Virus record (IMG/VR): IMGVR_UViG_3300044645_001661
Source of the DNA: a virus
Taxonomy: Duplodnaviria; Caudoviricetes
Length of the DNA: 64,000 nt
Direction: 5' to 3' (one strand)
Positions 1 through 64,000 of the stretch are shown here, piece after piece; positions within the stretch are counted from its first letter, which is position 1; every line of letters begins with the position of its first letter. A program made the translations under genes and the position numbers. The notes beneath the pieces are model-generated. The model saw only the letters and a program-made list of their open reading frames with translations, was not told the DNA's origin and made no database searches.

Positions 1-64
1 TCAAGAAATGGTTATTAGTACGGTTGACTATTAGATAAAAAATGATTATAATGTCTTTATTTAA

Positions 65-1039
65 ATGTATAGTACAAATGAGTGGGGAAAATTAAAAAAA
101 ATTATAGTCGGTGTGGCTGACTATGCAGTAGTTCCTCCAGTTGATAAAAGTTTAAGGACAATTAACTATGCGGATTTAAAAGATACCTCCACAGTAAAAG
201 TTGGACCATATCCAGATCAAGTAATTCAAGAAGCAAATGAAGATTTAGAAATACTTGTAAATTTTTTAAAATCTCAAGATGTAGAAGTTTTGAGACCAAA
301 AAGAGAAAAAACTGATTACTACAACTATTGCCCAAGAGATTGTGTATTTGTTCATGGTGAAGTTGCATTAGCAACACCCATGCCATTAAGGTCTAGACTA
401 GGTAATTGGAGATCTTATTCACACCATCTAACCGATGTGGTTGAAATGCCATGTTGCTATTTTGATGATCTCTATAATGAAGAATGTGTTGGTGATCCAG
501 ATATTCTTGCATTAACTGAAATAACACCAGCATTTGATGCTGCTAACATAATTCGGGCAAACAATGAGATTTTGTATCTTGTATCAAATAGTGGAAATAT
601 TGCAGGAGCAAAATATTTACAATCACTTTTAGATGAACACTACAATGGAGAAGTTCAAGTAAATCTTCTTCAAAATGTTTATTCATATGTTCATATTGAT
701 ACTACTATTGCATTTTTGAGAGAAGGTCTTTTACTGGCAAATCCAAGTAGAATAAAAGATAAAGATGATCTACCAGAACCATTTAACGAGTGGGAAATAA
801 TTTGGTGCCCAGAACCTGTAGACACTGGTTACTATCCAGGTTATAATCATGCATCACCTTGGTCCAATATGAATTTGCTTAGTGTTAGTCATGAGTTAGT
901 TGTTTTGGAAGAACATCAACATCCTACTAGAAAGGTATTGGAAAGATATGGGATTGAGTGTGCTATGCTTCCTATGAGGCAGCAAAGAACATTGAGTGGT
1001 GGATTCCATTGCGTAACTTTAGATCTTGAGAGGGAATGA
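65..1039 (+). CDS. Amidinotransferase family protein (glycine/inosamine-phosphate amidinotransferase-like)
   Basis: N-terminal NEWGKLKKIIVG, CPRD, FDAAN, HIDTT and C-terminal GGFHCVTLDL motifs give the Asp-His-Cys triad of the amidinotransferase fold. Confidence 0.85.
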   Translation: MYSTNEWGKLKKIIVGVADYAVVPPVDKSLRTINYADLKDTSTVKVGPYPDQVIQEANEDLEILVNFLKSQDVEVLRPKREKTDYYNYCPRDCVFVHGEVALATPMPLRSRLGNWRSYSHHLTDVVEMPCCYFDDLYNEECVGDPDILALTEITPAFDAANIIRANNEILYLVSNSGNIAGAKYLQSLLDEHYNGEVQVNLLQNVYSYVHIDTTIAFLREGLLLANPSRIKDKDDLPEPFNEWEIIWCPEPVDTGYYPGYNHASPWSNMNLLSVSHELVVLEEHQHPTRKVLERYGIECAMLPMRQQRTLSGGFHCVTLDLERE

Positions 1040-2259
1040 TTATGGAAATTGGATTTATTGGTTTGGGTAAATTGGGTATGGCATGTGCCGAAGAAATTTT
1101 TTTGCAAGGGCACAATGTATACGGATATGATATTTCACCTAAAGATAGTGATCTAATAAAAGTTAAAAATAATATCAAAGAAGTTGTAGAATTGAGTGAT
1201 ATTGTCTTTATTGCTGTTCCAACTCCCCATGATCCAGAATATGATGGAAGTAAACCATGCATGGATCTTCAACCAAAAGATTTTAGTTATGATATTGTAA
1301 AGGAATGTTTGGTTGAAGCAAACAAATATATGAATAAGAATCAACTACTTGTGTTGATTTCTACAGTTCTTCCTGGAACAACTAGAACACAGTTTTGTAA
1401 TTTGGTTACTAATACACGATTTGTTTATAATCCGTATTTAATTGCAATGGGATCTGTTGCTTGGGATATGGTTAATCCAGAAATGGTAATGATTGGAACC
1501 GAAGATGGGAAAACAAATGGTGATGCTAAACAATTAATTGATTTTTATAAAACAATAATGCAGAATGATCCTGCATATGTTGTTGGGACTTGGGATGAAT
1601 GTGAATGTATTAAAGTATTCTATAATACGTTTATTAGTAATAAAATTAGTTTTGTCAACATGATTCAAGATGTTGCTGAACGTTCTCATAATATTAATGT
1701 TGATGTTGTTACTAGTGCTCTTTGCTTAGGTGCTTCTAGAATTATTAGTACACATTATATGAAGGCAGGTATGGGTGATGGTGGTGCCTGTCATCCTAGA
1801 GATAACATTGCCCTTCGCTATCTTGCAAAAAAACTAGATTTGGGATATGACCTTTTTGAAGGAATTATGCGTTCTAGAGAAGTTCAGGCAAAAAATCTTG
1901 CGAAAAAATTAGTTGAACTTGCTAATGATGAATTGCCAATTGTTATTCATGGCAAAGCATACAAACCAAAAGTTCCTTATATTGATGGGAGTTATAGTAT
2001 TTTAGTTGGTCATTACTGTACGGAGATGGGCAAACCTCCAATCTATGTTGACAAATATACTGGAGACGAATATACTCCTAATGGTCCTGCAGTATTTCTT
2101 CTCGCACATAGTGCATCTACAACTTATTGGCATGATGGAAGTGATGACGAACTTTATTGTGATATTCCAGAAGGAAGTATTGTTTTGGATCCTTGGAGAA
2201 AGTTTAAATCGGACAATATTACTGTAATTCACTATGGTAATACCCGATTCAATCCTTGA
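1036..2259 (+). CDS. UDP-glucose/GDP-mannose dehydrogenase family protein
   Basis: Rossmann GFIGLGKLG, IAVPTP, STVLPGTT, YNPYLIA, IKVFYNTF (catalytic Lys), GDGGACHPRD (catalytic Cys). Confidence 0.85.
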   Translation: MIMEIGFIGLGKLGMACAEEIFLQGHNVYGYDISPKDSDLIKVKNNIKEVVELSDIVFIAVPTPHDPEYDGSKPCMDLQPKDFSYDIVKECLVEANKYMNKNQLLVLISTVLPGTTRTQFCNLVTNTRFVYNPYLIAMGSVAWDMVNPEMVMIGTEDGKTNGDAKQLIDFYKTIMQNDPAYVVGTWDECECIKVFYNTFISNKISFVNMIQDVAERSHNINVDVVTSALCLGASRIISTHYMKAGMGDGGACHPRDNIALRYLAKKLDLGYDLFEGIMRSREVQAKNLAKKLVELANDELPIVIHGKAYKPKVPYIDGSYSILVGHYCTEMGKPPIYVDKYTGDEYTPNGPAVFLLAHSASTTYWHDGSDDELYCDIPEGSIVLDPWRKFKSDNITVIHYGNTRFNP

Positions 2260-2306
2260 CTAGAATTTTTAAATCTGTTATCCTTTTAAAGAGAAATTAA
2301 AAACTT

Positions 2307-2717
2307 ATGAAAATCATTGATACTAAAAAATATATTGAATTCGTTCGACAAACAACTAGTCCTGCTAGCAGTGATTTTGCACAACTTCTTGCTCGTATGA
2401 CTGAACTCGAAGCAACTCATGATGCTGATGTTCCTCGTCTTTTGACTGCTGCTTTTGGTATCAGTGCAGAAGCAGGTGAGTTTACTGAAGTTGTAAAAAA
2501 AATCTTCCTTCAAGGAAAACCTTATAATGAAGAAAATGTTTTTCACCTGAAACGTGAACTTGGTGATATTTGTTGGTATCTTGCACAAGCTTGTATGGCA
2601 CTTGACACTAACTTTGAAGAAGTTCTTCAAATGAATTTTGAAAAACTGAGTGCTCGTTATCCTGAAGGTTCTTTTGATGTTTATCGATCTGAAAATCGAG
2701 TAGAAGGAGATCTTTGA
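2307..2717 (+). CDS. mazG: MazG-like nucleotide pyrophosphohydrolase
   Basis: GISAEAGEFTEVVKK and ELGDICWYLAQ motifs typical of cyanophage MazG. Confidence 0.9.
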   Translation: MKIIDTKKYIEFVRQTTSPASSDFAQLLARMTELEATHDADVPRLLTAAFGISAEAGEFTEVVKKIFLQGKPYNEENVFHLKRELGDICWYLAQACMALDTNFEEVLQMNFEKLSARYPEGSFDVYRSENRVEGDL

Positions 2718-2724
2718 TATTATG

Positions 2725-2748
2725 CCTCCCAAATTGGGAGGTTTTTTT
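2725..2748 (+). terminator. Rho-independent terminator
   Basis: CCTCCC-AAATT-GGGAGG followed by a T-run. Confidence 0.8.
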
Positions 2749-2755
2749 ATAAATA
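2748..2755 (+). promoter_or_regulatory. T4-type late promoter TATAAATA
   Basis: Exact T4 late consensus upstream of ORF 2781; the same octamer recurs at 8706, 15357, 44574, 45669, 55926, 60621 and 63051. Confidence 0.7.
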
Positions 2756-2780
2756 TTTTTATAATACCAAGAAAACTAAA

Positions 2781-3410
2781 ATGGATTTTTGTAACCCAGA
2801 TGGAATGAGGGATTTGTATAACTCTCTGTATCTTTCAGAAGAAGTTGATATTGAAGAAGGTAAAAAAGAGTTTCCTTATGCTAAAGTTGATAAACAAGAA
2901 GCAAAGCATAGAAAAGTATCTGTTTCTCAAAGGGGTGGTAGTAGAGGAACTTCAAGAAACCGTGCAATGAAAATGGATTCAATTCGCGGTGCGGTACAAC
3001 GTGGAGAAGATCCAAGAGCAGATGGATATGGTGGTGCTCGTGCTGCTCGCGGAAATCCACCTGAAGATCACCGTGCAGCATTTTCAAAAAATCCTTTAAA
3101 CAATCCCCCAAGACCAGTTAAAAAACCTGGAGTTAACAAAGAGGAATTTGAAGCTATTGTAGAATATTTGTTTGTTGAAGGGTATGCAGAAACTTTTGAA
3201 TCTGCAGAATTAATGGCAGAAAATATTGGTGAAAATTGGATTGAAGAAATTCTTGAGGGATATAAAGAATTTCCAACAGGTAAAGTTATGAATAAAGCTG
3301 GAAAGTTAATGGGTTCTTCTGCTGGTAAAACTGATACTACTAGCAAGAAAAAGGAAAAGAGGGGCATTAAGATGATGGATACAATGATGCAACATACACC
3401 AGATTATTGA
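2781..3410 (+). CDS. Cyanophage hypothetical protein; basic segments plus acidic EGYAET...WIEEILE domain (possible internal head protein)
   Basis: ORF after a late promoter; domain shared with ORF 15388. Confidence 0.65.
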   Translation: MDFCNPDGMRDLYNSLYLSEEVDIEEGKKEFPYAKVDKQEAKHRKVSVSQRGGSRGTSRNRAMKMDSIRGAVQRGEDPRADGYGGARAARGNPPEDHRAAFSKNPLNNPPRPVKKPGVNKEEFEAIVEYLFVEGYAETFESAELMAENIGENWIEEILEGYKEFPTGKVMNKAGKLMGSSAGKTDTTSKKKEKRGIKMMDTMMQHTPDY

Positions 3411-3442
3411 TAAATATATCATAATTTTGTCTTAGTCTCCTC

Positions 3443-3471
3443 TTGACAAAAGTTGAGAGGAGACATATACT
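3443..3471 (+). promoter_or_regulatory. Sigma70-type promoter for tRNA-Ala/Leu
   Basis: TTGACA-17 nt-TATACT, overlapped by the inverted repeat GTCTCCTCT/AGAGGAGAC. Confidence 0.75.
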
Positions 3472-3481
3472 TTGTAGATGT

Positions 3482-3552
3482 GGGGGATTAGTTTAGTGGT
3501 AAAACGGGTGCTTTGCAAGCATCAATCACCAGTTCGACTCTGGTATTCTCCA
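3482..3552 (+). tRNA. trnA: tRNA-Ala(TGC)
   Basis: Cloverleaf; acceptor GGGGGAT/ATTCTCC with G3:U70; anticodon loop TTTGCAA; GTTCGA T-loop. Confidence 0.95.
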
Positions 3553-3555
3553 TAA

Positions 3556-3635
3556 GCCCAAGTGGTGAAATTGGTAAACACGCATGACTTAGGATCATGT
3601 GCTTCGGCTTGGAGGTTCGAGTCCTCTCTTGGGCA
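3556..3635 (+). tRNA. trnL: tRNA-Leu(TAG)
   Basis: GCCCAAG/CTTGGGC acceptor; CATGA-CTTAGGA-TCATG anticodon arm; long variable arm. Confidence 0.95.
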
Positions 3636-3667
3636 CTAAATATTTCAAATGCAGTTAAAATTCCAAA

Positions 3668-4747
3668 ATGGAACTAAGGGGTGCAAAGACGATAATAGAT
3701 GATTTAAAAAAACACTTAAAAAGTAGGAATAAAATAAAAATAGATATTCAAGGTGATTATGCATATAAAACTAACACCAAACAAACCACATTTGTAATTA
3801 TAAAATCTAATGATAGGTCTGACACTTTAGAAGTAGTTACTGATGCTTTAACAGATATTGGGGTAAAATATATTGAAGGGAGAGTTACAGGAAGTTCTTT
3901 TCCTGGATTGACAATAACTGATTTTAAAAAATTTGGTAAAAGAGAAAAAGAAATAAGAATATTATTTAAATTTCCAGATGGTGCAGATTCAAAATCTTAT
4001 AATATTTGGAATGAGTTATTAGATAAGCATGTTTTTCCTAAGAATTCTAGTTTGAAAAGGCAACCATCCAATAACTATGAATTAAATGTTTTGAGATTAA
4101 TTAATTCTAAAATACAAGAAAGTGGTAACGGAAAACCAATCGATATTAAAATAAAAAATAAAACATATAAAAATATTGCTGGATTTGTTGGTGGAGTTGG
4201 AACAAAAAAAGCAGATTTTGTTGTAATAGATTATGATGGAAATGAAGTATGCTTTATTTCATATAAAAGTGGATCCACCTCATTAGATTTCCAGCAATAT
4301 GGGGGAATAACCCAAAGGTCTGGAGATATTATATCTAATCATCCAGAGGTTAAAAAATTTAATGAAGATGTTGTGAATAACTGGGAAAGTTTATCTGATG
4401 ATTATACTACTTTACATAGAAAAATATCTGATAGAAATTTAAAAAAACAATCTGTATTTGGTAAAGATTATAAAAAAGCATCTGGATATGATAGCGTAGA
4501 TTTTTTTATTCAGGGGGATCCTAGATTTTCAGTAAGGGGATCTGTTTTACATATTATGTTCTCTACTAAAATTGTTAGAAAAGGTGATTTATCTGGATTA
4601 TCTAGAGATTATGATCCAGTTTTAGGTGCTAGAACTGGTGAAAGATATAGAAAGATAACTTATAATGGAAGAACCATATATGGAGTTAGAGGTGGTATTT
4701 GGACCAAAGGATATATAGTATCTAGAAGAAAAAATAAGGAAATTTAA
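3668..4747 (+). CDS. Hypothetical protein, putative PD-(D/E)XK (restriction-like) nuclease
   Basis: KKADF...CFISYK resembles D...SxK active sites; Lys-rich and very AT-rich. Confidence 0.45.
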   Translation: MELRGAKTIIDDLKKHLKSRNKIKIDIQGDYAYKTNTKQTTFVIIKSNDRSDTLEVVTDALTDIGVKYIEGRVTGSSFPGLTITDFKKFGKREKEIRILFKFPDGADSKSYNIWNELLDKHVFPKNSSLKRQPSNNYELNVLRLINSKIQESGNGKPIDIKIKNKTYKNIAGFVGGVGTKKADFVVIDYDGNEVCFISYKSGSTSLDFQQYGGITQRSGDIISNHPEVKKFNEDVVNNWESLSDDYTTLHRKISDRNLKKQSVFGKDYKKASGYDSVDFFIQGDPRFSVRGSVLHIMFSTKIVRKGDLSGLSRDYDPVLGARTGERYRKITYNGRTIYGVRGGIWTKGYIVSRRKNKEI

Positions 4748-4780
4748 TCAGTTCATAAATATTAGTATATCAAAACAAAT

Positions 4781-5371
4781 ATGAAAAGTTTCTCTCAATT
4801 CTTAAATGAATCTAGTAAGTCTCTTGCCTCAATTCATGGTAAGAGACTGGGACTTGTGCCAGATGGGCATGGTGGATTTTATGATAAAAAAACTGGGGAA
4901 TTTGTAGCTAAAAATGAAGGTGGTAGATTAAAATTTTATAATCAAAATCAAATTATTGGGGAACCAGATCCTAAACAAGTTAGAACAGCATCTAACCAAA
5001 GACCCGTTTCTACTCAAACTTTTTCTAAAAAAACAAAAAAAGAAAATTACATAATTGATAGAGAAAATGAACAAATATTGAGAGAAAAATATATTTCTGG
5101 TCAGATATTTAATGAGGGTGAAATTGTTGAAAATTTGAACACAGGTATGATTGGTAAAATAATTCGTAGAGGAACAAATTATTTAATTTGTGTTACTGAA
5201 GATAATGAAATGTTTAAATCTTGGATAAAAGATGTCGTTGAATGGACAGAAAAATCTGGAGTTCCCGCAAAACAAAGAGAAGTTGGTACTGATGAATATA
5301 GAAAATATGCTATGAAAATGACAGGAACAAAGAGGATAAAGAATTTCATAAATAAATATAAGGCAAATTAA
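4781..5371 (+). CDS. Cyanophage cytidyltransferase-associated protein apparently lacking the catalytic core
   Basis: N-terminal GLVPDGHGGFYD...GRLKFY and C-terminal IFNEGEIVENLNTG...IRRGTNYLIC...FKSWIKDV blocks, but no HIGH-type motif. Confidence 0.6.
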   Translation: MKSFSQFLNESSKSLASIHGKRLGLVPDGHGGFYDKKTGEFVAKNEGGRLKFYNQNQIIGEPDPKQVRTASNQRPVSTQTFSKKTKKENYIIDRENEQILREKYISGQIFNEGEIVENLNTGMIGKIIRRGTNYLICVTEDNEMFKSWIKDVVEWTEKSGVPAKQREVGTDEYRKYAMKMTGTKRIKNFINKYKAN

Positions 5372-5393
5372 AGTAATTTAATTTTTTAATAAA

Positions 5394-7808
5394 ATGTTAA
5401 GACATATCGTAACCGACCTTCATGAGGTCTATTTAAAAGAGTTTGAAGCACAACTTGGTAAAACTCCTACTAAACCACAATTGACCAAAAAGGCTCCTCA
5501 AAAAGAAGGTGGAGATAAGTCTGATTCTGGTGGAAATCCTGATGAAAAAATCAAAAAGCAAGCAAGACAACTTGCTTATGATACTCGTTATAAAGCAAGA
5601 AGAGAAGATCTTCCTTTAGAAAGAGCGTGGTCCCAAGTTCTTCAAAATTCATCTGCATCAGCCCCTGTTAAAGAACTTGCTAAAGGTATGGTATTTGGTG
5701 GATCTGTTAAAGAAGAGATCGAAGATAATATTACTGAAGCTGATGATAATAAAAAAGAGATGGTTTTAGTTACTCCTGCAAAGGGATACGGTAAACCATA
5801 TAGAAGATATGCTAGTTTAAAGAAAAAATATGAATTGAGAAAAAATCCACAGATTCAATCTGTTGTTGGTACTTCTTATGGAACTCCTTATGAAGGAGAA
5901 AAGAAAAAAGGAGAACAAACTGCTGCGGCACTTCAACATAAGACTCCAGAAAGGAAGTCTAAAAAAGATTATGATGGTGATGGAAAAGTAGAAAGTGGTG
6001 CAAAAGAATATCGCGGTGCAGTTCATAACGCGATTCAACGCAAAAAAGGTGGAAAACCAGATGGTAAAGATACATCTAATGTAAAAGAGTCATTCTCAAA
6101 TTGGAGAGAAGATCTTATTGAAGTTGCTGATATTTTAGATAATCAAAAAGACCAAAAGAAAATTTCTGAGAAAAAAGTAAACAATAAAATTAAAATCAAT
6201 CCTGATATAAAAGAAACTGTATCTCTATTTGGTGGAGAACTTATTGGTGTTCAGGAAATTACTGAAGATTATTTGATCGAATCTGTTGATATTGCATCTG
6301 AATATTTTTATCAGAATGGATTAAATGAATATGGACTTGATATGGTTATTGAAAAACTTGGACTAGAGAAGTTCACAGATTTTGTTTTTTATATTTCTGA
6401 AGATTATGAATTGACCGAGGCGAGAAGAAGTGGACGTATTGAACCAGTAACAAAGGGTGGTAAATCTGTTGGTTCTCTCAAAGGAGGAGCAAAAACTGCT
6501 GCTATTAATCGCCTTCGTAAAGAGAAGCAAGCAGCAAGATCTGGTGAAGGATCTAATTCTAAATCCTTAGGAATGACTGCTGCTCTTAAAAGTCAATCAT
6601 CTGTTGCTAAAAAAATTACAACTGATAAAGGTAAAAATGCAGTAGAAAAAGCAAAAGAAGCACAAGGTTCTAAAAAACCATTAAAAGATAGAATTGCTAA
6701 GGGTGTTCTTGGTGCTGTTAAGGCGTATCAGCAAGGCATGGAACGCCATAAAGCAGCGACTGCAACAGCTGGTAAAGCAGTAAAGGTTGCTGCGAAGGGT
6801 GCATCTGAGTTTGGTAAAGGTGTTGCATCTGGTGTAAAAACTGTAGGCAAAGCTGCAAAATCTGCACATAGAGTTCTTAATAATTCATATGAAATGGATG
6901 AAGCGGTTTATGGAGGAGTAACACCAGAACCAAAAGATACCAGAATGACTGTCACTGCTGCTGATAAAAAGGCAAATACTAAAGCATGGCAAAATTATAA
7001 ATCTGGTCATAAGGGATATAAAGCGGCGGCACATCTTCAAAATGAAGCAAAGAAGATGAAAGGTGAGGATCCTTGCTGGAAAGGATATGAAATGGTAGGA
7101 ACTAAAAAGAAGGGTGGAAAAGAAGTTCCAAACTGTGTTCCTAAAGAAGAAGTTTCTTTAGATGAAAAAATAACATCTAAAACTTCAAAAGAAAAAATTA
7201 TAAGTGATTTTGTAAAATCTGATGATCCAAAATTTTCTGGCGATACCAAAAAAGAAAGAATTAATAGGGCATTAGGTGCATGGTATGCAATGCATCGTAA
7301 TAAAAGTAAAGTAACTGAAGCAATTTCTACAGTAACTGGTCAGCAAGATAGTGAAGTTTCTAATAAGCAAAAAGATACTGAAAGAAAACAAATGCTTGCT
7401 GCACAACAAAAATTGATGCAGAAAAAGCAAATGCTTCAAAGGCAGCAATTCCAGCAGCAAAAACAAGGTAAATTACCCTTAAATTATGGAGAGAATATTG
7501 AATTAAATGATGAAGTAATTGATGAAAAAACAAGATACGCTAAAGAAACTGGTATTAATTATAGAAAGCAAAAACCACAACCTGAAGGTGGTAGTGCAAA
7601 AGGTGATAAAGCATTCCAAAGCGTATCCAAGATGATGCGTAATATGTCTGGTGGTAGACCTTCTGGACAAAGACCAAAGGTAAAAGGTAAAAAACCACCT
7701 GAGGCTGGTAAATATGGATCTGAGAGAGAATCACCTGCACAAACAGTAGCAAAGCGTCGTGCTTCTGCTCAAAGAGCACAAGATATGATGCATTCTAGAT
7801 TTGACTAA
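5394..7808 (+). CDS. Large Lys/Ala-rich cyanophage protein (possible virion internal polyprotein)
   Basis: 804-aa ORF with modules such as KDYDGDGKVES and CWKGYEMVGTKKKGGKEVPNCVP. Confidence 0.65.
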   Translation: MLRHIVTDLHEVYLKEFEAQLGKTPTKPQLTKKAPQKEGGDKSDSGGNPDEKIKKQARQLAYDTRYKARREDLPLERAWSQVLQNSSASAPVKELAKGMVFGGSVKEEIEDNITEADDNKKEMVLVTPAKGYGKPYRRYASLKKKYELRKNPQIQSVVGTSYGTPYEGEKKKGEQTAAALQHKTPERKSKKDYDGDGKVESGAKEYRGAVHNAIQRKKGGKPDGKDTSNVKESFSNWREDLIEVADILDNQKDQKKISEKKVNNKIKINPDIKETVSLFGGELIGVQEITEDYLIESVDIASEYFYQNGLNEYGLDMVIEKLGLEKFTDFVFYISEDYELTEARRSGRIEPVTKGGKSVGSLKGGAKTAAINRLRKEKQAARSGEGSNSKSLGMTAALKSQSSVAKKITTDKGKNAVEKAKEAQGSKKPLKDRIAKGVLGAVKAYQQGMERHKAATATAGKAVKVAAKGASEFGKGVASGVKTVGKAAKSAHRVLNNSYEMDEAVYGGVTPEPKDTRMTVTAADKKANTKAWQNYKSGHKGYKAAAHLQNEAKKMKGEDPCWKGYEMVGTKKKGGKEVPNCVPKEEVSLDEKITSKTSKEKIISDFVKSDDPKFSGDTKKERINRALGAWYAMHRNKSKVTEAISTVTGQQDSEVSNKQKDTERKQMLAAQQKLMQKKQMLQRQQFQQQKQGKLPLNYGENIELNDEVIDEKTRYAKETGINYRKQKPQPEGGSAKGDKAFQSVSKMMRNMSGGRPSGQRPKVKGKKPPEAGKYGSERESPAQTVAKRRASAQRAQDMMHSRFD

Positions 7809-7810
7809 AA

Positions 7811-8431
7811 ATGAGTGATACTTTTGATCCCCTTAAAGAATTCTTAAAATTTGTTCTTGATAGTGAAGAACTCATGGAAAAGGCCTCATCTGTTAATGAT
7901 GAGGAATTCCAAGATTATTTAAATGGAGTTCCTGGATTTAAAAAGTTTTACTTATATAATGATGGTGAATTTCAAATTCAAATATTTCAATGTCCTCCAA
8001 ATTTTATTGTCCCTGAACATACCCACCCAAATGTTGATAGTTATGAAGTTTATATGGGTGGGTCTATGTGTTTCAGTCATGGTGGAAATTGGGTATTAGG
8101 TGAATATGAAAAAATAAAGTATTTTAAGCATAATGATTATTACTGTATACGTGTTCGTCCAGAGGATCCTCATGGTGGGGTTATAGGACCAAAAGGTGGG
8201 CGTTTTATGTCTGTCCAAAGATGGATAAACGGAGTAAAACCAAGTTGTGTTGGATCGGATTACACTGGATTTACAGTGTCAGCTGAGCATGTTGGTGATG
8301 TTACTTTTGGCAAAGCTGCTTTTAAAGAAGAAATTTCATATAAGGATGCTGCCAAATTAGAAAAGTTTAAACCAATTTTTGAACTGGATAAAAATGGTGA
8401 AGTATGTGATGTATCACTACCAAAAGATTGA
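7811..8431 (+). CDS. Cupin-fold protein
   Basis: PEHTHPNVDSYE (cupin motif 1) and RPEDPHG (motif 2). Confidence 0.65.
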   Translation: MSDTFDPLKEFLKFVLDSEELMEKASSVNDEEFQDYLNGVPGFKKFYLYNDGEFQIQIFQCPPNFIVPEHTHPNVDSYEVYMGGSMCFSHGGNWVLGEYEKIKYFKHNDYYCIRVRPEDPHGGVIGPKGGRFMSVQRWINGVKPSCVGSDYTGFTVSAEHVGDVTFGKAAFKEEISYKDAAKLEKFKPIFELDKNGEVCDVSLPKD

Positions 8432-8483
8432 ATACAAAAACTCATAGATCTAAATATTTACAGATCCATTTTAGGAGATTACC

Positions 8484-8654
8484 ATGGGAGCAATTGTAGA
8501 AGTCTTAAGACCTGTACTGTTTGCATTTTTGGGTTCTTGCCATACCAAAAAATTAGTATGCGATCTTTTAGATCGTTATGTTAAATCCACTGATAATGAT
8601 GTTGATGATCTTATTTCATCAACAGTAAGAACTGCATTAATGAAAAATTGCTGA
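8484..8654 (+). CDS. Small hypothetical protein (56 aa), not in the ORF track
   Basis: AGGAG SD then MGAIVEVLRPVLFAFL...VKSTDNDVDD. Confidence 0.65.
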   Translation: MGAIVEVLRPVLFAFLGSCHTKKLVCDLLDRYVKSTDNDVDDLISSTVRTALMKNC

Positions 8655-8675
8655 TTCAAAAATAAAATTTTAACG

Positions 8676-8706
8676 GAGAGACCATAATTAAAGGTCTCTC
8701 TTTTTT
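8676..8706 (+). terminator. Rho-independent terminator abutting a late promoter
   Basis: GAGAGACC/GGTCTCTC stem plus T6, running into TATAAATA. Confidence 0.75.
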
Positions 8707-8748
8707 ATAAATACTTTTTAGGAAAATAAATTTTACGGAAGAAAAAAC

Positions 8749-9519
8749 ATGGCACTCTGGGGAAATAATGATGCTAAGTTTTCAGGAGGCACAGTATCTC
8801 TTAATTACAATACCCTCGTTGTAACTGGTGCTGGCACCTCTTTTGGTGCAGTTGGTGCTGCCGCTACTGGTGATGTAATTCGATTTGGAAGTAGAGATAA
8901 CTCTACTTATGTCGGAGATGCTGTAATTGTAAGTATTGCAAGTACGATTCAATTATCTATTGCGTCTACTGCTGGACTAAGTGGTGCTGCTATTTCGGGA
9001 CTTGGATTTGATATTAGTGAACTTCCAAAGTACACTGTTCTTGATAGTAATTATAGTCAGTTTAATACTCAAAACAATACTGCTGAAACAACCGTAGTTG
9101 TTAGAACAAGTGTTGCTGCTACTGCTGCTGTTGGTGTAGCAACCGTCGCAATCGCATCAACTTCTGGAATTATTGCTGGGGACACTTTTGTAAGTGGCAG
9201 TATTTCTAAAGTTATTGTTTCAATTGCTTCCACCACAGTATCCTTTGGATCAACAATTGCATCTTCTCTTGCAAGTGGTGCTGCTGTAAACATCACTAGA
9301 TCTAGTGGTACTTATCGTAAGAGTGTTTATGGTGTTGCCACTGCTGGCCGTGAATCTGCACTAACAACTAAGTATGAATTAACTCATGAAGGATGGGTTG
9401 GAGTTACTACTTATGTTGATAGTACTGGAGAATTGAGAGTTAAAAAAGAAACTCTTGTTGCAATGTCTGGTATTACTACAGGTAATACCCCAATCTATGA
9501 CGGTAACCCATTAGCTTGA
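8749..9519 (+). CDS. Virion structural protein (cyanophage conserved)
   Basis: MALWGNND start, GWVGVTTYVD...RVKKETLVAMSGI end, Gly/Ser/Thr/Ala-rich, late promoter upstream. Confidence 0.65.
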   Translation: MALWGNNDAKFSGGTVSLNYNTLVVTGAGTSFGAVGAAATGDVIRFGSRDNSTYVGDAVIVSIASTIQLSIASTAGLSGAAISGLGFDISELPKYTVLDSNYSQFNTQNNTAETTVVVRTSVAATAAVGVATVAIASTSGIIAGDTFVSGSISKVIVSIASTTVSFGSTIASSLASGAAVNITRSSGTYRKSVYGVATAGRESALTTKYELTHEGWVGVTTYVDSTGELRVKKETLVAMSGITTGNTPIYDGNPLA

Positions 9520-9527
9520 TATAACTT

Positions 9528-9917
9528 ATGCTTTTTGATGAACTGAATGAAAATAATTTTTTATTATTTGCTATTAAGCATTATGAAAATCCTCATGCGG
9601 TAACTAAAGAGGATTTTGATAAAGATTTGAATCATTTTAAATATATAAAAAGATTGCTTAAAAGATATAAAAATACGGGACAATTAAAGTCCCATCTTTT
9701 AATCAATCACTTTATAATTTTATATAATATATTTGGTGATGCCACTACACCAATGTTATTTTATAAAATTGAAAAAGAATTGTGGTCAGTGATGAAAACA
9801 TTTATTTTGTTTTTAAATAGGTTACCAGAGTATCCAAAATGTTATATACATGATATTCCAGTTGATATAACTTGCTTAGGGGAACTTCAAAAAATTTACC
9901 GAAATGAAAAGTGTTGA
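9528..9917 (+). CDS. Conserved T4-like phage hypothetical protein
   Basis: FLLFAIKHYENP...HFKYIKRLLKRY...LLINHFIILYNIFG pattern. Confidence 0.75.
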   Translation: MLFDELNENNFLLFAIKHYENPHAVTKEDFDKDLNHFKYIKRLLKRYKNTGQLKSHLLINHFIILYNIFGDATTPMLFYKIEKELWSVMKTFILFLNRLPEYPKCYIHDIPVDITCLGELQKIYRNEKC

Positions 9918-10116
9918 TAAAGTAATTCAAATACTTAGAGAAATGATGGTTGCTAATGCACCAGGAAGTGGTAGTGGATTTAGCACTAAATCACCAGTAG
10001 AAGGACCAGTTGCTGGTAAAGATAAATTGATTGGAACTGGAGTAAGAAAAAGATATATCTATGGCGGGCAAAAATCCCGTAAAAATTGGATTGATCATTT
10101 TAACAAAAAATCATAG
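9904..10116 (+). CDS. Hypothetical protein
   Basis: 70-aa ORF overlapping the previous stop region. Confidence 0.6.
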   Translation: MKSVDKVIQILREMMVANAPGSGSGFSTKSPVEGPVAGKDKLIGTGVRKRYIYGGQKSRKNWIDHFNKKS

Positions 10117-10153
10117 GATTTTAAAAATGTTTAACCAAATAGGAGTACCTAAA

Positions 10154-10588
10154 ATGTCAGACACAAAATTGGCAGTTTTAGAAGAAAAGTTAAACATTTA
10201 TGAAGAACTTTCTAGAGAGATGCTCTCTAAATTAGAATCTGCAGTAAATAAAATTTCAGAGTCTAATCAAAGAATCGCAAATATTCTCGCTAAACATGAT
10301 GAAAGAATTGATCAGTCTATTAAAACTGATCAGGTGATTATAAAAATGATCGAAGATGTTAAAGCATCAAATACTGTTGAACATCAATCAGTTATTAAAA
10401 GAATAGAAACAGTAGAAGAAACTGTAAGAGAATTATCTCAAACTAAATGGATGTTGGTTGGAATGGGTATATTATCTGGTGTAGTCGCAACGATAATATC
10501 AACTATTTTATCTGGATGGATGAGTGCCCAGGATTATAGTCCAAGAGTTCAAGAGAATGTTATTATTGAACAACCACAAAATAAATAA
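10154..10588 (+). CDS. Coiled-coil protein with C-terminal transmembrane segment
   Basis: AGGAG SD at 10141 supports this start; heptad-like region followed by KWMLVGMGILSGVVATII. Confidence 0.65.
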   Translation: MSDTKLAVLEEKLNIYEELSREMLSKLESAVNKISESNQRIANILAKHDERIDQSIKTDQVIIKMIEDVKASNTVEHQSVIKRIETVEETVRELSQTKWMLVGMGILSGVVATIISTILSGWMSAQDYSPRVQENVIIEQPQNK

Positions 10589-10780
10589 ATTAGAATTTGG
10601 CATAATTTGCCACATGAAAAAAAATAAACATAAAAAACTGAGTAGTATATATTTTATTCAGAAGATTACAAATTCTGTTGTTAAATGGACTTCTTTAATA
10701 ACGTCTCAAATTAAAGATTCCAAATCTGTTGACAACAGGATTAATCAATGATACCATAGGTCATCTGGTAAAATATTAGT

Positions 10781-11770
10781 ATGGACTTTATTGACGTAAA
10801 GTATGTGAATTTATTATCTTCTAGACTAGATAAATTTAAGGTAGTTAAATCTAATCTTTATAATTTTAGGTGTCCTATTTGTGGAGATTCTCAAAAAAAT
10901 AAAAATAAAACAAGAGGGTATCTATATTCAGTAAAAAATAATACTAATTTTAAATGTCATAATTGTGGAATTAGTTTATCGTTTAATAATTTTTTGAAAA
11001 CAATAGATTCGAATCTACATAAACAATATACCTTAGAAAAATTTAAAGAAGGATTCACTGGTAAAAATTTTACAGTAGAAAGTCCAGAATTTGAGTTTAA
11101 ACAACCTTCCTTTAATAAAACAAAAAAACTAGAACTAAATATACCAAAGGCTTCTATAAATTCTTCTGCCAAAATTTATTTGGAGAGGAGAAAAATAAAT
11201 CCAGAAAAATTTTACTACGTAGATAAATTTAAGGAATGGACTAATTCTTTAGTTCAAACATTTAACAAAAATAGTTTGAATTACGATGAACCAAGAATTA
11301 TAATTCCTTTAATTTATCAAAATAAATTAATTGGATTTCAGGGAAGGGCATTAAATTCTTTGAATAAAATTAAATATATCACTATAATGTTAGATGATGA
11401 TGCACCAAAAATTTATGGTCTCGATGAAGTACAAAAAGATAAACCTGTATACATTACAGAAGGTCCATTCGACTCAACTTTCATTCCAAACTCGATTGCT
11501 CTTTGTGGAGCTGATGGTGATGTTAGCAAGTGGGGTATTAGCAATCGCGTGTGGATTTATGATAACGAACCACGTAACACAGACATCGTTAATAGAATCG
11601 AAAAATGCATCAATAATGGAGAAAAAGTAGTTATTTGGCCAAATACCATACGAGATAAAGATATAAATGATATGGTTTTATCTGGACATAACGTTGAAAA
11701 GATGATAAACTTAAATACTTATTGTGGATTAGAAGCAAAACTTAAATTTACAACCTGGAAAAAAATATGA
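10781..11770 (+). CDS. gp61: DNA primase (T4 gp61-like)
   Basis: Zn finger RCPICGDS...CHNC, PRIIIP, FQGR, TOPRIM YITEGPFDS, KDINDM. Confidence 0.95.
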   Translation: MDFIDVKYVNLLSSRLDKFKVVKSNLYNFRCPICGDSQKNKNKTRGYLYSVKNNTNFKCHNCGISLSFNNFLKTIDSNLHKQYTLEKFKEGFTGKNFTVESPEFEFKQPSFNKTKKLELNIPKASINSSAKIYLERRKINPEKFYYVDKFKEWTNSLVQTFNKNSLNYDEPRIIIPLIYQNKLIGFQGRALNSLNKIKYITIMLDDDAPKIYGLDEVQKDKPVYITEGPFDSTFIPNSIALCGADGDVSKWGISNRVWIYDNEPRNTDIVNRIEKCINNGEKVVIWPNTIRDKDINDMVLSGHNVEKMINLNTYCGLEAKLKFTTWKKI

Positions 11771-14067
11771 GTAATGGATTAAAGGTTAAAAAAAGAAGTG
11801 GATTGATTGAAAGTATTGATCTTGATAAGATGCATGTTATGGTTGAAGAAGCATGTAGAGATCTTGCTGGAGTATCCGCATCACAAGTTGAAATGCAATC
11901 AGGTATTCAATTTTATGATGGAATAACAACTTCCGAGATTCAAGAAATTTTAATTAGAAGTGCTAGTGATCTAATAGATTTGGATCATCCAAACTATCAG
12001 TTTGTCGCTGCTCGTTTATTGCTTTTTTCTGTCAGGAAGCAACTTTATGGTAAAATGAAAGAACTTCCACATCTTGAAGAGCACATTTCTAATTGTGTAA
12101 AACTTGGTGTTTATGATGAAGAAATCTTTAACAAATATTCTAAAGAAGAACTTGATAAAGCTGATTCATATATTGATCATAATCGTGACTATTTGTTCAC
12201 TTATGCTGGTCTACGTCAAGTAGTAGATAAGTATCTTGTGCAAGATAGAAGTGGTGGTGGTGTTTATGAAACTCCACAATTCATGTATATGATGATTTCC
12301 CTGACTATTTTTTCAGAATACTCGAAAGAAACCCGTCTCTCTTATGTAAAGAGGTATTATGACGCAATTTCAAGGCACAAAATCAACATCCCTACCCCCA
12401 TTATGGCGGGCGTTAGGACGCCACTTAGACAATTTGCAAGTTGTGTTCTTGTTGATGTTGATGACACCCTCGATAGCATCGGTAGCAGTGATTTGGCTAT
12501 TATGCGTTATGTTGCACAAAGGGCAGGAATCGGCATTAATGCAGGCAGAATCCGTGGCATCAACAGTAAAATCAGAGGGGGAGAAGTTGCTCATACAGGT
12601 GTTATCCCATTCCTCAAAAAGTTTGAATCAACTGTCCGATGCTGTACACAAAACGGGATTCGCGGTGGAAGTGCTACTGTCCACTTTCCAATCTGGCACC
12701 AAGAAATAGAAGATATTCTAGTATTAAAAAATAATAAAGGAACTGAAGATAATCGTGTCCGTAAGTTAGACTACTCTATCCAAATCTCTAAACTGTTCTA
12801 TGAACGCTTTATCCAAGATGGAGAAATCACACTCTTCTCACCACACGACGTTCCTGGTCTGTATAATGCTTTTGGGACTGATCGATTTGACGATCTGTAT
12901 GTGGATTATGAACGAAATAACTCTGTTCCAAGAAAAACTATCAGAGCTCAAGAACTCATTCTGGATCTTCTAAAAGAGAGGGCAGAGACTGGTCGTATTT
13001 ACATTATGAATATTGACCATTGCAATTCACACTCATCGTTCCTTGATAAGGTAAATATGAGTAATCTTTGTCAAGAAATTACTCTACCTACAGATCCTAT
13101 TCAACACATTGATGGTGCAGGTGAGATTGCACTTTGTATTCTTTCTGCCATTAATGTTGGTAAAGTGAAGTCTGATGAAGAACTTGAAGAACTTTGTGAT
13201 CTTTCTGTTCGTGGATTAGATGAATTGATTGATTATCAGAAGTATCCTGTAATCGCTGCAGAGGTCGCTACAAAGGCACGTAGGTCTCTTGGAATAGGTT
13301 ATATTGGTCTTGCTCATTATCTTGCAAAACTTGGATATAATTATTCTTCACAAGAAGCATGGGATGCAGTTCATGGATTATCAGAGTCGTTCCAATATTA
13401 TCTCTTAAAGGCATCTAATCGTCTTGCTAAAGAAAAGGGTTCTTGTGAATATTTCAATAGAACAAAGTATTCACAAGGAATTCTTCCTATTGATACTTAT
13501 AAAAAAGATGTAGACGAAATTTCTTCTATTCCATTAGAACATGATTGGGAAACTCTTAGAGCATCTATCCTGGAACACGGTCTCAGGCACTCAACACTGT
13601 CTGCACAGATGCCATCGGAGAGCAGTTCCGTTGTGTCAAACGCAACTAATGGAATCGAACCTCCTCGTGGATACCTGTCCATTAAGAAGTCGAAGAAAGG
13701 TCCACTTAAGCAAATTGTTCCTCAATATCAAACTCTCAAGAACAACTATACGCTTCTGTGGGATATGCCTGACAACAATGGTTATATTAATATTGTTGCG
13801 GTGATGCAAAAGTTCTTCGATCAGGCAATCAGTGGTAATTGGTCTTATAATCCAGAAAACTATCCAGACAATGAAGTTCCTGTATCTGTGATGGCAAATG
13901 ATTTCCTTAAGACCTACAAGTACGGTTGGAAGACGAGTTACTATCAAAATACCTATGATATTAAGACTGATGAAATTGAAGATACAACATCTAATTCTAA
14001 ATTAAATGATTTACTTAATGATATTTTAAGTAGTGATGAGGAAGATTGTGAAAGTTGTAAAATCTAA
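11767..14067 (+). CDS. nrdA: Ribonucleotide reductase class Ia alpha subunit
   Basis: ATP cone, PTPIMAG, ASCVL, SNLCQEI, LCILSA, C-terminal CESC; uninterrupted. Confidence 0.98.
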   Translation: MSNGLKVKKRSGLIESIDLDKMHVMVEEACRDLAGVSASQVEMQSGIQFYDGITTSEIQEILIRSASDLIDLDHPNYQFVAARLLLFSVRKQLYGKMKELPHLEEHISNCVKLGVYDEEIFNKYSKEELDKADSYIDHNRDYLFTYAGLRQVVDKYLVQDRSGGGVYETPQFMYMMISLTIFSEYSKETRLSYVKRYYDAISRHKINIPTPIMAGVRTPLRQFASCVLVDVDDTLDSIGSSDLAIMRYVAQRAGIGINAGRIRGINSKIRGGEVAHTGVIPFLKKFESTVRCCTQNGIRGGSATVHFPIWHQEIEDILVLKNNKGTEDNRVRKLDYSIQISKLFYERFIQDGEITLFSPHDVPGLYNAFGTDRFDDLYVDYERNNSVPRKTIRAQELILDLLKERAETGRIYIMNIDHCNSHSSFLDKVNMSNLCQEITLPTDPIQHIDGAGEIALCILSAINVGKVKSDEELEELCDLSVRGLDELIDYQKYPVIAAEVATKARRSLGIGYIGLAHYLAKLGYNYSSQEAWDAVHGLSESFQYYLLKASNRLAKEKGSCEYFNRTKYSQGILPIDTYKKDVDEISSIPLEHDWETLRASILEHGLRHSTLSAQMPSESSSVVSNATNGIEPPRGYLSIKKSKKGPLKQIVPQYQTLKNNYTLLWDMPDNNGYINIVAVMQKFFDQAISGNWSYNPENYPDNEVPVSVMANDFLKTYKYGWKTSYYQNTYDIKTDEIEDTTSNSKLNDLLNDILSSDEEDCESCKI

Positions 14068-14143
14068 TTTTCATAACATTCTTAAAATGTAAATATTATT
14101 GGTGATGGTTAGTACATTATTAGCAAAAACGGAGAAACAAAAA

Positions 14144-15322
14144 ATGCAATTTAAATTCCTGGATACCGAAAATCAAACAAAGATCAAGGGAATGACAGTT
14201 TTTAATACTGATCAAGTTAATACTAAAAAACAACCAATGTTTTTTGGAAAACCACTAGGAATTCAAAGATACGACACATACAAATATCCAATTTTTGATA
14301 AACTAACCACCCAACAACTAGGTTATTTTTGGAGACCTGAAGAGGTTTCTCTTCAGAAAGATCGTGGTGATTATCAAACGCTTCGCCCAGAACAAAAGCA
14401 CATTTATACTTCTAATTTGAAGTATCAAATTATGTTAGATTCTGTTCAAGGTCGTGGACCAGGTATGGCATTTATTCCTTATTGTTCTCTTCCAGAACTT
14501 GAGGCATGTATGGAGGTGTGGGGATTTATGGAGATGATCCATAGTCGCTCATATACTTATATTATTAAAAATGTTTATTCCGATCCATCTGAAGTATTTG
14601 ATTCAATTATAACGGATGACCGTATTTTAGAACGTGCTGCTAGTGTTACTGAATCGTATGATAATTTTATTCAATCTGCACAATTTTATGGGTCATCTGA
14701 AACTTGGAAACATCATCTTGAAGGAGTAAATTACGCAAAAGAGACCGTCAATGATGTCAAACGAAAACTTTACAGAGCAATCGCAAACGTTAATATTCTT
14801 GAAGGTATTCGGTTCTACGTTAGTTTTGCTTGTTCTTTCGCCTTTGGTGAACTTAAGCTTATGGAAGGATCAGCTAAAATTATCTCTCTTATCGCAAGAG
14901 ACGAAAACCAACATTTAGCAATTACACAAAATATTTTAAATAAATGGCGTGATGGTGATGATCCAGAAATGAAGCAGATTGCAAAAGAAGAAGAAGAATG
15001 GGTCTATAAAATGTTTGATCGTGCTGTAAATGAAGAGAAGCGTTGGGCAGATTATCTGTTCAAAGATGGTAGTATGATTGGACTCAATGATAAACTTCTA
15101 CAGCAATATGTTGAATGGATTGCGAATCGTCGTATGAAATCAATTGGTTTGAAACCAGTTTATGATATATCTGCAAATAATAATCCACTTCCTTGGACAC
15201 AACATTGGATTTCTTCTAAAGGGTTACAAGTTGCTCCTCAGGAAACTGAAGTCGAATCTTATGTAGTTGGTGGAATTAAACAAGATCTTAAAAAAGATAC
15301 CTTTAGTGGATTTAAGCTATAA
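14144..15322 (+). CDS. nrdB: Ribonucleotide reductase class Ia beta subunit
   Basis: FWRPEEV, LDSVQG, EMIHSRSY, EGIRFYVSF, DENQH, PQETEVESY; start set by the GGAG SD. Confidence 0.97.
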   Translation: MQFKFLDTENQTKIKGMTVFNTDQVNTKKQPMFFGKPLGIQRYDTYKYPIFDKLTTQQLGYFWRPEEVSLQKDRGDYQTLRPEQKHIYTSNLKYQIMLDSVQGRGPGMAFIPYCSLPELEACMEVWGFMEMIHSRSYTYIIKNVYSDPSEVFDSIITDDRILERAASVTESYDNFIQSAQFYGSSETWKHHLEGVNYAKETVNDVKRKLYRAIANVNILEGIRFYVSFACSFAFGELKLMEGSAKIISLIARDENQHLAITQNILNKWRDGDDPEMKQIAKEEEEWVYKMFDRAVNEEKRWADYLFKDGSMIGLNDKLLQQYVEWIANRRMKSIGLKPVYDISANNNPLPWTQHWISSKGLQVAPQETEVESYVVGGIKQDLKKDTFSGFKL

Positions 15323-15332
15323 TTTTATAATC

Positions 15333-15357
15333 GGGGAGGGTAACCTCCCCTTTTTTT
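15333..15357 (+). terminator. Rho-independent terminator
   Basis: GGGGAGG-GTAA-CCTCCCC plus T7. Confidence 0.85.
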
Positions 15358-15387
15358 ATAAATATAATTAAACACAAAAATAGAAAA

Positions 15388-16341
15388 ATGAGCGTTTTTA
15401 AACTTACCGAGGCATATAATGCCATTTATGATGAAGATTTGAGATCTGAAGTTGAAGATATGAATGAGGAGTTTGTTGGTGTAGAAGAACTCTCAGAAGA
15501 AGAACTAGATGCTATTGTTGAAGATGCAATTTATGATATTTTAAATGAAGGATTTGATGTAGAAGAACTTGATGTTATCTTTGAAGAAGTCATTCTGGAA
15601 GCAAAAGTCACCATGGGTCGTGGTGGTGAAGCAGGCGGAAGTGACAAAGTAACTTCTGGATCTGGTAGTAGAATGGCTGCCGCATCTAGATTGTCTGCTG
15701 CTAAAACCAAAAAAAGAGAAGAGCGAATTGCTAAAGTAAAAGGTGCAATTAAAAAGGGTGTAGAAAAAGTTAAGTCTGCTCCTGGTGAAGCAAAGAAAGC
15801 AGCAGAAAAGAAAATCAAAGATGTCAAGCAACAATCGCACGTAGCTGCTGCTAAGTATGCAAATAAGCGTAATTTAGTTAAAGGTGCTGGTCTGAAAACT
15901 CAATCTAGTAAGGGTAGAGGTGAACTTCGTTCAGCAGTTGCCAAAGATATTAAATCAAGAGTTGGTGCTAAAATTAAAGCGGCAGCAGGTAAAATAAAGC
16001 AGAAAGCAGCATCTGCAGCAGTCTCTGGATATGCTGCAGCTCGTTCTGCTAAGCAAGCAGCATCTGATGTAAAAAACAAGGCAGTACAATCTGCTAAGAA
16101 TAAGGCAGCAGTTGCTAAGAGAGGTGCTAAGAGTGCAGTAGGTAAGGCAGCAAGGGCAGTTGCTAGTGGTGCTGGTAAGGTTGCTTCAAAACTGGGTGAA
16201 GAAATTCAAAGAGATGATTTATTTGATGCAGTTCTTGAGCATCTTGTTGCTGACGGTTATGCGGATACTAATGAAGCAGCACTCATTATTATGGCAAATA
16301 TGTCTGAGGAATGGAGACAAGATATTTTAGAAAATCTTTGA
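15388..16341 (+). CDS. Cyanophage hypothetical protein; acidic termini flanking a Lys/Ala-rich core
   Basis: C-terminal LFDAVLEHLVADGYADTNEAALIIMANMSEEWRQDILE domain; late promoter at 15357. Confidence 0.7.
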   Translation: MSVFKLTEAYNAIYDEDLRSEVEDMNEEFVGVEELSEEELDAIVEDAIYDILNEGFDVEELDVIFEEVILEAKVTMGRGGEAGGSDKVTSGSGSRMAAASRLSAAKTKKREERIAKVKGAIKKGVEKVKSAPGEAKKAAEKKIKDVKQQSHVAAAKYANKRNLVKGAGLKTQSSKGRGELRSAVAKDIKSRVGAKIKAAAGKIKQKAASAAVSGYAAARSAKQAASDVKNKAVQSAKNKAAVAKRGAKSAVGKAARAVASGAGKVASKLGEEIQRDDLFDAVLEHLVADGYADTNEAALIIMANMSEEWRQDILENL

Positions 16342-16361
16342 TAATATAATCAAATAAACAC

Positions 16362-16390
16362 AAAGAGACCCTAAAAAGGTCTCTTTTTTT
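16362..16390 (+). terminator. Rho-independent terminator
   Basis: AAAGAGACC/GGTCTCTTT stem plus T-run. Confidence 0.75.
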
Positions 16391-16419
16391 ATAATTAGTT
16401 GTAGAATAAGAATTTAAAT

Positions 16420-16575
16420 ATGGTACATTATAACGATATATTTGAACTTAAGGCAAGATTGAATAAACTTAAGCATCAATTAGATAAAGAATATTATTCA
16501 CAACAAGAGAAAGACCTTGCCCATAAATATCTTAACAAAGCAATTGACTATGTGAATGAGTTACAGTTATACTAA
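16420..16575 (+). CDS. Small hypothetical protein (51 aa)
   Basis: MVHYNDIFELKARLNKLK...; fills the gap between terminator and endonuclease. Confidence 0.55.
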   Translation: MVHYNDIFELKARLNKLKHQLDKEYYSQQEKDLAHKYLNKAIDYVNELQLY

Positions 16576-16993
16576 TCCATGGATCTATAATGGCAAAGTT
16601 TTTGAGTCTGATAATATCCAAGATTATTTTGGTTTTGTTTATCATATTCACTGCACTACAACTGGTAGGGACTATATTGGTAGAAAATATTTCTGGAGTT
16701 TCCGCACACCGAAGGGAAAATCTAGAAAAGTTAAATCAGAGTCTGACTGGAAAAACTATTATGGATCATGTCCAGAGCTGAAAGAAGATGTTCAAAAATT
16801 TGGTAAAGAAAATTTTACAAGAAATATTATTTCATTACATAAAACAAAGGGCAAAACTAACTTCGAAGAGACTAGACAACTCTTCACCAATAATGTCCTC
16901 ACGGAATCACTTGACAGCGGGATCCCTAGGTACTACAATTCCAACATCCTCAACAGGTACTTCAGAAAAGATTATTATGGAAAAAACGACTGA
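16556..16993 (+). CDS. GIY-YIG endonuclease (T4 endonuclease II/DenA-like)
   Basis: GFVYHIH...DYIGRK, YYGS, EETRQLF, YYNSNI motifs. Confidence 0.8.
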   Translation: MSYSYTNPWIYNGKVFESDNIQDYFGFVYHIHCTTTGRDYIGRKYFWSFRTPKGKSRKVKSESDWKNYYGSCPELKEDVQKFGKENFTRNIISLHKTKGKTNFEETRQLFTNNVLTESLDSGIPRYYNSNILNRYFRKDYYGKND

Positions 16994-17192
16994 AGATATC
17001 GTCGCAGATATTCGTCAATGGTCAATTGATCGAATTCATCATTTGTGCGAAGATAGTATGGTAGAAAAACTAAAACTCCGTAATTATATGGACGCTGTAT
17101 CTATATCTGAAGAATTTTCAGAATGGATTGATCTGACTGGGGATTCTAATGAACAATTGGATATTATGTATTTGGAATATAAGCAAATCTAA
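16977..17192 (+). CDS. Hypothetical protein
   Basis: Start trimmed to the ATG at 16977 (MEKTTEDIVADIRQWS). Confidence 0.55.
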   Translation: MEKTTEDIVADIRQWSIDRIHHLCEDSMVEKLKLRNYMDAVSISEEFSEWIDLTGDSNEQLDIMYLEYKQI

Positions 17193-17275
17193 TTGTTAGA
17201 AATCTTGACAAATCCTAAATATTAACTTATTATGTTAAGATTCACAACTATGTGAATCTTTTTTACTATGAGACT

Positions 17276-17353
17276 TTGAGTGACATTTAGAGCCGTGGAA
17301 AGTGCCCTTTGAAAAGAGGGTGTACCCCCTTTCTATACGGATGTAGAGTTCAA
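17276..17353 (+). ncRNA. Structured 5' leader (candidate cis-regulatory RNA)
   Basis: Nested stems CCGT/ACGG, GGAAAG/CTTTCT and GCCCTTT-GAAA-AGAGGGT; GC-rich relative to its flanks. Confidence 0.5.
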
Positions 17354-17362
17354 TTAAAATTA

Positions 17363-18019
17363 ATGCAAAATATCTTTACAGTAGCCTTGCCTCTTCTGGC
17401 AACGGTTACAACCAATACGGCAATACTGCCATTCTCTAGTTATAAATTGCAAGGTCCGCCTCCTCCAGTGGAAGCAAGACCTTATTCAATTATTAAAGAG
17501 TTTGAACAAGAGAAGACAGCAATCCGCAAGGTTGCTCCCGAAAAACCAAAAGAGAAAAGACTAATTTGTAAAGGGTGTAACAATTACGAATCCCGTACTC
17601 TGGAATTTCTTCAGAAGAAGGGAATCACTGACAAAAATGCCCTTGCCACCATTATGGGTAATATTAGACAGGAATCAACATTCATTCCTAATATCTGTGA
17701 AGGTGGTTCTAGAACATCATATGAGGGGTGTAGAAGTGGTGGATATGGTTTAATCCAATGGACAGATTCCGCAAGGTATCATGGTCTTGGAAACCATGCT
17801 TATAAAATCGGTGCTAATCCTTCTGCTTTAGAGACACAATTGGATTACATGATTAATGAGTATGATTGGAAGATGATCGAGGGGCAAATGAAAACTCCTG
17901 GTCTTACCATTAACGATTATATGCGTCTTGCCCGTAAGTGGATTCGTTGGGGTCATCATGGTGCCCGAACCGACTTTGCTTACAACTACGCCAGTAAAAT
18001 GGTTTTGACTAAAGTTTAA
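17363..18019 (+). CDS. Phage tail-type lysozyme (Phage_lysozyme2-like) with N-terminal signal-like segment
   Basis: ATIMGNIRQES and GYGLIQWT motifs. Confidence 0.75.
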   Translation: MQNIFTVALPLLATVTTNTAILPFSSYKLQGPPPPVEARPYSIIKEFEQEKTAIRKVAPEKPKEKRLICKGCNNYESRTLEFLQKKGITDKNALATIMGNIRQESTFIPNICEGGSRTSYEGCRSGGYGLIQWTDSARYHGLGNHAYKIGANPSALETQLDYMINEYDWKMIEGQMKTPGLTINDYMRLARKWIRWGHHGARTDFAYNYASKMVLTKV

Positions 18020-18072
18020 GTCTAACTACAACAGAATAAATAAGAGGGAGTGCTGCAGACCTCCCTTTTTTA

Positions 18073-18480
18073 ATGGACATTAAAAAGAAAACAATTAGAT
18101 TTGCAATTATTGGTGTTACCTTGACAACAATTGTATCAATTCTTTCTCAGTGTACAGGTATTGATGAAATACACTGGACTGATTTAATAGATGAGATTCA
18201 AAGAAAATATTTTCCAAATACAGAACTCAATGAATATATTATTAAGGATCCTAAACTTCTTGATAATCGGGTTAAAAGAGATGTAAGTTTGGCAATAGAA
18301 AAAGTTACTCCAGAATATAATCGCATTATTCTTGAAGCAGATCAAAAGTATCAACCAAAGTATTTGGAAAGACCTACAGATGATTCTGTTTGTTATACTG
18401 ATGAATGCAAATCACTTGGTGGGGAAATGAGAATCTGTTCTCCTTGGGTGGATTCCTGCAAAGAAACTTATATAAATTAA
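18073..18480 (+). CDS. Hypothetical protein with N-terminal hydrophobic segment
   Basis: FAIIGVTLTTIVSILSQC (lipobox-like Cys) and a C-terminal Cys cluster. Confidence 0.6.
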   Translation: MDIKKKTIRFAIIGVTLTTIVSILSQCTGIDEIHWTDLIDEIQRKYFPNTELNEYIIKDPKLLDNRVKRDVSLAIEKVTPEYNRIILEADQKYQPKYLERPTDDSVCYTDECKSLGGEMRICSPWVDSCKETYIN

Positions 18481-18500
18481 AGATAGATGTTATTAAAAAT

Positions 18501-18665
18501 ATGGAAGAAATTAAAAAACAATATCCAAATCCATCAGATTTAAACAATTTGTATGGGCACACTGATTTGGAAGGATTTTCAAAATATTTGGGTATAAATT
18601 ATGATACTCTTCTTGAAATAAATAAAAAAAATGCAGAAGTTATTAGAAATTCAAAGACGGCTTGA
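18501..18665 (+). CDS. Small hypothetical protein
   Basis: ATG at 18501 inside ORF-track ORF 18405. Confidence 0.4.
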   Translation: MEEIKKQYPNPSDLNNLYGHTDLEGFSKYLGINYDTLLEINKKNAEVIRNSKTA

Positions 18666-18746
18666 CAGAACAAACATCTTGATGTATTATATACTTTGTT
18701 CAGGGGAGAGATCCACTGGCATTTAGGACTTTCCTACAGTCCTATC

Positions 18747-18828
18747 GGGTAGGTGTCCGAGTGGTTAATGGAGGTGGACTGTAAATCCACTGGCTCTGCC
18801 TACGGGGGTTCAAATCCCTCCCTGCCCA
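18747..18828 (+). tRNA. trnY: tRNA-Tyr(GTA)
   Basis: GGGTAGG/CCTGCCC acceptor; GTGGA-CTGTAAA-TCCAC; variable arm. Confidence 0.95.
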
Positions 18829-18830
18829 CC

Positions 18831-18859
18831 TTGACAATCAAATCCCGATCTGATATGAT
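18831..18859 (+). promoter_or_regulatory. Sigma70-type promoter
   Basis: TTGACA-17 nt-TATGAT; similar promoters at 18662, 20312, 21671, 32031 and 36511. Confidence 0.7.
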
Positions 18860-18934
18860 ATGGGAGTTGAGAGATCAACTGCGGCACTCCCCTTTGGTAG
18901 GTTCAGGAGTGGCGGCGATAGGAACCTACTTTAT

Positions 18935-19008
18935 GTCTCAGTAGCTCAGTGGAACAGAGCAACCGCCTTCTAAGCGGTCGGTCGTTGGTTCGAATCCAAC
19001 CTGAGACG
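18935..19008 (+). tRNA. trnR: tRNA-Arg(TCT)
   Basis: GTCTCAG/CTGAGAC; ACCGC-CTTCTAA-GCGGT. Confidence 0.95.
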
Positions 19009-19033
19009 CTTGGAGATTTATTCTCCAAATTAT

Positions 19034-19105
19034 TCCCCTATAGCTCAACGGCAGAGCAGAGAGCTGTTAACTCTAAGGTTCCTCGTTCGAATCGAGGTGG
19101 GGGAG
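19034..19105 (+). tRNA. trnN: tRNA-Asn(GTT)
   Basis: TCCCCTA/TGGGGGA; anticodon loop CTGTTAA. Confidence 0.93.
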
Positions 19106-19362
19106 TCGGAAGGACTGGAAATGTCTGGGACTTCCTCTAAATCCTAACTTTTGTTAGGTCGGGGACTTGATCGCCCCCGTTCGTAACAGAAAACGCTGGA
19201 CAAACTTTGGAGGTATAAACCCTTGCAAGGTCTCCCACCCCATTTGGGTGCCTTCCTGAGAACAGGAAAAATAAGGTTTGGTGTTTTCTTTTATCACTGC
19301 CCTCTAATGCAGTGAAAATCGCAGAAAGTGTCTTCTGCGGGTGGTGGTCACTCACTACCCAT
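19106..19362 (+). ncRNA. Candidate large structured phage ncRNA
   Basis: At least eight consecutive hairpins in a GC-rich stretch with no credible ORF, directly after tRNA-Asn. Confidence 0.6.
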
Positions 19363-19515
19363 TAACCTCTGGTATTCTATTGCTAAGGATATAGGTGTCA
19401 TAATGATTAATATTTTTAAAAAAGTTTATTTGAAGATAAAAGAATATATTGACTTTAAAAAAGTCTCTAAAAAATGTAAGGAAGAGGATCCATACATTTA
19501 TAAATAAAACTAAAA

Positions 19516-20298
19516 ATGTCTAATAACATATTAATTACATTTGGATGTAGTTGGACTTTTGGTGAAGGGTCTGGTTATGTTGATGGAATGAGTGAAGTTG
19601 AATATAAAAAAATTCAACATGATCCAAAAATATGTTACGAAAACTCTTGGAGAAAAGTATTAGTAGACCATTATAATTTAGTTCATATAAATTTTTCTGT
19701 CTCTGGAAGTAGTAATCAAAGACAATTTAAAACTGCTAGAGAATATTTCGTAACTGAGAAATGGAAAAAATTAATTAATAATCCTAAAAACAATGTGGTT
19801 GTTTTATGGGGAATTACTAGTACTTATAGAAATTATTTTTGGTGTAAAGATACTAGAAGATATGAAAATATTTTTTATAATTTAAAAGGAGATAAAATAG
19901 AATATAATAATTATCAAGATAAATTAGCAGAAGCAATGCTAAAGTGGTCTTATAACAGAGAAGTTGAAGTTGAAGTAATAAAAAACGAAATTTTGTTTTT
20001 TAATCATTATTTTAATCTAGTTGGAGTTAAAAACCTTTGGTTTGATACCTTTAATTTTATTAATTATGGAGAAAAATTTAATAATTTTTTAGATGAATCT
20101 TTAGAACAGAGAGATTTATTATCAATGCTTTGTTATGAACATGCTAGAAAATCTAATATTAAACTAATATTAGATAATAATTTTAAATATGCTGAAGAAA
20201 GTGGACTAATAAATTCTTTTAGTTATCATCCTAAAAAAGATCAGTATAAAATTATTGGTGAGTATTTTATTAGGAAACTTAAAAAATACTTTAAATAA
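19516..20298 (+). CDS. SGNH/GDSL-hydrolase-like protein
   Basis: ITFGCSWTFGEG (block I-like), NFSVSGSSN (block II-like), C-terminal YHP. Confidence 0.55.
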   Translation: MSNNILITFGCSWTFGEGSGYVDGMSEVEYKKIQHDPKICYENSWRKVLVDHYNLVHINFSVSGSSNQRQFKTAREYFVTEKWKKLINNPKNNVVVLWGITSTYRNYFWCKDTRRYENIFYNLKGDKIEYNNYQDKLAEAMLKWSYNREVEVEVIKNEILFFNHYFNLVGVKNLWFDTFNFINYGEKFNNFLDESLEQRDLLSMLCYEHARKSNIKLILDNNFKYAEESGLINSFSYHPKKDQYKIIGEYFIRKLKKYFK

Positions 20299-20348
20299 AC
20301 CAATAAATAGTTGACAAAATAATTTGTCTCTGTTAAAATAAAATCATC

Positions 20349-20420
20349 GGGCGATTAACTCAGCGGTAGAGTGGCCTCCTTACAAGTGGTAAGTCACTGG
20401 TTCGATTCCAGTATCGCCCA
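20349..20420 (+). tRNA. trnV: tRNA-Val(TAC)
   Basis: GGGCGAT/ATCGCCC; loop CTTACAA; one T-T mismatch in the anticodon stem. Confidence 0.9.
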
Positions 20421-20445
20421 TTATCAAATAGTACATATATAAATT

Positions 20446-20622
20446 ATGAAAGATAAAAAATTCAAAAAATTAATTCAAAAACCTTTAAGATTTCATCATC
20501 AAGATATCCATGAAGAACTTGATAGTATTAAATTATCATTAGCAGATATTAGGAGATTAATGGAAAATGTTAGTAGTGAGATGCAAAGATTGCAACAAAG
20601 AGTTGACAAGTCATCCATCTAA
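20446..20622 (+). CDS. Small hypothetical protein (58 aa)
   Basis: MKDKKFKKLIQKPLRFHHQDIHEEL...; read manually. Confidence 0.5.
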   Translation: MKDKKFKKLIQKPLRFHHQDIHEELDSIKLSLADIRRLMENVSSEMQRLQQRVDKSSI

Positions 20623-20824
20623 AACTCAGTGTTGTGGATGTTCTAATATGATGACTGTCTGTGCTGATAACATATCAGCCATTGATTTAACTAAAGTAAT
20701 TATTATTAATTCAAATAATAAAAAACCTCATAAAAAAACAAGTTTATTTTCTCCAGAAGAACTTGAGTATCAAGAATCTAGAAGAAAAAGAAAAGTTCGC
20801 AAATTAGATTTTGAAATACGTTAA
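20567..20824 (+). CDS. Small Cys-rich (zinc-ribbon-like) protein
   Basis: CKDC...CCGC. Confidence 0.65.
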   Translation: MLVVRCKDCNKELTSHPSKTQCCGCSNMMTVCADNISAIDLTKVIIINSNNKKPHKKTSLFSPEELEYQESRRKRKVRKLDFEIR

Positions 20825-20864
20825 ATCTTAACTAAATAAGAAAATAAAGTTTTCTTATTAACTT

Positions 20865-20951
20865 GGAAGGGCAATCCGATTGGCGACGGAACCTGTCTTG
20901 AAAACAGTTGAGGTGTTAAAGCCCTTGGGGGTTCGACTCCCCCTCCTTCCG
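20865..20951 (+). tRNA. trnS: tRNA-Ser(TGA)
   Basis: GGAAGGG/TCCTTCC; loop CTTGAAA; long variable arm. Confidence 0.92.
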
Positions 20952-21050
20952 TTTAACAATTTTTTAATTTGTGTTATAAAATGAACACAATACATTGACG
21001 TTTAAAAATTAAAAACTATTATATAGTAGTACAACTACTTATAAACCCCA

Positions 21051-21206
21051 ATGGATGATCATACTTACCAAAATTGGGTGAAGATTAAAGAAACCTTTGA
21101 GTCTTCTGGTAATACAAATAACATGTTTTATCGTAGGGCCTGTGAAATAGTAAAAACTAAAAGAGACCCTTTAGCAAAGTTTTTTGGTGATACTAATAAT
21201 GGATAA
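21051..21206 (+). CDS. Small cyanophage hypothetical protein (51 aa)
   Basis: MDDHTYQNWVKIKETFESSGNTNNMFYRRAC...RDPL; read manually. Confidence 0.65.
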   Translation: MDDHTYQNWVKIKETFESSGNTNNMFYRRACEIVKTKRDPLAKFFGDTNNG

Positions 21207-21285
21207 AACAATTATATCTGCAATAATAATTTTTACATTAATTGGTTTATTCATCAGATGGGGACTTACAAACGCATATGCGTAA
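21199..21285 (+). CDS. Small membrane peptide (28 aa)
   Basis: MDKTIISAIIIFTLIGLFIRWGLTNAYA. Confidence 0.45.
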   Translation: MDKTIISAIIIFTLIGLFIRWGLTNAYA

Positions 21286-21312
21286 GTAAAGATAATTTAA
21301 ATGGAGAGAAAG

Positions 21313-21429
21313 ATGATTTTTCATATTGTAGAGACTCTTGCAGCGAGTCCAGTTTGGTTGTTCTTTTGCGGTTTTGGCTTGACAGTTGTTCCTTTTATGG
21401 GTATAATGATTATACACCGAGATAAATAA
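21313..21429 (+). CDS. Small membrane peptide (38 aa)
   Basis: GGAG SD; MIFHIVETLAASPVWLFFCGFGLTVVPFMGIMIIHRDK. Confidence 0.55.
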   Translation: MIFHIVETLAASPVWLFFCGFGLTVVPFMGIMIIHRDK

Positions 21430-21437
21430 TCTCATTA

Positions 21438-21511
21438 CGGGGTGTAGCTCAGTTTGGTAGAGCACTCGCTTTGGGAGCGAGATGTCGCAGGTTCGAATCC
21501 TGTCACCCCGA
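21438..21511 (+). tRNA. trnP: tRNA-Pro(TGG)
   Basis: CGGGGTG/CACCCCG; CTCGC-TTTGGGA-GCGAG. Confidence 0.95.
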
Positions 21512-21718
21512 TTAGTAAAATCTATGTAATTTTACTATTTAAAATTTTAGTTAATGATTTTTTATTAAATGGAATCGAAACAAGAAATTTCTAAAACTGA
21601 AACCATAGATTTTACTAATGAATCAAGTAGAGATGCATCAGAGACTGATATCAAAGAGTTGATAGAGGTCTTGACAAACCACAACGATGCATGTTAAATT
21701 TGATTTGTTGAAACACGA

Positions 21719-21793
21719 GGGACTGTCGCCTATTGGTTAAGGCCCACTGCTTATAACGGTGTGAACTGAGTTCAATTCTCAGCAGTCCTACCA
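21719..21793 (+). tRNA. trnI: tRNA-Ile(TAT), copy 1 (CCA encoded)
   Basis: GGGACTG/CAGTCCT-ACCA; CACTG-CTTATAA-CGGTG. Confidence 0.85.
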
Positions 21794-21794
21794 A

Positions 21795-21866
21795 GGGAGT
21801 ATAGCTTAATGGTTAGAGCGGGCTCCTTATAAGGGCTTAGTCTGGGTTCAACTCCCAGTATTCCCA
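21795..21866 (+). tRNA. trnI: tRNA-Ile(TAT), copy 2
   Basis: GGGAGTA/TATTCCC; GGCTC-CTTATAA-GGGCT. Confidence 0.85.
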
Positions 21867-21896
21867 CTCACTATTCGCTATTTGCGAATAGCAAAT

Positions 21897-21969
21897 GCTG
21901 GTTTAGCAATCTGGCGAATGCAATCGACTCATAATCGATGGGAGGCGAGTTCGATCCTCGCAACCAGCA
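21897..21969 (+). tRNA. trnM: tRNA-Met/Ile2(CAT), non-initiator
   Basis: GCTGGTT/AACCAGC; ATCGA-CTCATAA-TCGAT; lacks the initiator GGG/CCC pairs and C1:A72. Confidence 0.9.
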
Positions 21970-21994
21970 TGGGACAGAATCTACACTGTCCATC

Positions 21995-22023
21995 TTGACT
22001 TCTTCAAGTCAACCCTTTATAAT
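21995..22023 (+). promoter_or_regulatory. Sigma70-type promoter
   Basis: TTGACT-17 nt-TATAAT. Confidence 0.75.
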
Positions 22024-22045
22024 ACTAAGGTCAACATTCAAAACA

Positions 22046-22261
22046 ATGACTCTTACAACTAAATTCAAGAAAGACATTCAAACTCTTCGCGGTGCCGCAA
22101 ATGGTGATTTTTACCTCGATGTAAAGAATCCGAAACTTTACAAAAAAGTTCGTAGGTATTATGAAAGCGAAGGTGTAGTGTTCTCTGGTGATCCTTTGGA
22201 TGATTATGAAATGCTTATGGAATATCTCTATCAAGATCTTGAAACTGTAGAAGTTGCATAG
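22046..22261 (+). CDS. Conserved cyanophage hypothetical protein
   Basis: MTLTTKFKKDIQTL...YLDVKNPKLYKKVRRYYESEGVVFSGDPLDDY; start set at the ATG after the promoter. Confidence 0.75.
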   Translation: MTLTTKFKKDIQTLRGAANGDFYLDVKNPKLYKKVRRYYESEGVVFSGDPLDDYEMLMEYLYQDLETVEVA

Positions 22262-22304
22262 TCATGGAGAGACTTTAAAAACCCTGGTCGGGAGCAACCC
22301 CTTT

Positions 22305-22538
22305 ATGGATAAAAAAACAATACTTAGGTATTTTGGTAATGCACTCCTCATAATTGGATATTATATTCTTTTGTGGGGAGATGAAAAAATTGGATTAATT
22401 ATTAAATTTTTTGCAGGAATTCTGTTACTTCCTTCATTTGTTTATTTTAAAATGTGGGATTCGGTAACAATATGTGGATTTTATGCTTTTATTGAAATTA
22501 CTAGATTAATCCATCTTTTCGCCACGGATGGGCGTTAA
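22305..22538 (+). CDS. Small membrane protein
   Basis: Three hydrophobic segments; ATG at 22305. Confidence 0.55.
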   Translation: MDKKTILRYFGNALLIIGYYILLWGDEKIGLIIKFFAGILLLPSFVYFKMWDSVTICGFYAFIEITRLIHLFATDGR

Positions 22539-22567
22539 CAGTACTGGTGGAGTCAAATGACCCTCAT

Positions 22568-22666
22568 TTTGGTTTCTTGCTTTTCCATTAAAAAGCAAGT
22601 GGTGCGGATGGGACTCTCTCCCGCCTGGTTTCTTGCCTCCAGTCAAAGGGCAAGTGGCGAGCCTGA
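22568..22666 (+). ncRNA. wcaG-like cis-regulatory RNA (tandem hairpins)
   Basis: Two copies of TGGTTTCTTGC...GCAAG-TGGYG; from recall, two UGGYG motifs characterise the cyanophage wcaG motif, and gmd/fcl lie downstream; needs an Rfam scan (could be manA-related). Confidence 0.6.
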
Positions 22667-22734
22667 ATTTACTAAGATGGGTAACTCCCATCTTTTTTTA
22701 TGCTATAAAATAAATACATTTTTTAATTCTTATC

Positions 22735-23547
22735 ATGGTAGAAGTATCTCACTTAGAATGGCACATAACACATTCATGTAATTTTATGTGTCAGGGGTGT
22801 GGACATTTTACTAACGATGGGTATAATGAACATATATCAATTAATGACCTAAAAGAATGGTATTCTCTTTGGAAAGATAAAATAAAACCCAAAGAATTAT
22901 CAATACTTGGTGGAGAACCTTTATTGCATAAAGATTTAATTGATATAATCTACATGACAAAAGAGGAGTGGAATATTCAAGAAGATCAATATTATGAGAT
23001 AGTTACTAATGGTGTTTTAATTGATAGGCATCCAGAATTACCAAAAGCTTTGTATGATACCAATTGTGTACTGACAATATCGATGCATTCTTATGATAAA
23101 GAATATCTAAAAGTATTTTTAAAATCTTTATCTAAAATAAATGAATGGATTGAATTGTATGGTATTAATGTAGTATTAAATGATTCTGCTAATCATTGGA
23201 TAAAAACTTATCATGGTAATGGTAAAAATATACTTCCATTTGAAGATAATGATCCACAAATGAGTTGGAATAGATGCCCTTCGGGACAACAAAATTTTCA
23301 ACTATATGCTGGGGAAATATATAAATGTTCACCACTTGCATATCTACAACTTAAAAAAAGAAAATATAAAGATCAACTGTCACCAAAATGGAATCCATAT
23401 TTAAAATATATCCCATTATCTTCAAATTCTACAGAAAAAGAAATATATGAATTTTTTAATAGAGGTTCGGAATCTGTGTGTGGAATGTGCCCCAAAAATC
23501 CACAAAAATTTATAAAAACAAATCCATTAAAAAGACCTATTGACTAA
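22735..23547 (+). CDS. Radical SAM protein
   Basis: CNFMCQGC (CxxxCxxC), LGGEPLLH, VTNG, C-terminal Cys (YKC...CGMCP). Confidence 0.85.
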   Translation: MVEVSHLEWHITHSCNFMCQGCGHFTNDGYNEHISINDLKEWYSLWKDKIKPKELSILGGEPLLHKDLIDIIYMTKEEWNIQEDQYYEIVTNGVLIDRHPELPKALYDTNCVLTISMHSYDKEYLKVFLKSLSKINEWIELYGINVVLNDSANHWIKTYHGNGKNILPFEDNDPQMSWNRCPSGQQNFQLYAGEIYKCSPLAYLQLKKRKYKDQLSPKWNPYLKYIPLSSNSTEKEIYEFFNRGSESVCGMCPKNPQKFIKTNPLKRPID

Positions 23548-23592
23548 ATTTTATTCCAGTGATAGATTATAATTCGTATTGTATTTTGTTAC

Positions 23593-24594
23593 ATGAAAGT
23601 AGCCCTTATTACTGGAATAACAGGACAAGATGGGTCTTATCTTGCAGAACTACTTCTATCTAAAGGATATGAAGTTCATGGAATCGTTCGTAGAAGTTCA
23701 TTAATTAACACGCATAGAATTGATCATATTTTTGATAGAATTAAATTGCATTATGGTGATTTAACTGATAGTGCTAATATCGTTAAAGTTATTCAGACAG
23801 TTCAACCAGATGAAATTTATAATCTGGGGGCTCAAAGTCATGTAAAAGTATCTTTTGAACTTCCAGAATATACTGCAATGGTTGATGGTCTTGGAACCCT
23901 TAGAGTTCTTGAAGCAGTGAGAATTCTTGGAATGGAAGAAAAAACAAGAATTTATCAAGCATCAACATCTGAATTATACGGTCTTGTTCAGGAAGTACCT
24001 CAAAAAGAAACAACCCCTTTTTATCCTCGTTCACCTTATGGAGTCGCTAAACTTTATGGATACTGGATTATTAAAAACTACAGAGAATCGTATGGATTAC
24101 ACGCAAGTTCTGGAATTCTTTTCAATCATGAATCCCCTCGCAGAGGAGAAACTTTTGTCACAAGAAAAATCACTCGCGGATTATCACGCATTTCAACTGG
24201 GGAACAGGACGTATTATATCTCGGAAATTTGAATGCAAAACGTGATTGGGGACATGCAAAAGATTTTGTTGAAGCAATGTGGTTAATGCTTCAACAAGAT
24301 GAACCTGATGATTATGTGATTGCTACTGGAGAACAGTATTCGGTTAAAGCATTTGTTGAAACCGCAGCACCTTATTTTGGGATGAAAATTGCTTGGGAAG
24401 GTGAAGGTCTAAACGAAGTTGGTATCGATAAACTTACTAAAAAAGTAATAGTTAAAGTCGATCCAAAATATTTCCGACCTGCTGAAGTTGAATCTTTATT
24501 GGGAGATCCAACAAAAGCAAAACAAAAGTTGGGATGGGAACCAAAAATTACATTTGAACAATTAGTAGAGGACATGTGTGTTTATGGACAGTAA
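23593..24594 (+). CDS. gmd: GDP-mannose 4,6-dehydratase
   Basis: [41 protein letters not shown]. Confidence 0.97.
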
Positions 24595-25513
24595 TTCTAA
24601 AATCTTTGTTGCAGGTCATAATGGATTAGTTGGATCTGCAATTGTAAGAAATTTAAAATTAAAAGGATACAGTAATATTATTACTGCTGATAAAAAAAAT
24701 TTAGATCTTACTGATCAATCTCAAGTTAATTTATTTTTTATTGACAATAAACCAGAATACGTATTTCTTGCCGCTGCAAAGGTTGGAGGAATTGTTGCTA
24801 ATAGAGATTATCCAGCAGATTTTATCCGAGATAATCTTTTAATTCAAGCAAATGTAATTGATTTTTCTTACCGATGTGGGGTAAAAAAATTAGTCTTTTT
24901 GGGATCATCGTGCATATATCCCAAGCATCCAGTTATCCCTATTACTGAAGATCAACTTCTTACTGGTCCGTTAGAACCTACAAATGATGCCTATGCAATT
25001 GCAAAAATTGCGGGAATTAAAATGTGTCAAGCATATCGTCAACAATATGGATTTAATGCAATTTCTTTAATGCCTACTAATTTGTATGGTCCTAATGACA
25101 ATTTTAATCCAGAAACAAGTCATGTTATTCCAGGTATAATGGGTAGGGTTCATCAAGCAAAAATTAATAATGATCCTTTTATAGAATGCTGGGGTGATGG
25201 ATCTGCATTGAGAGAATTTTTGTTTATTGATGATTTTGCAGAAGCATGTTATACTTGCATGATTAAATATAATAGTCCCGAAATTATTAATGTTGGTAGT
25301 GGTAAAGATATTACAATTAAACAACTAACAGAATTAATTTGTAATGTTTTAGAATATAATGGCGAAATTAGATGGGATATATCTAAACCAAATGGAACTC
25401 CAAGAAAAGTGATGAATGTTGATAAAATAAAATCACTTGGATGGGATACTAAAATTGGAATTAGACAAGGATTATATGAAACATACGAGTGGTTTAAAAA
25501 CAAATGTCAATGA
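24584..25513 (+). CDS. fcl: GDP-L-fucose synthase
   Basis: [51 protein letters not shown]. Confidence 0.95.
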
Positions 25514-26301
25514 TTGGATTTAACTCTTTAGGAAAACTGGGTAGACTTGGAAATCAAATGTTCCAACTTGCATCATTAAAAGGAATTGCAAGAAAAAATA
25601 ATTATAATTATTGTCTTCCACCATCTACAAATAATAATGAATGGGAAGATCATCAACTATTTTTACCTTTCAAACTTCATAATGTAATGTTATTGAATAT
25701 TCAATATTTGGATGGTAGGAGGCCTACTATTGTAGAAGAAGATTTTACCTTTAATGAAGAATTATATGAAAATTGCCCTAAATGGGTAAACATTCAGGGA
25801 TATTTACAATCTGAAAAATATTTTAAAGATATTGAAAATGAGATCAGAGAAGATTTTGAATTTCATGATCATATCTTTAATCCTGCAAAAGAAATGATAG
25901 AGACTATTGATGAACCAATTTCTCTTCATGTTAGGAGAACTGATTATCTCACCTTGAGTCATAATCACAATAATTTAAATCTTGATTATTATGAAAATGC
26001 ATTAGATAATTTTGATAAAGATAGGAATGTAATTATTTTTTCTGATGATCCAAAGTGGTGTAAAGAACAAAAGTTATTTGAAGATGATAGATTTTTGGTA
26101 TCTGAAAATAATAGTAATTATACTGATCTTTGCTTAATGTCTTTATGTAAAGAGCATATTATTGCAAATTCCTCATTCTCGTGGTGGGGAGCATGGTTGG
26201 CAAAAAGTAAAAAAGTTATTGCACCTAAAAAATGGTTTGGTCCTGATAATCAACACCTAGATACTAAAGATCTTTATTGTACCGATTGGATTGTAATTTG
26301 A
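25510..26301 (+). CDS. Alpha-1,2-fucosyltransferase (GT11)
   Basis: GRLGNQMFQ, GYLQSEKYF, HVRRTDY, IANSSFSWWGAWL. Confidence 0.9.
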   Translation: MIGFNSLGKLGRLGNQMFQLASLKGIARKNNYNYCLPPSTNNNEWEDHQLFLPFKLHNVMLLNIQYLDGRRPTIVEEDFTFNEELYENCPKWVNIQGYLQSEKYFKDIENEIREDFEFHDHIFNPAKEMIETIDEPISLHVRRTDYLTLSHNHNNLNLDYYENALDNFDKDRNVIIFSDDPKWCKEQKLFEDDRFLVSENNSNYTDLCLMSLCKEHIIANSSFSWWGAWLAKSKKVIAPKKWFGPDNQHLDTKDLYCTDWIVI

Positions 26302-27020
26302 TGAAAGTCGCTGTTATTTTTATTGGAACTGAAAAATATTTAAATTTTCTTCCTTCTTGGTATCAAAGTTGTGAAGAGTTTTTACTACCAGATGTTGAAA
26401 AAAAGTATATAATTTTCACAGACGGTGAGGTTCCTGAATCGCCAGATAATGCTATCGTATATCATCAAGAACATTTAGAATGGCCTTATATTACACTGTA
26501 TCGTTTTAAAATGATTCAGAAGTGTTTTAAAGATATTCAAGATTGTGATTGGTTGCTATTTTTAGATGCTGATATGCGAGTCGTGGATACTGTTAATCCA
26601 GAAGATTTATTTGATGAATCTAAAAAATATATTGGAGTCCATCATCCATGTCATTATTTGAATATGCCCCCACATGATGAACTCCCTGGAGCATTTGATG
26701 TTACTCCTTTGTCTAATGCATGTGTTTCCGAATCTGATGATCTATCAGTTTATTTTCAGGGATGTTTATGGGGTGGTAAACTCCCACATGTTTTTGATAT
26801 GATTCAAGAACTTGATTGTAAAACAACAGAAGATGAGAAAAATAATATTATTGCTACTTGGCACGATGAAAGTCATTTAAATAAATTTTATATCGAACAT
26901 CGTGATGAGGTATTTGTTGCATCACCGAGTCTTGCTTATCCTGAGGTATTTGCTAAAGCATGTACCTTTGAACCAAAAATTGTCCATCTAGCAAAAGATA
27001 ATAGTAAATATCATGTCTAA
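26301..27020 (+). CDS. Family 6 glycosyltransferase (ABO/alpha-1,3-Gal(NAc)T-like)
   Basis: IFIGTEKY, FLDADM, HPCHY, YFQGCLWGG, WHDESHLNK. Confidence 0.85.
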   Translation: MKVAVIFIGTEKYLNFLPSWYQSCEEFLLPDVEKKYIIFTDGEVPESPDNAIVYHQEHLEWPYITLYRFKMIQKCFKDIQDCDWLLFLDADMRVVDTVNPEDLFDESKKYIGVHHPCHYLNMPPHDELPGAFDVTPLSNACVSESDDLSVYFQGCLWGGKLPHVFDMIQELDCKTTEDEKNNIIATWHDESHLNKFYIEHRDEVFVASPSLAYPEVFAKACTFEPKIVHLAKDNSKYHV

Positions 27021-27717
27021 AATTGCACTGTTATATTCAGGTCAACCAAGGCACCTGAAAGAATGTTATGAGAATCATCGTCAGACTTTTTGGGATGCAA
27101 ATCCCGATTGTGAGATTGATGTGTTTGCTCATATTTGGTATGATGAAGCATGGGTTGGAACTTATTTTTGGGATCAATATAAAGATCGTGGACGTTGGGA
27201 AGCAGATCTTAAAGAGTTCATGATTGATAAATGGCAACCTAAAGGACTTGTCTTTGAAGAACCAAAAGAATTTGAAGCAGAAGATATTCATCCAGATCCT
27301 AGATTTCCTCACCCAGTTAATAACATCATCTCAATGTTTTATAGTTTGAGTGAAGCAAATAACCTCAAGAAAAAATATGAGGAAGAAAATAACTTCAAAT
27401 ATGATTGTGTTATTCGTCTAAGAACTGATGAATATTTTAATACTTCTATCGGTCCTATTTCAAATTATGATTTAAATACCGTGAATATACTCAATGAGTG
27501 GGCACATGTTGATCATGGTATTAACGATCATTTTGCATTTGGATCATCTGAATTGATGGATAAATATCTTGACGTATTTGACAATTTTGTTAAAATATGT
27601 GAAATGGGTGCGGAAATTAATCCAGAATGCCTTATTGGGTTTAATGCACAAAAAAGGCATAATCTTCCCATCAATAAAAATAACTGGAACTATGTACTTT
27701 GGAGAGACAAAAAATAA
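27013..27717 (+). CDS. Putative glycosyltransferase-like protein
   Basis: IALLYSGQPR...YDCVIRLRTD...NDHFAFG; paralog of 29093. Confidence 0.6.
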   Translation: MSKIALLYSGQPRHLKECYENHRQTFWDANPDCEIDVFAHIWYDEAWVGTYFWDQYKDRGRWEADLKEFMIDKWQPKGLVFEEPKEFEAEDIHPDPRFPHPVNNIISMFYSLSEANNLKKKYEEENNFKYDCVIRLRTDEYFNTSIGPISNYDLNTVNILNEWAHVDHGINDHFAFGSSELMDKYLDVFDNFVKICEMGAEINPECLIGFNAQKRHNLPINKNNWNYVLWRDKK

Positions 27718-29093
27718 TGACAACCAAACTCGTTATCTTTGATTTGGATGGAGTCCTAATCGACAGCAAAGATTATCACTATGAAGCATTAAATCAGGCA
27801 CTTGGGGAAGAGTATGCTATTAGTAGAGAAGAACATGTCAGCATTTACGACGGTCTTCCCACCAAAGCAAAACTAGAACTTTTAACTAGAAATAAAGGTC
27901 TTCCTGTAGACCTTTATGATAAGATTTGGAGAGATAAGCAAGAGGCAACACTGAAGATTTTTAATGATTGTGTTGCAAAAGATTATGAGTTGATGGGATA
28001 CTTCCAACAACTTGTAGATGCAGGATATAAGATTGCTGTTGCATCTAACAGTATTCGGAATACTGTAAAGATTATTCTCTTGCGTCTTGGTCTTCTGGAA
28101 TTTGTGGATATGTACGTCTCTAATGAAGACGTTGTTCGCAACAAACCTTTTCCTGCAATGTATTGGAAGTGCATGACTGCTCTTGGAGCACTTCCTGCAG
28201 ATACTGTTATTGTTGAAGATAGTCATATTGGTCGTCAAGGTGCTCTTGATAGCAAAGCACATCTTGTTCCTGTAGAAGATCGCAAAGATCTTAATCAGGT
28301 AAAAATTGATCGTATTAAAAAAATTCTGAATGGTACAAAACAAAAAGTGGCATGGGAGAGCAAAACAATGAACGTTCTTATTCCTATGGCAGGTGCTGGT
28401 AGCAGATTTGCTAGTCAGGGTTACACCTTCCCTAAACCTTTGATTGAAGTTAAAGGTAAACCAATGATTCAAGTGGTTGTTGAGAACCTTAACATCAAAG
28501 CAAACTATACCTTTATTGTTCAAAAAGAACATTATGAAAAGTATAATCTGAATTATCTACTTCCTTTGATTGCTCCTGGATGCAATATTGTTCAAGTTGA
28601 TGGATTAACAGAAGGTGCTTGCTGCACTACTCTTCTTGCTAAAGAATTTATTGATAATGATGAACCTCTTGTGATGGCAAACTCTGATCAGTTTGTCGAA
28701 TGGGATAGCAACGAAACTCTCTATGCATTCCAAAATGGTGAAGTTGATGGTGGTATCGTAACCTTCCCTGCAACCCATCCCAAGTGGTCTTATGCTAAAC
28801 TTGGTGAAGAAGGTTATGTTGAGGAAGTTGCTGAGAAGAAACCAATCTCTGAACATGCCACTGTTGGCATCTACTATTGGAAGAAAGGTTCTGACTATGT
28901 TAAGTATGCAGAACAAATGATTGCTAAAGATATTCGTGTTAATAATGAATATTATGTTTGTCCAGTATTTAATGAAGCGATTGGTGATGGTAAAAAAATC
29001 CGCATCAAAGAAATCGATAAGTCTGGTATGTGGGGTATTGGTACTCCAGAAGATCTGAACTACTTCCTTGAACATTATAAAGGAGAAGTCTGA
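27717..29093 (+). CDS. HAD phosphatase / sugar-phosphate nucleotidyltransferase fusion
   Basis: N-terminal FDLDGVL, KPFP, VEDS; C-terminal LIPMAGAGSRF...PKPLI, NSDQ, VAEKK. Confidence 0.88.
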   Translation: MTTKLVIFDLDGVLIDSKDYHYEALNQALGEEYAISREEHVSIYDGLPTKAKLELLTRNKGLPVDLYDKIWRDKQEATLKIFNDCVAKDYELMGYFQQLVDAGYKIAVASNSIRNTVKIILLRLGLLEFVDMYVSNEDVVRNKPFPAMYWKCMTALGALPADTVIVEDSHIGRQGALDSKAHLVPVEDRKDLNQVKIDRIKKILNGTKQKVAWESKTMNVLIPMAGAGSRFASQGYTFPKPLIEVKGKPMIQVVVENLNIKANYTFIVQKEHYEKYNLNYLLPLIAPGCNIVQVDGLTEGACCTTLLAKEFIDNDEPLVMANSDQFVEWDSNETLYAFQNGEVDGGIVTFPATHPKWSYAKLGEEGYVEEVAEKKPISEHATVGIYYWKKGSDYVKYAEQMIAKDIRVNNEYYVCPVFNEAIGDGKKIRIKEIDKSGMWGIGTPEDLNYFLEHYKGEV

Positions 29094-29818
29094 TGAAAGT
29101 AGCACTTGCATTTTTTGGACAACCTAGATTTGTTGACAACCAACAAATTATTGATACTTACAAAGAAGTAATTCTTGACCGATATGATACTGATGTATTT
29201 GGTCATATGTGGTGGCAAGAAGATGGTGGCGAATATGATTATTCTTCTTGGTCTAGAATAAATAAATGTCCGATTTCTGAAGACGCCCCAGAAATTGTTA
29301 CTAATAATTATTCTCCTTTAATTTTAGGTATTGAAGATCCAAAAACTTTTGAATTGCCACCTAAAGCTAAAAAGTTTATAGATGAAAAGTTTACAGGTAA
29401 ACATCCAGATGGAAATCATTGGAATCCTAAAAACTATAGTAATGTAATGTCGCAATTGTATTCTATTAAATCCGTTGCAGAAATTATTAAATCATATTCC
29501 GAAGAAACAAATACTAGTTATGATTTTATTGTTTTAGCACGATATGATACCGTACTAATGAGATTTCCTGATCTTAACGCCTGCGACAAATATAAATTCT
29601 ATCTACCAGGGCATCATCCTAGATTCCCAGATACGATTCAATTTTTTGGACCAAAATATCTTACTTGGGCACTTAATGCATTTGATGATATTGAAGATGT
29701 TTATGAAGACATTTGGGAACCATCTCCAGAAGCATTTAAAATGGGATCATTTTTAAAATGGTTTGAACATTCTGACCTTGCCCCTTGTTCTATGGACGCT
29801 GCTTGTATTAGAGGTTAA
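29093..29818 (+). CDS. Putative glycosyltransferase-like protein
   Basis: VALAFFGQPR...YDFIVLARYD; paralog of 27013. Confidence 0.6.
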   Translation: MKVALAFFGQPRFVDNQQIIDTYKEVILDRYDTDVFGHMWWQEDGGEYDYSSWSRINKCPISEDAPEIVTNNYSPLILGIEDPKTFELPPKAKKFIDEKFTGKHPDGNHWNPKNYSNVMSQLYSIKSVAEIIKSYSEETNTSYDFIVLARYDTVLMRFPDLNACDKYKFYLPGHHPRFPDTIQFFGPKYLTWALNAFDDIEDVYEDIWEPSPEAFKMGSFLKWFEHSDLAPCSMDAACIRG

Positions 29819-29820
29819 TT

Positions 29821-30288
29821 ATGAAAATTATTGCACATAGAGGAAATATTGATGGTCCTAATCCTTTAACGGAAAACCATCCAGATACTATCGATAATGC
29901 TATATCAATTGGATTTGATGTTGAAATTGATATTAGATATGATACTTTTAATGATAAATTTTATCTAGGTCATGATGATCCACAATATGTTGTTACACCT
30001 TATTGGTTAGCTGAACGTATGGAAAAACTGTGGATTCATTGTAAAAACATTGAAGCACTTTATTATTTTGTTCATAAAACAGGTGGATATAATTATTTTT
30101 GGCATCAAACTGATAATTATACATTAACTAGTAAAAATTATATTTGGACATATCCTGGACAAACTTATACTCCATCTAGTATAATTGTTATGCCAGAAAA
30201 TTATATTAACCGAGACGAATTAAATAACTTGATTGCTTATGATTGTTATGGTGTTTGTACAGATTATCCTCAAAAAATAAAAAAATGA
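29821..30288 (+). CDS. Glycerophosphodiester phosphodiesterase-like (short) protein
   Basis: IIAHRG, DVEIDIR, LGHD, WIHCKN, GVCTD. Confidence 0.75.
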   Translation: MKIIAHRGNIDGPNPLTENHPDTIDNAISIGFDVEIDIRYDTFNDKFYLGHDDPQYVVTPYWLAERMEKLWIHCKNIEALYYFVHKTGGYNYFWHQTDNYTLTSKNYIWTYPGQTYTPSSIIVMPENYINRDELNNLIAYDCYGVCTDYPQKIKK

Positions 30289-31235
30289 AAATTACATTAG
30301 TTGGACCAGGCATTATGCCTATTCCCCCTACTGGGTGGGGTGCAGTAGAAATATTAATTTGGGATACTAAACTTGCCCTAGAAGAATTGGGGCATGAAGT
30401 TCAAATTGTAAATACTAAAGATTATAGACAACTTATTAATGAAATAAATGCATTTGTACCAGATTTTGTACATGTGCATTATGATGAATTTATTGATCTT
30501 TGTCCGTATATTCAATATCCATCTGCAATTACAAGTCATTTCGGATATTTAGAAAGACCACAAATGTTTAATGGATACGCAAATGTTGCTAATCAATTTG
30601 CTTCTATTAAACCAAACATTTTTTGTTTATCGGAGGGGATCTCTAAAGTATATCAAATAATGTTTAATATACCAAAAGAGAATCTTTTTATTACTCCAAA
30701 TGGAGTTAATATTTCTCAATTTAAAGTTTCCGAATCGCCAAAATACCCAGATCGATCAATTTATCTTGCAAAAATTGACTATAGAAAGCGTCAACATTTA
30801 TTTCAATCTATCGATAGTCTTTGGTTTGCTGGAAATCTAGCAGATAGTAGATTTAATACCAATAAAAATTATTTGGGTGAATGGTCTAAAGAAACCTTAT
30901 ATGATGAACTTACGGATTATGGTAATCTCGTTCTTTTATCTGATGGTGAAGCACATCCATTAGTTTGTATGGAAGCACTTGCTGCAGGTCTTGGTGTGGT
31001 TGTATGTGAATGGGGTAAAGCAAATCTTGACCAATCCAAACCATTTATTACTATTATACCCGAAGATAAAATTGATGATTTGGAATATATTGAAGAAAAA
31101 ATTGTGAAAAATAGAGAATATTCAATTTCTCATCGAGAAGAAATTATAGAATATTCTAAAAACTTTGATTGGAAAGAAATTTTACAAAAATATTATATTC
31201 CTAGTATAATTGAAGTTATTGATAAGCATGGATAA
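30285..31235 (+). CDS. GT-B (family 4-like) glycosyltransferase
   Basis: PIPPTGWGAVE, EAHPLVCMEALAAG. Confidence 0.8.
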   Translation: MKITLVGPGIMPIPPTGWGAVEILIWDTKLALEELGHEVQIVNTKDYRQLINEINAFVPDFVHVHYDEFIDLCPYIQYPSAITSHFGYLERPQMFNGYANVANQFASIKPNIFCLSEGISKVYQIMFNIPKENLFITPNGVNISQFKVSESPKYPDRSIYLAKIDYRKRQHLFQSIDSLWFAGNLADSRFNTNKNYLGEWSKETLYDELTDYGNLVLLSDGEAHPLVCMEALAAGLGVVVCEWGKANLDQSKPFITIIPEDKIDDLEYIEEKIVKNREYSISHREEIIEYSKNFDWKEILQKYYIPSIIEVIDKHG

Positions 31236-32019
31236 AAACAAATCAATGAGTAAGTTGAAAAACTTTGGACCAGTCTATTATTTAAATTTGGACGGTCAAC
31301 CAGAAAGAAAACAATTTATGGAAGATCAATTTTCTTATTGGGGAATTGATAATTATACTAGAATCTCTGCTTATGATGGTAGAGATGATGATTTAAGTGA
31401 CATTATTAAAGGGAGATATCCCGAAAATATGTCATCTGGTGAAGTTGGGTGTGTAACATCACATCTTAAAGCCATTGAATACTGGTATAATAATTCTGAT
31501 AGTCCTTATGCAATTATCATGGAAGATGATTGTAATATGGATATTGTTAGATTTTGGAATTTTACGTGGGAAGATTTTATTTCTAGAGTCCCTTATGATT
31601 GGGATGTTGTACAATTAGCAATTATTTGTACGGGAGATATCCACGTAAAAATACATAAAAGATTTGTAAATGAATTCTCTACTGCATGTTATGTGGTTAC
31701 TAGACATCATGCAGAAAAATTGATTCGTTTACATGGTAGAGGAGGTAAGTATAAATTGGATAATGGTGTAAAACCAAGACCAGTTGCCGATGATTTGTTG
31801 TATAATTCTGGTAATACTTATTCTGTTCCTTTATTATTATATAAACTTGAATTGGGATCTTCCATTCATCCAGATCATATTGATAATTTTCATAGAGCTA
31901 GTCATGATGGCATATTCAATTTTTGGTCTCAAGCAGGAGCTCAGTTGACAATTGATCAACTTACGGACTATGATCCATATCTGGGGAGAGTCACTGATCC
32001 ATCTGGTGGACAGCGGTAA
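31228..32019 (+). CDS. Family 25-like glycosyltransferase
   Basis: YLNLDGQPER, GEVGCVTSH, IMEDD. Confidence 0.8.
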   Translation: MDKNKSMSKLKNFGPVYYLNLDGQPERKQFMEDQFSYWGIDNYTRISAYDGRDDDLSDIIKGRYPENMSSGEVGCVTSHLKAIEYWYNNSDSPYAIIMEDDCNMDIVRFWNFTWEDFISRVPYDWDVVQLAIICTGDIHVKIHKRFVNEFSTACYVVTRHHAEKLIRLHGRGGKYKLDNGVKPRPVADDLLYNSGNTYSVPLLLYKLELGSSIHPDHIDNFHRASHDGIFNFWSQAGAQLTIDQLTDYDPYLGRVTDPSGGQR

Positions 32020-32128
32020 ACCCTACACACTTGACAAACAAAAATCTTAAACCTATACTAAATAGGTACTTAAGAATTCTGTCACAATTCTTAATACAAT
32101 TGTCGTTTAGATCTAAAACAAATTAACT

Positions 32129-33007
32129 ATGATTATTCGTTCTATTCTTGCCGCCACTGCTGTTGCAGTTACTGCTGCTCCCGCTATGGCACAAGTCACC
32201 AGCGTTAAGCAACTGACTGATGTTCAACCTACTCAGTGGTCGTATCAAGCAATCACTAATCTGGTTGAGCGTTATGGTTGTGTTGCTGGTTATCCCAATG
32301 GCACTTTCCAACCTGGCCAACCCACTACCCGTGCTGAACTTGCTGCTCTGACTAATGCTTGCCTGGATCGCATTACTGAGTTCCAAAGTGCTGCTGATGC
32401 TGCCCTTGCTGCGGCTCTCCGTGCTGAGTTTGCTAAAGAAATTGGTGCTACCAATGCCCGTGTAAGTGCCCTTGAACTTGCTGCTGCTCAAAAAGCACAA
32501 GGTGTTGGTAACTACCTGGGTGCTGGTGTGCTGCTGAACAAGCAAGGTACTGCTGGTAACGGTTACACCGAAAACCGTACTATCTCTGGTGGTACTGTAC
32601 AAGGTCGTTATGCTGTGAAGACCTTCAGCAATCAGAATGCTGTTGCTGTTCGTCCTTATACTAACTTCGTTGGTACTCCTGCTGGTCAAATCGGTGCTGG
32701 TGGTGGTGCTCTGCTCTCCTACGATTGGAGTCTCTCCCGTGCTACTTCTGGTGTAAGTCGTGCTAACATCTACACTGGTGTTGGTTATCAAATTCCTTTC
32801 GTGAATAACACCGCCGCTAACTTCCAGTCCGCTGTGGGTGATCGTGGTCAAGTTGTTCTCGCTCTTGGTATTGAAGGTCGTCTGACTAACTCTCTGGTTG
32901 GTTTTGCTGATCTTAAGTTCCCCACCACCAATGCTGCTAACAGTTATGGTGCTACTAACGGAACTTATTCCCCTGTCTTTACCACTGGTGTTGGTTTCAA
33001 GTTCTGA
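32129..33007 (+). CDS. SLH-domain outer-membrane beta-barrel protein (N-terminus like cyanobacterial porins)
   Basis: Signal peptide; LTDVQPTQWSYQAITNLVERYGCVAGYPNGTF...TRAE SLH motif; amphipathic strands; terminal Phe (GVGFKF). Confidence 0.8.
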   Translation: MIIRSILAATAVAVTAAPAMAQVTSVKQLTDVQPTQWSYQAITNLVERYGCVAGYPNGTFQPGQPTTRAELAALTNACLDRITEFQSAADAALAAALRAEFAKEIGATNARVSALELAAAQKAQGVGNYLGAGVLLNKQGTAGNGYTENRTISGGTVQGRYAVKTFSNQNAVAVRPYTNFVGTPAGQIGAGGGALLSYDWSLSRATSGVSRANIYTGVGYQIPFVNNTAANFQSAVGDRGQVVLALGIEGRLTNSLVGFADLKFPTTNAANSYGATNGTYSPVFTTGVGFKF

Positions 33008-33109
33008 TTTAGAAGTAAAATCTAATTAATTTAGTCAAGGGTCGGATTTCCACCCTTGACTTTTTTTTATAATTACTATATAATTTTGTTGTAAATCGTT
33101 ACAAAATCA

Positions 33110-33304
33110 ATGACAGTTACCACTAATGAGCGTGGTCAGCAAAATATGTTTGCTAAAGAACCCACAATGTATTATGAAAACTATGGTATGTATTCCCCTA
33201 ACGAAATCAAGGAGATGACAAATGGACGCTGGGCTATGGTCGGCATTATTGCTGGGTTCATTTCTTATGCTATCACTGGCAAACTCTTCTTCGGCATCTT
33301 CTGA
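33110..33304 (+). CDS. hli: High-light-inducible protein
   Basis: EMTNGRWAMVG chlorophyll-binding motif; MTVTTNERGQQNMFAKEP N-terminus. Confidence 0.88.
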   Translation: MTVTTNERGQQNMFAKEPTMYYENYGMYSPNEIKEMTNGRWAMVGIIAGFISYAITGKLFFGIF

Positions 33305-33317
33305 CAATTGATTGACA

Positions 33318-33404
33318 ATGACTGAAATTTTATTTACAATGACCTCAGTTGCCTTCTTCGTATTGTTGGCAGCATCTGTAGAAAAACTTTGTGAGACCTA
33401 TTAA
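33318..33404 (+). CDS. Small membrane peptide (28 aa)
   Basis: [28 protein letters not shown]; stop overlaps the petF start. Confidence 0.55.
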
Positions 33405-33694
33405 TGACTTACACTATTACTCTTCAAAATCCAGATGGAACTGAAAATGTAATTCAATGTGCTGGTGATCAGTATATTTTAGAATCCGCTGAAGAAGCAG
33501 GACTTGATATGCTTTATTCTTGTCGTGCTGGTGCATGTAGTTCTTGTGCAGGCAAACTTATTAGTGGAACTGTCGATAATGAAGAACAATCATTTCTTGA
33601 TGATGATCAAATTGCACAAGGATATATCCTTACATGTGTCGCATATCCCACTAGTGACTGTGTAATCCTTACTGAACAGGAAGAAAACCTGTGA
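33404..33694 (+). CDS. petF: Plant-type [2Fe-2S] ferredoxin
   Basis: [11 protein letters not shown]...[11 protein letters not shown]. Confidence 0.96.
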
Positions 33695-33891
33695 GTGCTG
33701 GAATGCTTGGGCAATTGGGAGTTGCCCTTCAAGAAATTGGATGGGACAGTGATATTGAATTAGAAGTCAAAATTGCTGGAACACTAAAGAATGACAAGTT
33801 TATTGTAATTAAACCTGTTAAAGAAAAAATGGTTTGTAACCGAAACCCAGAACTTAAACAACAACATTCTTATAAAGGAGAAACAAAATGA
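33691..33891 (+). CDS. Hypothetical protein
   Basis: GTG start overlapping the petF stop. Confidence 0.6.
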
Positions 33892-34007
33892 AATTTGGAT
33901 GGACCCCTGAGGCAGAAATCCTCAATGCTCGTCTTGCTATGCTTGGTTTTGTAATTGCTGTCGGCACTTACATGACTACTGGACAAATTATTCCTGGTGT
34001 ATTCTGA
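33888..34007 (+). CDS. hli: High-light-inducible protein (39 aa), not in the ORF track
   Basis: AGGAG SD; [39 protein letters not shown]. Confidence 0.9.
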   Translation: MKFGWTPEAEILNARLAMLGFVIAVGTYMTTGQIIPGVF

Positions 34008-34018
34008 TGGAGGTTAAT

Positions 34019-34546
34019 ATGCGTAAAGAAGGATATCAAATTCCTGAAGTTGAATTTATTTGTCGTGAAAATGGTGAGTTTTTAGTCCGTAGTTCTGTAG
34101 ATTATTTTGCTGGAAAGCGTGTGGTCATTTTTAGCCTGCCTGGTGCTTTCACTCCTACTTGCAGTGCCTATCAGTTACCTGGATTCGAAGAGAAATACGA
34201 CGACTTTATTGGTAGTGGCATCGACGCTATTTACTGCATCTCTGTTAATGATGGGTTTGTGATGAATGCTTGGGCACAAGATCAAAACATCAAGAACGTA
34301 ACTCTTATCCCTGACGGCAATGCATATTTCACACGTTCTATGGGACAATTAGTGATGAAGTCTAACCTTGGTTTTGGTCAGCGTTCTTGGCGTTATGCTG
34401 CTGTGGTTGACAATGGTATTATTGAGAAACTGTTCGAAGAACCTGGCAAAACTGATAATGCATTAGAAGATCCTTACGGTGAAACTACTCCAGAAAAAGT
34501 TTTGGAATATGTAAAATCTACTGTCCGCGAAGTAGCAACAGTTTGA
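34019..34546 (+). CDS. Peroxiredoxin (Prx5/type II)
   Basis: FSLPGAFTPTCS, SVNDGFVMNAW, RSWRYA; GGAGG SD favours 34019 over 34007. Confidence 0.92.
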   Translation: MRKEGYQIPEVEFICRENGEFLVRSSVDYFAGKRVVIFSLPGAFTPTCSAYQLPGFEEKYDDFIGSGIDAIYCISVNDGFVMNAWAQDQNIKNVTLIPDGNAYFTRSMGQLVMKSNLGFGQRSWRYAAVVDNGIIEKLFEEPGKTDNALEDPYGETTPEKVLEYVKSTVREVATV

Positions 34547-34605
34547 ATATAGGAGGGTTTATCCCTCCTTTTTTAATAAATATAATGCAGAGTTTGGTTA
34601 AAATA

Positions 34606-35304
34606 ATGCTTATAGATCTTCATAACTTCTTTAAATTCTTTGATGAAAATAATCCAAAGCATGTTGCTGCAGTAGAGCAATTTGAAAAGGATTTGCTTTT
34701 GAAGGCACAAGAACTAATGCAAGATGAAGCAAATTGGGTGAGAATTTTTAGAACAAAAGAAAACAAACCTCAAGCAGATATTTTACCAGTTCCATTTTAT
34801 CCACAAACAGATAATTATAGAGATGCAGATAGAACTTGTAACTCTTCTGCTTGTGCAATGTGTCTCGAATATTTTAAACCAGGCACATTAAAAGGATCTA
34901 AGGGCGATGACGCCTATGTACAAAAAGTTTTTTCAATCGGTGACACAACTGATCACTTGGTTCAAACCAAAGTTCTTGCGTCATACGGCATTAAATCCAG
35001 TTTTTCCTACAGTCTTTCTTTTGCTGATCTTGATAGAGAGCTTGCCGCTGGTAGACCTGTTGTTATTGGCATTCTTCATCGTGGGACTCTATCTAATCCC
35101 ACAGGAGGACACATGGTAGTTGTGATTGGCAAAACTCCTGCTGGAGATTATGTAGTTAATGATCCTTATGGTTCATTGAATGATGGATATACTGAGGCAG
35201 TACAAAATGGTAAAGGTGCTGTTTATAAACGTAGTGAATTAACACGTAGATGGTGTCCAGCAGGAAATGATGGGTGGGGTAGAATTTTTGATGTAAAAAA
35301 GTAG
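34606..35304 (+). CDS. C39-like cysteine peptidase (short product of a frameshifted gene)
   Basis: QTDN...TCNSSACAM (Cys), GGHMVVVIG (His), VNDPYG (Asp); ends in GTA AAA AAG TAG. Confidence 0.8.
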   Translation: MLIDLHNFFKFFDENNPKHVAAVEQFEKDLLLKAQELMQDEANWVRIFRTKENKPQADILPVPFYPQTDNYRDADRTCNSSACAMCLEYFKPGTLKGSKGDDAYVQKVFSIGDTTDHLVQTKVLASYGIKSSFSYSLSFADLDRELAAGRPVVIGILHRGTLSNPTGGHMVVVIGKTPAGDYVVNDPYGSLNDGYTEAVQNGKGAVYKRSELTRRWCPAGNDGWGRIFDVKK

Positions 35305-35367
35305 AGTCAACACCACAACAAAAAATCCCCCAATGTGGTGTTGATTTAATTAAAGAATTTGAGGGAT
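35295..35367 (+). other. Programmed -1 frameshift signal (slippery heptamer plus pseudoknot)
   Basis: A_AAA_AAG at 35295-35301; stem TCAACACCAC/GTGGTGTTGA (35307-16/35335-44); loop ATCCCCCAA pairs with TTGAGGGAT (35359-67). Confidence 0.8.
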
Positions 35368-35783
35368 GCCATTTAAATGCTTATCCCGACCCATTAACTG
35401 GAGGTCTACCAATAACTATTGGATGGGGAAGTACTAGAGATTTTAATGGGCAACCATTTAAACTTGGAAAAAAAGTCACTCAAGATTATGCTGATAAATT
35501 ACTTTTATTTGATCTTGAACAAAGATTTCTTCCTTCTTTACAAAAGATTCCTTATTGGAGTGAAATGACTGATAATCAACATGGAGCACTTTTCAGCTTT
35601 GCTTATAATCTCGGTGCTGGTTTTTACGGTGGAAGCGGATTTAATACTATCTCTCGCAACCTTCGTGAGAAGAATTGGTCAGCAATCCCAGAGACATTAA
35701 AGATGTATCGTAATCCTGGAAGTAATGTAGAATCGGGATTATTGAGAAGACGTACTGCTGAAGGAAAACTATGGATATCTTAA
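35301..35783 (+). CDS. GH24 (T4/P21-type) lysozyme domain in the -1 frame, with no start codon of its own
   Basis: LIKEFEGCHLNAYPD...ITIGWG, ALFSFAYNLG, GLLRRRTAEGKLW; frame is open from 35292 and its first ATG (35565) lies after the catalytic residues. Confidence 0.88.
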   Translation, partial: VESTPQQKIPQCGVDLIKEFEGCHLNAYPDPLTGGLPITIGWGSTRDFNGQPFKLGKKVTQDYADKLLLFDLEQRFLPSLQKIPYWSEMTDNQHGALFSFAYNLGAGFYGGSGFNTISRNLREKNWSAIPETLKMYRNPGSNVESGLLRRRTAEGKLWIS

Positions 35784-36037
35784 TCGTCTGACTTTGCTTT
35801 ATAAGCAATTAACAATCCAATAGCAACTAACAATTGTTTAATACCCTCATCCTGTGATTTATTACAATCTATGGGTGGGGGATTTTTTAATTCTCCTTTT
35901 ACGTTAGCATAATGCATTGTGCCAGGAATCATCAGATTGCAACTGGCAATACTAAAACCAATATACCCAAACAACACAACAAATGTTGAGTATATGAGTA
36001 CTGTCAGTGGTGAGATTTTTCTTGGTTGTGGATCCAT
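35780..36037 (-). CDS. Small two-TM membrane protein
   Basis: Hydrophobic LTVLIYSTFVVLFGYIGFSIA and QLLVAIGLLIAY segments. Confidence 0.55.
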   Translation of the reverse strand: MDPQPRKISPLTVLIYSTFVVLFGYIGFSIASCNLMIPGTMHYANVKGELKNPPPIDCNKSQDEGIKQLLVAIGLLIAYKAKSDD

Positions 36038-36201
36038 GTCTTCAAATCTCCGACATATTTTCTTAATGTATTTGCCTGTTCTTCATGCCAAAAATCACCC
36101 GTCTCTAACCAGAGACGGGTGTGATTATCAATGGCCTTTAGTATTTGGTGGATAGGAGCATTCCAACACTCTCTTTTTGGAGTGTTCCACTCTCTTGGCA
36201 T
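36004..36201 (-). CDS. Conserved cyanophage hypothetical protein
   Basis: MPREWNTPKRECWNAPIHQILKAIDNH. Confidence 0.7.
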   Translation of the reverse strand: MPREWNTPKRECWNAPIHQILKAIDNHTRLWLETGDFWHEEQANTLRKYVGDLKTWIHNQEKSHH

Positions 36202-36204
36202 ACA

Positions 36205-36396
36205 TTAAATTTCAGTGGTATCTTCTTGATCTTCTGCTGGAATGAATAAATCAACTTTTTTTAAAAGATCTGCAGATTCGCTATCATGAATGGCATTTTT
36301 TTGTGCCCAAGATAAATCAAAATCAGAAACAGATTGATTTTTAGAAAGTTTTGTGCAAATTGCTAAAAGTCTCTTGCGAGTAGGTTCGTTTAACAT
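36205..36396 (-). CDS. Hypothetical protein
   Basis: 63-aa ORF co-oriented with the two downstream minus-strand genes. Confidence 0.55.
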   Translation of the reverse strand: MLNEPTRKRLLAICTKLSKNQSVSDFDLSWAQKNAIHDSESADLLKKVDLFIPAEDQEDTTEI

Positions 36397-36510
36397 CGGT
36401 TTTAAATAAATCTACTTTAACTTATTTAGTAATAATATAAAAATAAAAATTATACGGTTATCTCATATCAACCCTGTATTTATAGTGTGCCACTTAAGCA
36501 ATTGGACCTA

Positions 36511-36539
36511 TTGACAGCATTTGCTAACAGTGTTATGAT
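36511..36539 (+). promoter_or_regulatory. Sigma70-type psbA promoter
   Basis: TTGACA-17 nt-TATGAT. Confidence 0.75.
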
Positions 36540-36586
36540 AAATATATCAACACGTTAAGGAATGTAACAGTTCTTTAATGTTTGTA

Positions 36587-36696
36587 ACACCCCTTAAACC
36601 GAGACCTCTAGGGTGTATAAATTACGTCTCTCATACCCAGTCTGAGGGTGACTGGGGAATAGTAATTACCACCATTTCCCTGATGGTCTTACTACT
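36587..36696 (+). ncRNA. PhotoRC-II-like structured psbA leader
   Basis: Stems ACACCC/GGGTGT, GAGAC/GTCTC, CCCAGTC/GACTGGG and ACCAT/ATGGT in the psbA 5' UTR, where PhotoRC-II RNAs occur in cyanophages. Confidence 0.7.
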
Positions 36697-36707
36697 CTTT
36701 TAAACAA

Positions 36708-37787
36708 ATGACTGCTTCAATCGCTTCACGTCAACAATCGAATACTTGGGAACAGTTCTGTAATTGGGTTACTTCAACCAATAATCGTCTTTATGTTGGT
36801 TGGTTTGGAGTCCTGATGATTCCTTGCCTACTTGCTGCTACGACTTGTTTTATCATCGCGTTCATCGGTGCTCCCCCTGTGGACATTGATGGTATCCGTG
36901 AACCCGTTGCTGGTTCACTCATGTACGGAAACAACATCATCTCTGGTGCTGTTATTCCTTCGTCCAATGCTATTGGACTACACTTTTACCCCATCTGGGA
37001 AGCTGCTTCCCTAGATGAGTGGCTTTACAACGGTGGTCCTTTCCAACTGGTTGTGTTCCACTTCCTGATTGGTATTTACGCCTACATGGGTCGTGAGTGG
37101 GAACTCTCCTATCGTCTGGGTATGCGTCCTTGGATCTGTGTTGCTTACTCGGCACCTGTTGCTGCTGCATCTGCTGTATTCCTGGTCTATCCCTTCGGTC
37201 AAGGTTCTTTCTCTGATGCGATGCCCCTGGGTATCTCTGGTACGTTCAACTATATGCTTGTGTTCCAGGCAGAGCATAACATTCTAATGCACCCCTTCCA
37301 TATGCTTGGTGTTGCTGGTGTGTTCGGTGGTTCTCTGTTCTCTGCGATGCACGGTTCTCTAGTTACTTCCTCTCTGGTTCGTGAAACCACTGAGAATGAG
37401 TCGCAGAACTATGGTTACAAGTTCGGACAAGAAGAAGAGACTTATAACATCGTTGCTGCTCACGGTTATTTTGGACGCCTTATTTTCCAATATGCTTCCT
37501 TCAATAACTCACGTTCGCTGCACTTCTTCCTTGCTGCATGGCCTGTAGTTGGTATCTGGTTCACTGCTCTTGGTGTTAGTACCATGGCATTCAACCTGAA
37601 TGGTTTCAACTTCAATCAGTCCATCGTTGATAGTCAAGGTCGTGTACTCAACACTTGGGCAGATGTTCTGAACCGTGCTGGTCTGGGTATGGAAGTGATG
37701 CATGAACGTAATGCTCACAATTTCCCTCTGGATCTTGCTGCTGCTGAGAACACTCCTGTTGCTCTCACTGCTCCTAGCATCGGTTGA
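36708..37787 (+). CDS. psbA: Photosystem II D1 protein
   Basis: Full D1 sequence ([22 protein letters not shown]); no intron. Confidence 0.99.
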
Positions 37788-37812
37788 TAAAAACTGAATA
37801 ACTGATATAATT

Positions 37813-37839
37813 AAGAGGGTATAACAACCCTCTTTTTTT
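37813..37839 (+). terminator. psbA terminator
   Basis: AAGAGGGT/ACCCTCTT stem plus T-run. Confidence 0.8.
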
Positions 37840-37962
37840 ATGTCTCATAATACTCAACACGAACCTGTGCCTAACTGGGTAATCTGGGCAGGTGTAGGTA
37901 TGATGGTATTCACAGTCCTTGTGTTTTTTTTATTTACTCTAGGTCAGATTTATTGGGGATAG
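37840..37962 (+). CDS. Small membrane peptide (40 aa)
   Basis: MSHNTQHEPVPNWVIWAGVGMMVFTVLVFFLFTLGQIYWG. Confidence 0.55.
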   Translation: MSHNTQHEPVPNWVIWAGVGMMVFTVLVFFLFTLGQIYWG

Positions 37963-37968
37963 AAATTT

Positions 37969-38172
37969 ATGTTTATTTTTAAAGTAGGTGATATTTGTAG
38001 GATTAATAATCCAATTCAAAGACGGCACGGAAGAGAATTTGAAATTCTAGGTTTTATGTATGATAAAGATGATGAATATTTTCCTCCAATTGCAATGAAA
38101 GTTAGATACTTAGACACCAATCGTAAAGGAACATATGATTGCTCATTTGATTCTCTCGTTGTAATTGGATAA
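37969..38172 (+). CDS. Hypothetical protein (KOW/SH3-like)
   Basis: FKVGDICRI...beta-rich 67 aa. Confidence 0.5.
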   Translation: MFIFKVGDICRINNPIQRRHGREFEILGFMYDKDDEYFPPIAMKVRYLDTNRKGTYDCSFDSLVVIG

Positions 38173-38239
38173 GCACTAATACTCATTGACCTCTTTGTTA
38201 AGGAATGTTAAGATAAATATGAGAAATACATAGGAGGTT

Positions 38240-39301
38240 ATGACTTCTTCAACACTTACACAACCTATTTCGCAGAGAGGATGGTTTGATGTCTTGGATG
38301 ACTGGCTTAAACGAGATCGCTTTGTCTTTGTGGGTTGGTCTGGATTACTTCTTTTTCCCACTGCTTATTTGGCCCTTGGTGGCTGGCTTACTGGCACAAC
38401 GTTTGTTACCAGTTGGTACACCCACGGGTTGGCGTCTTCTTACCTTGAGGGTGCTAATTTCCTCACGGCAGCTGTGTCTACGCCTGCAGACGCTATGGGT
38501 CATTCTCTTCTTCTACTTTGGGGTCCTGAAGCTCAAGGAGATATTGTCAGGTGGTTCCAACTTGGGGGACTCTGGCCTTTTGTGGCACTACACGGGTCTT
38601 TCGCTCTAATTGGATTCATGCTTCGCCAGTTTGAGATTGCCCGTCTTGTAGGTATTCGTCCTTATAACGCAATCGCATTCTCTGGTCCTATTGCAGTATT
38701 TGTTTCTGTATTCTTAATGTATCCTCTGGGGCAATCCAGTTGGTTCTTTGCACCTTCATTCGGTGTTGCTGCAATCTTCCGATTCCTGCTGTTCCTACAA
38801 GGTTTCCACAACTGGACCCTTAATCCTTTCCATATGATGGGAGTTGCTGGTATACTAGGAGGTGCTCTACTCTGTGCTATTCATGGTGCAACAGTTGAAA
38901 ACACCCTCTTCGAAGATAGTGACCAATCAAACACCTTCAAGGCTTTTGAACCTACCCAAGAAGAGGAAACCTATTCAATGGTTACAGCGAATAGGTTCTG
39001 GTCTCAAATTTTTGGTATCGCTTTTAGTAATAAGCGTTGGCTCCATTTCTTTATGTTGTTTGTACCTGTTATGGGTCTGTGGACATCTAGTATTGGAATC
39101 ATTGGGTTGGCTCTTAACCTTCGAGCATACGATTTCGTATCACAGGAAATTCGTGCAGCAGAAGATCCAGAATTTGAAACGTTCTACACGAAAAATATCC
39201 TTCTAAATGAAGGTCTTCGTGCTTGGATGGCACCAGTTGACCAACCTCATGAGCAGTTTGTATTTCCTGAGGAAGTTCTTCCAAGGGGCAACGCACTTTG
39301 A
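38240..39301 (+). CDS. psbD: Photosystem II D2 protein
   Basis: [16 protein letters not shown]...[10 protein letters not shown]. Confidence 0.99.
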
Positions 39302-39307
39302 TTTTAT

Positions 39308-39329
39308 AAGACCCTTCGGGGTCTTTTTT
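39308..39329 (+). terminator. psbD terminator
   Basis: AAGACCC-TTCG-GGGTCTT plus T-run. Confidence 0.85.
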
Positions 39330-39406
39330 ATTATATCTTTAATTCATAACAAAATTTAATATCTTATCAAGAACCCGTTATAATTATAATGAGTTCTTAT
39401 TTTTAT

Positions 39407-40066
39407 ATGAAGATCTTTTTAGATACCGCAGATGTTTCAATGATTAGTCCAGCATATGAGACTGGACTATTGGATGGAGTTACTACAAATCCCACTTTGA
39501 TTCTTAAAAGTGGTAGACAACTTCGAGAAGTTATTAACGAAATTTCGGATATATTTCCAAATTTAGAAAGCATTTCTGCTGAGGTAGTTGCAGACACTGC
39601 TGACGAAATGATTTCGCAAGCACAACAATATTACACAATCGCTCCTGCTGTTACAATCAAAGTCCCTTGTACTGTAGAAGGACTTAAAGTTTGCAAGTTT
39701 CTTTCCGATAAAGGAATTCAAGTTAATGTAACACTTGTGTTCTCAGTGGCACAAGCAATTCTTGCATCAAAGGCAGGAGCAACATTTATTTCACCATTTG
39801 TAGGTAGATGGATGGACAATTCCGTAGATGGAATTGAACTGATTAAAAATATTCGTACAGCATTTGATTATTCGGGAACATCTACACAAATTCTTGCAGC
39901 ATCTCTTCGTGATATAAGACAGGTAGAACAATCTGCTCTTTGTGGTGCTGATGTAGTTACAATTCCTCCCATTGTATTCTGGGCAATGTATAAGAACATT
40001 ATGACTGATAAGGGTTTGGAACTCTTCCAGAAAGATTGGGACTCTGTTTTAGATAATAAAAAATGA
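39407..40066 (+). CDS. talC: Transaldolase (TalC/FSA family)
   Basis: IFLDTAD, GVTTNPTLI, TIKVPCT, NVTLVFS, SPFVGR, AASLR. Confidence 0.95.
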   Translation: MKIFLDTADVSMISPAYETGLLDGVTTNPTLILKSGRQLREVINEISDIFPNLESISAEVVADTADEMISQAQQYYTIAPAVTIKVPCTVEGLKVCKFLSDKGIQVNVTLVFSVAQAILASKAGATFISPFVGRWMDNSVDGIELIKNIRTAFDYSGTSTQILAASLRDIRQVEQSALCGADVVTIPPIVFWAMYKNIMTDKGLELFQKDWDSVLDNKK

Positions 40067-41394
40067 AATCAATAGTAATATTTGGGGCAACTGGTGACCT
40101 CTGTAAAAGGAAACTCATACCAGCACTTTATTCTCTTCACAAGAAAAATCTTTTACCAAAAGGATTTAAAATTATTGGTGCTTCTAGAACTAAACATAGT
40201 AAGGAGAGTTGGGTTGAGATTTTAGGACACTATTCTCAAGAGTTTATTAAACGACTTGATTATGTTCCTTGTGACTTAAGCGATTTAGAATCTTTAAAAC
40301 TGATAGATTCTTGCGATGACACCACTTATTTTCTATCAGTTCCTCCAGAAAGATATGTTGATGCAATTACTAATCTAAAAGAGGCAGGTAAATTAGATGA
40401 CGCAGAAAAATCTAGAGTCATTATTGAGAAACCTTTTGGCACCGATATTCAATCTGCTAATCATTTACAATCTGTGGTGGCTGGATATTTACGCGAAAAA
40501 CAAGTATATCGCATTGACCATTATCTGGGCAAAGATACTGTTAATAATATCCTTGCCACCCGCTTTAGCAATATATTATTGGAACCACTTTGGAACAGGA
40601 ACTTTATAGAAGAAGTTCAGATCTTTGCAACTGAAACGATTGGTTGTGAAGGTCGTGCCCAGTATTATGATACTGCTGGTGCCGTAAGAGATATGCTTCA
40701 AAACCATATGCTTCAGGTGCTTGCATTAATTGCAATGGAACCTCCTTGTAAAAATGATGCTAAAGAAATTCGCAGAGAGAAGGTTAAGGTTCTTGCTGCA
40801 ACTAGACTTGGTGATAATGTAGTTCTTGGACAATATGATGAATATAAAAATGAGGAAGGAGTAACTCAAGGTTCTCAAACTCCAACTTTTGTTGCTGGTG
40901 ATCTTTATATTGATAACTGGAGATGGAAAGGAGTTCCATTTCACTTTATGACAGGTAAAAAAATGCCCGTGAATTGTGTTGAGGTTGTGATTAAATTTAA
41001 GTCTCCACCACAACAATTATTTGATGGGCACGAATGCAACGATAGAATTGTAATGAGATTACAACCAGATCCACATTTGGATATGCGTATTGACATCAAA
41101 TCTCCTGGACTAAATGATAATGTAGAATCAGCAATTCTTCAGTATCATTATCCAGTAGAAAAAGCAATTGATGGTTATGTAAAACTTTTTTATGATGCAA
41201 TAAACGAAGATCAATCACACTTTGTTCATGCTGATGAGGTATTAGAATCTTGGAGAATTGTTGATGATCTTTTATGTACTGGAGATCATTGTCGTATTAT
41301 GACAATGCCATATCTTTATAATGAAGGTGTTTGGGGACCTTGGCAAAAAACAGAACTTATTACTAAGTGGGATTATCCACTCAAATTAAAATAG
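40063..41394 (+). CDS. zwf: Glucose-6-phosphate dehydrogenase
   Basis: IFGATGDL, IEKPFG, RIDHYLGK, RDMLQNH, RWKGVPF. Confidence 0.97.
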   Translation: MKSIVIFGATGDLCKRKLIPALYSLHKKNLLPKGFKIIGASRTKHSKESWVEILGHYSQEFIKRLDYVPCDLSDLESLKLIDSCDDTTYFLSVPPERYVDAITNLKEAGKLDDAEKSRVIIEKPFGTDIQSANHLQSVVAGYLREKQVYRIDHYLGKDTVNNILATRFSNILLEPLWNRNFIEEVQIFATETIGCEGRAQYYDTAGAVRDMLQNHMLQVLALIAMEPPCKNDAKEIRREKVKVLAATRLGDNVVLGQYDEYKNEEGVTQGSQTPTFVAGDLYIDNWRWKGVPFHFMTGKKMPVNCVEVVIKFKSPPQQLFDGHECNDRIVMRLQPDPHLDMRIDIKSPGLNDNVESAILQYHYPVEKAIDGYVKLFYDAINEDQSHFVHADEVLESWRIVDDLLCTGDHCRIMTMPYLYNEGVWGPWQKTELITKWDYPLKLK

Positions 41395-41403
41395 GAGTAA
41401 AAA

Positions 41404-42438
41404 ATGAAAGTAGGAATGATTGGATTAGGGAGAATGGGCGAAGGAATGTCTCGTCGTATGATGAAGGCAGGAATAGAAGTCTGGGGTTATCGTAGAAATT
41501 ATGAAAAAGCACAAGAAGCATATGAAAACGGATATGTAGATGGAGTTGCAACTACTATCGAAAATCTTGTTAAAATAGTTAAACAAAAAATAAACGGTGG
41601 TAATCAACCAGGAATTTTCCAGATGGTTGTGCCAGCAGAAACAGTAGAGGAGACGATTAATGAGTTACTACGATATTGTAGTGAAGGAGATATTATTATT
41701 GATCATGGCAATAGCAATTTTAAAGACAGTCGGAAGAGAGCAGAACGCTTGGCAAAGCATGGCATCCAATATATTGATTGTGGCACTAGCGGTGGTGTTT
41801 ATGGTTTGGATCGTGGATACTGTCTTATGGTTGGAGGTGGAGATACTGCAGTCGCCACTTGTAAAAGCATTTTTAATTCCCTCTCCCCAGGAATTGACGC
41901 TGCCCCCAGGACTCAATTTGACTCAGACATAACTTCTGCTGAATACGGTTGGTTGCATTGTGGTGGTCCAGGTGCTGGACACTTTGTGAAGATGGTTCAT
42001 AATGGTATTGAGTATGGCATTATGCAGGCATATGCAGAAGGATTTAACATTATCAAGAACGCTAATGCAGGTGCTCAGTATGTCAGGGAAGGAGATGCAG
42101 AGGTTGCCCCTATGGCAGATCCAGAATCTTATTGCTATGATATTGATGTTGCTGAGGTTGCTGAGTTATGGCGTCGTGGTAGCGTGGTTGGGTCTTGGTT
42201 ACTCGATCTTACTGCTGATGTGCTACGCAGGGATGGTAGCCTTAAACAATTCTCTGGAGGTGTATCCGATAGTGGTGAGGGTCGTTGGACTGTTTCTGCC
42301 GCTGTGGATCTGGGGGTTCCCGCTCCTGTTATTACTACTGCCTTATTTGAAAGATTTAACTCACGCAATCTTGGATCGTTCGGAGCAAAAATCCTGAACG
42401 GAATGCGTTATATGTTTGGTGGTCATCATGTTAGGTAA
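41404..42438 (+). CDS. gnd: 6-phosphogluconate dehydrogenase (short form)
   Basis: GLGRMG, IDHGNS, DCGTSGG, HFVKMVHNGIEYG, DSGEGRW. Confidence 0.97.
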   Translation: MKVGMIGLGRMGEGMSRRMMKAGIEVWGYRRNYEKAQEAYENGYVDGVATTIENLVKIVKQKINGGNQPGIFQMVVPAETVEETINELLRYCSEGDIIIDHGNSNFKDSRKRAERLAKHGIQYIDCGTSGGVYGLDRGYCLMVGGGDTAVATCKSIFNSLSPGIDAAPRTQFDSDITSAEYGWLHCGGPGAGHFVKMVHNGIEYGIMQAYAEGFNIIKNANAGAQYVREGDAEVAPMADPESYCYDIDVAEVAELWRRGSVVGSWLLDLTADVLRRDGSLKQFSGGVSDSGEGRWTVSAAVDLGVPAPVITTALFERFNSRNLGSFGAKILNGMRYMFGGHHVR

Positions 42439-42502
42439 CTAATTAACGATAAAAAGTGCTTGTAACAAATTTAAAATAAATATTCATAAGTTGCAAGCAC
42501 TT

Positions 42503-42874
42503 ATGAGACCTCTCCAATCGCCTCAAGAATACTTGTTCAATCTTCAAACAACAAGTCAATCTGAAGCAAAACGATTATGGAGAAAAGAAATAAAAGAAAG
42601 TTGGAATCATAAATGTGCTTATTGTGGTTCTGAAGAAAATTTAACTTTAGATCATGTTATCCCACAATCAAAAGGAGGTTTAGATATTACAAGAAATGTG
42701 GTATGTTGCTGCAAATCTTGTAATCAATCTAAAGGACATGAACATTGGAAATTGTGGTATGTCCAACAAGACTTCTACAATGAAGATAGTTTGAATAAAA
42801 TAGATGGATGGATGGAACCACCAAAACCTACAAATCTTTATAGTTATCGCCCAAGAAGAAATAATGCATCATGA
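42503..42874 (+). CDS. HNH endonuclease
   Basis: CAYCG...LDHVIPQSKGG...NVVCCCKSCNQSK. Confidence 0.88.
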   Translation: MRPLQSPQEYLFNLQTTSQSEAKRLWRKEIKESWNHKCAYCGSEENLTLDHVIPQSKGGLDITRNVVCCCKSCNQSKGHEHWKLWYVQQDFYNEDSLNKIDGWMEPPKPTNLYSYRPRRNNAS

Positions 42875-42984
42875 TTAATTCAACAACTCCGTATAAACTA
42901 GCAGAAATTATTAGAGATACTTGGCCAAATTTATATAATCCACCAAAAAATTATAAATCACCTCCTAAAGATAAATCTAAATAA
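42871..42984 (+). CDS. Small hypothetical protein (37 aa)
   Basis: MINSTTPYKLAEIIRDTWPNLY; ATGA overlap with the HNH stop. Confidence 0.5.
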   Translation: MINSTTPYKLAEIIRDTWPNLYNPPKNYKSPPKDKSK

Positions 42985-43005
42985 AAACAATATTATAACT
43001 TTAAT

Positions 43006-43842
43006 ATGGATACATTAATAGAAAGATTGGTTTCTAAAATAGAATCATTAGAAAAAAAGATAGAAAATATAGAAAAAGAAGTATTTTTAGATTCGGATAA
43101 ACCGACATGGGTTTTAAACGATAATTTACCATGTCCATTTTATCCAAAAAAAGTAGAAGAAAATACTAAAATTGTTAGAGTAAAAGACAATTATTTTTAT
43201 ACTGCATATAATCTTTTCGATAGAGTAACTATCAAAAATATGCGTGAAGACTGTGACAGACAATTCAATAAAACAAATCAAACTCCATTAAGGGGAAAAC
43301 AAAACAGTGGATGTATTATAGATTGTCATGGGCACCATTTATCAAACAGTCCAGAATATCCATATAAAGAAAATTGTTGGAATACCTTTTGTATGACAGC
43401 AAAAAAGCATGTAATTAATTATTGTATTCATGCTGGAATTGATCCAGAAAAAATAATTCCACATTCTTGTTGGTCTTCTAGAATGGTGGATTATGAAGAT
43501 CCTGATAATTACTTAACTTTAGAATGGAATAATAGTACTGATAATGTAATTAATAAACATTTAATTGGTGTTGTATACTATTTGTCAAATCCAGATCCAA
43601 AATATGGAACTTATGTTTCCATAGAAAAACCAAAAATAAAAGGATTATTTAATTCTAAAAATACTTATTATAATGAGGGTATTGAAAATTCATTTTTTAT
43701 TTTTGATGTTGGTAAATCAATTCATTCGGATATGATACCCAAATTGAATGAGTTAAAGAGAAAACCAAAATATGTTATTAGATTCGATTGGTATATAAAT
43801 TTTCCATACAATAAACCCTCTTGGGAACTTCCAAAAATATAA
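43006..43842 (+). CDS. Hypothetical protein, possible double-stranded beta-helix (2OG-Fe(II) oxygenase-like) fold
   Basis: HLIGVVYYLSNP...GTY...FFIFD..SIHS pattern; the HxD/H motif is unclear. Confidence 0.4.
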   Translation: MDTLIERLVSKIESLEKKIENIEKEVFLDSDKPTWVLNDNLPCPFYPKKVEENTKIVRVKDNYFYTAYNLFDRVTIKNMREDCDRQFNKTNQTPLRGKQNSGCIIDCHGHHLSNSPEYPYKENCWNTFCMTAKKHVINYCIHAGIDPEKIIPHSCWSSRMVDYEDPDNYLTLEWNNSTDNVINKHLIGVVYYLSNPDPKYGTYVSIEKPKIKGLFNSKNTYYNEGIENSFFIFDVGKSIHSDMIPKLNELKRKPKYVIRFDWYINFPYNKPSWELPKI

Positions 43843-43844
43843 TA

Positions 43845-44459
43845 TTAATATCCTAAAATTTCATAATCTTGAGCATAATATTCTTTTACTAAAGATTCTA
43901 TTTTTGCATTTGTTTTTAATTTATTTTCTTGTAATTCTGCAGGATCTCCATAATATGAATATTCTCTTACTTCTACATTATCATTAAATTGTTGATTAAA
44001 CCATTCAATAAAATTCTTTGTTAATCCATCCTCAAATTTATAGATTAATGTTTTATCGCTTAGAAATTCATTTTGTGATCTCATCCAATTTGAATTATAT
44101 CTTTTGGTAATGGCATGATATTCAATAAAATGCTTTAATCCACCTTCAGTTTCTAAAGAAGAAATAACCTGATCTTCCATATCGGAATACCATTCATTGA
44201 TCATGCAATGTGCGGCGGAAGCGAATCTGGTAAAAGGATTTCTAACAATTGCAAATTGTTTAGCATTTTCAACGTCTTCTAACATTTCATATAATGGATA
44301 ATGTAAATGCATAATGCTAATCCCGTAGATTGATTGATCATAATCTGTGTGATAAAGATTGTATCCATTATTAGATAAAACTTCTTTAATATATCTTCCA
44401 CCAGTTCTGGGAATATGAATGTGAAATGCTTTGATATCCTCTTTTACAAATAAAGTCAT
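43845..44459 (-). CDS. Sulfotransferase family protein
   Basis: HIHIPRTGGRY (5'-PSB-like) and FAIVRNPFTRFAS (3'-PB-like). Confidence 0.8.
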   Translation of the reverse strand: MTLFVKEDIKAFHIHIPRTGGRYIKEVLSNNGYNLYHTDYDQSIYGISIMHLHYPLYEMLEDVENAKQFAIVRNPFTRFASAAHCMINEWYSDMEDQVISSLETEGGLKHFIEYHAITKRYNSNWMRSQNEFLSDKTLIYKFEDGLTKNFIEWFNQQFNDNVEVREYSYYGDPAELQENKLKTNAKIESLVKEYYAQDYEILGY

Positions 44460-44605
44460 TTTTATTTCCTACCATTGACCTTATTATACAGTATAAATTC
44501 AAATTTGACACTACCCCCGAATATCGCTAAAATACCTTTGTTAGGGTTGAATAAATATAGCTAGCTACAATACTATAAATATTTGAAACCCTTAGAAGAA
44601 GTATA

Positions 44606-44941
44606 ATGGCAGCAATACCCTTAAATCTTACTATTGAACAGGGTGCAGATTTTCAGATAAATTTGACTGTTAGAAATAAAGATGGCACACCATTAAATCT
44701 TTTGGGATATACTGCTTCTAGTAATTTGAGAAAGCATCATACATCAACAACTACGTATCCTTTTATTCTTACTTTTGTTGATAGGATTAATGGAAGAATA
44801 TCTTTAGAAATGTCAGATGCTGTCACGGCAACTTTGACTGAGGGAAGATATGTGTATGATATTTTTATTGAATCATCTAATGGCAAAAAGACAAAAGTAG
44901 TTTATGGGATGGCATTAGTATCTCCAGGAGTTAGCTTCTAA
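44606..44941 (+). CDS. Virion structural protein (baseplate/tail associated)
   Basis: NLTIEQGADF...LNLLGYT...GRYVYDI; late promoter at 44574. Confidence 0.7.
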   Translation: MAAIPLNLTIEQGADFQINLTVRNKDGTPLNLLGYTASSNLRKHHTSTTTYPFILTFVDRINGRISLEMSDAVTATLTEGRYVYDIFIESSNGKKTKVVYGMALVSPGVSF

Positions 44942-45651
44942 TGTCTGATTTTATAGTAACGGTTGATGATGGTTTATATGATGTTACGATTGATCCAGGA
45001 TTACAACGATATAATCTTGGAGTCAATTATGAAATACCATCAAAATCAACACAGTATAGTAATCTTCTTCTAGATAATATATCAGCATCTTTTAATGGAA
45101 CTTCTCAAACATTTCCATTAACTGTCAATGGTGAACCATATTCCCCTTTAAATGAACAACAATTAATTATTTCTATTAATGATATTGTTTTAAATCCTGG
45201 TGTAGATTATCAAATATCTGGTAGTAATATTCATTTTACTATACCTCCATCTAATGGAGATGTATTTTTTGGGGTTGCGATGGCAACCACCGCAGATCTT
45301 ACAAGAACTATTAATTTTGTTCTTGATAGTGGATCTGAAGATATTTCAGCAGGATCTAAAGGACAACTTGGTATTGATGTAACTGGAAGAATAGAATCCT
45401 GGGTTTTAGTTTCTGAGAATGTAGGATCAATAGTCATTGATATCCAAAAAGATAGATATGACACCTTCCCAGATAATCTTACCTCTATTGTTGGATCTGA
45501 ATATCCAAGATTAAGTAATCAACTTAAAAATAGAGATGAAGATCTTACAACTTGGAACACAATAATTACTGCAGGAGACATTTTAGACTTTAGTGTTGTA
45601 TCTTGTTCTGGAATTAAAAAATGTTCTCTATTTCTTAGACTTTTACTTTGA
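44941..45651 (+). CDS. Virion structural protein
   Basis: LDNISASFNG...EQQLIISINDIVLNPGVDY...FTIPP module typical of cyanophage tail proteins. Confidence 0.65.
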   Translation: MSDFIVTVDDGLYDVTIDPGLQRYNLGVNYEIPSKSTQYSNLLLDNISASFNGTSQTFPLTVNGEPYSPLNEQQLIISINDIVLNPGVDYQISGSNIHFTIPPSNGDVFFGVAMATTADLTRTINFVLDSGSEDISAGSKGQLGIDVTGRIESWVLVSENVGSIVIDIQKDRYDTFPDNLTSIVGSEYPRLSNQLKNRDEDLTTWNTIITAGDILDFSVVSCSGIKKCSLFLRLLL

Positions 45652-45712
45652 TACAATTATTAAAATCTTATAAATAAAAACATAACGGATAACTGTAACG
45701 GAGACCTTTCAA

Positions 45713-47092
45713 ATGGCTTTATTAGTATCAGACAGTGGTGAATTACAGTCATTGAGATATCTGGTAAATAGCAATCGCAATATTCCAAAGAATTTAATTC
45801 TGAAGCTTTTTACTAGCAACACCACTCCAGCTGAGAGTGATGTTCCAACTCAATTGAAGTATTATGAACCATATGACGCATCTGGATCTGTTGGTTATGG
45901 AACCGCAGCAAGCACTGGATATCCTTTAGTAATTAATAATAGAAACGACGAAGATTATTCAAGACAATACGGTATTCTTCTGAATGGTAGTCAGTGGAAT
46001 GTAAGAACAATTGTTACCCCAATTGCAACTCCAACTGGAAGTGGTAACATCAACGAATATACCATTACCGTATCTTCAACAACCAATATTGCTGTTGGTC
46101 ATTATGTATCTGGTGGTGGTGTAGGTTCTAATGCAACTGTTGCTGCAATTGACGGTAACGTAATTGTCCTTACTGTTAAGAACGCATCTACATTCAGCAA
46201 CCAAGCACTAGAGTTTGGTAGAGGAACAACAACTGCTTCTTATACTGAGCAGACCTTTACCTTTACATCTGCTGCTAATAACTGCTATGGTTATTATCTG
46301 GTAAGGGCAAATAACATGCCTGTTGCTTTAAACGGTGTTCTTCATGCCGCTTCAGTTGGTATTGGTTCTACTGTATCTAAAGCACAAACTAGTGGAACAA
46401 TTGGTCAATCTTATGTAACTCTGTTCCCATTCAAGTCTGAACCAACTGCAACTGGTATCGGATCAGAATTTACAATTACTGTATCCAGCAATGCTGGCAT
46501 TACTACTAGCCAAAGAGTTATTGGTGTAGGTATTGCTTCTGGTGCAACAGTTGTTGGTATCATGAATACTACAACTATTGTTCTTAGTAAGAAAAATACA
46601 GGATCTGTAAGCGGTGTTACAACATTCTACAGAAATGTTACTGAAGATCTCTGTGTAGGTATGGGTGTTACCCATGGATTCCTTGCTGGAGAAACTGACG
46701 CTATTCCTGCTGGAACTGTTGTCACTGGTATTGATGAAAAAACTGGTATTGTATATCTGAGTAATGAACTCGATAACAACATTCAGTCTGCGACTGGTAA
46801 CATCGTTTACTTTAACTTCAGTCAAGTTACTGCTACTGATCATGGATTAGTTCCTGGTGATGTAATTTATATTGCTGCTGGTGCTGCAAACACAACTACA
46901 ACATCCGCAACTTATACAATCTTTGAGACTCCAAATACTAATACCTTTAGAACTGTTCCTGCCCTATCTGGTATTGGAAGTGCTACTCTTTATAGCAGCA
47001 TCTTCTTCGCAGAAAGATTCACAAACGGTCCTTACAACATTCAGAACAACGGTGACCAAATCAAGGTTACTCTGAATATCAGCCTCGACTGA
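45713..47092 (+). CDS. Tail/baseplate structural protein
   Basis: LKLFTSNTTPAE...YGYYLV...ERFTNGPYNIQNNGDQIKVT; Thr/Gly/Ser-rich. Confidence 0.65.
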   Translation: MALLVSDSGELQSLRYLVNSNRNIPKNLILKLFTSNTTPAESDVPTQLKYYEPYDASGSVGYGTAASTGYPLVINNRNDEDYSRQYGILLNGSQWNVRTIVTPIATPTGSGNINEYTITVSSTTNIAVGHYVSGGGVGSNATVAAIDGNVIVLTVKNASTFSNQALEFGRGTTTASYTEQTFTFTSAANNCYGYYLVRANNMPVALNGVLHAASVGIGSTVSKAQTSGTIGQSYVTLFPFKSEPTATGIGSEFTITVSSNAGITTSQRVIGVGIASGATVVGIMNTTTIVLSKKNTGSVSGVTTFYRNVTEDLCVGMGVTHGFLAGETDAIPAGTVVTGIDEKTGIVYLSNELDNNIQSATGNIVYFNFSQVTATDHGLVPGDVIYIAAGAANTTTTSATYTIFETPNTNTFRTVPALSGIGSATLYSSIFFAERFTNGPYNIQNNGDQIKVTLNISLD

Positions 47093-47173
47093 TTTACACT
47101 GCTTGATATCTTTGTTATGGGGGGATTGCCAAAGCGATCCCTCCTATTTTTTTATCGGAGATAAGGGAATACT

Positions 47174-49735
47174 ATGCCAGCACGTAATGTAGGTATAAAT
47201 TCAACGTTTGAACAGCAACGACAAGTCATCAATTCAATTGCTGTGGATGTTTTTACTTTAACATCCTCTATTGTTGGATTTGGTAGTACTGGAATAACTG
47301 TTGATGTTGATTATGCACCAAATGCTGGTGTCGCAACTTATTCGCAAACCTCTGGTATTGCTACTTATGCTGCTACTGCAGGAATAGTTTCTTATGCTAA
47401 TTTAGCTGGAGTTGCAACATATGCATCAACTTCTGGATCTGCTGTTCAAGCACAAACTGCAGCATTTGCTGATGTTGTTGGTGTAGCGTCTTATTCATCA
47501 ATTTCTGGTATTGCAACGTATGCTGTAGTTTCTGGCGTTGCTACTTATGCTTCTGTTTCTGGAATATCAACATATTCCTCATTATCTGGATCTGCTTCTA
47601 TAGCGAGTTATTCTCCTGTTGCTGGATTTGCCACTGTTGCTGCTAATCTAACAGGAGTACCAAATCTTAATGTTGGAATTCTTACTGCCAGTAAATTTGT
47701 TGCTGATGATGCAGAGTTTACTGGAATATTAACAGCACAAAGTCTTAAGTCAAGTTCTGGTTATATTCTTTCTCCTGATAATCAACAATCAATAAGAATT
47801 TTCAGTAGTAGTGGATCAGTATCATTCCCATTAGGTATTGGGTCAGATATTAATGTTGTTGGTATTATAACTGGTACAAAATTATATGGTGATGCTTCTA
47901 ATGTAACTGGAATCGTTACTGATGGCATCTCATCTATTGTTGCTGGTGGTAATATAATTGTTCAGCAAACAGGGAATGTTGCTATTGTAACTGCTGTATT
48001 GGCAGGTGGTGGAGGAGGATTTTTTGAAGGCGGAACTGCTGGAATTGGAACAACATCTGCAGTTGGAATTGGAACAACTATACCAACAGAAAAATTAACA
48101 GTTAAAGGTAATGTTTCTGTTACTGGTAATATTATTCTTACTGGAGAAATAAGTTCTCCAACTAGAATTAAGTTTGGTAGTGGTGGGGAAAATATAAAGA
48201 TTGGTGATTTAACAGGTGGTTATGGTTCTGCAAACGTTGCGATTGGAGATCAGGCATTAGGATTAAACAATAGTGGTCTTGGTCATAATATTGCTATTGG
48301 ACAACTTTCCTATTATGCAGTAACTTCTGGACAATATAACATTGGACTTGGAGATCGTGCTGGACAAAATTTAACTACTGGATCTTATAATGTAATCATT
48401 GGTTCTTATAATGGACAGACTGGATTAGATATTAGAACATCATCAAATAATGTAGTCATTGCTGATGGTGCGGGTAATATTCGTCAGTATATTAATTCAA
48501 ATGGTAATGTTGGATTTGGTACAATCGATCCATCAGATAGATTAACTGTTTCTGGTAGAATACAGATACAACAAGATTCTGGTTCCAATAATAGAATTGT
48601 TTTTAGAGGACAACCATCATCCTCTTATCGTTGGAGTATTGATAACTACTCATCCAATAATGAGTTTAGAATTTTTAGAGAAGATGATGCAACTGCTGCA
48701 AATGGTTTTGTTGCTGTTAGTATAAGTACTACTGGAACTTTAAATGCTACTAAATTTTCTGGAGATGGATCTTTATTAACTGGAATTACTGCTCTAGGGT
48801 CTGGAATTCAAATCAAAGATGATGATGTTCTTGTAGGAACTGCAGCAACAGTAAATTTTGGATCTAACTTAAATGTTACTCTTTCCTCTGGCATTGCTAC
48901 TGTCTCTGGGAATGGATTGGCAACTTATGCAAATATATCTGGTATTGCAACTTATGCATCTACTGCTGGGATTTCTACAACTTCTTCTTATGCAACTTCA
49001 TCAGGAATTTCTACTTATGCTAGTTCAGCAGGAATCTCTACTTACGCAACTTCATCGGGAATATCTTCTAGTTTAATTGCTACAGCAAGTGTCAATACTT
49101 CTGGAATTATTACAGCATCTTCCTTCTCTGGATCTGGTTCTGGACTTACAAATCTTCCAGCTGCACAACTTACAGGATCACTGCCAGCAATTGATGGTTC
49201 TGCTTTAATAAATGTAACTGCATCTGGAACTGGTATTGTAGTTGAAGATGATAATGTAAATGTTGGATCTGCAGTAACAGTCAATTTTGGAACTGGACTT
49301 GATGTTACATTCAGTTCTGGTATTGCAACCGTATCATCATCTGGTGGTTCACTACAATCTAGAATAACAGTTAGTGGAGTAACTACATCAATTCCTAATC
49401 TTGGGATTGGTAATACTGATATTACTGGATTTAAATCTTATTCATTAATGAAAGTTGGATTATCTACCGCAGGATGGATAAGACTATATACTGATAGTAC
49501 ATCTAGAACGAACGATGTGACCAGAAGTGTTGGAGAAGATCCAGCACCTGGAAGTGGAGTGATTGTTGAGGTTGTAACTACTGGAATATCAACTCAACAA
49601 ATAATTACTCCTTTTGTTATGGGTGGCAATATGGATACTCCCGTCACCGATAAAATTTATGTTGCTATAACCAATTTATCTGGTTCGACGCAAACAATCA
49701 CCGCAAATCTCACCATTCTTCAACTGGAGGCATAA
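47174..49735 (+). CDS. Tail fibre-like protein with (A/S)GIATYA repeats
   Basis: Repeated AGVATY/SGIATY units; GIGTTIPTEKLTV and GFGTIDPSDRLTV fibre motifs. Confidence 0.7.
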   Translation: MPARNVGINSTFEQQRQVINSIAVDVFTLTSSIVGFGSTGITVDVDYAPNAGVATYSQTSGIATYAATAGIVSYANLAGVATYASTSGSAVQAQTAAFADVVGVASYSSISGIATYAVVSGVATYASVSGISTYSSLSGSASIASYSPVAGFATVAANLTGVPNLNVGILTASKFVADDAEFTGILTAQSLKSSSGYILSPDNQQSIRIFSSSGSVSFPLGIGSDINVVGIITGTKLYGDASNVTGIVTDGISSIVAGGNIIVQQTGNVAIVTAVLAGGGGGFFEGGTAGIGTTSAVGIGTTIPTEKLTVKGNVSVTGNIILTGEISSPTRIKFGSGGENIKIGDLTGGYGSANVAIGDQALGLNNSGLGHNIAIGQLSYYAVTSGQYNIGLGDRAGQNLTTGSYNVIIGSYNGQTGLDIRTSSNNVVIADGAGNIRQYINSNGNVGFGTIDPSDRLTVSGRIQIQQDSGSNNRIVFRGQPSSSYRWSIDNYSSNNEFRIFREDDATAANGFVAVSISTTGTLNATKFSGDGSLLTGITALGSGIQIKDDDVLVGTAATVNFGSNLNVTLSSGIATVSGNGLATYANISGIATYASTAGISTTSSYATSSGISTYASSAGISTYATSSGISSSLIATASVNTSGIITASSFSGSGSGLTNLPAAQLTGSLPAIDGSALINVTASGTGIVVEDDNVNVGSAVTVNFGTGLDVTFSSGIATVSSSGGSLQSRITVSGVTTSIPNLGIGNTDITGFKSYSLMKVGLSTAGWIRLYTDSTSRTNDVTRSVGEDPAPGSGVIVEVVTTGISTQQIITPFVMGGNMDTPVTDKIYVAITNLSGSTQTITANLTILQLEA

Positions 49736-49741
49736 GGATAA

Positions 49742-51676
49742 ATGGCAATCTCTACAAATACTTTTAGAGTTAATCCAGGTTGGGCAAGATCTGATGTTAT
49801 TAGTCAGATGGAGAGTGCTTTAACTTGGTTAGGTTGGCATTCTGGAACTGAAACTGGTCAAGTTGTTGGACTCAGTAGTTTTTGGGGTGGGGGTAATACT
49901 GGTGTTACCGAGTATTATTATGATGTCAGACAAAAATCTACAAGTGGTGTTGGAACAAATGCTAGCTTTTTTGTTTATAGAGACACCGTTGGTGTTAGAT
50001 ATGTCCTTGTAAATCGTCCTGGTGTTGGATATACTGGTGGTGAATTAATTGTTCTTGATGGAAATAGCATCGGTGGAATTTCAAGTGGTGCAGCAGACTT
50101 ATCGTTTAAAGTTTGTGTAAATGAAACAGTAACAGGTGGAACTAATATTTCTATAGCAACGACAGATATTGTTTATACTGGAAATGATTATACGTATAGA
50201 TTTAAAGGTACGGATAGAAATGGAGTTATTTCAGCGGGTCAAACTCACATTACTGTAAGAGAGGGTGATATTGTAAGTATTGGTAATAGTTATTCTAGTT
50301 CATATCCTCCTGGTCTTGCAAATCCAATTCCATACATCCCAGGGTCAAGTAGTTCAAGTTTGAATAGAGATCGTGGAATGGTTGCGGGACAAAATGTTAA
50401 CGGTTCTCCATATAATAATTTTATGGTTTTTAGACCCAAAATTGGACAAGCAGGAACATATACCTTTAGAACTGTAGGTGGTAATCTTGGACCAGAACTG
50501 GGTAGATTGATTGTTGAACCTTGGAGTGGAAGTCCTGGTGATAGAACATTAGTTGGAATAGGATCAACAAATACCTTCTGGGATAAAAATCTATCAACAA
50601 CTTATCCTTGGGCAGTTCAAAATCATAAGATACAAGATAATAAACGATATGGATCTACCTATCGTATTTTTAGAGAGTATACTGCTGGGTATCTTGATAT
50701 TGTAACATGTAGTGGATATAGTTCTTATTATGGTGGGGAATATTATGGCAACAGTGATAATGCAAATACCGACACTTCCGATTATCATGGTGGAACAGCA
50801 TCTCCTAAAAGAGCTGCTGGATCTGCAAATTTAGATTACCCATCTTATAATATAAGTGATATAAGGGACAATGGAATGTCATTGGCAGAATATGCCCCTT
50901 TGACGACCCAGATTATGCGTTTGGCAACTGTTAATCACGGAACAAATTATGGATTTAATTTGGATTTAAATGTATTTAAATCTAACCTTGACCCTAGGTT
51001 TGCAGTATTTTCTTATAGAGCATCTAACTTATCATCAACACATCTTACTACAAATACTTTTGATACTTGGTTTTTCCATAACTTTACCACTGATATTTGG
51101 GATTTGGATCATGTATTTCTTGGTGGAATGACTATGATTTATCCTACAACTGGGAATACAACAAATCCAACACTAACGTTTAGAACTTATTTGAGCTCCA
51201 AAGATCCAGATAGCCTTAATTCTGGAGCAAAAAGAACTGCAGAATTTCCTTATCAAGATAATAGGGGATACTCTTCTAATTCGGACAATTATGTTGATTG
51301 GATTATAGAATCGACTGCATATCCATTTGACATGGCTCCGTATACCACAAGAATGTATTATAGGTCTAATGATTCTGTTCTTACTTATGGTGGTGGATAT
51401 CCAAATACTGATAGTGGAAATGAAAGAGTGTCTCCAGATGCAAACTTTAATGCTGTTATAAAAGGATTGCCGATTAGTGGATGCCTTCTTCCTATTCCAT
51501 ACTATTTACCAGATGATTTTGTTTTAATTCAATTTTACTATAATGCTGCAAATGCAAATATTCAACAGGGAGATACAATTACAATAAGTCCAAGTGAAGT
51601 TTATACTGTAATTACTGGATCTTATAATCAAACAACAGTGACTCGTGGAATTTTATTCTGTGCGAGGACTGTTTGA
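49742..51676 (+). CDS. Virion structural protein (putative fibre/receptor-binding)
   Basis: 644-aa Gly/Ser/Thr/Tyr-rich ORF within the tail block. Confidence 0.55.
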   Translation: MAISTNTFRVNPGWARSDVISQMESALTWLGWHSGTETGQVVGLSSFWGGGNTGVTEYYYDVRQKSTSGVGTNASFFVYRDTVGVRYVLVNRPGVGYTGGELIVLDGNSIGGISSGAADLSFKVCVNETVTGGTNISIATTDIVYTGNDYTYRFKGTDRNGVISAGQTHITVREGDIVSIGNSYSSSYPPGLANPIPYIPGSSSSSLNRDRGMVAGQNVNGSPYNNFMVFRPKIGQAGTYTFRTVGGNLGPELGRLIVEPWSGSPGDRTLVGIGSTNTFWDKNLSTTYPWAVQNHKIQDNKRYGSTYRIFREYTAGYLDIVTCSGYSSYYGGEYYGNSDNANTDTSDYHGGTASPKRAAGSANLDYPSYNISDIRDNGMSLAEYAPLTTQIMRLATVNHGTNYGFNLDLNVFKSNLDPRFAVFSYRASNLSSTHLTTNTFDTWFFHNFTTDIWDLDHVFLGGMTMIYPTTGNTTNPTLTFRTYLSSKDPDSLNSGAKRTAEFPYQDNRGYSSNSDNYVDWIIESTAYPFDMAPYTTRMYYRSNDSVLTYGGGYPNTDSGNERVSPDANFNAVIKGLPISGCLLPIPYYLPDDFVLIQFYYNAANANIQQGDTITISPSEVYTVITGSYNQTTVTRGILFCARTV

Positions 51677-51906
51677 TGGCTAATTTTACTTTTGCATCAG
51701 TAACAACAGCAAGAGTTGGAATTGCATCAACAGAGACAATTTATTCTAATATAGTTGGTGTTGCTTTATCTGTTACAACAACAAATGGGACAATTCCAAT
51801 GGGGAATATATCAGGAATGATCATTGATAATTCTCGTCCTGGTACATTAACTGGAAGAAGACCTCAAACTGGTCAATTATTCCCCCGTGGAATTTACAAT
51901 AAATAA
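51676..51906 (+). CDS. Small structural protein
   Basis: C-terminal GRRPQTGQLFPRG. Confidence 0.55.
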   Translation: MANFTFASVTTARVGIASTETIYSNIVGVALSVTTTNGTIPMGNISGMIIDNSRPGTLTGRRPQTGQLFPRGIYNK

Positions 51907-51942
51907 AACATATAGATCTACAATTTAAGATTGTAGAATTAA

Positions 51943-54900
51943 ATGGCAGTATACTCCTACACATCTTCTGCCACTTTAAATATTACAGACGGATATGATG
52001 GCGATTTACTAGGGTCATATCCAGGATATTTTGTATCTACATATAGCGAAGAAAAAACATCTTTCGATTATAATAAAGATTCTATAGTTACCTATGATGT
52101 ATGGGACTATGGAAGTATATCTGATGCAATAACTGAAGATGAAGATTACGGAGAAATAACCGCTACCATTGAATTATGGTATCAAATACAAGATTATGGT
52201 ACGTTAGAAGTTAATACTACAAGATCTCCTTATGGGGAAATTAAATTTGTCGATTTTGCAGATTCTCGTTTAATCCGAGTTAGTGTTGGGGGAGTTCAAT
52301 TTGCTCTGTTTGGTAGGGCAGCAACTGAAGTAATATTTAATCCTGTTAATAGAGTCTTTGATATTGAAGGTGCTGCTACTGTTAGGGCTACGTTGGCTTC
52401 TGCTGGTAATGGCATTGTCAACTTCCCTCGCGTCAAAGCGACAGATTCTGTGGGATTTTCTTCTCCAGAGTCTGTCTTTTTGTTGAAAATTCAAGGAAGT
52501 GCTGTTACTTATCCAGTATTCTATGAAGGAGATAGAGTATTTGATATTGAAGGAACGGCAGATGAATCTATAACTTATGATTACAATGACTCTTCTAAAC
52601 TTGATCTTAATAGTGATGATTATGGATTTATTACTGAAGCTCTTTCTAGAACAGAAGACTTTGGATTAATAACTGAAGGTCAAGATATTCAAAGATGGGA
52701 CTCTGAAGCAGAAGATTGGGGTCTTATTACTGAAGATATTACCGTTAATCTTTACGGTAAATTTAAATTATTCGGTAAAGGTGAAGAGAGCTTTATATTT
52801 GCAAATTATGATGGATCTTGGGGTAATAAGCAACCAAGACTACTTGGTACTGCTAAAGATTATTCAACACCAAAAATTAATGGATCTGGAAAGATTACTC
52901 TTGAAGGAACTCCTCGCGTCCAAATTAGGATGCACTACAAGGCGGATGGTGGATGGGATAGATATCCAGACAGATTCCGTGGTGGATCACTATTTGGATT
53001 TAGTAGTGCTACTCAAACTTCTACATTTACAGAATCTCCAACAGGAAAACTATTCTCAGTACAGAGTACAACTACATTTAGTGCAGTAAGAGATGAAGTT
53101 GGTATTAGTGATGAGGATATTTTAGTCAGAGGTAATGCAAATTATATTGTTATCTTTAATGAAGTTGATAGGGTACTTACCTTTAGCAACATTGAAGATA
53201 ATAGTAGGGTATATTCATATAATGAGACTTCAATTGTTAATGTTGAAGGAATTGATTATGGATTTGTAAGTGAATCTCCAACATTATTTGAAGATTATCA
53301 AAATATAACTGGAGATGCTTATTATCCATGGGAAATTGATGACTATGGATTCTTAACACCAGATAGACCACTATTCCCATATGGTGTTGCAAGAATTATT
53401 AGCACTACTGCTGATAGTCAGACTAAGATTCATATTGGTGATGGATTAACTTCCATCAATGGCAATGCTAAGGTATATGTATTACCTAAGCATAACGGAT
53501 CTGGATTTATCAGAATTGCTGGTGAACTTATTGAGAAGAACACTGAAAATTATGTTGGTTCTGGATCACTGTTTGGATTCTCCAGCACATCTGAGTCTAC
53601 TGCTGTTGTTGAAGAATCTAAGGAACTCTTCAAGTTCATTGGTAATGCAGTTGAGAAGAATACTGAGAATTATGTTGGATCTGGATTATTCTCCACACTT
53701 GGTGGATCCGCAGAATCGTATGGTCCAAATCCAGAAGAACAAGGAGAACTCTTTACATTCTCTGGATCTGCTGTTGAAAGAAATGCAGAATCTTACGTTG
53801 GTTCTGGATCACTCTTTAGTATTAGTGGACATGCAGAAAGAGTTACATATCACTACAATGAATCTTCAATAGTTGATATTGAATCTTATGATTATGGATT
53901 TATTACTGAAACTCCACTATTTGAATCATCTTGTGACACTATTTCTGATTACTCTTCTGAACTGATTAGTACTTATGCTGATGAAATAGTATCTGAATTT
54001 GGATGTGTTGATGTTGGTGATGATTATGGATTAGTTGGTGATCAAACCATATATCCATGGCAGCGTGATGATTATGGATTTATTATTCCAGATGCTCCAA
54101 GAAGACCATATGGTAAGTTTGAGTTTATCAGTGGAACTACTGATGCTCAAACTAAGGTATACATTGGATCTGGTTCACTATTTGGATTCTCCAGTACAAC
54201 TGAAGCAACTGTTGTACAAGCAGAATCTAAAGGACTCTTTAGAATTTCTGGTAATGCTGCTGAGTCTACAACTCCTGCAACTGAAATTGGATCTGGATCC
54301 ATATTTACATTTGTATCCTTTACTGAGACTGCTACTTATAATCCACCAGAATCTACTGAACTATTCAAGATTTCTGGTGAAGCATATGTATTGATTGCAC
54401 CAGATTATCCTGGTAGTGGAACTATTACCGTTAGCGGTGAGGCAAGAATTTATGTCTTACCTAAGCATAATGGTTCTGGATTCGTTCATATTTTTGGTAA
54501 TGCTGCTGAATCAACAACTCCTCAAACTGAAGTTGGATCTGGATCTATCTTCACCTTTGTATCATTTACTGAAACTGCAGTATTTAATCCAAAAGAATCT
54601 ACAGAACTCTTTAAGATTACTGGATCTGCAGTTGAGAAAAGTTCACCAGGACCAGATGGATCTGGAACTATTGAACTTAATGGTTCTGCAAATACAATCT
54701 TCAGACTTAAAGTTACTGAGACTGGTAGACAACCAATTAAACTTATTGGTGCTGCTACACAATCTAGAACTCCTGCCCCACATATTGGTTCTGGATCACT
54801 CTTCGGATTCTCTAGTACAACTGAAGCAACCTCTAACGCAGAAACATCTAAAGAACTCTTTAGATTTAGTGGTTCTGCGGTTGAGAAGAATACCGAAAAT

Positions 54901-55923
54901 TATGTAGGTAGAGTTCTTGCTAATATTGAAGGTACTGCAACTACAATCTTTAGACTCAGAGTTACTGAGACTGGTAGACAACCAATCAGAATTATTGGTA
55001 ATGTAGTTGAGAAGAATGTAGAGAATTATGTTGGTTCTGGATCACTCTTTGGATTCTCTAGTACAACTGAAGCAACCTCTAACGCAGAAACATCTAAAGA
55101 ACTCTTTAGATTTAGTGGTTCTGCAACTGAATTTGTTGTATATAATCCACCAGAAGTTGGTGAATTTATTAAACTCACTGGTACTTCAGTTGAGAAGAAT
55201 ACTGAATCTTATCGTGGTTCTGGATCACTCTTTGGATTCTCTAGTACAACTGAAGCAACCTCTAACGCAGAAACATCTAAAGAACTCTTTAGATTCTCTG
55301 GTAAAGGTGAAGAATCAATTGCTCCTGCTCCACATGTTGGATCTGGATCTATCTTCACCTTTGTATCTGCTACTGAAACTAGATCTGTATCTGAAGTATC
55401 TACAGAACTCTTTAGATTCTCTGGAACTTCAATTGAGAAGAATACTGAGAATTATGTTGGTCGTGGATCCCTATTTGGATTCAGCAGCACAACTGAAGCA
55501 ACAGGATCTAATCCTCCAGAATCAACAATTCTGTTTAGATTCTCTGGTAAGGGTAATGAATCTATTACTCCTGCACCACATGTTGGTTCTGGATCAATCT
55601 TCACATTTGTATCCTTCACTGAAACCAGAGCAGTATCTGAGAAGTCTGAAGAACTCTTTAGAATTACTGGTTCTGCAGTTGAATCTAACACTGAAGCATA
55701 TAAAGGAACAGGACTTATTACTTCTATTGGAAGTAAGAGCACTACAATCTTTAGAGTTAGAGTTATATCAAATGGATCTCTTCTCAGAATTAATGGAAAA
55801 CTTCGTGAGTCATTTGCATATGGTTTATATAATGGATATGATGAAATTCAAATTAATGGAAATTCACAAGATAGGAAGATAAAGGCAGAGCCTAAGAAAC
55901 CGCCTAGAATATATGTAATCTAA
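51943..55923 (+). CDS. Large repetitive virion protein (1326 aa)
   Basis: DYG acidic repeats and many ~40-aa GSGSLFGFSSTTE...ELFRFSG...EKNTENY repeats. Confidence 0.7.
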   Translation: MAVYSYTSSATLNITDGYDGDLLGSYPGYFVSTYSEEKTSFDYNKDSIVTYDVWDYGSISDAITEDEDYGEITATIELWYQIQDYGTLEVNTTRSPYGEIKFVDFADSRLIRVSVGGVQFALFGRAATEVIFNPVNRVFDIEGAATVRATLASAGNGIVNFPRVKATDSVGFSSPESVFLLKIQGSAVTYPVFYEGDRVFDIEGTADESITYDYNDSSKLDLNSDDYGFITEALSRTEDFGLITEGQDIQRWDSEAEDWGLITEDITVNLYGKFKLFGKGEESFIFANYDGSWGNKQPRLLGTAKDYSTPKINGSGKITLEGTPRVQIRMHYKADGGWDRYPDRFRGGSLFGFSSATQTSTFTESPTGKLFSVQSTTTFSAVRDEVGISDEDILVRGNANYIVIFNEVDRVLTFSNIEDNSRVYSYNETSIVNVEGIDYGFVSESPTLFEDYQNITGDAYYPWEIDDYGFLTPDRPLFPYGVARIISTTADSQTKIHIGDGLTSINGNAKVYVLPKHNGSGFIRIAGELIEKNTENYVGSGSLFGFSSTSESTAVVEESKELFKFIGNAVEKNTENYVGSGLFSTLGGSAESYGPNPEEQGELFTFSGSAVERNAESYVGSGSLFSISGHAERVTYHYNESSIVDIESYDYGFITETPLFESSCDTISDYSSELISTYADEIVSEFGCVDVGDDYGLVGDQTIYPWQRDDYGFIIPDAPRRPYGKFEFISGTTDAQTKVYIGSGSLFGFSSTTEATVVQAESKGLFRISGNAAESTTPATEIGSGSIFTFVSFTETATYNPPESTELFKISGEAYVLIAPDYPGSGTITVSGEARIYVLPKHNGSGFVHIFGNAAESTTPQTEVGSGSIFTFVSFTETAVFNPKESTELFKITGSAVEKSSPGPDGSGTIELNGSANTIFRLKVTETGRQPIKLIGAATQSRTPAPHIGSGSLFGFSSTTEATSNAETSKELFRFSGSAVEKNTENYVGRVLANIEGTATTIFRLRVTETGRQPIRIIGNVVEKNVENYVGSGSLFGFSSTTEATSNAETSKELFRFSGSATEFVVYNPPEVGEFIKLTGTSVEKNTESYRGSGSLFGFSSTTEATSNAETSKELFRFSGKGEESIAPAPHVGSGSIFTFVSATETRSVSEVSTELFRFSGTSIEKNTENYVGRGSLFGFSSTTEATGSNPPESTILFRFSGKGNESITPAPHVGSGSIFTFVSFTETRAVSEKSEELFRITGSAVESNTEAYKGTGLITSIGSKSTTIFRVRVISNGSLLRINGKLRESFAYGLYNGYDEIQINGNSQDRKIKAEPKKPPRIYVI
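54789..55302 (+). repeat. Three near-identical ~85-bp intragenic repeats
   Basis: GGTTCTGGATCACTCTTYGGATTCTCTAGTACAACTGAAGCAACCTCTAACGCAGAAACATCTAAAGAACTCTTTAGATT at about 54787, 55033 and 55216. Confidence 0.85.
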
Positions 55924-55959
55924 AATATAAATAATCTTAAGAATATTTTTCCCTTTTTA

Positions 55960-56409
55960 ATGGCAAATACCAAACGAGTACAACTTCGTAAAGGGACCGA
56001 AACAGAACATGCCTCATTTACTGGGGCATTAGCAGAAGTAACTTATGATACAACTAAAGGTGTCATAAGAATGCATGACGGATTGACTACATCTGGATTT
56101 GAAGTTCAAAAATCTAGATTAACTGAAATTAGTTCAACTACTAATGTAGCAACTAATATTAAGTATTTTACTGATACTTCTGGCGGTCCTTTTACTGTAA
56201 CATTACCAACATTAAAATATGTTGGAGATGTGATTCAATTAGCAGATTCCAAATACTATTGGGGTATAAATAATCTTACGGTGAATACTCAAAGTGGTGA
56301 ACAAATAAAAGATAGTACTGGATATATTGACGCACCTTTGGTATGTGATGTATCTGGGGCTTATATAGAATTAATTTGGGAAGGAACTTATTGGAGACTG
56401 TTCTCATGA
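55960..56409 (+). CDS. Virion structural protein
   Basis: RVQLRKGT...FTGALAEVTYDT...HDGLT; DTSGGPFTVTLP module. Confidence 0.7.
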   Translation: MANTKRVQLRKGTETEHASFTGALAEVTYDTTKGVIRMHDGLTTSGFEVQKSRLTEISSTTNVATNIKYFTDTSGGPFTVTLPTLKYVGDVIQLADSKYYWGINNLTVNTQSGEQIKDSTGYIDAPLVCDVSGAYIELIWEGTYWRLFS

Positions 56410-56771
56410 CAATGCATCTAAGTAGATCAAATACAACTGGAGAAAAGACAGTAACGCAGTCAAACGATTTTGTCGTTCATGCATTGCGTAGAGACTCTAC
56501 TGGAATGCTTTATTATACTAGAGTTGGTTCCGCAAGTACTGAAGTTGCTGATTTTCATAGAACAGATGGAACTCAATACCCTGGATTTTTGGATGGTGTT
56601 GATTATGTAGATGAAACGACAGAAGAGAAATCTTATACGAATCATCCAACAGATAAATACCAACAGTATAGATTTGATTTTAGAGGATTAAATTATCTCA
56701 TCGATGATGATGGATACCTCGTTGCCAGAATTAATGGCACTTATGATTATAATACCCAAGGACCTAAGTAA
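56406..56771 (+). CDS. Conserved cyanophage virion-associated protein
   Basis: ATGA overlap; HALRRD..GMLYYT, KYQQYRFD...YLIDDDGYLVARIN. Confidence 0.65.
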   Translation: MTMHLSRSNTTGEKTVTQSNDFVVHALRRDSTGMLYYTRVGSASTEVADFHRTDGTQYPGFLDGVDYVDETTEEKSYTNHPTDKYQQYRFDFRGLNYLIDDDGYLVARINGTYDYNTQGPK

Positions 56772-56790
56772 AGTAAGGAATTAAAACACA

Positions 56791-59700
56791 ATGGCTGATT
56801 TTAGATTAGGGAGACTAAAATTCAACTGGAGAGGCGAGTGGGCACCCAGTACTGCTTATGTTATTGACGACATTGTAAAATTTGGTGCAAATACTTATGT
56901 TTGTACTACAAACCATACTTCTTCTTCTTCAGAACAAGTATGGTATTCTGTAGATGCATCAAATTGGTCTTTACATACTGAAGGAGTACGAAATGTTGGT
57001 ACTTATACTCCAGGGACTTTTTATAAAATTAACGATGTAGTTCTTGATGGTAATACACAGCGTAGAGTTACCGTAGGAATTTCTACTGCTGTTGGTATTG
57101 GGAGTACTAATAGTGTTCTTTATGTTTCTGGATTTAATGGTGAAGGAACCTATGATCCAGGAACGGTTTATCAAACTGGAGATGTTGTAATATTTAATGG
57201 TATTAGTTATGTAGCTATTACTACTACAACTTCTGGTGTTGTACCTCCTGTTGAGTTGGGAACAAAATGGAATGTTCTTGCTGATGGTATCAATGCTGCT
57301 GGAATTACTACCTATCAAGGAAATTCAATTTATTATAAAGGAGATTTAGTAAGACTTGGTGGAAATACATATAGACTTAACGCAACTACTGCACAGTATG
57401 TTAATCCTGCAATTGGATCTACCATTGGAATCGGATCTACTGTTGTTGGTGTTGCAGTAACTGCTTGGGATTTATATAATACTGGATTAAGATACGCTGG
57501 AACATATTCATCAATTACTCAATATTTTGCAAATGATGTTGTAGAATATTCTTCATCTGCATATGTTGGTATAGGTTCAACTTCATTCCAAGGAATTGTT
57601 CCTGGAACAGATTCTACTATTTGGGGTGCTTTAGCAATTGGAGATTCCAATGCCCTACTAACCACAAAAGGTGATATTTTAATTAGAGATTCTTCTGCCC
57701 CAGCCAGACTTGGAATTTCTACAGTTCCTTATAAGTCTCTTGGTGTAAGTACATCGGGTGTTCCACAATGGATGACCATTGGTGATTCTACTCGTATTTA
57801 CTATGTTGACCCAGAACTTGGTTCTGATACTTATAATGGCAGTACACCTGATATGGCGTTCAGAACTCTGAAGTATGCCTGTGATAATGCTAGTGCCGTA
57901 ACATCTATTACAAACTTTGTATATGATCCTCTAACTGGTATATCAACAATTACGGCTCCTTCACACGGAATTTTATATCCAAATATTACTATTAGACTTG
58001 AGGATATTGAATTTGAATGTTTAAGTGGTGGTAGAAGTTACAACGTTACTGGATTTACATATGATGCTACTTCTGGTATTGGTACTGTAACAGTTGGGGC
58101 TGCAGCAACAGGAATTTCTCCTGGTACAGTAGTTAGACTCAAAGACTTAGAATTTACTTGTCCTGGTGGATCTGGAATTACAACTACAATATTCCCAGAT
58201 GGTACAAGAGCTCAAGGACCCAATTTCACGGTAACTTCTGTTAATAGTTCAACATCATTTGCAGTAAACGTTGGTGTTTCTACAATCAACCACATTTATG
58301 TAAGTGGTGGTAATGCATTTGTTGGATTTGATACCACAGTGTTCCCAAGAAATGTGGTTGAATCTTATTTTACAGTAAGTGAAATTGTAGATAATAATAC
58401 TATTAAAGTTAATGCTGGATTATCTACAATTTATCACACTTATGTAAGTGGTGGTCACGTAATTAACCTTTCACCTGCAGTTGTTAAGTTATCTGCATCT
58501 GAATTTGCTGAGCAACTTCCAATTACTGTTCCTGCATTTACAAGCATCGTTGGATCTACTCTTAGAGCGTCTAAGATTCGTCCTGCTGCTGGTTTATCAA
58601 CTGATGGTACTACTCCAAATAATCGCCAGACAATGTTTAGATTGTCTGATGCAACAACAATTCAAGGTCTGAATGTATCTGGTCTTGTTGGATTTAATTA
58701 TGACGTTAACCGTCCTTATGAATTAGAAGCAAGTACAGTTAGAACTGGTGTTGGAACAACTGCTTGTGGTGTTTACTTTGCATTCAATCCAAGTTCACCA
58801 ATTTTAAATAAATCACCTTACGTTAAGGATTGTACTTCATTTGGTGATCCAGATCCTAATGGTTATGGTGGTGCTGGCGTCGGTGTATTCATTGATGGAG
58901 GAGTGCATAATGAAGGTGCCAAGACAATGGTATTCGATGCATATACCAATGTTCTGAGTGATGGTGCTGGATTCATTCTTGATAGAGATGCTGGTGCAGA
59001 AATTGTATCTTGCTTTACTTATTATTGTAGATGGGGTTACTATTCTGGTGGTGGATCTAGAATTCGTTCTGTCGCTGGTAACAACTCTTATGGTGATTAT
59101 GGTGTTGTCTCTTCTGGATTCTCTACATCAGAAACTCCAAGAACTGGTAGAGTCTTTGGTGATAGAGCAGATACCGTTGTTGGAACTGTAAGTGGAACTA
59201 TCGGCGTCGGTATGACAATGATTGGTGAAACCTCTGGTGCAAGAGCAACCTTCATTAATGATCAAACCAGTGCGGATAGAATTTACTTCAAGTATTGGCC
59301 TGGTTACGGTAGTGTATCTGCTGGAATTGGTACTACTTCTTTTGTTGATGGTGAATGGGTATCATTTATTGGTGCTGGTACTACTGGTGCTCTTAGAATC
59401 GCTACTGCTACTGGTTCAGTATCTGGACAAAAGGGTGTTATTATTGAACTTGATGAAGTTAATGGTAATAATTTACCATTAGTTGGTGATGCTATTGGAT
59501 TTACTACAACTGGAATTGGTAGTGATAGAACTGGTGGAGAAGTAAGATATTACATTATTAATAATGTAACTGGATTTACTTCATCGTATACTCAGTACCG
59601 TGGTTCTAGTGGATTATCTTCAGTAACTTATAACAATAGAGTTACCATTACAATTTCTCCTGAAAAAGGTGGTGCTACTCCCGATACAAGATCTACTTTC

Positions 59701-60585
59701 CTGTCTGGTGTTGGTACTGCTTCTGGTGGTTCATTCGTAGACATTAGAACTAAGTTCTCTAATGCTCGTTTAACTGGTCACGACTTCTTATCTGTTGGTA
59801 CTGGAAACAAAGCTGAAACAAATTATCCTAACGTCAATGAATCAAATGTTCAGCAGGGTAATGAAACAAATACATTTGGTCCAGGTAAAGTATTCTATGT
59901 ATCTACTGACCAAGGTGGTAACTTCCGTGTAGGTGATCTCTTCTCGGTTAACCAGTTAACTGGTGCTGCAACTCTTGATGCTTCTGCATTCAACCTGTCT
60001 GGTCTTACAGAATTGAGACTCGGTTCTCTTGGTGGTCAGATTGGTGAAGCAATTAATGAATTCTCATCTGATGAGACAATGAGTGGTAATTCCAATACTG
60101 CTTGTCCTACTGAGTATGCAGTTCGTGGATATCTTACCAGAGATAAGATGGGTAGTGAGGCTATGGTTCCTCCTACAGGAACTACTGCTGAAAGACCTGG
60201 TGTTGGCAACTTAATTGAAGGTCAATTCCGTTACAACACTGATCTTAAAACTCCAGAATATTATGATGGAACTCAATGGATTCCTGCTGGTAGATGGGCA
60301 ACTGTTGATATAACTTCAAACACTAACGCATCTATTTGGAGAACCTACTTCTGTAATACCAGTGGTGGTGCATTTACATTAACTCTTCCTGCTTCTCCAG
60401 TTAAGGGTGATGCGATCAGAGTATTTGACGTTGGTAATACCTTTGATACAAATAACTTAACAATTGGTAGAAATGGAAAACCAATCGGTGGCCTTGCTGA
60501 AAACATGACTATCTCAACAGAAGGTGCTGCGTTTGAATTGGTATTCTTTGATAATACACAAGGATGGAGAATCTTCACCGTCTAA
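56791..60585 (+). CDS. Large tail fibre/structural protein (1264 aa)
   Basis: MADFRLGRLKFNWRGEW, repeated Y..GDVV carbohydrate-binding-like modules, beta-helix-like middle, NTSGGAFTLTLPASP end. Confidence 0.75.
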   Translation: MADFRLGRLKFNWRGEWAPSTAYVIDDIVKFGANTYVCTTNHTSSSSEQVWYSVDASNWSLHTEGVRNVGTYTPGTFYKINDVVLDGNTQRRVTVGISTAVGIGSTNSVLYVSGFNGEGTYDPGTVYQTGDVVIFNGISYVAITTTTSGVVPPVELGTKWNVLADGINAAGITTYQGNSIYYKGDLVRLGGNTYRLNATTAQYVNPAIGSTIGIGSTVVGVAVTAWDLYNTGLRYAGTYSSITQYFANDVVEYSSSAYVGIGSTSFQGIVPGTDSTIWGALAIGDSNALLTTKGDILIRDSSAPARLGISTVPYKSLGVSTSGVPQWMTIGDSTRIYYVDPELGSDTYNGSTPDMAFRTLKYACDNASAVTSITNFVYDPLTGISTITAPSHGILYPNITIRLEDIEFECLSGGRSYNVTGFTYDATSGIGTVTVGAAATGISPGTVVRLKDLEFTCPGGSGITTTIFPDGTRAQGPNFTVTSVNSSTSFAVNVGVSTINHIYVSGGNAFVGFDTTVFPRNVVESYFTVSEIVDNNTIKVNAGLSTIYHTYVSGGHVINLSPAVVKLSASEFAEQLPITVPAFTSIVGSTLRASKIRPAAGLSTDGTTPNNRQTMFRLSDATTIQGLNVSGLVGFNYDVNRPYELEASTVRTGVGTTACGVYFAFNPSSPILNKSPYVKDCTSFGDPDPNGYGGAGVGVFIDGGVHNEGAKTMVFDAYTNVLSDGAGFILDRDAGAEIVSCFTYYCRWGYYSGGGSRIRSVAGNNSYGDYGVVSSGFSTSETPRTGRVFGDRADTVVGTVSGTIGVGMTMIGETSGARATFINDQTSADRIYFKYWPGYGSVSAGIGTTSFVDGEWVSFIGAGTTGALRIATATGSVSGQKGVIIELDEVNGNNLPLVGDAIGFTTTGIGSDRTGGEVRYYIINNVTGFTSSYTQYRGSSGLSSVTYNNRVTITISPEKGGATPDTRSTFLSGVGTASGGSFVDIRTKFSNARLTGHDFLSVGTGNKAETNYPNVNESNVQQGNETNTFGPGKVFYVSTDQGGNFRVGDLFSVNQLTGAATLDASAFNLSGLTELRLGSLGGQIGEAINEFSSDETMSGNSNTACPTEYAVRGYLTRDKMGSEAMVPPTGTTAERPGVGNLIEGQFRYNTDLKTPEYYDGTQWIPAGRWATVDITSNTNASIWRTYFCNTSGGAFTLTLPASPVKGDAIRVFDVGNTFDTNNLTIGRNGKPIGGLAENMTISTEGAAFELVFFDNTQGWRIFTV

Positions 60586-60649
60586 TAAAATGAGGGGACT
60601 AGTGATCTAGTCCCCTTTAGTATAAATATTAGTAATCCAAATATCAAAA

Positions 60650-61432
60650 ATGGCATCATACGCAAGCTATAAAAAAGTAGTTGGAGATCAAGTACTCTCT
60701 ACTTCCATTCCAGATTCTAAATTAGAATCTACAGCTTTTAAAAATTATACAGTCCAGTGGATTCGTGGATGTTTGGGTGTTTGTAGCCCTGGATGTTGCT
60801 GCTTATGGACAGTTCCAAGTGGCGTAAGACGAGTTACTTTTGAACTTTGGGGTTCTGGTGGAAATGGTGCTGGTGCTTGTTCTAATGGTCGCTGTCAGCA
60901 CTATGCTGGAGCACAGGGAGGGTATTATAATATAAAAACAATTTCGGTATCTAGTGGGTGGACCTATACTATATGTGCTGGTGGTGTTTATCCATGTAAT
61001 AGTATTGAATGTAATGGATGCGAAGGTTGCTCATCGTATATTACTGGATGTGGATTAAGTAACTTCTGTGCAATTGGTGGATGTGCTGGATGTGCCGATT
61101 CTAACTGGAACGTCCCATGTTTTTCCGATCAAGGTAGATGTTGCATGGCTCCTGGTGCATGGGGTGGTGATTTTGGAATGGGTAATCATAGAGGTGCATT
61201 TACTGGTGCTTGGAACTGTCACTGCTATAGACACATATTCTGTGCTTCTGGTGCCCCATTCTTAGGTGGAGCTAACGTTACTGGAGAATTAACAGAATGT
61301 TGGATTCGTTGTGGTTGCTGGAACGTTCCTTATGGTAGTGGTGGACAAAATGCTATGACCACATATTGTGGTGGTTGCTGTGGACAGGGAGGAACTGGTG
61401 GCCCTGGTGTTGTTAAAATTACATATTTCTAA
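60650..61432 (+). CDS. Cys/Gly-rich tail-associated protein, paralog 1
   Basis: MASYASYKK; CCCLWTVP..V...ELWGSGG; 28 Cys in 260 aa. Confidence 0.75.
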   Translation: MASYASYKKVVGDQVLSTSIPDSKLESTAFKNYTVQWIRGCLGVCSPGCCCLWTVPSGVRRVTFELWGSGGNGAGACSNGRCQHYAGAQGGYYNIKTISVSSGWTYTICAGGVYPCNSIECNGCEGCSSYITGCGLSNFCAIGGCAGCADSNWNVPCFSDQGRCCMAPGAWGGDFGMGNHRGAFTGAWNCHCYRHIFCASGAPFLGGANVTGELTECWIRCGCWNVPYGSGGQNAMTTYCGGCCGQGGTGGPGVVKITYF

Positions 61433-62288
61433 GGAGTAGAATCAAATGGCATCTTATGCAAGTTACAAAAAAATAAACGGATCATCTTTTGTTGCTGGAA
61501 CTCTAGATGAAACAAAATTTGATTCTACTGCTAGAAAGACTTTTGGTGTTAAATGGTTTTATGGTGATCCTGGAGCTTGTTCGCAGGGATGTTGCTGTCT
61601 TTGGACTGTTCCTTCTGGTGTAACTAAACTTTTTATTGAGCTTTGGGGAGCTGGTGGGTCTGGACATGGTGCATGTTCTTGTAGTAGATGTCACCACTAT
61701 AGAGGTGCTGGTGGTGGAGCATATAACTCTAAAATGATTACTTCTGCCTCTGGATGTCAATATACTGTTTGTGCTGCAGGAAATGGTAACTGCTGCAGAT
61801 TTGAATGTAGTGGATGTATTGGATGTGCTTCTTATACAACTGGATTTAATTTATCCAATTTTTGTGCTGTTGGTGGATCTCCTGGATGTGCAAACACTGA
61901 TTGGGCAACTCCTTGTAACTCTGTCTGGGATTGTTGTTTGCAAGGTGAAAACAATGGTGGTGACTTTGGATACATGAACCATGCTGGTGCTTTTGGTGGT
62001 GTTGAATGGTGGTTTGGTGTTGGATTCTGCCATTGTCATCATCAACAAACTCAACCAACTTCTGCTCCTTTAATTGGAACAACTGTTCAACAGTCAATTA
62101 ACTACTGTTGGATGCGTTGTGGTTGTTGGACTGTTCCTTATGGTCATGGTGGACAGGGGGCTATGACTTCCTATTGTGGAAGCAGTTGCTGTGGGCAAGG
62201 TGGTATGGGTGGTCCTGGTCTTGTTAAAATTACATATTTCTAAGGAGTAGAATCAAATGGCATCTTATGCAAGTTACAAAAAAATAAA
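61410..62288 (+). repeat. 68-bp perfect direct repeat at both junctions of paralog 2
   Basis: 61410-61477 is identical to 62221-62288. Confidence 0.9.
61446..62243 (+). CDS. Cys/Gly-rich tail-associated protein, paralog 2
   Basis: Same architecture, ending GGPGLVKITYF. Confidence 0.75.
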   Translation: MASYASYKKINGSSFVAGTLDETKFDSTARKTFGVKWFYGDPGACSQGCCCLWTVPSGVTKLFIELWGAGGSGHGACSCSRCHHYRGAGGGAYNSKMITSASGCQYTVCAAGNGNCCRFECSGCIGCASYTTGFNLSNFCAVGGSPGCANTDWATPCNSVWDCCLQGENNGGDFGYMNHAGAFGGVEWWFGVGFCHCHHQQTQPTSAPLIGTTVQQSINYCWMRCGCWTVPYGHGGQGAMTSYCGSSCCGQGGMGGPGLVKITYF

Positions 62289-63048
62289 TTCCTCTGATGG
62301 CATAGTTGATGGTACTATTCCATCAACTGCTGTTGGTGGAAATGCCTTTGCAACATGGGAAGTTAAGTGGTTTTATGGGCAACCTTGTTTTTGTTCTACT
62401 GGTTGCTGTTGCCTTTGGACTGTTCCGAATGGTGTATTTAAGGCATTTATTGAACTCTGGGGTGCTGGTGGAAATGGACACGGGGCATGTACAACTAGTA
62501 GATGTCAACACTTTGCGGGAGCACAAGGAGGATATTATAATTCAAAAATGATTAATGTATGTCCTGGATGGACATATACAGTCTGTGCTGCTGGTGTGTA
62601 TCCTTGTTTGTCTAACGAATGTTTGGGTTGTTGTGGATGCTCATCGTATATGACTGGATGTGGATTGAGCAACTTCTGTGCATTGGGTGGAATTACTGGG
62701 TGTGCAAATGGTAGTTGGAATGAAGGATGCTTCTCAGATCAAGGTGCCTGCTGTATGGCTCCTGGTGCATGGGGTGGTGATTTTGGACTGGGTAATCATA
62801 GAGGGGCATTCTTTATTCATGGATCTCAATGTCATTGCCATTGTAAGGGTGCTACACCAACTCCAGCTCCATTTATTGGTACACAAGTTCAACAAAATGT
62901 TCATGAATGTTGGATGCGTTGTGCGTGTTGGACTGTTCCTTATGGTCATGGTGGACAAGGTGCAATGGGAACCGTTTGTGGTGGTGGATCTTGTTGTGGT
63001 CAAGGTGGAACTGGTGGTCCTGGACTTGTTAAAATTAGCTTCTTATAA
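62257..63048 (+). CDS. Cys/Gly-rich tail-associated protein, paralog 3
   Basis: Same architecture, ending GGPGLVKISFL. Confidence 0.75.
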   Translation: MASYASYKKINSSDGIVDGTIPSTAVGGNAFATWEVKWFYGQPCFCSTGCCCLWTVPNGVFKAFIELWGAGGNGHGACTTSRCQHFAGAQGGYYNSKMINVCPGWTYTVCAAGVYPCLSNECLGCCGCSSYMTGCGLSNFCALGGITGCANGSWNEGCFSDQGACCMAPGAWGGDFGLGNHRGAFFIHGSQCHCHCKGATPTPAPFIGTQVQQNVHECWMRCACWTVPYGHGGQGAMGTVCGGGSCCGQGGTGGPGLVKISFL

Positions 63049-63097
63049 TATATAAATATAATTAAAGCAAAAATTATCAATTTATACTCATAAACTC

Positions 63098-63793
63098 ATG
63101 GCACAAATTTCAGTAGAATTTGAATTTCCAGAATTCAATGATTATCTAGTAGATCATTCTTTTAGTGAAGGAAAAACACGTAAATATACTTATCATGGAC
63201 CAGATAAAATTTATCTCCAAATTGGAGAAGATGGTACTGAAAAATATGGTCCATTAACTGAAGAAGACATTGCTGATGGTAGACCAATTCCTGCTGATGT
63301 TGTTGAATGGTATGAAGTTGATTGTACAGAAAATCCTCTTGTATGTCATTTAAGAGGACCAATTGTAAATGAATTTCAGGAAGATTATACTGGAGAAAAA
63401 TTCCATCCTGGATCACCTGAAATAGAAGGATATGATAGATATTCTTATCCAACACCTCTTAAGCCAGAGGACGTTTTTGATAAGTGGAATGTTAAAGTTA
63501 CAGATGGTAATGTAGAATTAACTACATATACAGTTTCTGAAAAACTTCATGGCAAACCTGAAAACTTAACATGGGGTGATATTAGAAATCATAGAGATAT
63601 GATGCTTGGACTTAGTGATGGTCAAATTGCTGAAGATATGCCACAATCATTGAAAGATGAATGGATGGAATATCGTCAAAAATTAAGAGATCTTCCTACT
63701 GTAATGGAAAATGCGGGGGTTGATCCAAATATTGCTTACTATATGTTCCCATTACAACCAAAAGCTGCTAATATTGCTGGAAGAGATTCCTGA
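63098..63793 (+). CDS. Tail fibre assembly chaperone-like protein
   Basis: C-terminal WGDIRNHRDMML..SD...WMEYRQKLRDLP motif. Confidence 0.75.
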   Translation: MAQISVEFEFPEFNDYLVDHSFSEGKTRKYTYHGPDKIYLQIGEDGTEKYGPLTEEDIADGRPIPADVVEWYEVDCTENPLVCHLRGPIVNEFQEDYTGEKFHPGSPEIEGYDRYSYPTPLKPEDVFDKWNVKVTDGNVELTTYTVSEKLHGKPENLTWGDIRNHRDMMLGLSDGQIAEDMPQSLKDEWMEYRQKLRDLPTVMENAGVDPNIAYYMFPLQPKAANIAGRDS

Positions 63794-64000
63794 GTTATAA
63801 TTTATGAGTGAATATACATTATATAATTTTGATTATGTTAAAGAAAATCAAATAGAAATAATAAAAGAACTGAAGACATCTCAAGATAATTTAGTTAAAT
63901 ATGGAGTTTTCGATACAACGAAAGCTTATATTTACTATAATATCTTTGGGGTGTCTTCTCCTTCTAAGCATATGTATAGAGTTTATTCCAAAGTTAGGGA

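Follow-up and report, generated by a model that had tools for sequence, protein, structure and literature searches.

The window, the whole 64,000-nt stretch of DNA that we analyzed (IMG/VR virus record IMGVR_UViG_3300044645_001661), derives from a T4-like cyanophage whose nearest isolates are Kyanoviridae. It encodes 11 tRNA genes together with one wcaG RNA and one PhotoRC-II RNA (ARAGORN, Rfam). GC content is ~50% between 18650 and 19400, compared to ~25-30% in the flanks, and this GC-rich block contains two promoters, tRNA-Tyr, tRNA-Arg(TCT), tRNA-Asn(GTT), and then a hairpin element at 19108-19360 on the + strand. The promoters, at 18662 and 18831, are of the consensus sigma-70 type. A transcript of tRNA-Arg, tRNA-Asn, and the element would be driven by the second of these (TTGACA-17-TATGAT, 18831-18859, + strand, 11/12 matches), and the consensus scan found no further promoter-like site between it and the element. 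The tRNA-Asn(GTT) gene (19033-19107, + strand, by ARAGORN; Rfam tRNA 58.8 bits at 19034-19105) has its discriminator base at 19105 in the Rfam alignment and does not encode CCA; its end, at 19105-19107, adjoins the first module of the element at 19108, so that the element begins 2-3 nt 3' of the tRNA.

Downstream of the element the window retains only a 24-nt tRNA remnant (19366-19389, + strand). It corresponds to the 5' third of a tRNA: in a relative (L073), the tRNA behind the element's last hairpin begins with a sequence that matches the remnant at 22/24 positions. ARAGORN called no tRNA at the remnant. Behind the remnant lies an AT-rich stretch (19400-20340, ~20% GC) with a 260-codon ORF at 19516-20298 that has no Pfam match, followed by a new consensus promoter at 20311 and tRNA-Val; this arrangement suggests that a cassette has been inserted among the tRNA genes. 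Pfam searches of the small ORFs flanking the element returned nothing except a tail lysozyme upstream. A tRNA at 20865-20950, which scores 48.8 bits as tRNA-Sec in Rfam (threshold 47 bits) and which ARAGORN calls tRNA-Ser(TGA), is most likely an ordinary long-arm tRNA-Ser.

The preliminary description characterized the element as a GC-rich, non-coding stretch built of hairpins, and our analysis bears this out. Its GC content is ~50%; no reading frame is conserved, the longest open frames switching strand and frame among relatives; and the + strand folds with a minimum free energy of -98.4 kcal/mol (z = -4.96), which none of 200 shuffles equalled (- strand, z = -3.58). The architecture in the window, A-P1-P2-M1-H1-H2-H3, is the longest and fullest set of modules seen in the family, and short AU-rich linkers join the modules. 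Module A (19108-19135) is a 5' hairpin with an AAYN loop, an outer helix of 5 bp (19108-19112/19131-19135), and an inner helix of 5 bp (19115-19119/19124-19128) that replaces the GAC/GTC register first assigned to this hairpin. P1 (19143-19158) is a 6-bp hairpin with a UUUU loop, and P2 (19160-19179) a G-rich 5-bp hairpin with a 10-nt loop. M1 (19189-19288), on which RNAfold and RNAalifold agree, is a four-way-junction domain of ~100 nt, closed by a long-range stem of 13 bp (19189-19201/19276-19288) with an extension (19206-19208/19269-19271) and bearing three hairpins (19209-19235, 19237-19250, and 19254-19267). The remaining three modules are H1 (19294-19315), a hairpin of 6-7 bp with a conserved 8-nt loop, CCUCUAAY; H2 (19321-19338), a 6-bp hairpin with a near-invariant AGUGUC loop; and H3 (19339-19360), an 8-bp hairpin with a GNCACU loop that abuts H2 without a linker. 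All modules are given on the + strand. Every hairpin listed in the preliminary description was found where it had been placed; as an account of the whole fold, that list had missed the 13-bp stem of M1. Each helix has comparative support.

Homologs show the structural covariation expected of an RNA of this kind, with none of 500 shuffles reaching the observed covariation score in either of two alignments. In the first, comprising H1-H2-H3 from 63 distinct sequences, 98.4% of cells are standard pairs, compared to 91.9% in shuffles, and two-sided changes occur in 107 cells, compared to 27.5 in shuffles; sliding the partners by 1-3 columns lowered pairing to 28-50%. The second, comprising 22 full-length relatives of the window's type and 70 pairs, is 97.7% paired, with double changes in 15 pairs and in 63 cells, compared to 18.9 cells in shuffles. 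H1 (98.9% of cells paired) has double compensatory changes in two pairs (U-A to C-G in 4/63 sequences, C-G to U-A in 5/63), H2 has double changes in three of five variable pairs (14, 6, and 10 of 63 sequences), and H3 in four pairs (up to 27/63 sequences). The M1 pair 19208/19269 is U-A in 14 sequences and C-G in 8, and the inner hairpin of the first M1 arm has been swapped for other palindromes or deleted among relatives. The closing pair of P1 is G-C in four of seven full-length relatives and C-G in the other three; P2 is 100% paired in seven relatives, where it is conserved and hence uninformative for covariation. The outer pairs of module A alternate between A-U and G-C (27/16) and between A-U and U-A (31/16), and the inner closing pair between U-A and C-G (34/14), as counted over 51 unique sequences that passed a pairing filter and are mostly module-A copies, with a few chance or reverse-strand matches; these switches establish the inner helix in the register given above.

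Wobble pairs identify the strand. Five G-U pairs lie in the closing stem of M1, and H3 has further ones. Read from the other strand, each of these would be an A-C mismatch; it is therefore the + strand transcript that folds, in the same orientation as the tRNAs. We conclude that the element is a real structured RNA encoded on the tRNA strand within a tRNA operon.

More than 120 IMG/VR contigs from T4-like cyanophages, most of them uncultured, contain homologs of the element. They were retrieved with four independent motifs, exact or degenerate: the H1 hairpin (66 contigs), the H2-H3 unit (more than 117), the 3' side of M1 (39), and module A (73). H2-H3 is present at at least 124 loci, which represent 88 unique variants. 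A covariance model of H1-H2-H3, R1, matches the window at full length at 19292-19364 (98.4 bits, E 5.5e-24), a score that is partly circular in that R1 was built from 63 distinct viral sequences including the window's own; the R1 search found no second copy in the window. Separately from R1, a word-11 blastn search of 50,697 phage records matched one isolate, the freshwater Synechococcus phage S-SRM01, with 84% identity over the 3' 175 nt. Here a 207-nt version of the element exactly fills an unannotated gap between tRNA-Asn(GTT) and tRNA-Thr, at record positions ~184352-184558. Among 185,579 bacterial and archaeal species, each represented by one genome, the H2-H3 pattern gave 71 hits, none of which had the stems or matched R1 (best score 20.8 bits). 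As far as tested, the family is therefore confined to phages, and S-SRM01 is its sole carrier among sequenced isolates. In the marine Synechococcus phage S-CAM9 an unannotated 193-nt gap between tRNA-Asn and tRNA-Val (L248:774-966) has no Rfam match; its small 5' hairpin resembles module A, and the gap may hold a distant relative of the element or another new spacer RNA.

The preliminary description took the stretch to be a single unit of ~255 nt. It is instead a mosaic of modules that have been shuffled, lost, and replaced independently: the 88 unique variants sort into 24 architectures of 67-262 nt. Their common layout is module A; optionally P1-P2; optionally a middle domain, which may be M1, an unrelated M2, or a tRNA-like M3; then H1 or a different hairpin, X1; and finally H2-H3. 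The shortest forms set H1-H2-H3 directly against tRNA-Asn. P1 is missing from most relatives and fused directly to H2 in others, with P2 travelling alongside it, and in place of M1 relatives may have M2, M3, or nothing. M3 retains a T-arm-like hairpin and is called as a tRNA by ARAGORN in two contigs. Searching with module A also retrieved arrays that have A and M3 and lack H1-H3; no module is therefore universal, which weakens the case for any one loop being essential. In one relative (L051:1514-1586) the H1 loop is the reverse complement of the usual one, with the stem and H2-H3 intact, which looks like a flip across the inverted repeat of the stem. At many loci (e.g., L032, L005, and L212) H3 or M3 is directly followed by a conserved element of ~95 nt, bounded by TAGGTG and CACCTA, that precedes an odd tRNA (His(atg) or Leu(caa) by ARAGORN); this ~95-nt element matches no Rfam family, and the window lacks it. 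The tRNA arrays also contain genes for HNH-type homing endonucleases (upstream flanks of L008, L016, L040, L048, and L061; L249:800-1200; L250:1197-1481), in a place equivalent to that of segB in T4, and homing endonucleases of this type are a plausible driver of module shuffling.

Whatever its internal composition, the element is bracketed by tRNAs in most relatives. It starts 1-2 nt after tRNA-Asn(GTT) in 73 of the 88 variants, and in 63 of the 88 its 3' end lies 2-5 nt short of a further tRNA, which may be Thr, Val, Leu, Met, or Ala. In several of the remaining variants tRNA-Asn is divergent or truncated, or module A is directly preceded by a consensus promoter; the promoter that replaces tRNA-Asn in some relatives fits an RNA gene. 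In three contigs (L004, L211, and L218) module A is preceded, in place of a standard tRNA-Asn, by a tRNA-Asn-like gene that ARAGORN missed; its anticodon loop contains GTT, its D region is enlarged, and its T loop is atypical.

Such bracketing means that processing of the RNase Z and RNase P type would free the RNA, as the preliminary description had supposed. This proposal holds for the relatives and for the 5' side in the window; on the 3' side it does not carry over to the window, where the downstream tRNA is truncated, so that RNase P cannot generate the end of the element. As we also found no terminator after H3 in the window, the 3' end is undefined there. Relatives of the element are covered by contigs assembled from lake and estuary metatranscriptomes (two studies): one contig bridges tRNA-Asn, module A, and M1, and another, of 209 nt, spans P1 to H2. 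These contigs, from four RNA runs in which DNA carry-over is possible, show presence in RNA libraries, short of transcription, ends, or abundance.

We propose, with a probability of roughly 60%, that these elements are stable modular RNAs that share a transcript with phage tRNAs, are cut out of it by the enzymes of flanking-tRNA maturation, and offer their conserved loops as recognition surfaces to partners. The early-type promoter at 18831 would transcribe tRNA-Arg, tRNA-Asn, and the element together; 3' maturation of tRNA-Asn, by a cut after the discriminator base at 19105, would yield the 5' end of the element; and in relatives an RNase P cut at the next tRNA, 2-5 nt past H3, would yield the 3' end. 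The terminal hairpins, A and H3, would cap and protect the ends of the RNA, which would accumulate as a stable species. The independently folding modules, strung on short AU-rich linkers, are shuffled by evolution, with tRNA-Asn and module A nearly always kept together. The working part is probably the near-invariant loops of H1, H2, and H3, which a protein or another RNA would recognize, possibly in trans, and which would be more than spacers. Counting against this reading are the inverted H1 loop of L051 and the lack of enrichment of sites complementary to the H1 loop in the window (10, compared to 14 expected by chance).

The main alternative, possible but in our judgment rather unlikely, is that the element acts purely in cis, as a spacer whose hairpins shield the ends of precursors, keep neighbouring tRNAs from misfolding, and determine where RNase Z, P, or E cuts within AU-rich linkers; the excised pieces would have no function of their own and would be discarded. 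A spacer would sit where the element invariably does, inside tRNA arrays and at fixed short distances from tRNA ends, and could lose or swap modules without obvious penalty; other spacers of these arrays are structured too (an abiF-type motif before tRNA-Arg, manA between tRNAs), and the copy in the window survives without a downstream tRNA. Yet in H1, H2, and H3 it is the loops that hardly vary and the stems that diverge through compensated changes, the opposite of the pattern expected from simple insulators. A 100-nt four-way-junction domain also far exceeds the needs of a spacer, and in some relatives the element has a promoter of its own and no upstream tRNA to process.

A more specific role for the conserved loops, which we consider improbable, would make the H2-H3 dumbbell part of an assembly or docking device. 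In one version the RNA self-associates by kissing of the H2 and H3 loops, within a molecule or head to tail between molecules as in the rings of phi29 pRNA, and so forms an RNA scaffold; in the other, the AAY triplets of the module A and H1 loops dock on the GUU anticodon of tRNA-Asn, much as a T-box specifier would. The H2 and H3 loops are complementary over 6-7 bases and could form 6-7 bp, with the commonest pair at -8.1 kcal/mol; their mirrored sequences also explain a weak match of the reverse strand to R1 (24.7 bits). One contig (L203) has a G to A change in the H2 loop together with a C to U change at the paired H3 position, and a contig pair (L011/L015) carries a G-U-compatible change. 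The loops are otherwise invariant except for variants that argue against kissing: two unique variants, from three contigs, in which a central U of the H2 loop has become C without compensation, and a mismatch at the fifth loop position, which affects 7 of the 58 unique H2-H3 sequences and among them that of the window, whose own loop pair is consequently at -4.7 kcal/mol. Three directed scans of IMG/VR for further loop variants returned chance matches only, so that support for kissing comes down to a single compensatory event. If the scaffold version were true, M1, M2, and M3 would be alternative cargo or ligand-binding modules.

Docking on tRNA-Asn would account for a linkage to this tRNA that is far tighter than to other neighbours, and for the loop triplet, which is AAU or AAC in all 51 sequences passing the module-A filter and likewise in the aligned H1 loops; it could, for example, shield the anticodon from a host anticodon nuclease. 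Against it, the element matches no T-box family and lacks both an antiterminator and a regulated downstream gene, and a closed tetraloop may be what module A forms at its tip. We dropped a possible link between the H1 loop and the anticodon stem of tRNA-Asn, as the hexamer that they have in common is not kept in the tRNA-Asn of S-SRM01.

That the stretch is evolutionary debris or a DNA-level element without RNA function, composed of decayed tRNAs or of landing sequences for recombination or homing endonucleases, is very improbable: the arrays do contain HNH endonuclease genes and truncated tRNAs, M3 does resemble a tRNA in its T-arm-like hairpin, and the mosaic pattern does imply frequent recombination, but compensatory substitutions and strand-specific G-U pairs show that a folded + strand transcript is under selection, tRNA models give no score for H1-H3 or M1, and diverged yet compensated stems in >120 contigs are unlike the signature of decay.

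The tRNA arrays of cyanophages hold several large structured RNAs: manA, abiF-type motifs, tmRNA, and now this family of hairpin modules. Three contigs (L014:9501-9537, L008:1585-1621, and L010:2367-2403) and S-SRM01 (L001, ~2690-2730) carry the abiF RNA motif (RF03085), separated by a few bases from tRNA-Arg(TCT) downstream; in the window tRNA-Arg(TCT) is preceded by a different structured leader (18863-18930). A tmRNA of the permuted, cyanobacterial type occurs, away from the place of the element, in the arrays of three relatives (L059:1399-1648, L043:1366-1640, and L013:3971-4223; Rfam 72-109 bits), and at a further locus (L030:6151-6307) the permuted-tmRNA model alone matches, at 47.9 bits. 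In Synechococcus phage RN05-S, manA (L249:122-331) occupies precisely the interval from tRNA-Arg to tRNA-Thr and would be excised like a free RNA, which casts doubt on its catalogue label as a cis-regulatory RNA.

The hairpin-module family has >100 natural variants, covaries clearly, and is carried by a phage that is in culture together with its host (S-SRM01 on Synechococcus sp. KCZYC6); it therefore offers a tractable entry to the role of such an RNA during infection. Its beads-on-a-string modularity, with alternative 100-nt domains at one site, is a natural experiment in RNA domain shuffling. We suggest that the family merits an Rfam entry, as spacers of this kind are now left blank in phage annotations.

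How does the element compare with known RNAs? A search of Rfam 15, as the preliminary description had suggested, matched no family to the element, either at gathering thresholds over the whole window or at E <= 10 over 18600-19600, and the alternative modules in 14 related loci matched none either. In the literature on cyanophage noncoding RNAs, PeSL, and S-SRM01 we found no description of it. The element thus defines a previously undescribed family of phage-encoded structured RNAs, absent from Rfam 15. Like manA (RF01745) of marine cyanophages, it is a large structured RNA of cyanophage tRNA arrays, the manA of RN05-S filling its gap between tRNA-Arg and tRNA-Thr just as exactly; it differs from manA in sequence, fold, and upstream tRNA, and manA was ruled out by the lack of a hit at E <= 10 (18600-19600), with RN05-S as a positive control at 77.8 bits. 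A tmRNA, the permuted cyanobacterial form included, was ruled out by ARAGORN and Rfam, which found none in the window. The preliminary description had also named CfrI of cyanophage S-PM2 as an RNA of a tRNA cluster; CfrI is instead an antisense RNA to psbA and to the F-CphI homing-endonuclease gene, at an entirely different genomic location from that of the element, and is ruled out (PMC2984593). Likeness to a T-box specifier is limited to the AAY triplet in two loops, and a T-box was ruled out by the lack of both a hit at E <= 10 and an antiterminator, and by the presence in relatives of a tRNA, rather than a regulated gene, downstream.

Functional RNAs can be cut from tRNA precursors by the tRNA-processing machinery, as is the 3'ETS of leuZ in Escherichia coli. 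That RNA is a short, weakly structured sponge of the host, in contrast to the 67-262 nt, highly structured, phage-specific RNAs described here. Other structured RNAs associated with phages include the phi29 pRNA, which assembles via two mutually complementary loops, and GOLLD and ROOL, which often adjoin tRNA genes; the element has no homology to them (no Rfam hit), its loop pairing is hypothetical, and to our knowledge the packaging motors of T4-like phages need no RNA.

The best positional analogs of the element are rnaC (species 1) and rnaD (species 2) of T4, for which we know of no function even after decades. R1, which models only the 3' module, gave no hit in rnaC or rnaD when the tRNA region of T4 was searched unfiltered (best score 8.1 bits, elsewhere in the locus), and inspection revealed no motifs in common; rnaC ends in a T-arm/acceptor-like domain that the element lacks, and we know of no evidence that rnaC or rnaD are modular mosaics. 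Like the element, they are encoded on the tRNA strand among the clustered tRNA genes of a T4-like phage, and they are released along with the tRNAs, as we propose for the element. In T4, rnaD begins 1 nt after tRNA-Arg and rnaC 6 nt further on, in agreement with the analogy first drawn in the preliminary description. This is the same layout of a stable RNA abutting a tRNA, and we count it in favour of the element being a stable RNA made and released together with the phage tRNAs.

Follow-up and report, generated by a model that had tools for sequence, protein, structure and literature searches.

A programmed -1 ribosomal frameshift probably joins a C39-like peptidase to a start-less GH24 lysozyme in a freshwater T4-like cyanophage and its relatives

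The locus described here lies in a 64,000-nt stretch of DNA (hereafter the window), and all of its features are on the plus strand. Its 5' limit corresponds to an intrinsic-terminator-like hairpin followed by a T-run (34551..34569), which ends the upstream peroxiredoxin gene and also occurs in relatives. Because of this hairpin and T-run, the TTG at 34543 is excluded as the start of the peptidase ORF, which extends in the 0 frame from the ATG at 34606 to 35304 (232 aa plus TAG) and corresponds to the short product. An ATAAATA motif (34576..34582) is found 30 nt 5' of this ATG. Among 104 distinct upstream regions, 43 contain it, including 27 in which it lies exactly at -30. It resembles the T4 late consensus TATAAATA and may represent a T4-type late promoter. 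No sigma-70-like promoter was found on the plus strand inside the peptidase-lysozyme gene.

In the protein encoded by the 0-frame ORF, a C39-like (PF13529) cysteine peptidase domain comes after an N-terminal module of about 50 aa. The module is helical (IDLHNFFK...NWVRIFR, 34606..34764), and homologues of the ORF begin with M-x-IDLHNFF. It matches the N-terminus of the DSL-LC03 lysozyme (47% identity, E 2e-16) and has no match in Pfam or ESM Atlas searches. It is also located at the head of stand-alone lysozymes in other cyanophages: those that have their own start mostly carry it, and it is present in every non-fused lysozyme having an upstream ORF of its own. The peptidase domain matches all of the Peptidase_C39_2 profile (positions 1-143 of 143, 50.9 bits for a cut-off of 24). 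In the alignment of the peptidases, the candidate catalytic residues are invariant (Q66) or nearly invariant (C77/C82, H168 and D185). When the PDB was searched by sequence, no solved relative of this peptidase was retrieved.

Downstream of this ORF, the -1 frame is open from 35292 to 35783, and its earliest ATG, GTG or TTG is at 35565. From the putative frameshift site onwards (35301..35783, 160 codons plus TAA), it encodes a linker of about 13 aa and then a GH24 lysozyme, which proved to be complete and devoid of an upstream start, as the preliminary description had stated. The match with PF00959 covers positions 1-125 of 125 (E 1.7e-22, 80.5 bits for a cut-off of 22.3). Furthermore, solved GH24 lysozymes can be aligned to it from residue 4-7 onwards, and their FEG motif is then in register with that of the frame. 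The -1 frame is thus predicted to encode a full-length GH24 domain, including the N-terminal region of the catalytic Glu (EFEG). Over the 70 codons located 5' of the only ATG, dN/dS is 0.07-0.27 and synonymous change is near-saturated; judging from these substitutions, the start-less part of the lysozyme is under strong purifying selection. The lysozyme found at the frameshift site is the only PF00959 match of the complete genome of S-PM2, and two further contigs, 83-84% complete, likewise carry a single match. In a tblastn search of the 64-kb window, neither domain was found a second time. When a natural in-frame fusion was modelled with AlphaFold, the overall confidence was moderate (pLDDT 71.8, with residues 51-101, which include the region of the catalytic Cys, below 50); in this model, two folded domains are separated by a linker (pLDDT about 33) that contains the frameshift site.

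The 3' end of the peptidase ORF reads GAT GTA AAA AAG TAG. It includes a slippery heptamer, A_AAA_AAG (35295..35301), which displays the X_XXY_YYZ phase relative to the 0 frame and directly adjoins the TAG stop (35302..35304), exactly as had been noticed earlier. A TGA (35289..35291) closes the -1 frame upstream of the heptamer. Therefore, the two stops restrict the change of frame to 13 nt that hold the heptamer; at most loci, the opening of the -1 frame lies 10 nt before the 0-frame stop. The preliminary description had left the support of the A6G run by reads to be checked. In Logan contigs (contigs, not raw reads) from four independent lake-water metagenomes, A6 is intact and no indel is found across 35150-35500. 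The predicted products are a peptidase of 232 aa and a peptidase-lysozyme of 392 aa, the trans-frame junction peptide of the latter being ...DVKKVESTPQQK.

A putative stimulatory hairpin follows the heptamer. Its core is the perfect 10-bp stem reported earlier (35307-35316 / 35335-35344), which begins 5 nt after the heptamer and was said to be extendable; indeed, RNAfold lengthens it to 14 bp with a 16-nt loop (35304-35317 / 35334-35347), so that the helix starts 2 nt after the heptamer. Depending on the segment folded, its free energy is -18.7 to -20.2 kcal/mol. The value of -20.2 kcal/mol corresponds to a z of -3.6 relative to dinucleotide shuffles, only 1 of 200 shuffles being as stable. 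The hairpin is the most stable of the 372 windows of 62 nt across the gene pair and ranks within the top 1.5% when the whole 64 kb are considered. Covariation points to the same structure: within the hairpin family of the window, 4 pairs are changed on both sides, 98.6% of the cells are paired, and none of 500 shuffles reached the observed score. A role as terminator was considered and rejected, as the consensus scan makes no call and a T-run is missing from the other stem families. When the region was compared with the Rfam covariance models, no frameshift element (DnaX FSE or IS FSEs) was matched, even at E up to 10, and the only matches were miRNA and snoRNA models at chance level.

Two additional stimulators had been proposed. 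According to the preliminary description, the hairpin loop takes part in an H-type pseudoknot (35325..35367). The loop ATCCCCCAA (35325-35333) is indeed complementary at 8 of 9 positions to TTGAGGGAT (35359-35367), which belongs to the EFEG codons. The longest Watson-Crick run of this second helix is just 5 in the window (p 0.2 by loop shuffling) because of a central C.A mismatch. Pairing extends to 9 of 9 positions in most close relatives, whose longest Watson-Crick run is mostly 7-9 (p up to 0.03). The pairing, weakest in the window itself, is confined to the window's own hairpin family; it is missing from the remaining families, and the helix shows no double-sided change. The claimed complementarity is present, but the pseudoknot is rejected as a conserved general stimulator; it is possible for the window's hairpin family alone, as judged from base pairing. 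The other proposed element is a G-rich tract resembling a Shine-Dalgarno (SD) sequence, GGGTGGGGT (35272..35280). SD-like stimulators of the dnaX type lie 10-14 nt 5' of the site and are specific to dnaX rather than universal. The tract does exist, with its 3' end 15 nt before the heptamer, but it is a poor match to GGAGG and consists of the codons of a conserved GWGR motif, which are equally present in peptidase-only loci without frameshift. It is accounted for by these codons, and the comparison gave no independent support for a role as stimulator.

The comparison was extended to 109 distinct homologous junctions. In 51 of these, the -1 frame encodes the lysozyme without any start codon at the junction. 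All 51 carry an in-phase slippery heptamer, which is A_AAA_AAG in 50 of them and U_UUU_UUU, within a T8 run, in S-CAM7. All 51 also carry a hairpin 2-7 nt 3' of the heptamer (median free energy -17.1 kcal/mol, median z -3.4). These hairpins belong to at least five unrelated stem families, all of which are anchored 2-7 nt from the heptamer despite a distance to the EFEG codons of the lysozyme that varies from 44 to 80 nt. For example, S-PM2 (AJ630128/NC_006820 and LN828717), which shares 73% nucleotide identity with the window, has the junction GCA AAA AAG TAA, and its stem, which differs in sequence, lies behind a 5-nt spacer. Annotation reduces its lysin to a fragment of 72 aa, so that what had been written about automatic annotation is true for this phage. 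No lysozyme is found in the +1 frame directly past the peptidase stop among the 109 junctions; the lone +1 case, DSL-LC02, is a separate gene located 604 nt downstream with its own ATG.

Junctions that do not need recoding served as negative controls, with the expected outcome. Where an ATG overlaps the stop, the hairpin is missing (z about 0) and the linker is shortened, peptidase-only loci have neither hairpin nor heptamer nor KK tail, and in-frame fusions without the heptamer are also devoid of the hairpin. Natural in-frame variants with A7 carry the very junction that is predicted to arise across the frames, DVKKVE.... Both A_AAA_AAG and the hairpin are retained in the in-frame fusions of the ACG-2014f type and of L112. 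In sister lineages, the junction corresponds to a stop-start overlap (ATGA, GTGA and possibly TTGA). The family also includes members with separate genes or with reversed domain order.

Globally, these data argue that ribosomes undergo a programmed -1 frameshift at A_AAA_AAG, with the 3' hairpin as stimulator, and that the peptidase is thereby joined to the start-less GH24 lysozyme, a reading to which we give a probability of about 0.85. The fusion by frameshifting put forward in the preliminary description thus gains from the in-phase heptamer of every start-less junction, the anchored and covarying hairpins, the loss of the hairpin at loci that provide an ATG for the lysozyme, the selection on the lysozyme and the natural in-frame fusions; homologues bear out the heptamer and the compensatory changes of the stem, but the second helix of the pseudoknot lacks double-sided covariation. 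Much of the heptamer conservation could result from shared ancestry and from the conserved KK tail, which peptidase-only relatives lack. Furthermore, the A7 in-frame and own-start variants indicate that recoding is dispensable in some lineages.

An assembly or homopolymer error, or decay of the lysozyme into a pseudogene, was also weighed. A difference of one base in an A-run is a classic kind of error, and in S-PM2 the gene was taken for a fragment by its annotators. Such an artefact would have to be shared by 51 distinct junction sequences that come from many studies and include two separate records of S-PM2, and the sequence of the window itself is supported by contigs of four independent metagenomes. 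The low dN/dS, together with near-saturated synonymous change, excludes a pseudogene, and this explanation appears extremely improbable. Slippage could also occur during transcription, the RNA polymerase adding an A to the A6 run and thus producing a minority of A7 mRNAs that unshifted ribosomes would read in frame. The natural A7 DNA variants, evidently viable, are what such mRNAs would look like, and the T8 run of S-CAM7 is long enough for appreciable polymerase slippage. However, six A's are few for efficient slippage of the bacterial RNA polymerase, which typically takes place on about 8-9 or more. Although transcriptional slippage would need neither the X_XXY_YYZ phase nor a hairpin at 2-7 nt, all of the 51 junctions display the two; moreover, the hairpin is kept by compensatory change and vanishes exactly where a start codon replaces recoding. 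We therefore regard this mechanism as improbable.

It is just as improbable that the lysozyme is translated independently, through re-initiation or a non-canonical start (ATC, ATT or similar), giving a free lysozyme and no fusion. The sister lineages that use stop-start overlaps at the same place imply that translational coupling is used in the family. Nevertheless, the -1 frame of the window has no ATG, GTG or TTG before 35565, and across the 51 loci no alternative start or SD is conserved in position. Initiation would be impeded by a stable hairpin in the putative restart region, and the loci in which an ATG really overlaps the stop have a shorter linker and have lost the hairpin. In addition, the product of a restart would be devoid of the N-terminal module, which stand-alone lysozymes mostly have.

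If programmed frameshifting is the correct reading, the locus would consist of one lysin gene that is expressed late and has two modes of decoding. Ribosomes starting at the ATG at 34606 would synthesize the N-terminal module and the C39-like peptidoglycan peptidase. At the heptamer, with tRNA-Lys in both the P and A sites, they would meet a hairpin that resists unwinding 3-5 nt downstream. Some of them would slip back by one base, re-pair on AAA AAA and go on to read the -1 frame, first a short flexible linker and then the full GH24 muramidase, giving the 392-aa peptidase-lysozyme; the others would halt at the TAG at 35302 and release the 232-aa peptidase. The slippage itself would very probably be ribosomal. 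Both products would presumably act in lysis, and the fusion would give the lysozyme the N-terminal module that the stand-alone lysozymes of related phages carry themselves. A fixed ratio between peptidase and peptidase-lysozyme, as assumed in the preliminary description, is pure conjecture. For the lysozyme domain, the only one of this freshwater T4-like cyanophage, of the model phage S-PM2 and of about 50 distinct relatives, slippage by one base at the end of the peptidase gene is very probably the sole means of synthesis.

More tentatively, and with doubts that outweigh our confidence, the heptamer and hairpin could be viewed as a cassette forming an evolvable two-isoform switch, kept in both polarities by selection on the ratio between peptidase and peptidase-lysozyme. 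In S-PM2-like phages, slippage would add the lysozyme; in the in-frame fusions of ACG-2014f-like phages and L112, its effect would be a truncation of the dnaX type that leaves the peptidase; and S-CAM7 would have independently swapped in U_UUU_UUU and a new hairpin. If so, the isoform ratio could time or localise lysis in cyanomyoviruses, in which, to our knowledge, no T4-like e or t genes are recognised.

The frameshift reading has several consequences. It accounts for the lysins of S-PM2, S-CAM7 and many metagenomic cyanomyoviruses that are annotated as start-less fragments or as split in two genes, and it leads to a corrected gene model, with a 232-aa peptidase plus a peptidase-lysozyme of about 392 aa. 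The frameshift-dependent loci, in-frame fusions with or without the cassette, stop-start coupled loci, separate genes and reversed-order loci make up a natural series for comparing the origin, movement and loss of recoding sites. The poorly understood lysis of abundant aquatic cyanophages would also become testable in culture, using S-PM2 on Synechococcus WH7803. The gene classes of phages with -1 frameshifts have so far included the tail chaperone, the T7 capsid and some polymerase or transposase genes; a cell-wall hydrolase would join this short list of conserved cases. A literature search retrieved no paper on a frameshift in any endolysin or cyanophage lysin, although subscription journals may contain one. 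The mechanism would thus be textbook -1 frameshifting of the dnaX/IS type, and the novelty would lie in the gene class that uses it.

The closest mechanistic parallel is the E. coli dnaX gene (tau/gamma), which has the identical in-phase A_AAA_AAG, a stable stem-loop a few nt downstream and, from one gene, two products with a common N-terminus. The ACG-2014f-type and L112 fusions reproduce its logic, as their 0 frame is long and their -1 frame stops at once (AAA AAA GTC TGA). In the window, the shift would lengthen the protein and add a catalytic domain, whereas the dnaX shift truncates it. Furthermore, dnaX encodes a polymerase subunit and has an SD, whereas the gene of the window is predicted to encode a phage cell-wall hydrolase and has no convincing SD. 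The cassette would work like the frameshift elements of Rfam but, as it matches none of them, is not a member of these families by sequence. In the IS3-family transposases (IS911 orfA-orfB), A_AAA_AAG and a downstream structure also join an upstream ORF to a start-less ORF, the overlap between the stops is narrow, and the short and fused proteins differ in activity. The gene family and the biology are different, and in the window the 0-frame stop directly abuts the heptamer.

Among tailed phages, Xu, Hendrix and Duda reportedly described in 2004 conserved -1 frameshifts in the tail assembly chaperone genes G/GT. AAAAAAG is quoted as one of the sites used in such genes (PMC3483164). Like G/GT and T7 gene 10A/10B, the gene of the window is a late gene of a dsDNA phage in which a -1 frameshift would give two proteins with different C-termini; those are structural or assembly genes, whereas the lysin of the window joins two enzymatic domains. 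Two isoforms with a common part are also obtained from one lysin gene in Lys170, CD27L/CTP1L and LysA of mycobacteriophage Ms6, where the second product arises from internal in-frame initiation. These lysins have a second start and a common C-terminus, whereas the two products predicted for the window would share their N-terminus and arise by recoding.

The peptidase ORF (frame 0) is taken to start at ATG 34606, since TTG 34543 lies inside an upstream terminator and the homologues begin with M-x-IDLHNFF, and it ends with the codons GAT GTA AAA AAG TAG. The preliminary description interpreted this end as a programmed -1 frameshift into a lysozyme and, on rechecking, all its sequence statements about the junction were borne out. 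The heptamer A_AAA_AAG (35295-35301) is in X_XXY_YYZ phase and immediately precedes the stop codon. The -1 frame is blocked by TGA 35289-35291 and open from 35292 to 35783; therefore, any frame change is confined to 13 nt containing the heptamer. Its first ATG/GTG/TTG, at 35565, lies 3' of the N-terminal lobe carrying the EFEG motif, and its product is a full phage lysozyme (Pfam profile 1-125 of 125, E 1.7e-22). Solved GH24 lysozymes align with it from their residue 4-7, so that the domain begins about 13 codons past the heptamer. The 0-frame product is a C39-like peptidase matching PF13529. The perfect 10-bp core of the hairpin is extended by RNAfold to 14 bp (35304-35317 with 35334-35347, loop of 16 nt); among 372 overlapping 62-nt windows across the gene pair, the one with this hairpin (-20.2 kcal/mol, z -3.6) folds most stably, and it ranks within the top 1.5% over the whole 64 kb.

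The comparison of 160 IMG/VR and eight GenBank phage loci provided 109 distinct junction sequences. In 51 of them, the lysozyme lies in the -1 frame without any start at the junction; all 51 carry an in-phase heptamer (A_AAA_AAG in 50, U_UUU_UUU in S-CAM7) and a hairpin, with medians of -17.1 kcal/mol for dG and -3.4 for z. The heptamer and the first pair of the hairpin are separated by 0-7 nt, and in nearly all loci by 2-7 nt. In eleven other junctions, the start codon of the lysozyme overlaps the stop of the peptidase (ATGA, GTGA or TTGA), and nine of these have the heptamer; the five ATG overlaps have a shortened linker and no hairpin (z -1.0 to +0.5), and the hairpin signal of the GTG and TTG cases is intermediate. 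Nine in-frame fusions lack both heptamer and hairpin (z -1.0 to +0.6) and six have both (z -2.0 to -4.4). Among the 32 loci with a peptidase only (24) or with the lysozyme as a separate gene (8), hairpins are essentially absent, as is the KK tail, and the only heptamer belongs to a misclassified in-frame fusion (L111, whose slip site has A7 for A6). No lysozyme follows the peptidase stop directly in the +1 frame: only in DSL-LC02 is the lysozyme in that frame, and there it forms a separate gene that lies 604 nt further downstream and has an ATG of its own. Therefore, heptamer and hairpin co-occur and are found where recoding is needed.

The S-CAM7 locus (L007, NC_031927; 1992-2070) reads GTT TTT TTT CCA CAG TAG, which places U_UUU_UUU in phase within a T8 run. 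Its hairpin GUAGAACC/GGUUCUAC follows a 5-nt spacer (dG -16.7 kcal/mol, z about -5), and the annotation reduces its lysin to a 90-aa fragment. This phage appears to have solved the same problem by another slippery site.

What is conserved in the hairpin is its structure and not its sequence. At least five unrelated stem sequences are found across homologous junctions: CAACACCAC/GUGGUGUUG in the window, then GCCAACUAAC/GUUAGUUGGC, ACUCUACUCC/GGAGUAGAGU, GCUCYAC/GURGAGC and CCCCACUAU/AUAGUGGGG. The 5' arm is always anchored beside the heptamer, at a distance from the EFEG codons ranging from 44 to 80 nt. Depending on the family, the 3' arm is made of different codons of the first lysozyme helix; selection thus acts on the presence of a hairpin close behind the heptamer. 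In an alignment of the window's own family (20 distinct sequences), stem pairing reaches 98.6% (35-47% in slid registers) and four pairs have changed on both sides (A-U to G-C, C-G to U-A), a covariation reached by 0/500 shuffles. The pseudoknot also proposed for this site fares less well. In most close relatives, the loop AUCCCUCAA complements UUGAGGGAU without a mismatch (runs of 7-9, p up to 0.03); the window carries C in place of U, which shortens the run to 5 (p 0.2). The pseudoknot may add to stimulation within this family; as a conserved requirement it is not supported, since its pairs show no double-sided change and the complementarity is missing from the other stem families. The supposed upstream SD has no independent support: the G-rich tract, 15 nt upstream, is a poor SD that corresponds to GWGR codons and is also present in loci without frameshift.

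A sequence error or a pseudogene is ruled out by recurrence and selection. Contigs from four independently assembled lake metagenomes cross the A-run without indel. In S-PM2, the junction reads GAT GCA AAA AAG TAA in two separate database records, with a 5-nt spacer and a 9-11 bp stem unlike that of the window (AGCUCUACU/AGUAGAGCU), and the lysin annotation is a 72-aa fragment. This recurrence in unrelated data, which we rank above the metagenome contigs, argues against an artefact. Furthermore, dN/dS of the 70 lysozyme codons between FEG and the only ATG ranges from 0.07-0.27 in comparisons with 17 relatives, synonymous sites being close to saturation. The complete S-PM2 genome and two relatives that are 83-84% complete contain no PF00959 match other than the start-less lysozyme. 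As judged from these sequences, this lysozyme is translated. Re-initiation, the rival route to a lysozyme, would need a start codon that is missing at this junction and would be hampered by the hairpin. Slippage of RNA polymerase on A6 is a less probable alternative and accounts for neither the heptamer phase nor the hairpin.

The peptidase-lysozyme fusion itself is a natural architecture, both domains being encoded in one frame in ACG-2014f-type phages and many marine contigs. In S-CREM1 (L003, OP535465; 1489-2670), the order is reversed: lysozyme, IDLHNFF module, then peptidase. Five loci (L107-L110, from four separate assemblies, and L111) have A7 in place of A6, keep the hairpin and read ...DVKKVE..., in full agreement with the trans-frame junction predicted. 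The metagenome that yielded L111 also contains the A6 loci L082 and L125, so that a homopolymer error is possible in L111. The AlphaFold model of the L107 fusion, moderate overall (pLDDT 71.8) with a poorly resolved catalytic Cys region, shows two folded domains connected by a disordered linker (pLDDT ~33), in which the frameshift site falls. Other in-frame fusions (L006, L089-L091 from ACG-2014f, and L112) retain GCA/GTA AAA AAG in phase, with a hairpin 5-6 nt downstream, and the -1 frame runs straight into a stop (AAA AAA GTC TGA). Slippage would there cut the product back to the peptidase, a truncation like that of dnaX tau/gamma and the inverse of the window's logic.

The first ~50 peptidase residues (IDLHNFFK...NWVRIFR) match no Pfam family and form a helical module (window 34606-34764), which also heads the lysozyme where this is a separate gene (L004 2524-3195, L005 2267-2935 and L124 1290-1904). 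Separate-gene lysozymes with their own upstream region (DSL-LC02, DSL-LC03) start with the peptidase's module (47% identity, E 2e-16), those of L124 type carry a similar-looking N-terminal helical module, and stop-start coupled ones (S-SRM01 type) lack it. We infer that both enzymes need this module, the lysozyme's copy being supplied by frameshifting or fusion; it could serve in targeting, regulation or wall binding. In DSL-LC02 (L004), a 127-aa ORF with a signal-peptide-like N-terminus (2137-2520) lies between the peptidase and lysozyme genes.

The window covers part of the genome of a T4-like cyanophage, with hli, ferredoxin, peroxiredoxin and psbA around the lysin locus. Near-identical sequences occur in lake-water metagenomes from 20 studies, and the closest named relatives, S-SRM01 and S-PM2, share ~73% nucleotide identity. 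Among the window's 11 tRNA genes, two in tandem (21719-21867) are both tRNA-Ile with anticodon TAT according to ARAGORN; no tRNA-Lys was called in the 64 kb. Upstream of the lysin ATG, a terminator hairpin and T-run are followed at once by ATAAATA (34551-34582), 30 nt from the ATG; most close relatives have the motif at -28 to -31. We take this motif to resemble a T4-type late promoter, which would fit late lysin expression. A convergent 85-aa ORF (35780-36037, minus strand), whose end overlaps the lysozyme stop, encodes two hydrophobic segments, of which one is long and the other, at the C-terminus, short; S-SRM01 and S-PM2 have small minus-strand genes at the matching position. Its product could be a holin-like membrane partner of the lysin.

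Globally, we put at about 85% the probability that peptidase and lysozyme are joined here by a genuine and conserved programmed -1 frameshift, apparently not described before. No description of a frameshift in a cyanophage lysin or any endolysin was found by full-text literature searches, the S-PM2 genome paper lying outside this scope, and the cassette of heptamer and hairpin matches none of the curated Rfam frameshift elements. It works like the -1 frameshifting of dnaX and IS3-family elements and like the phage G/GT and T7 10A/10B frameshifts, and is an addition to this already known kind of recoding.
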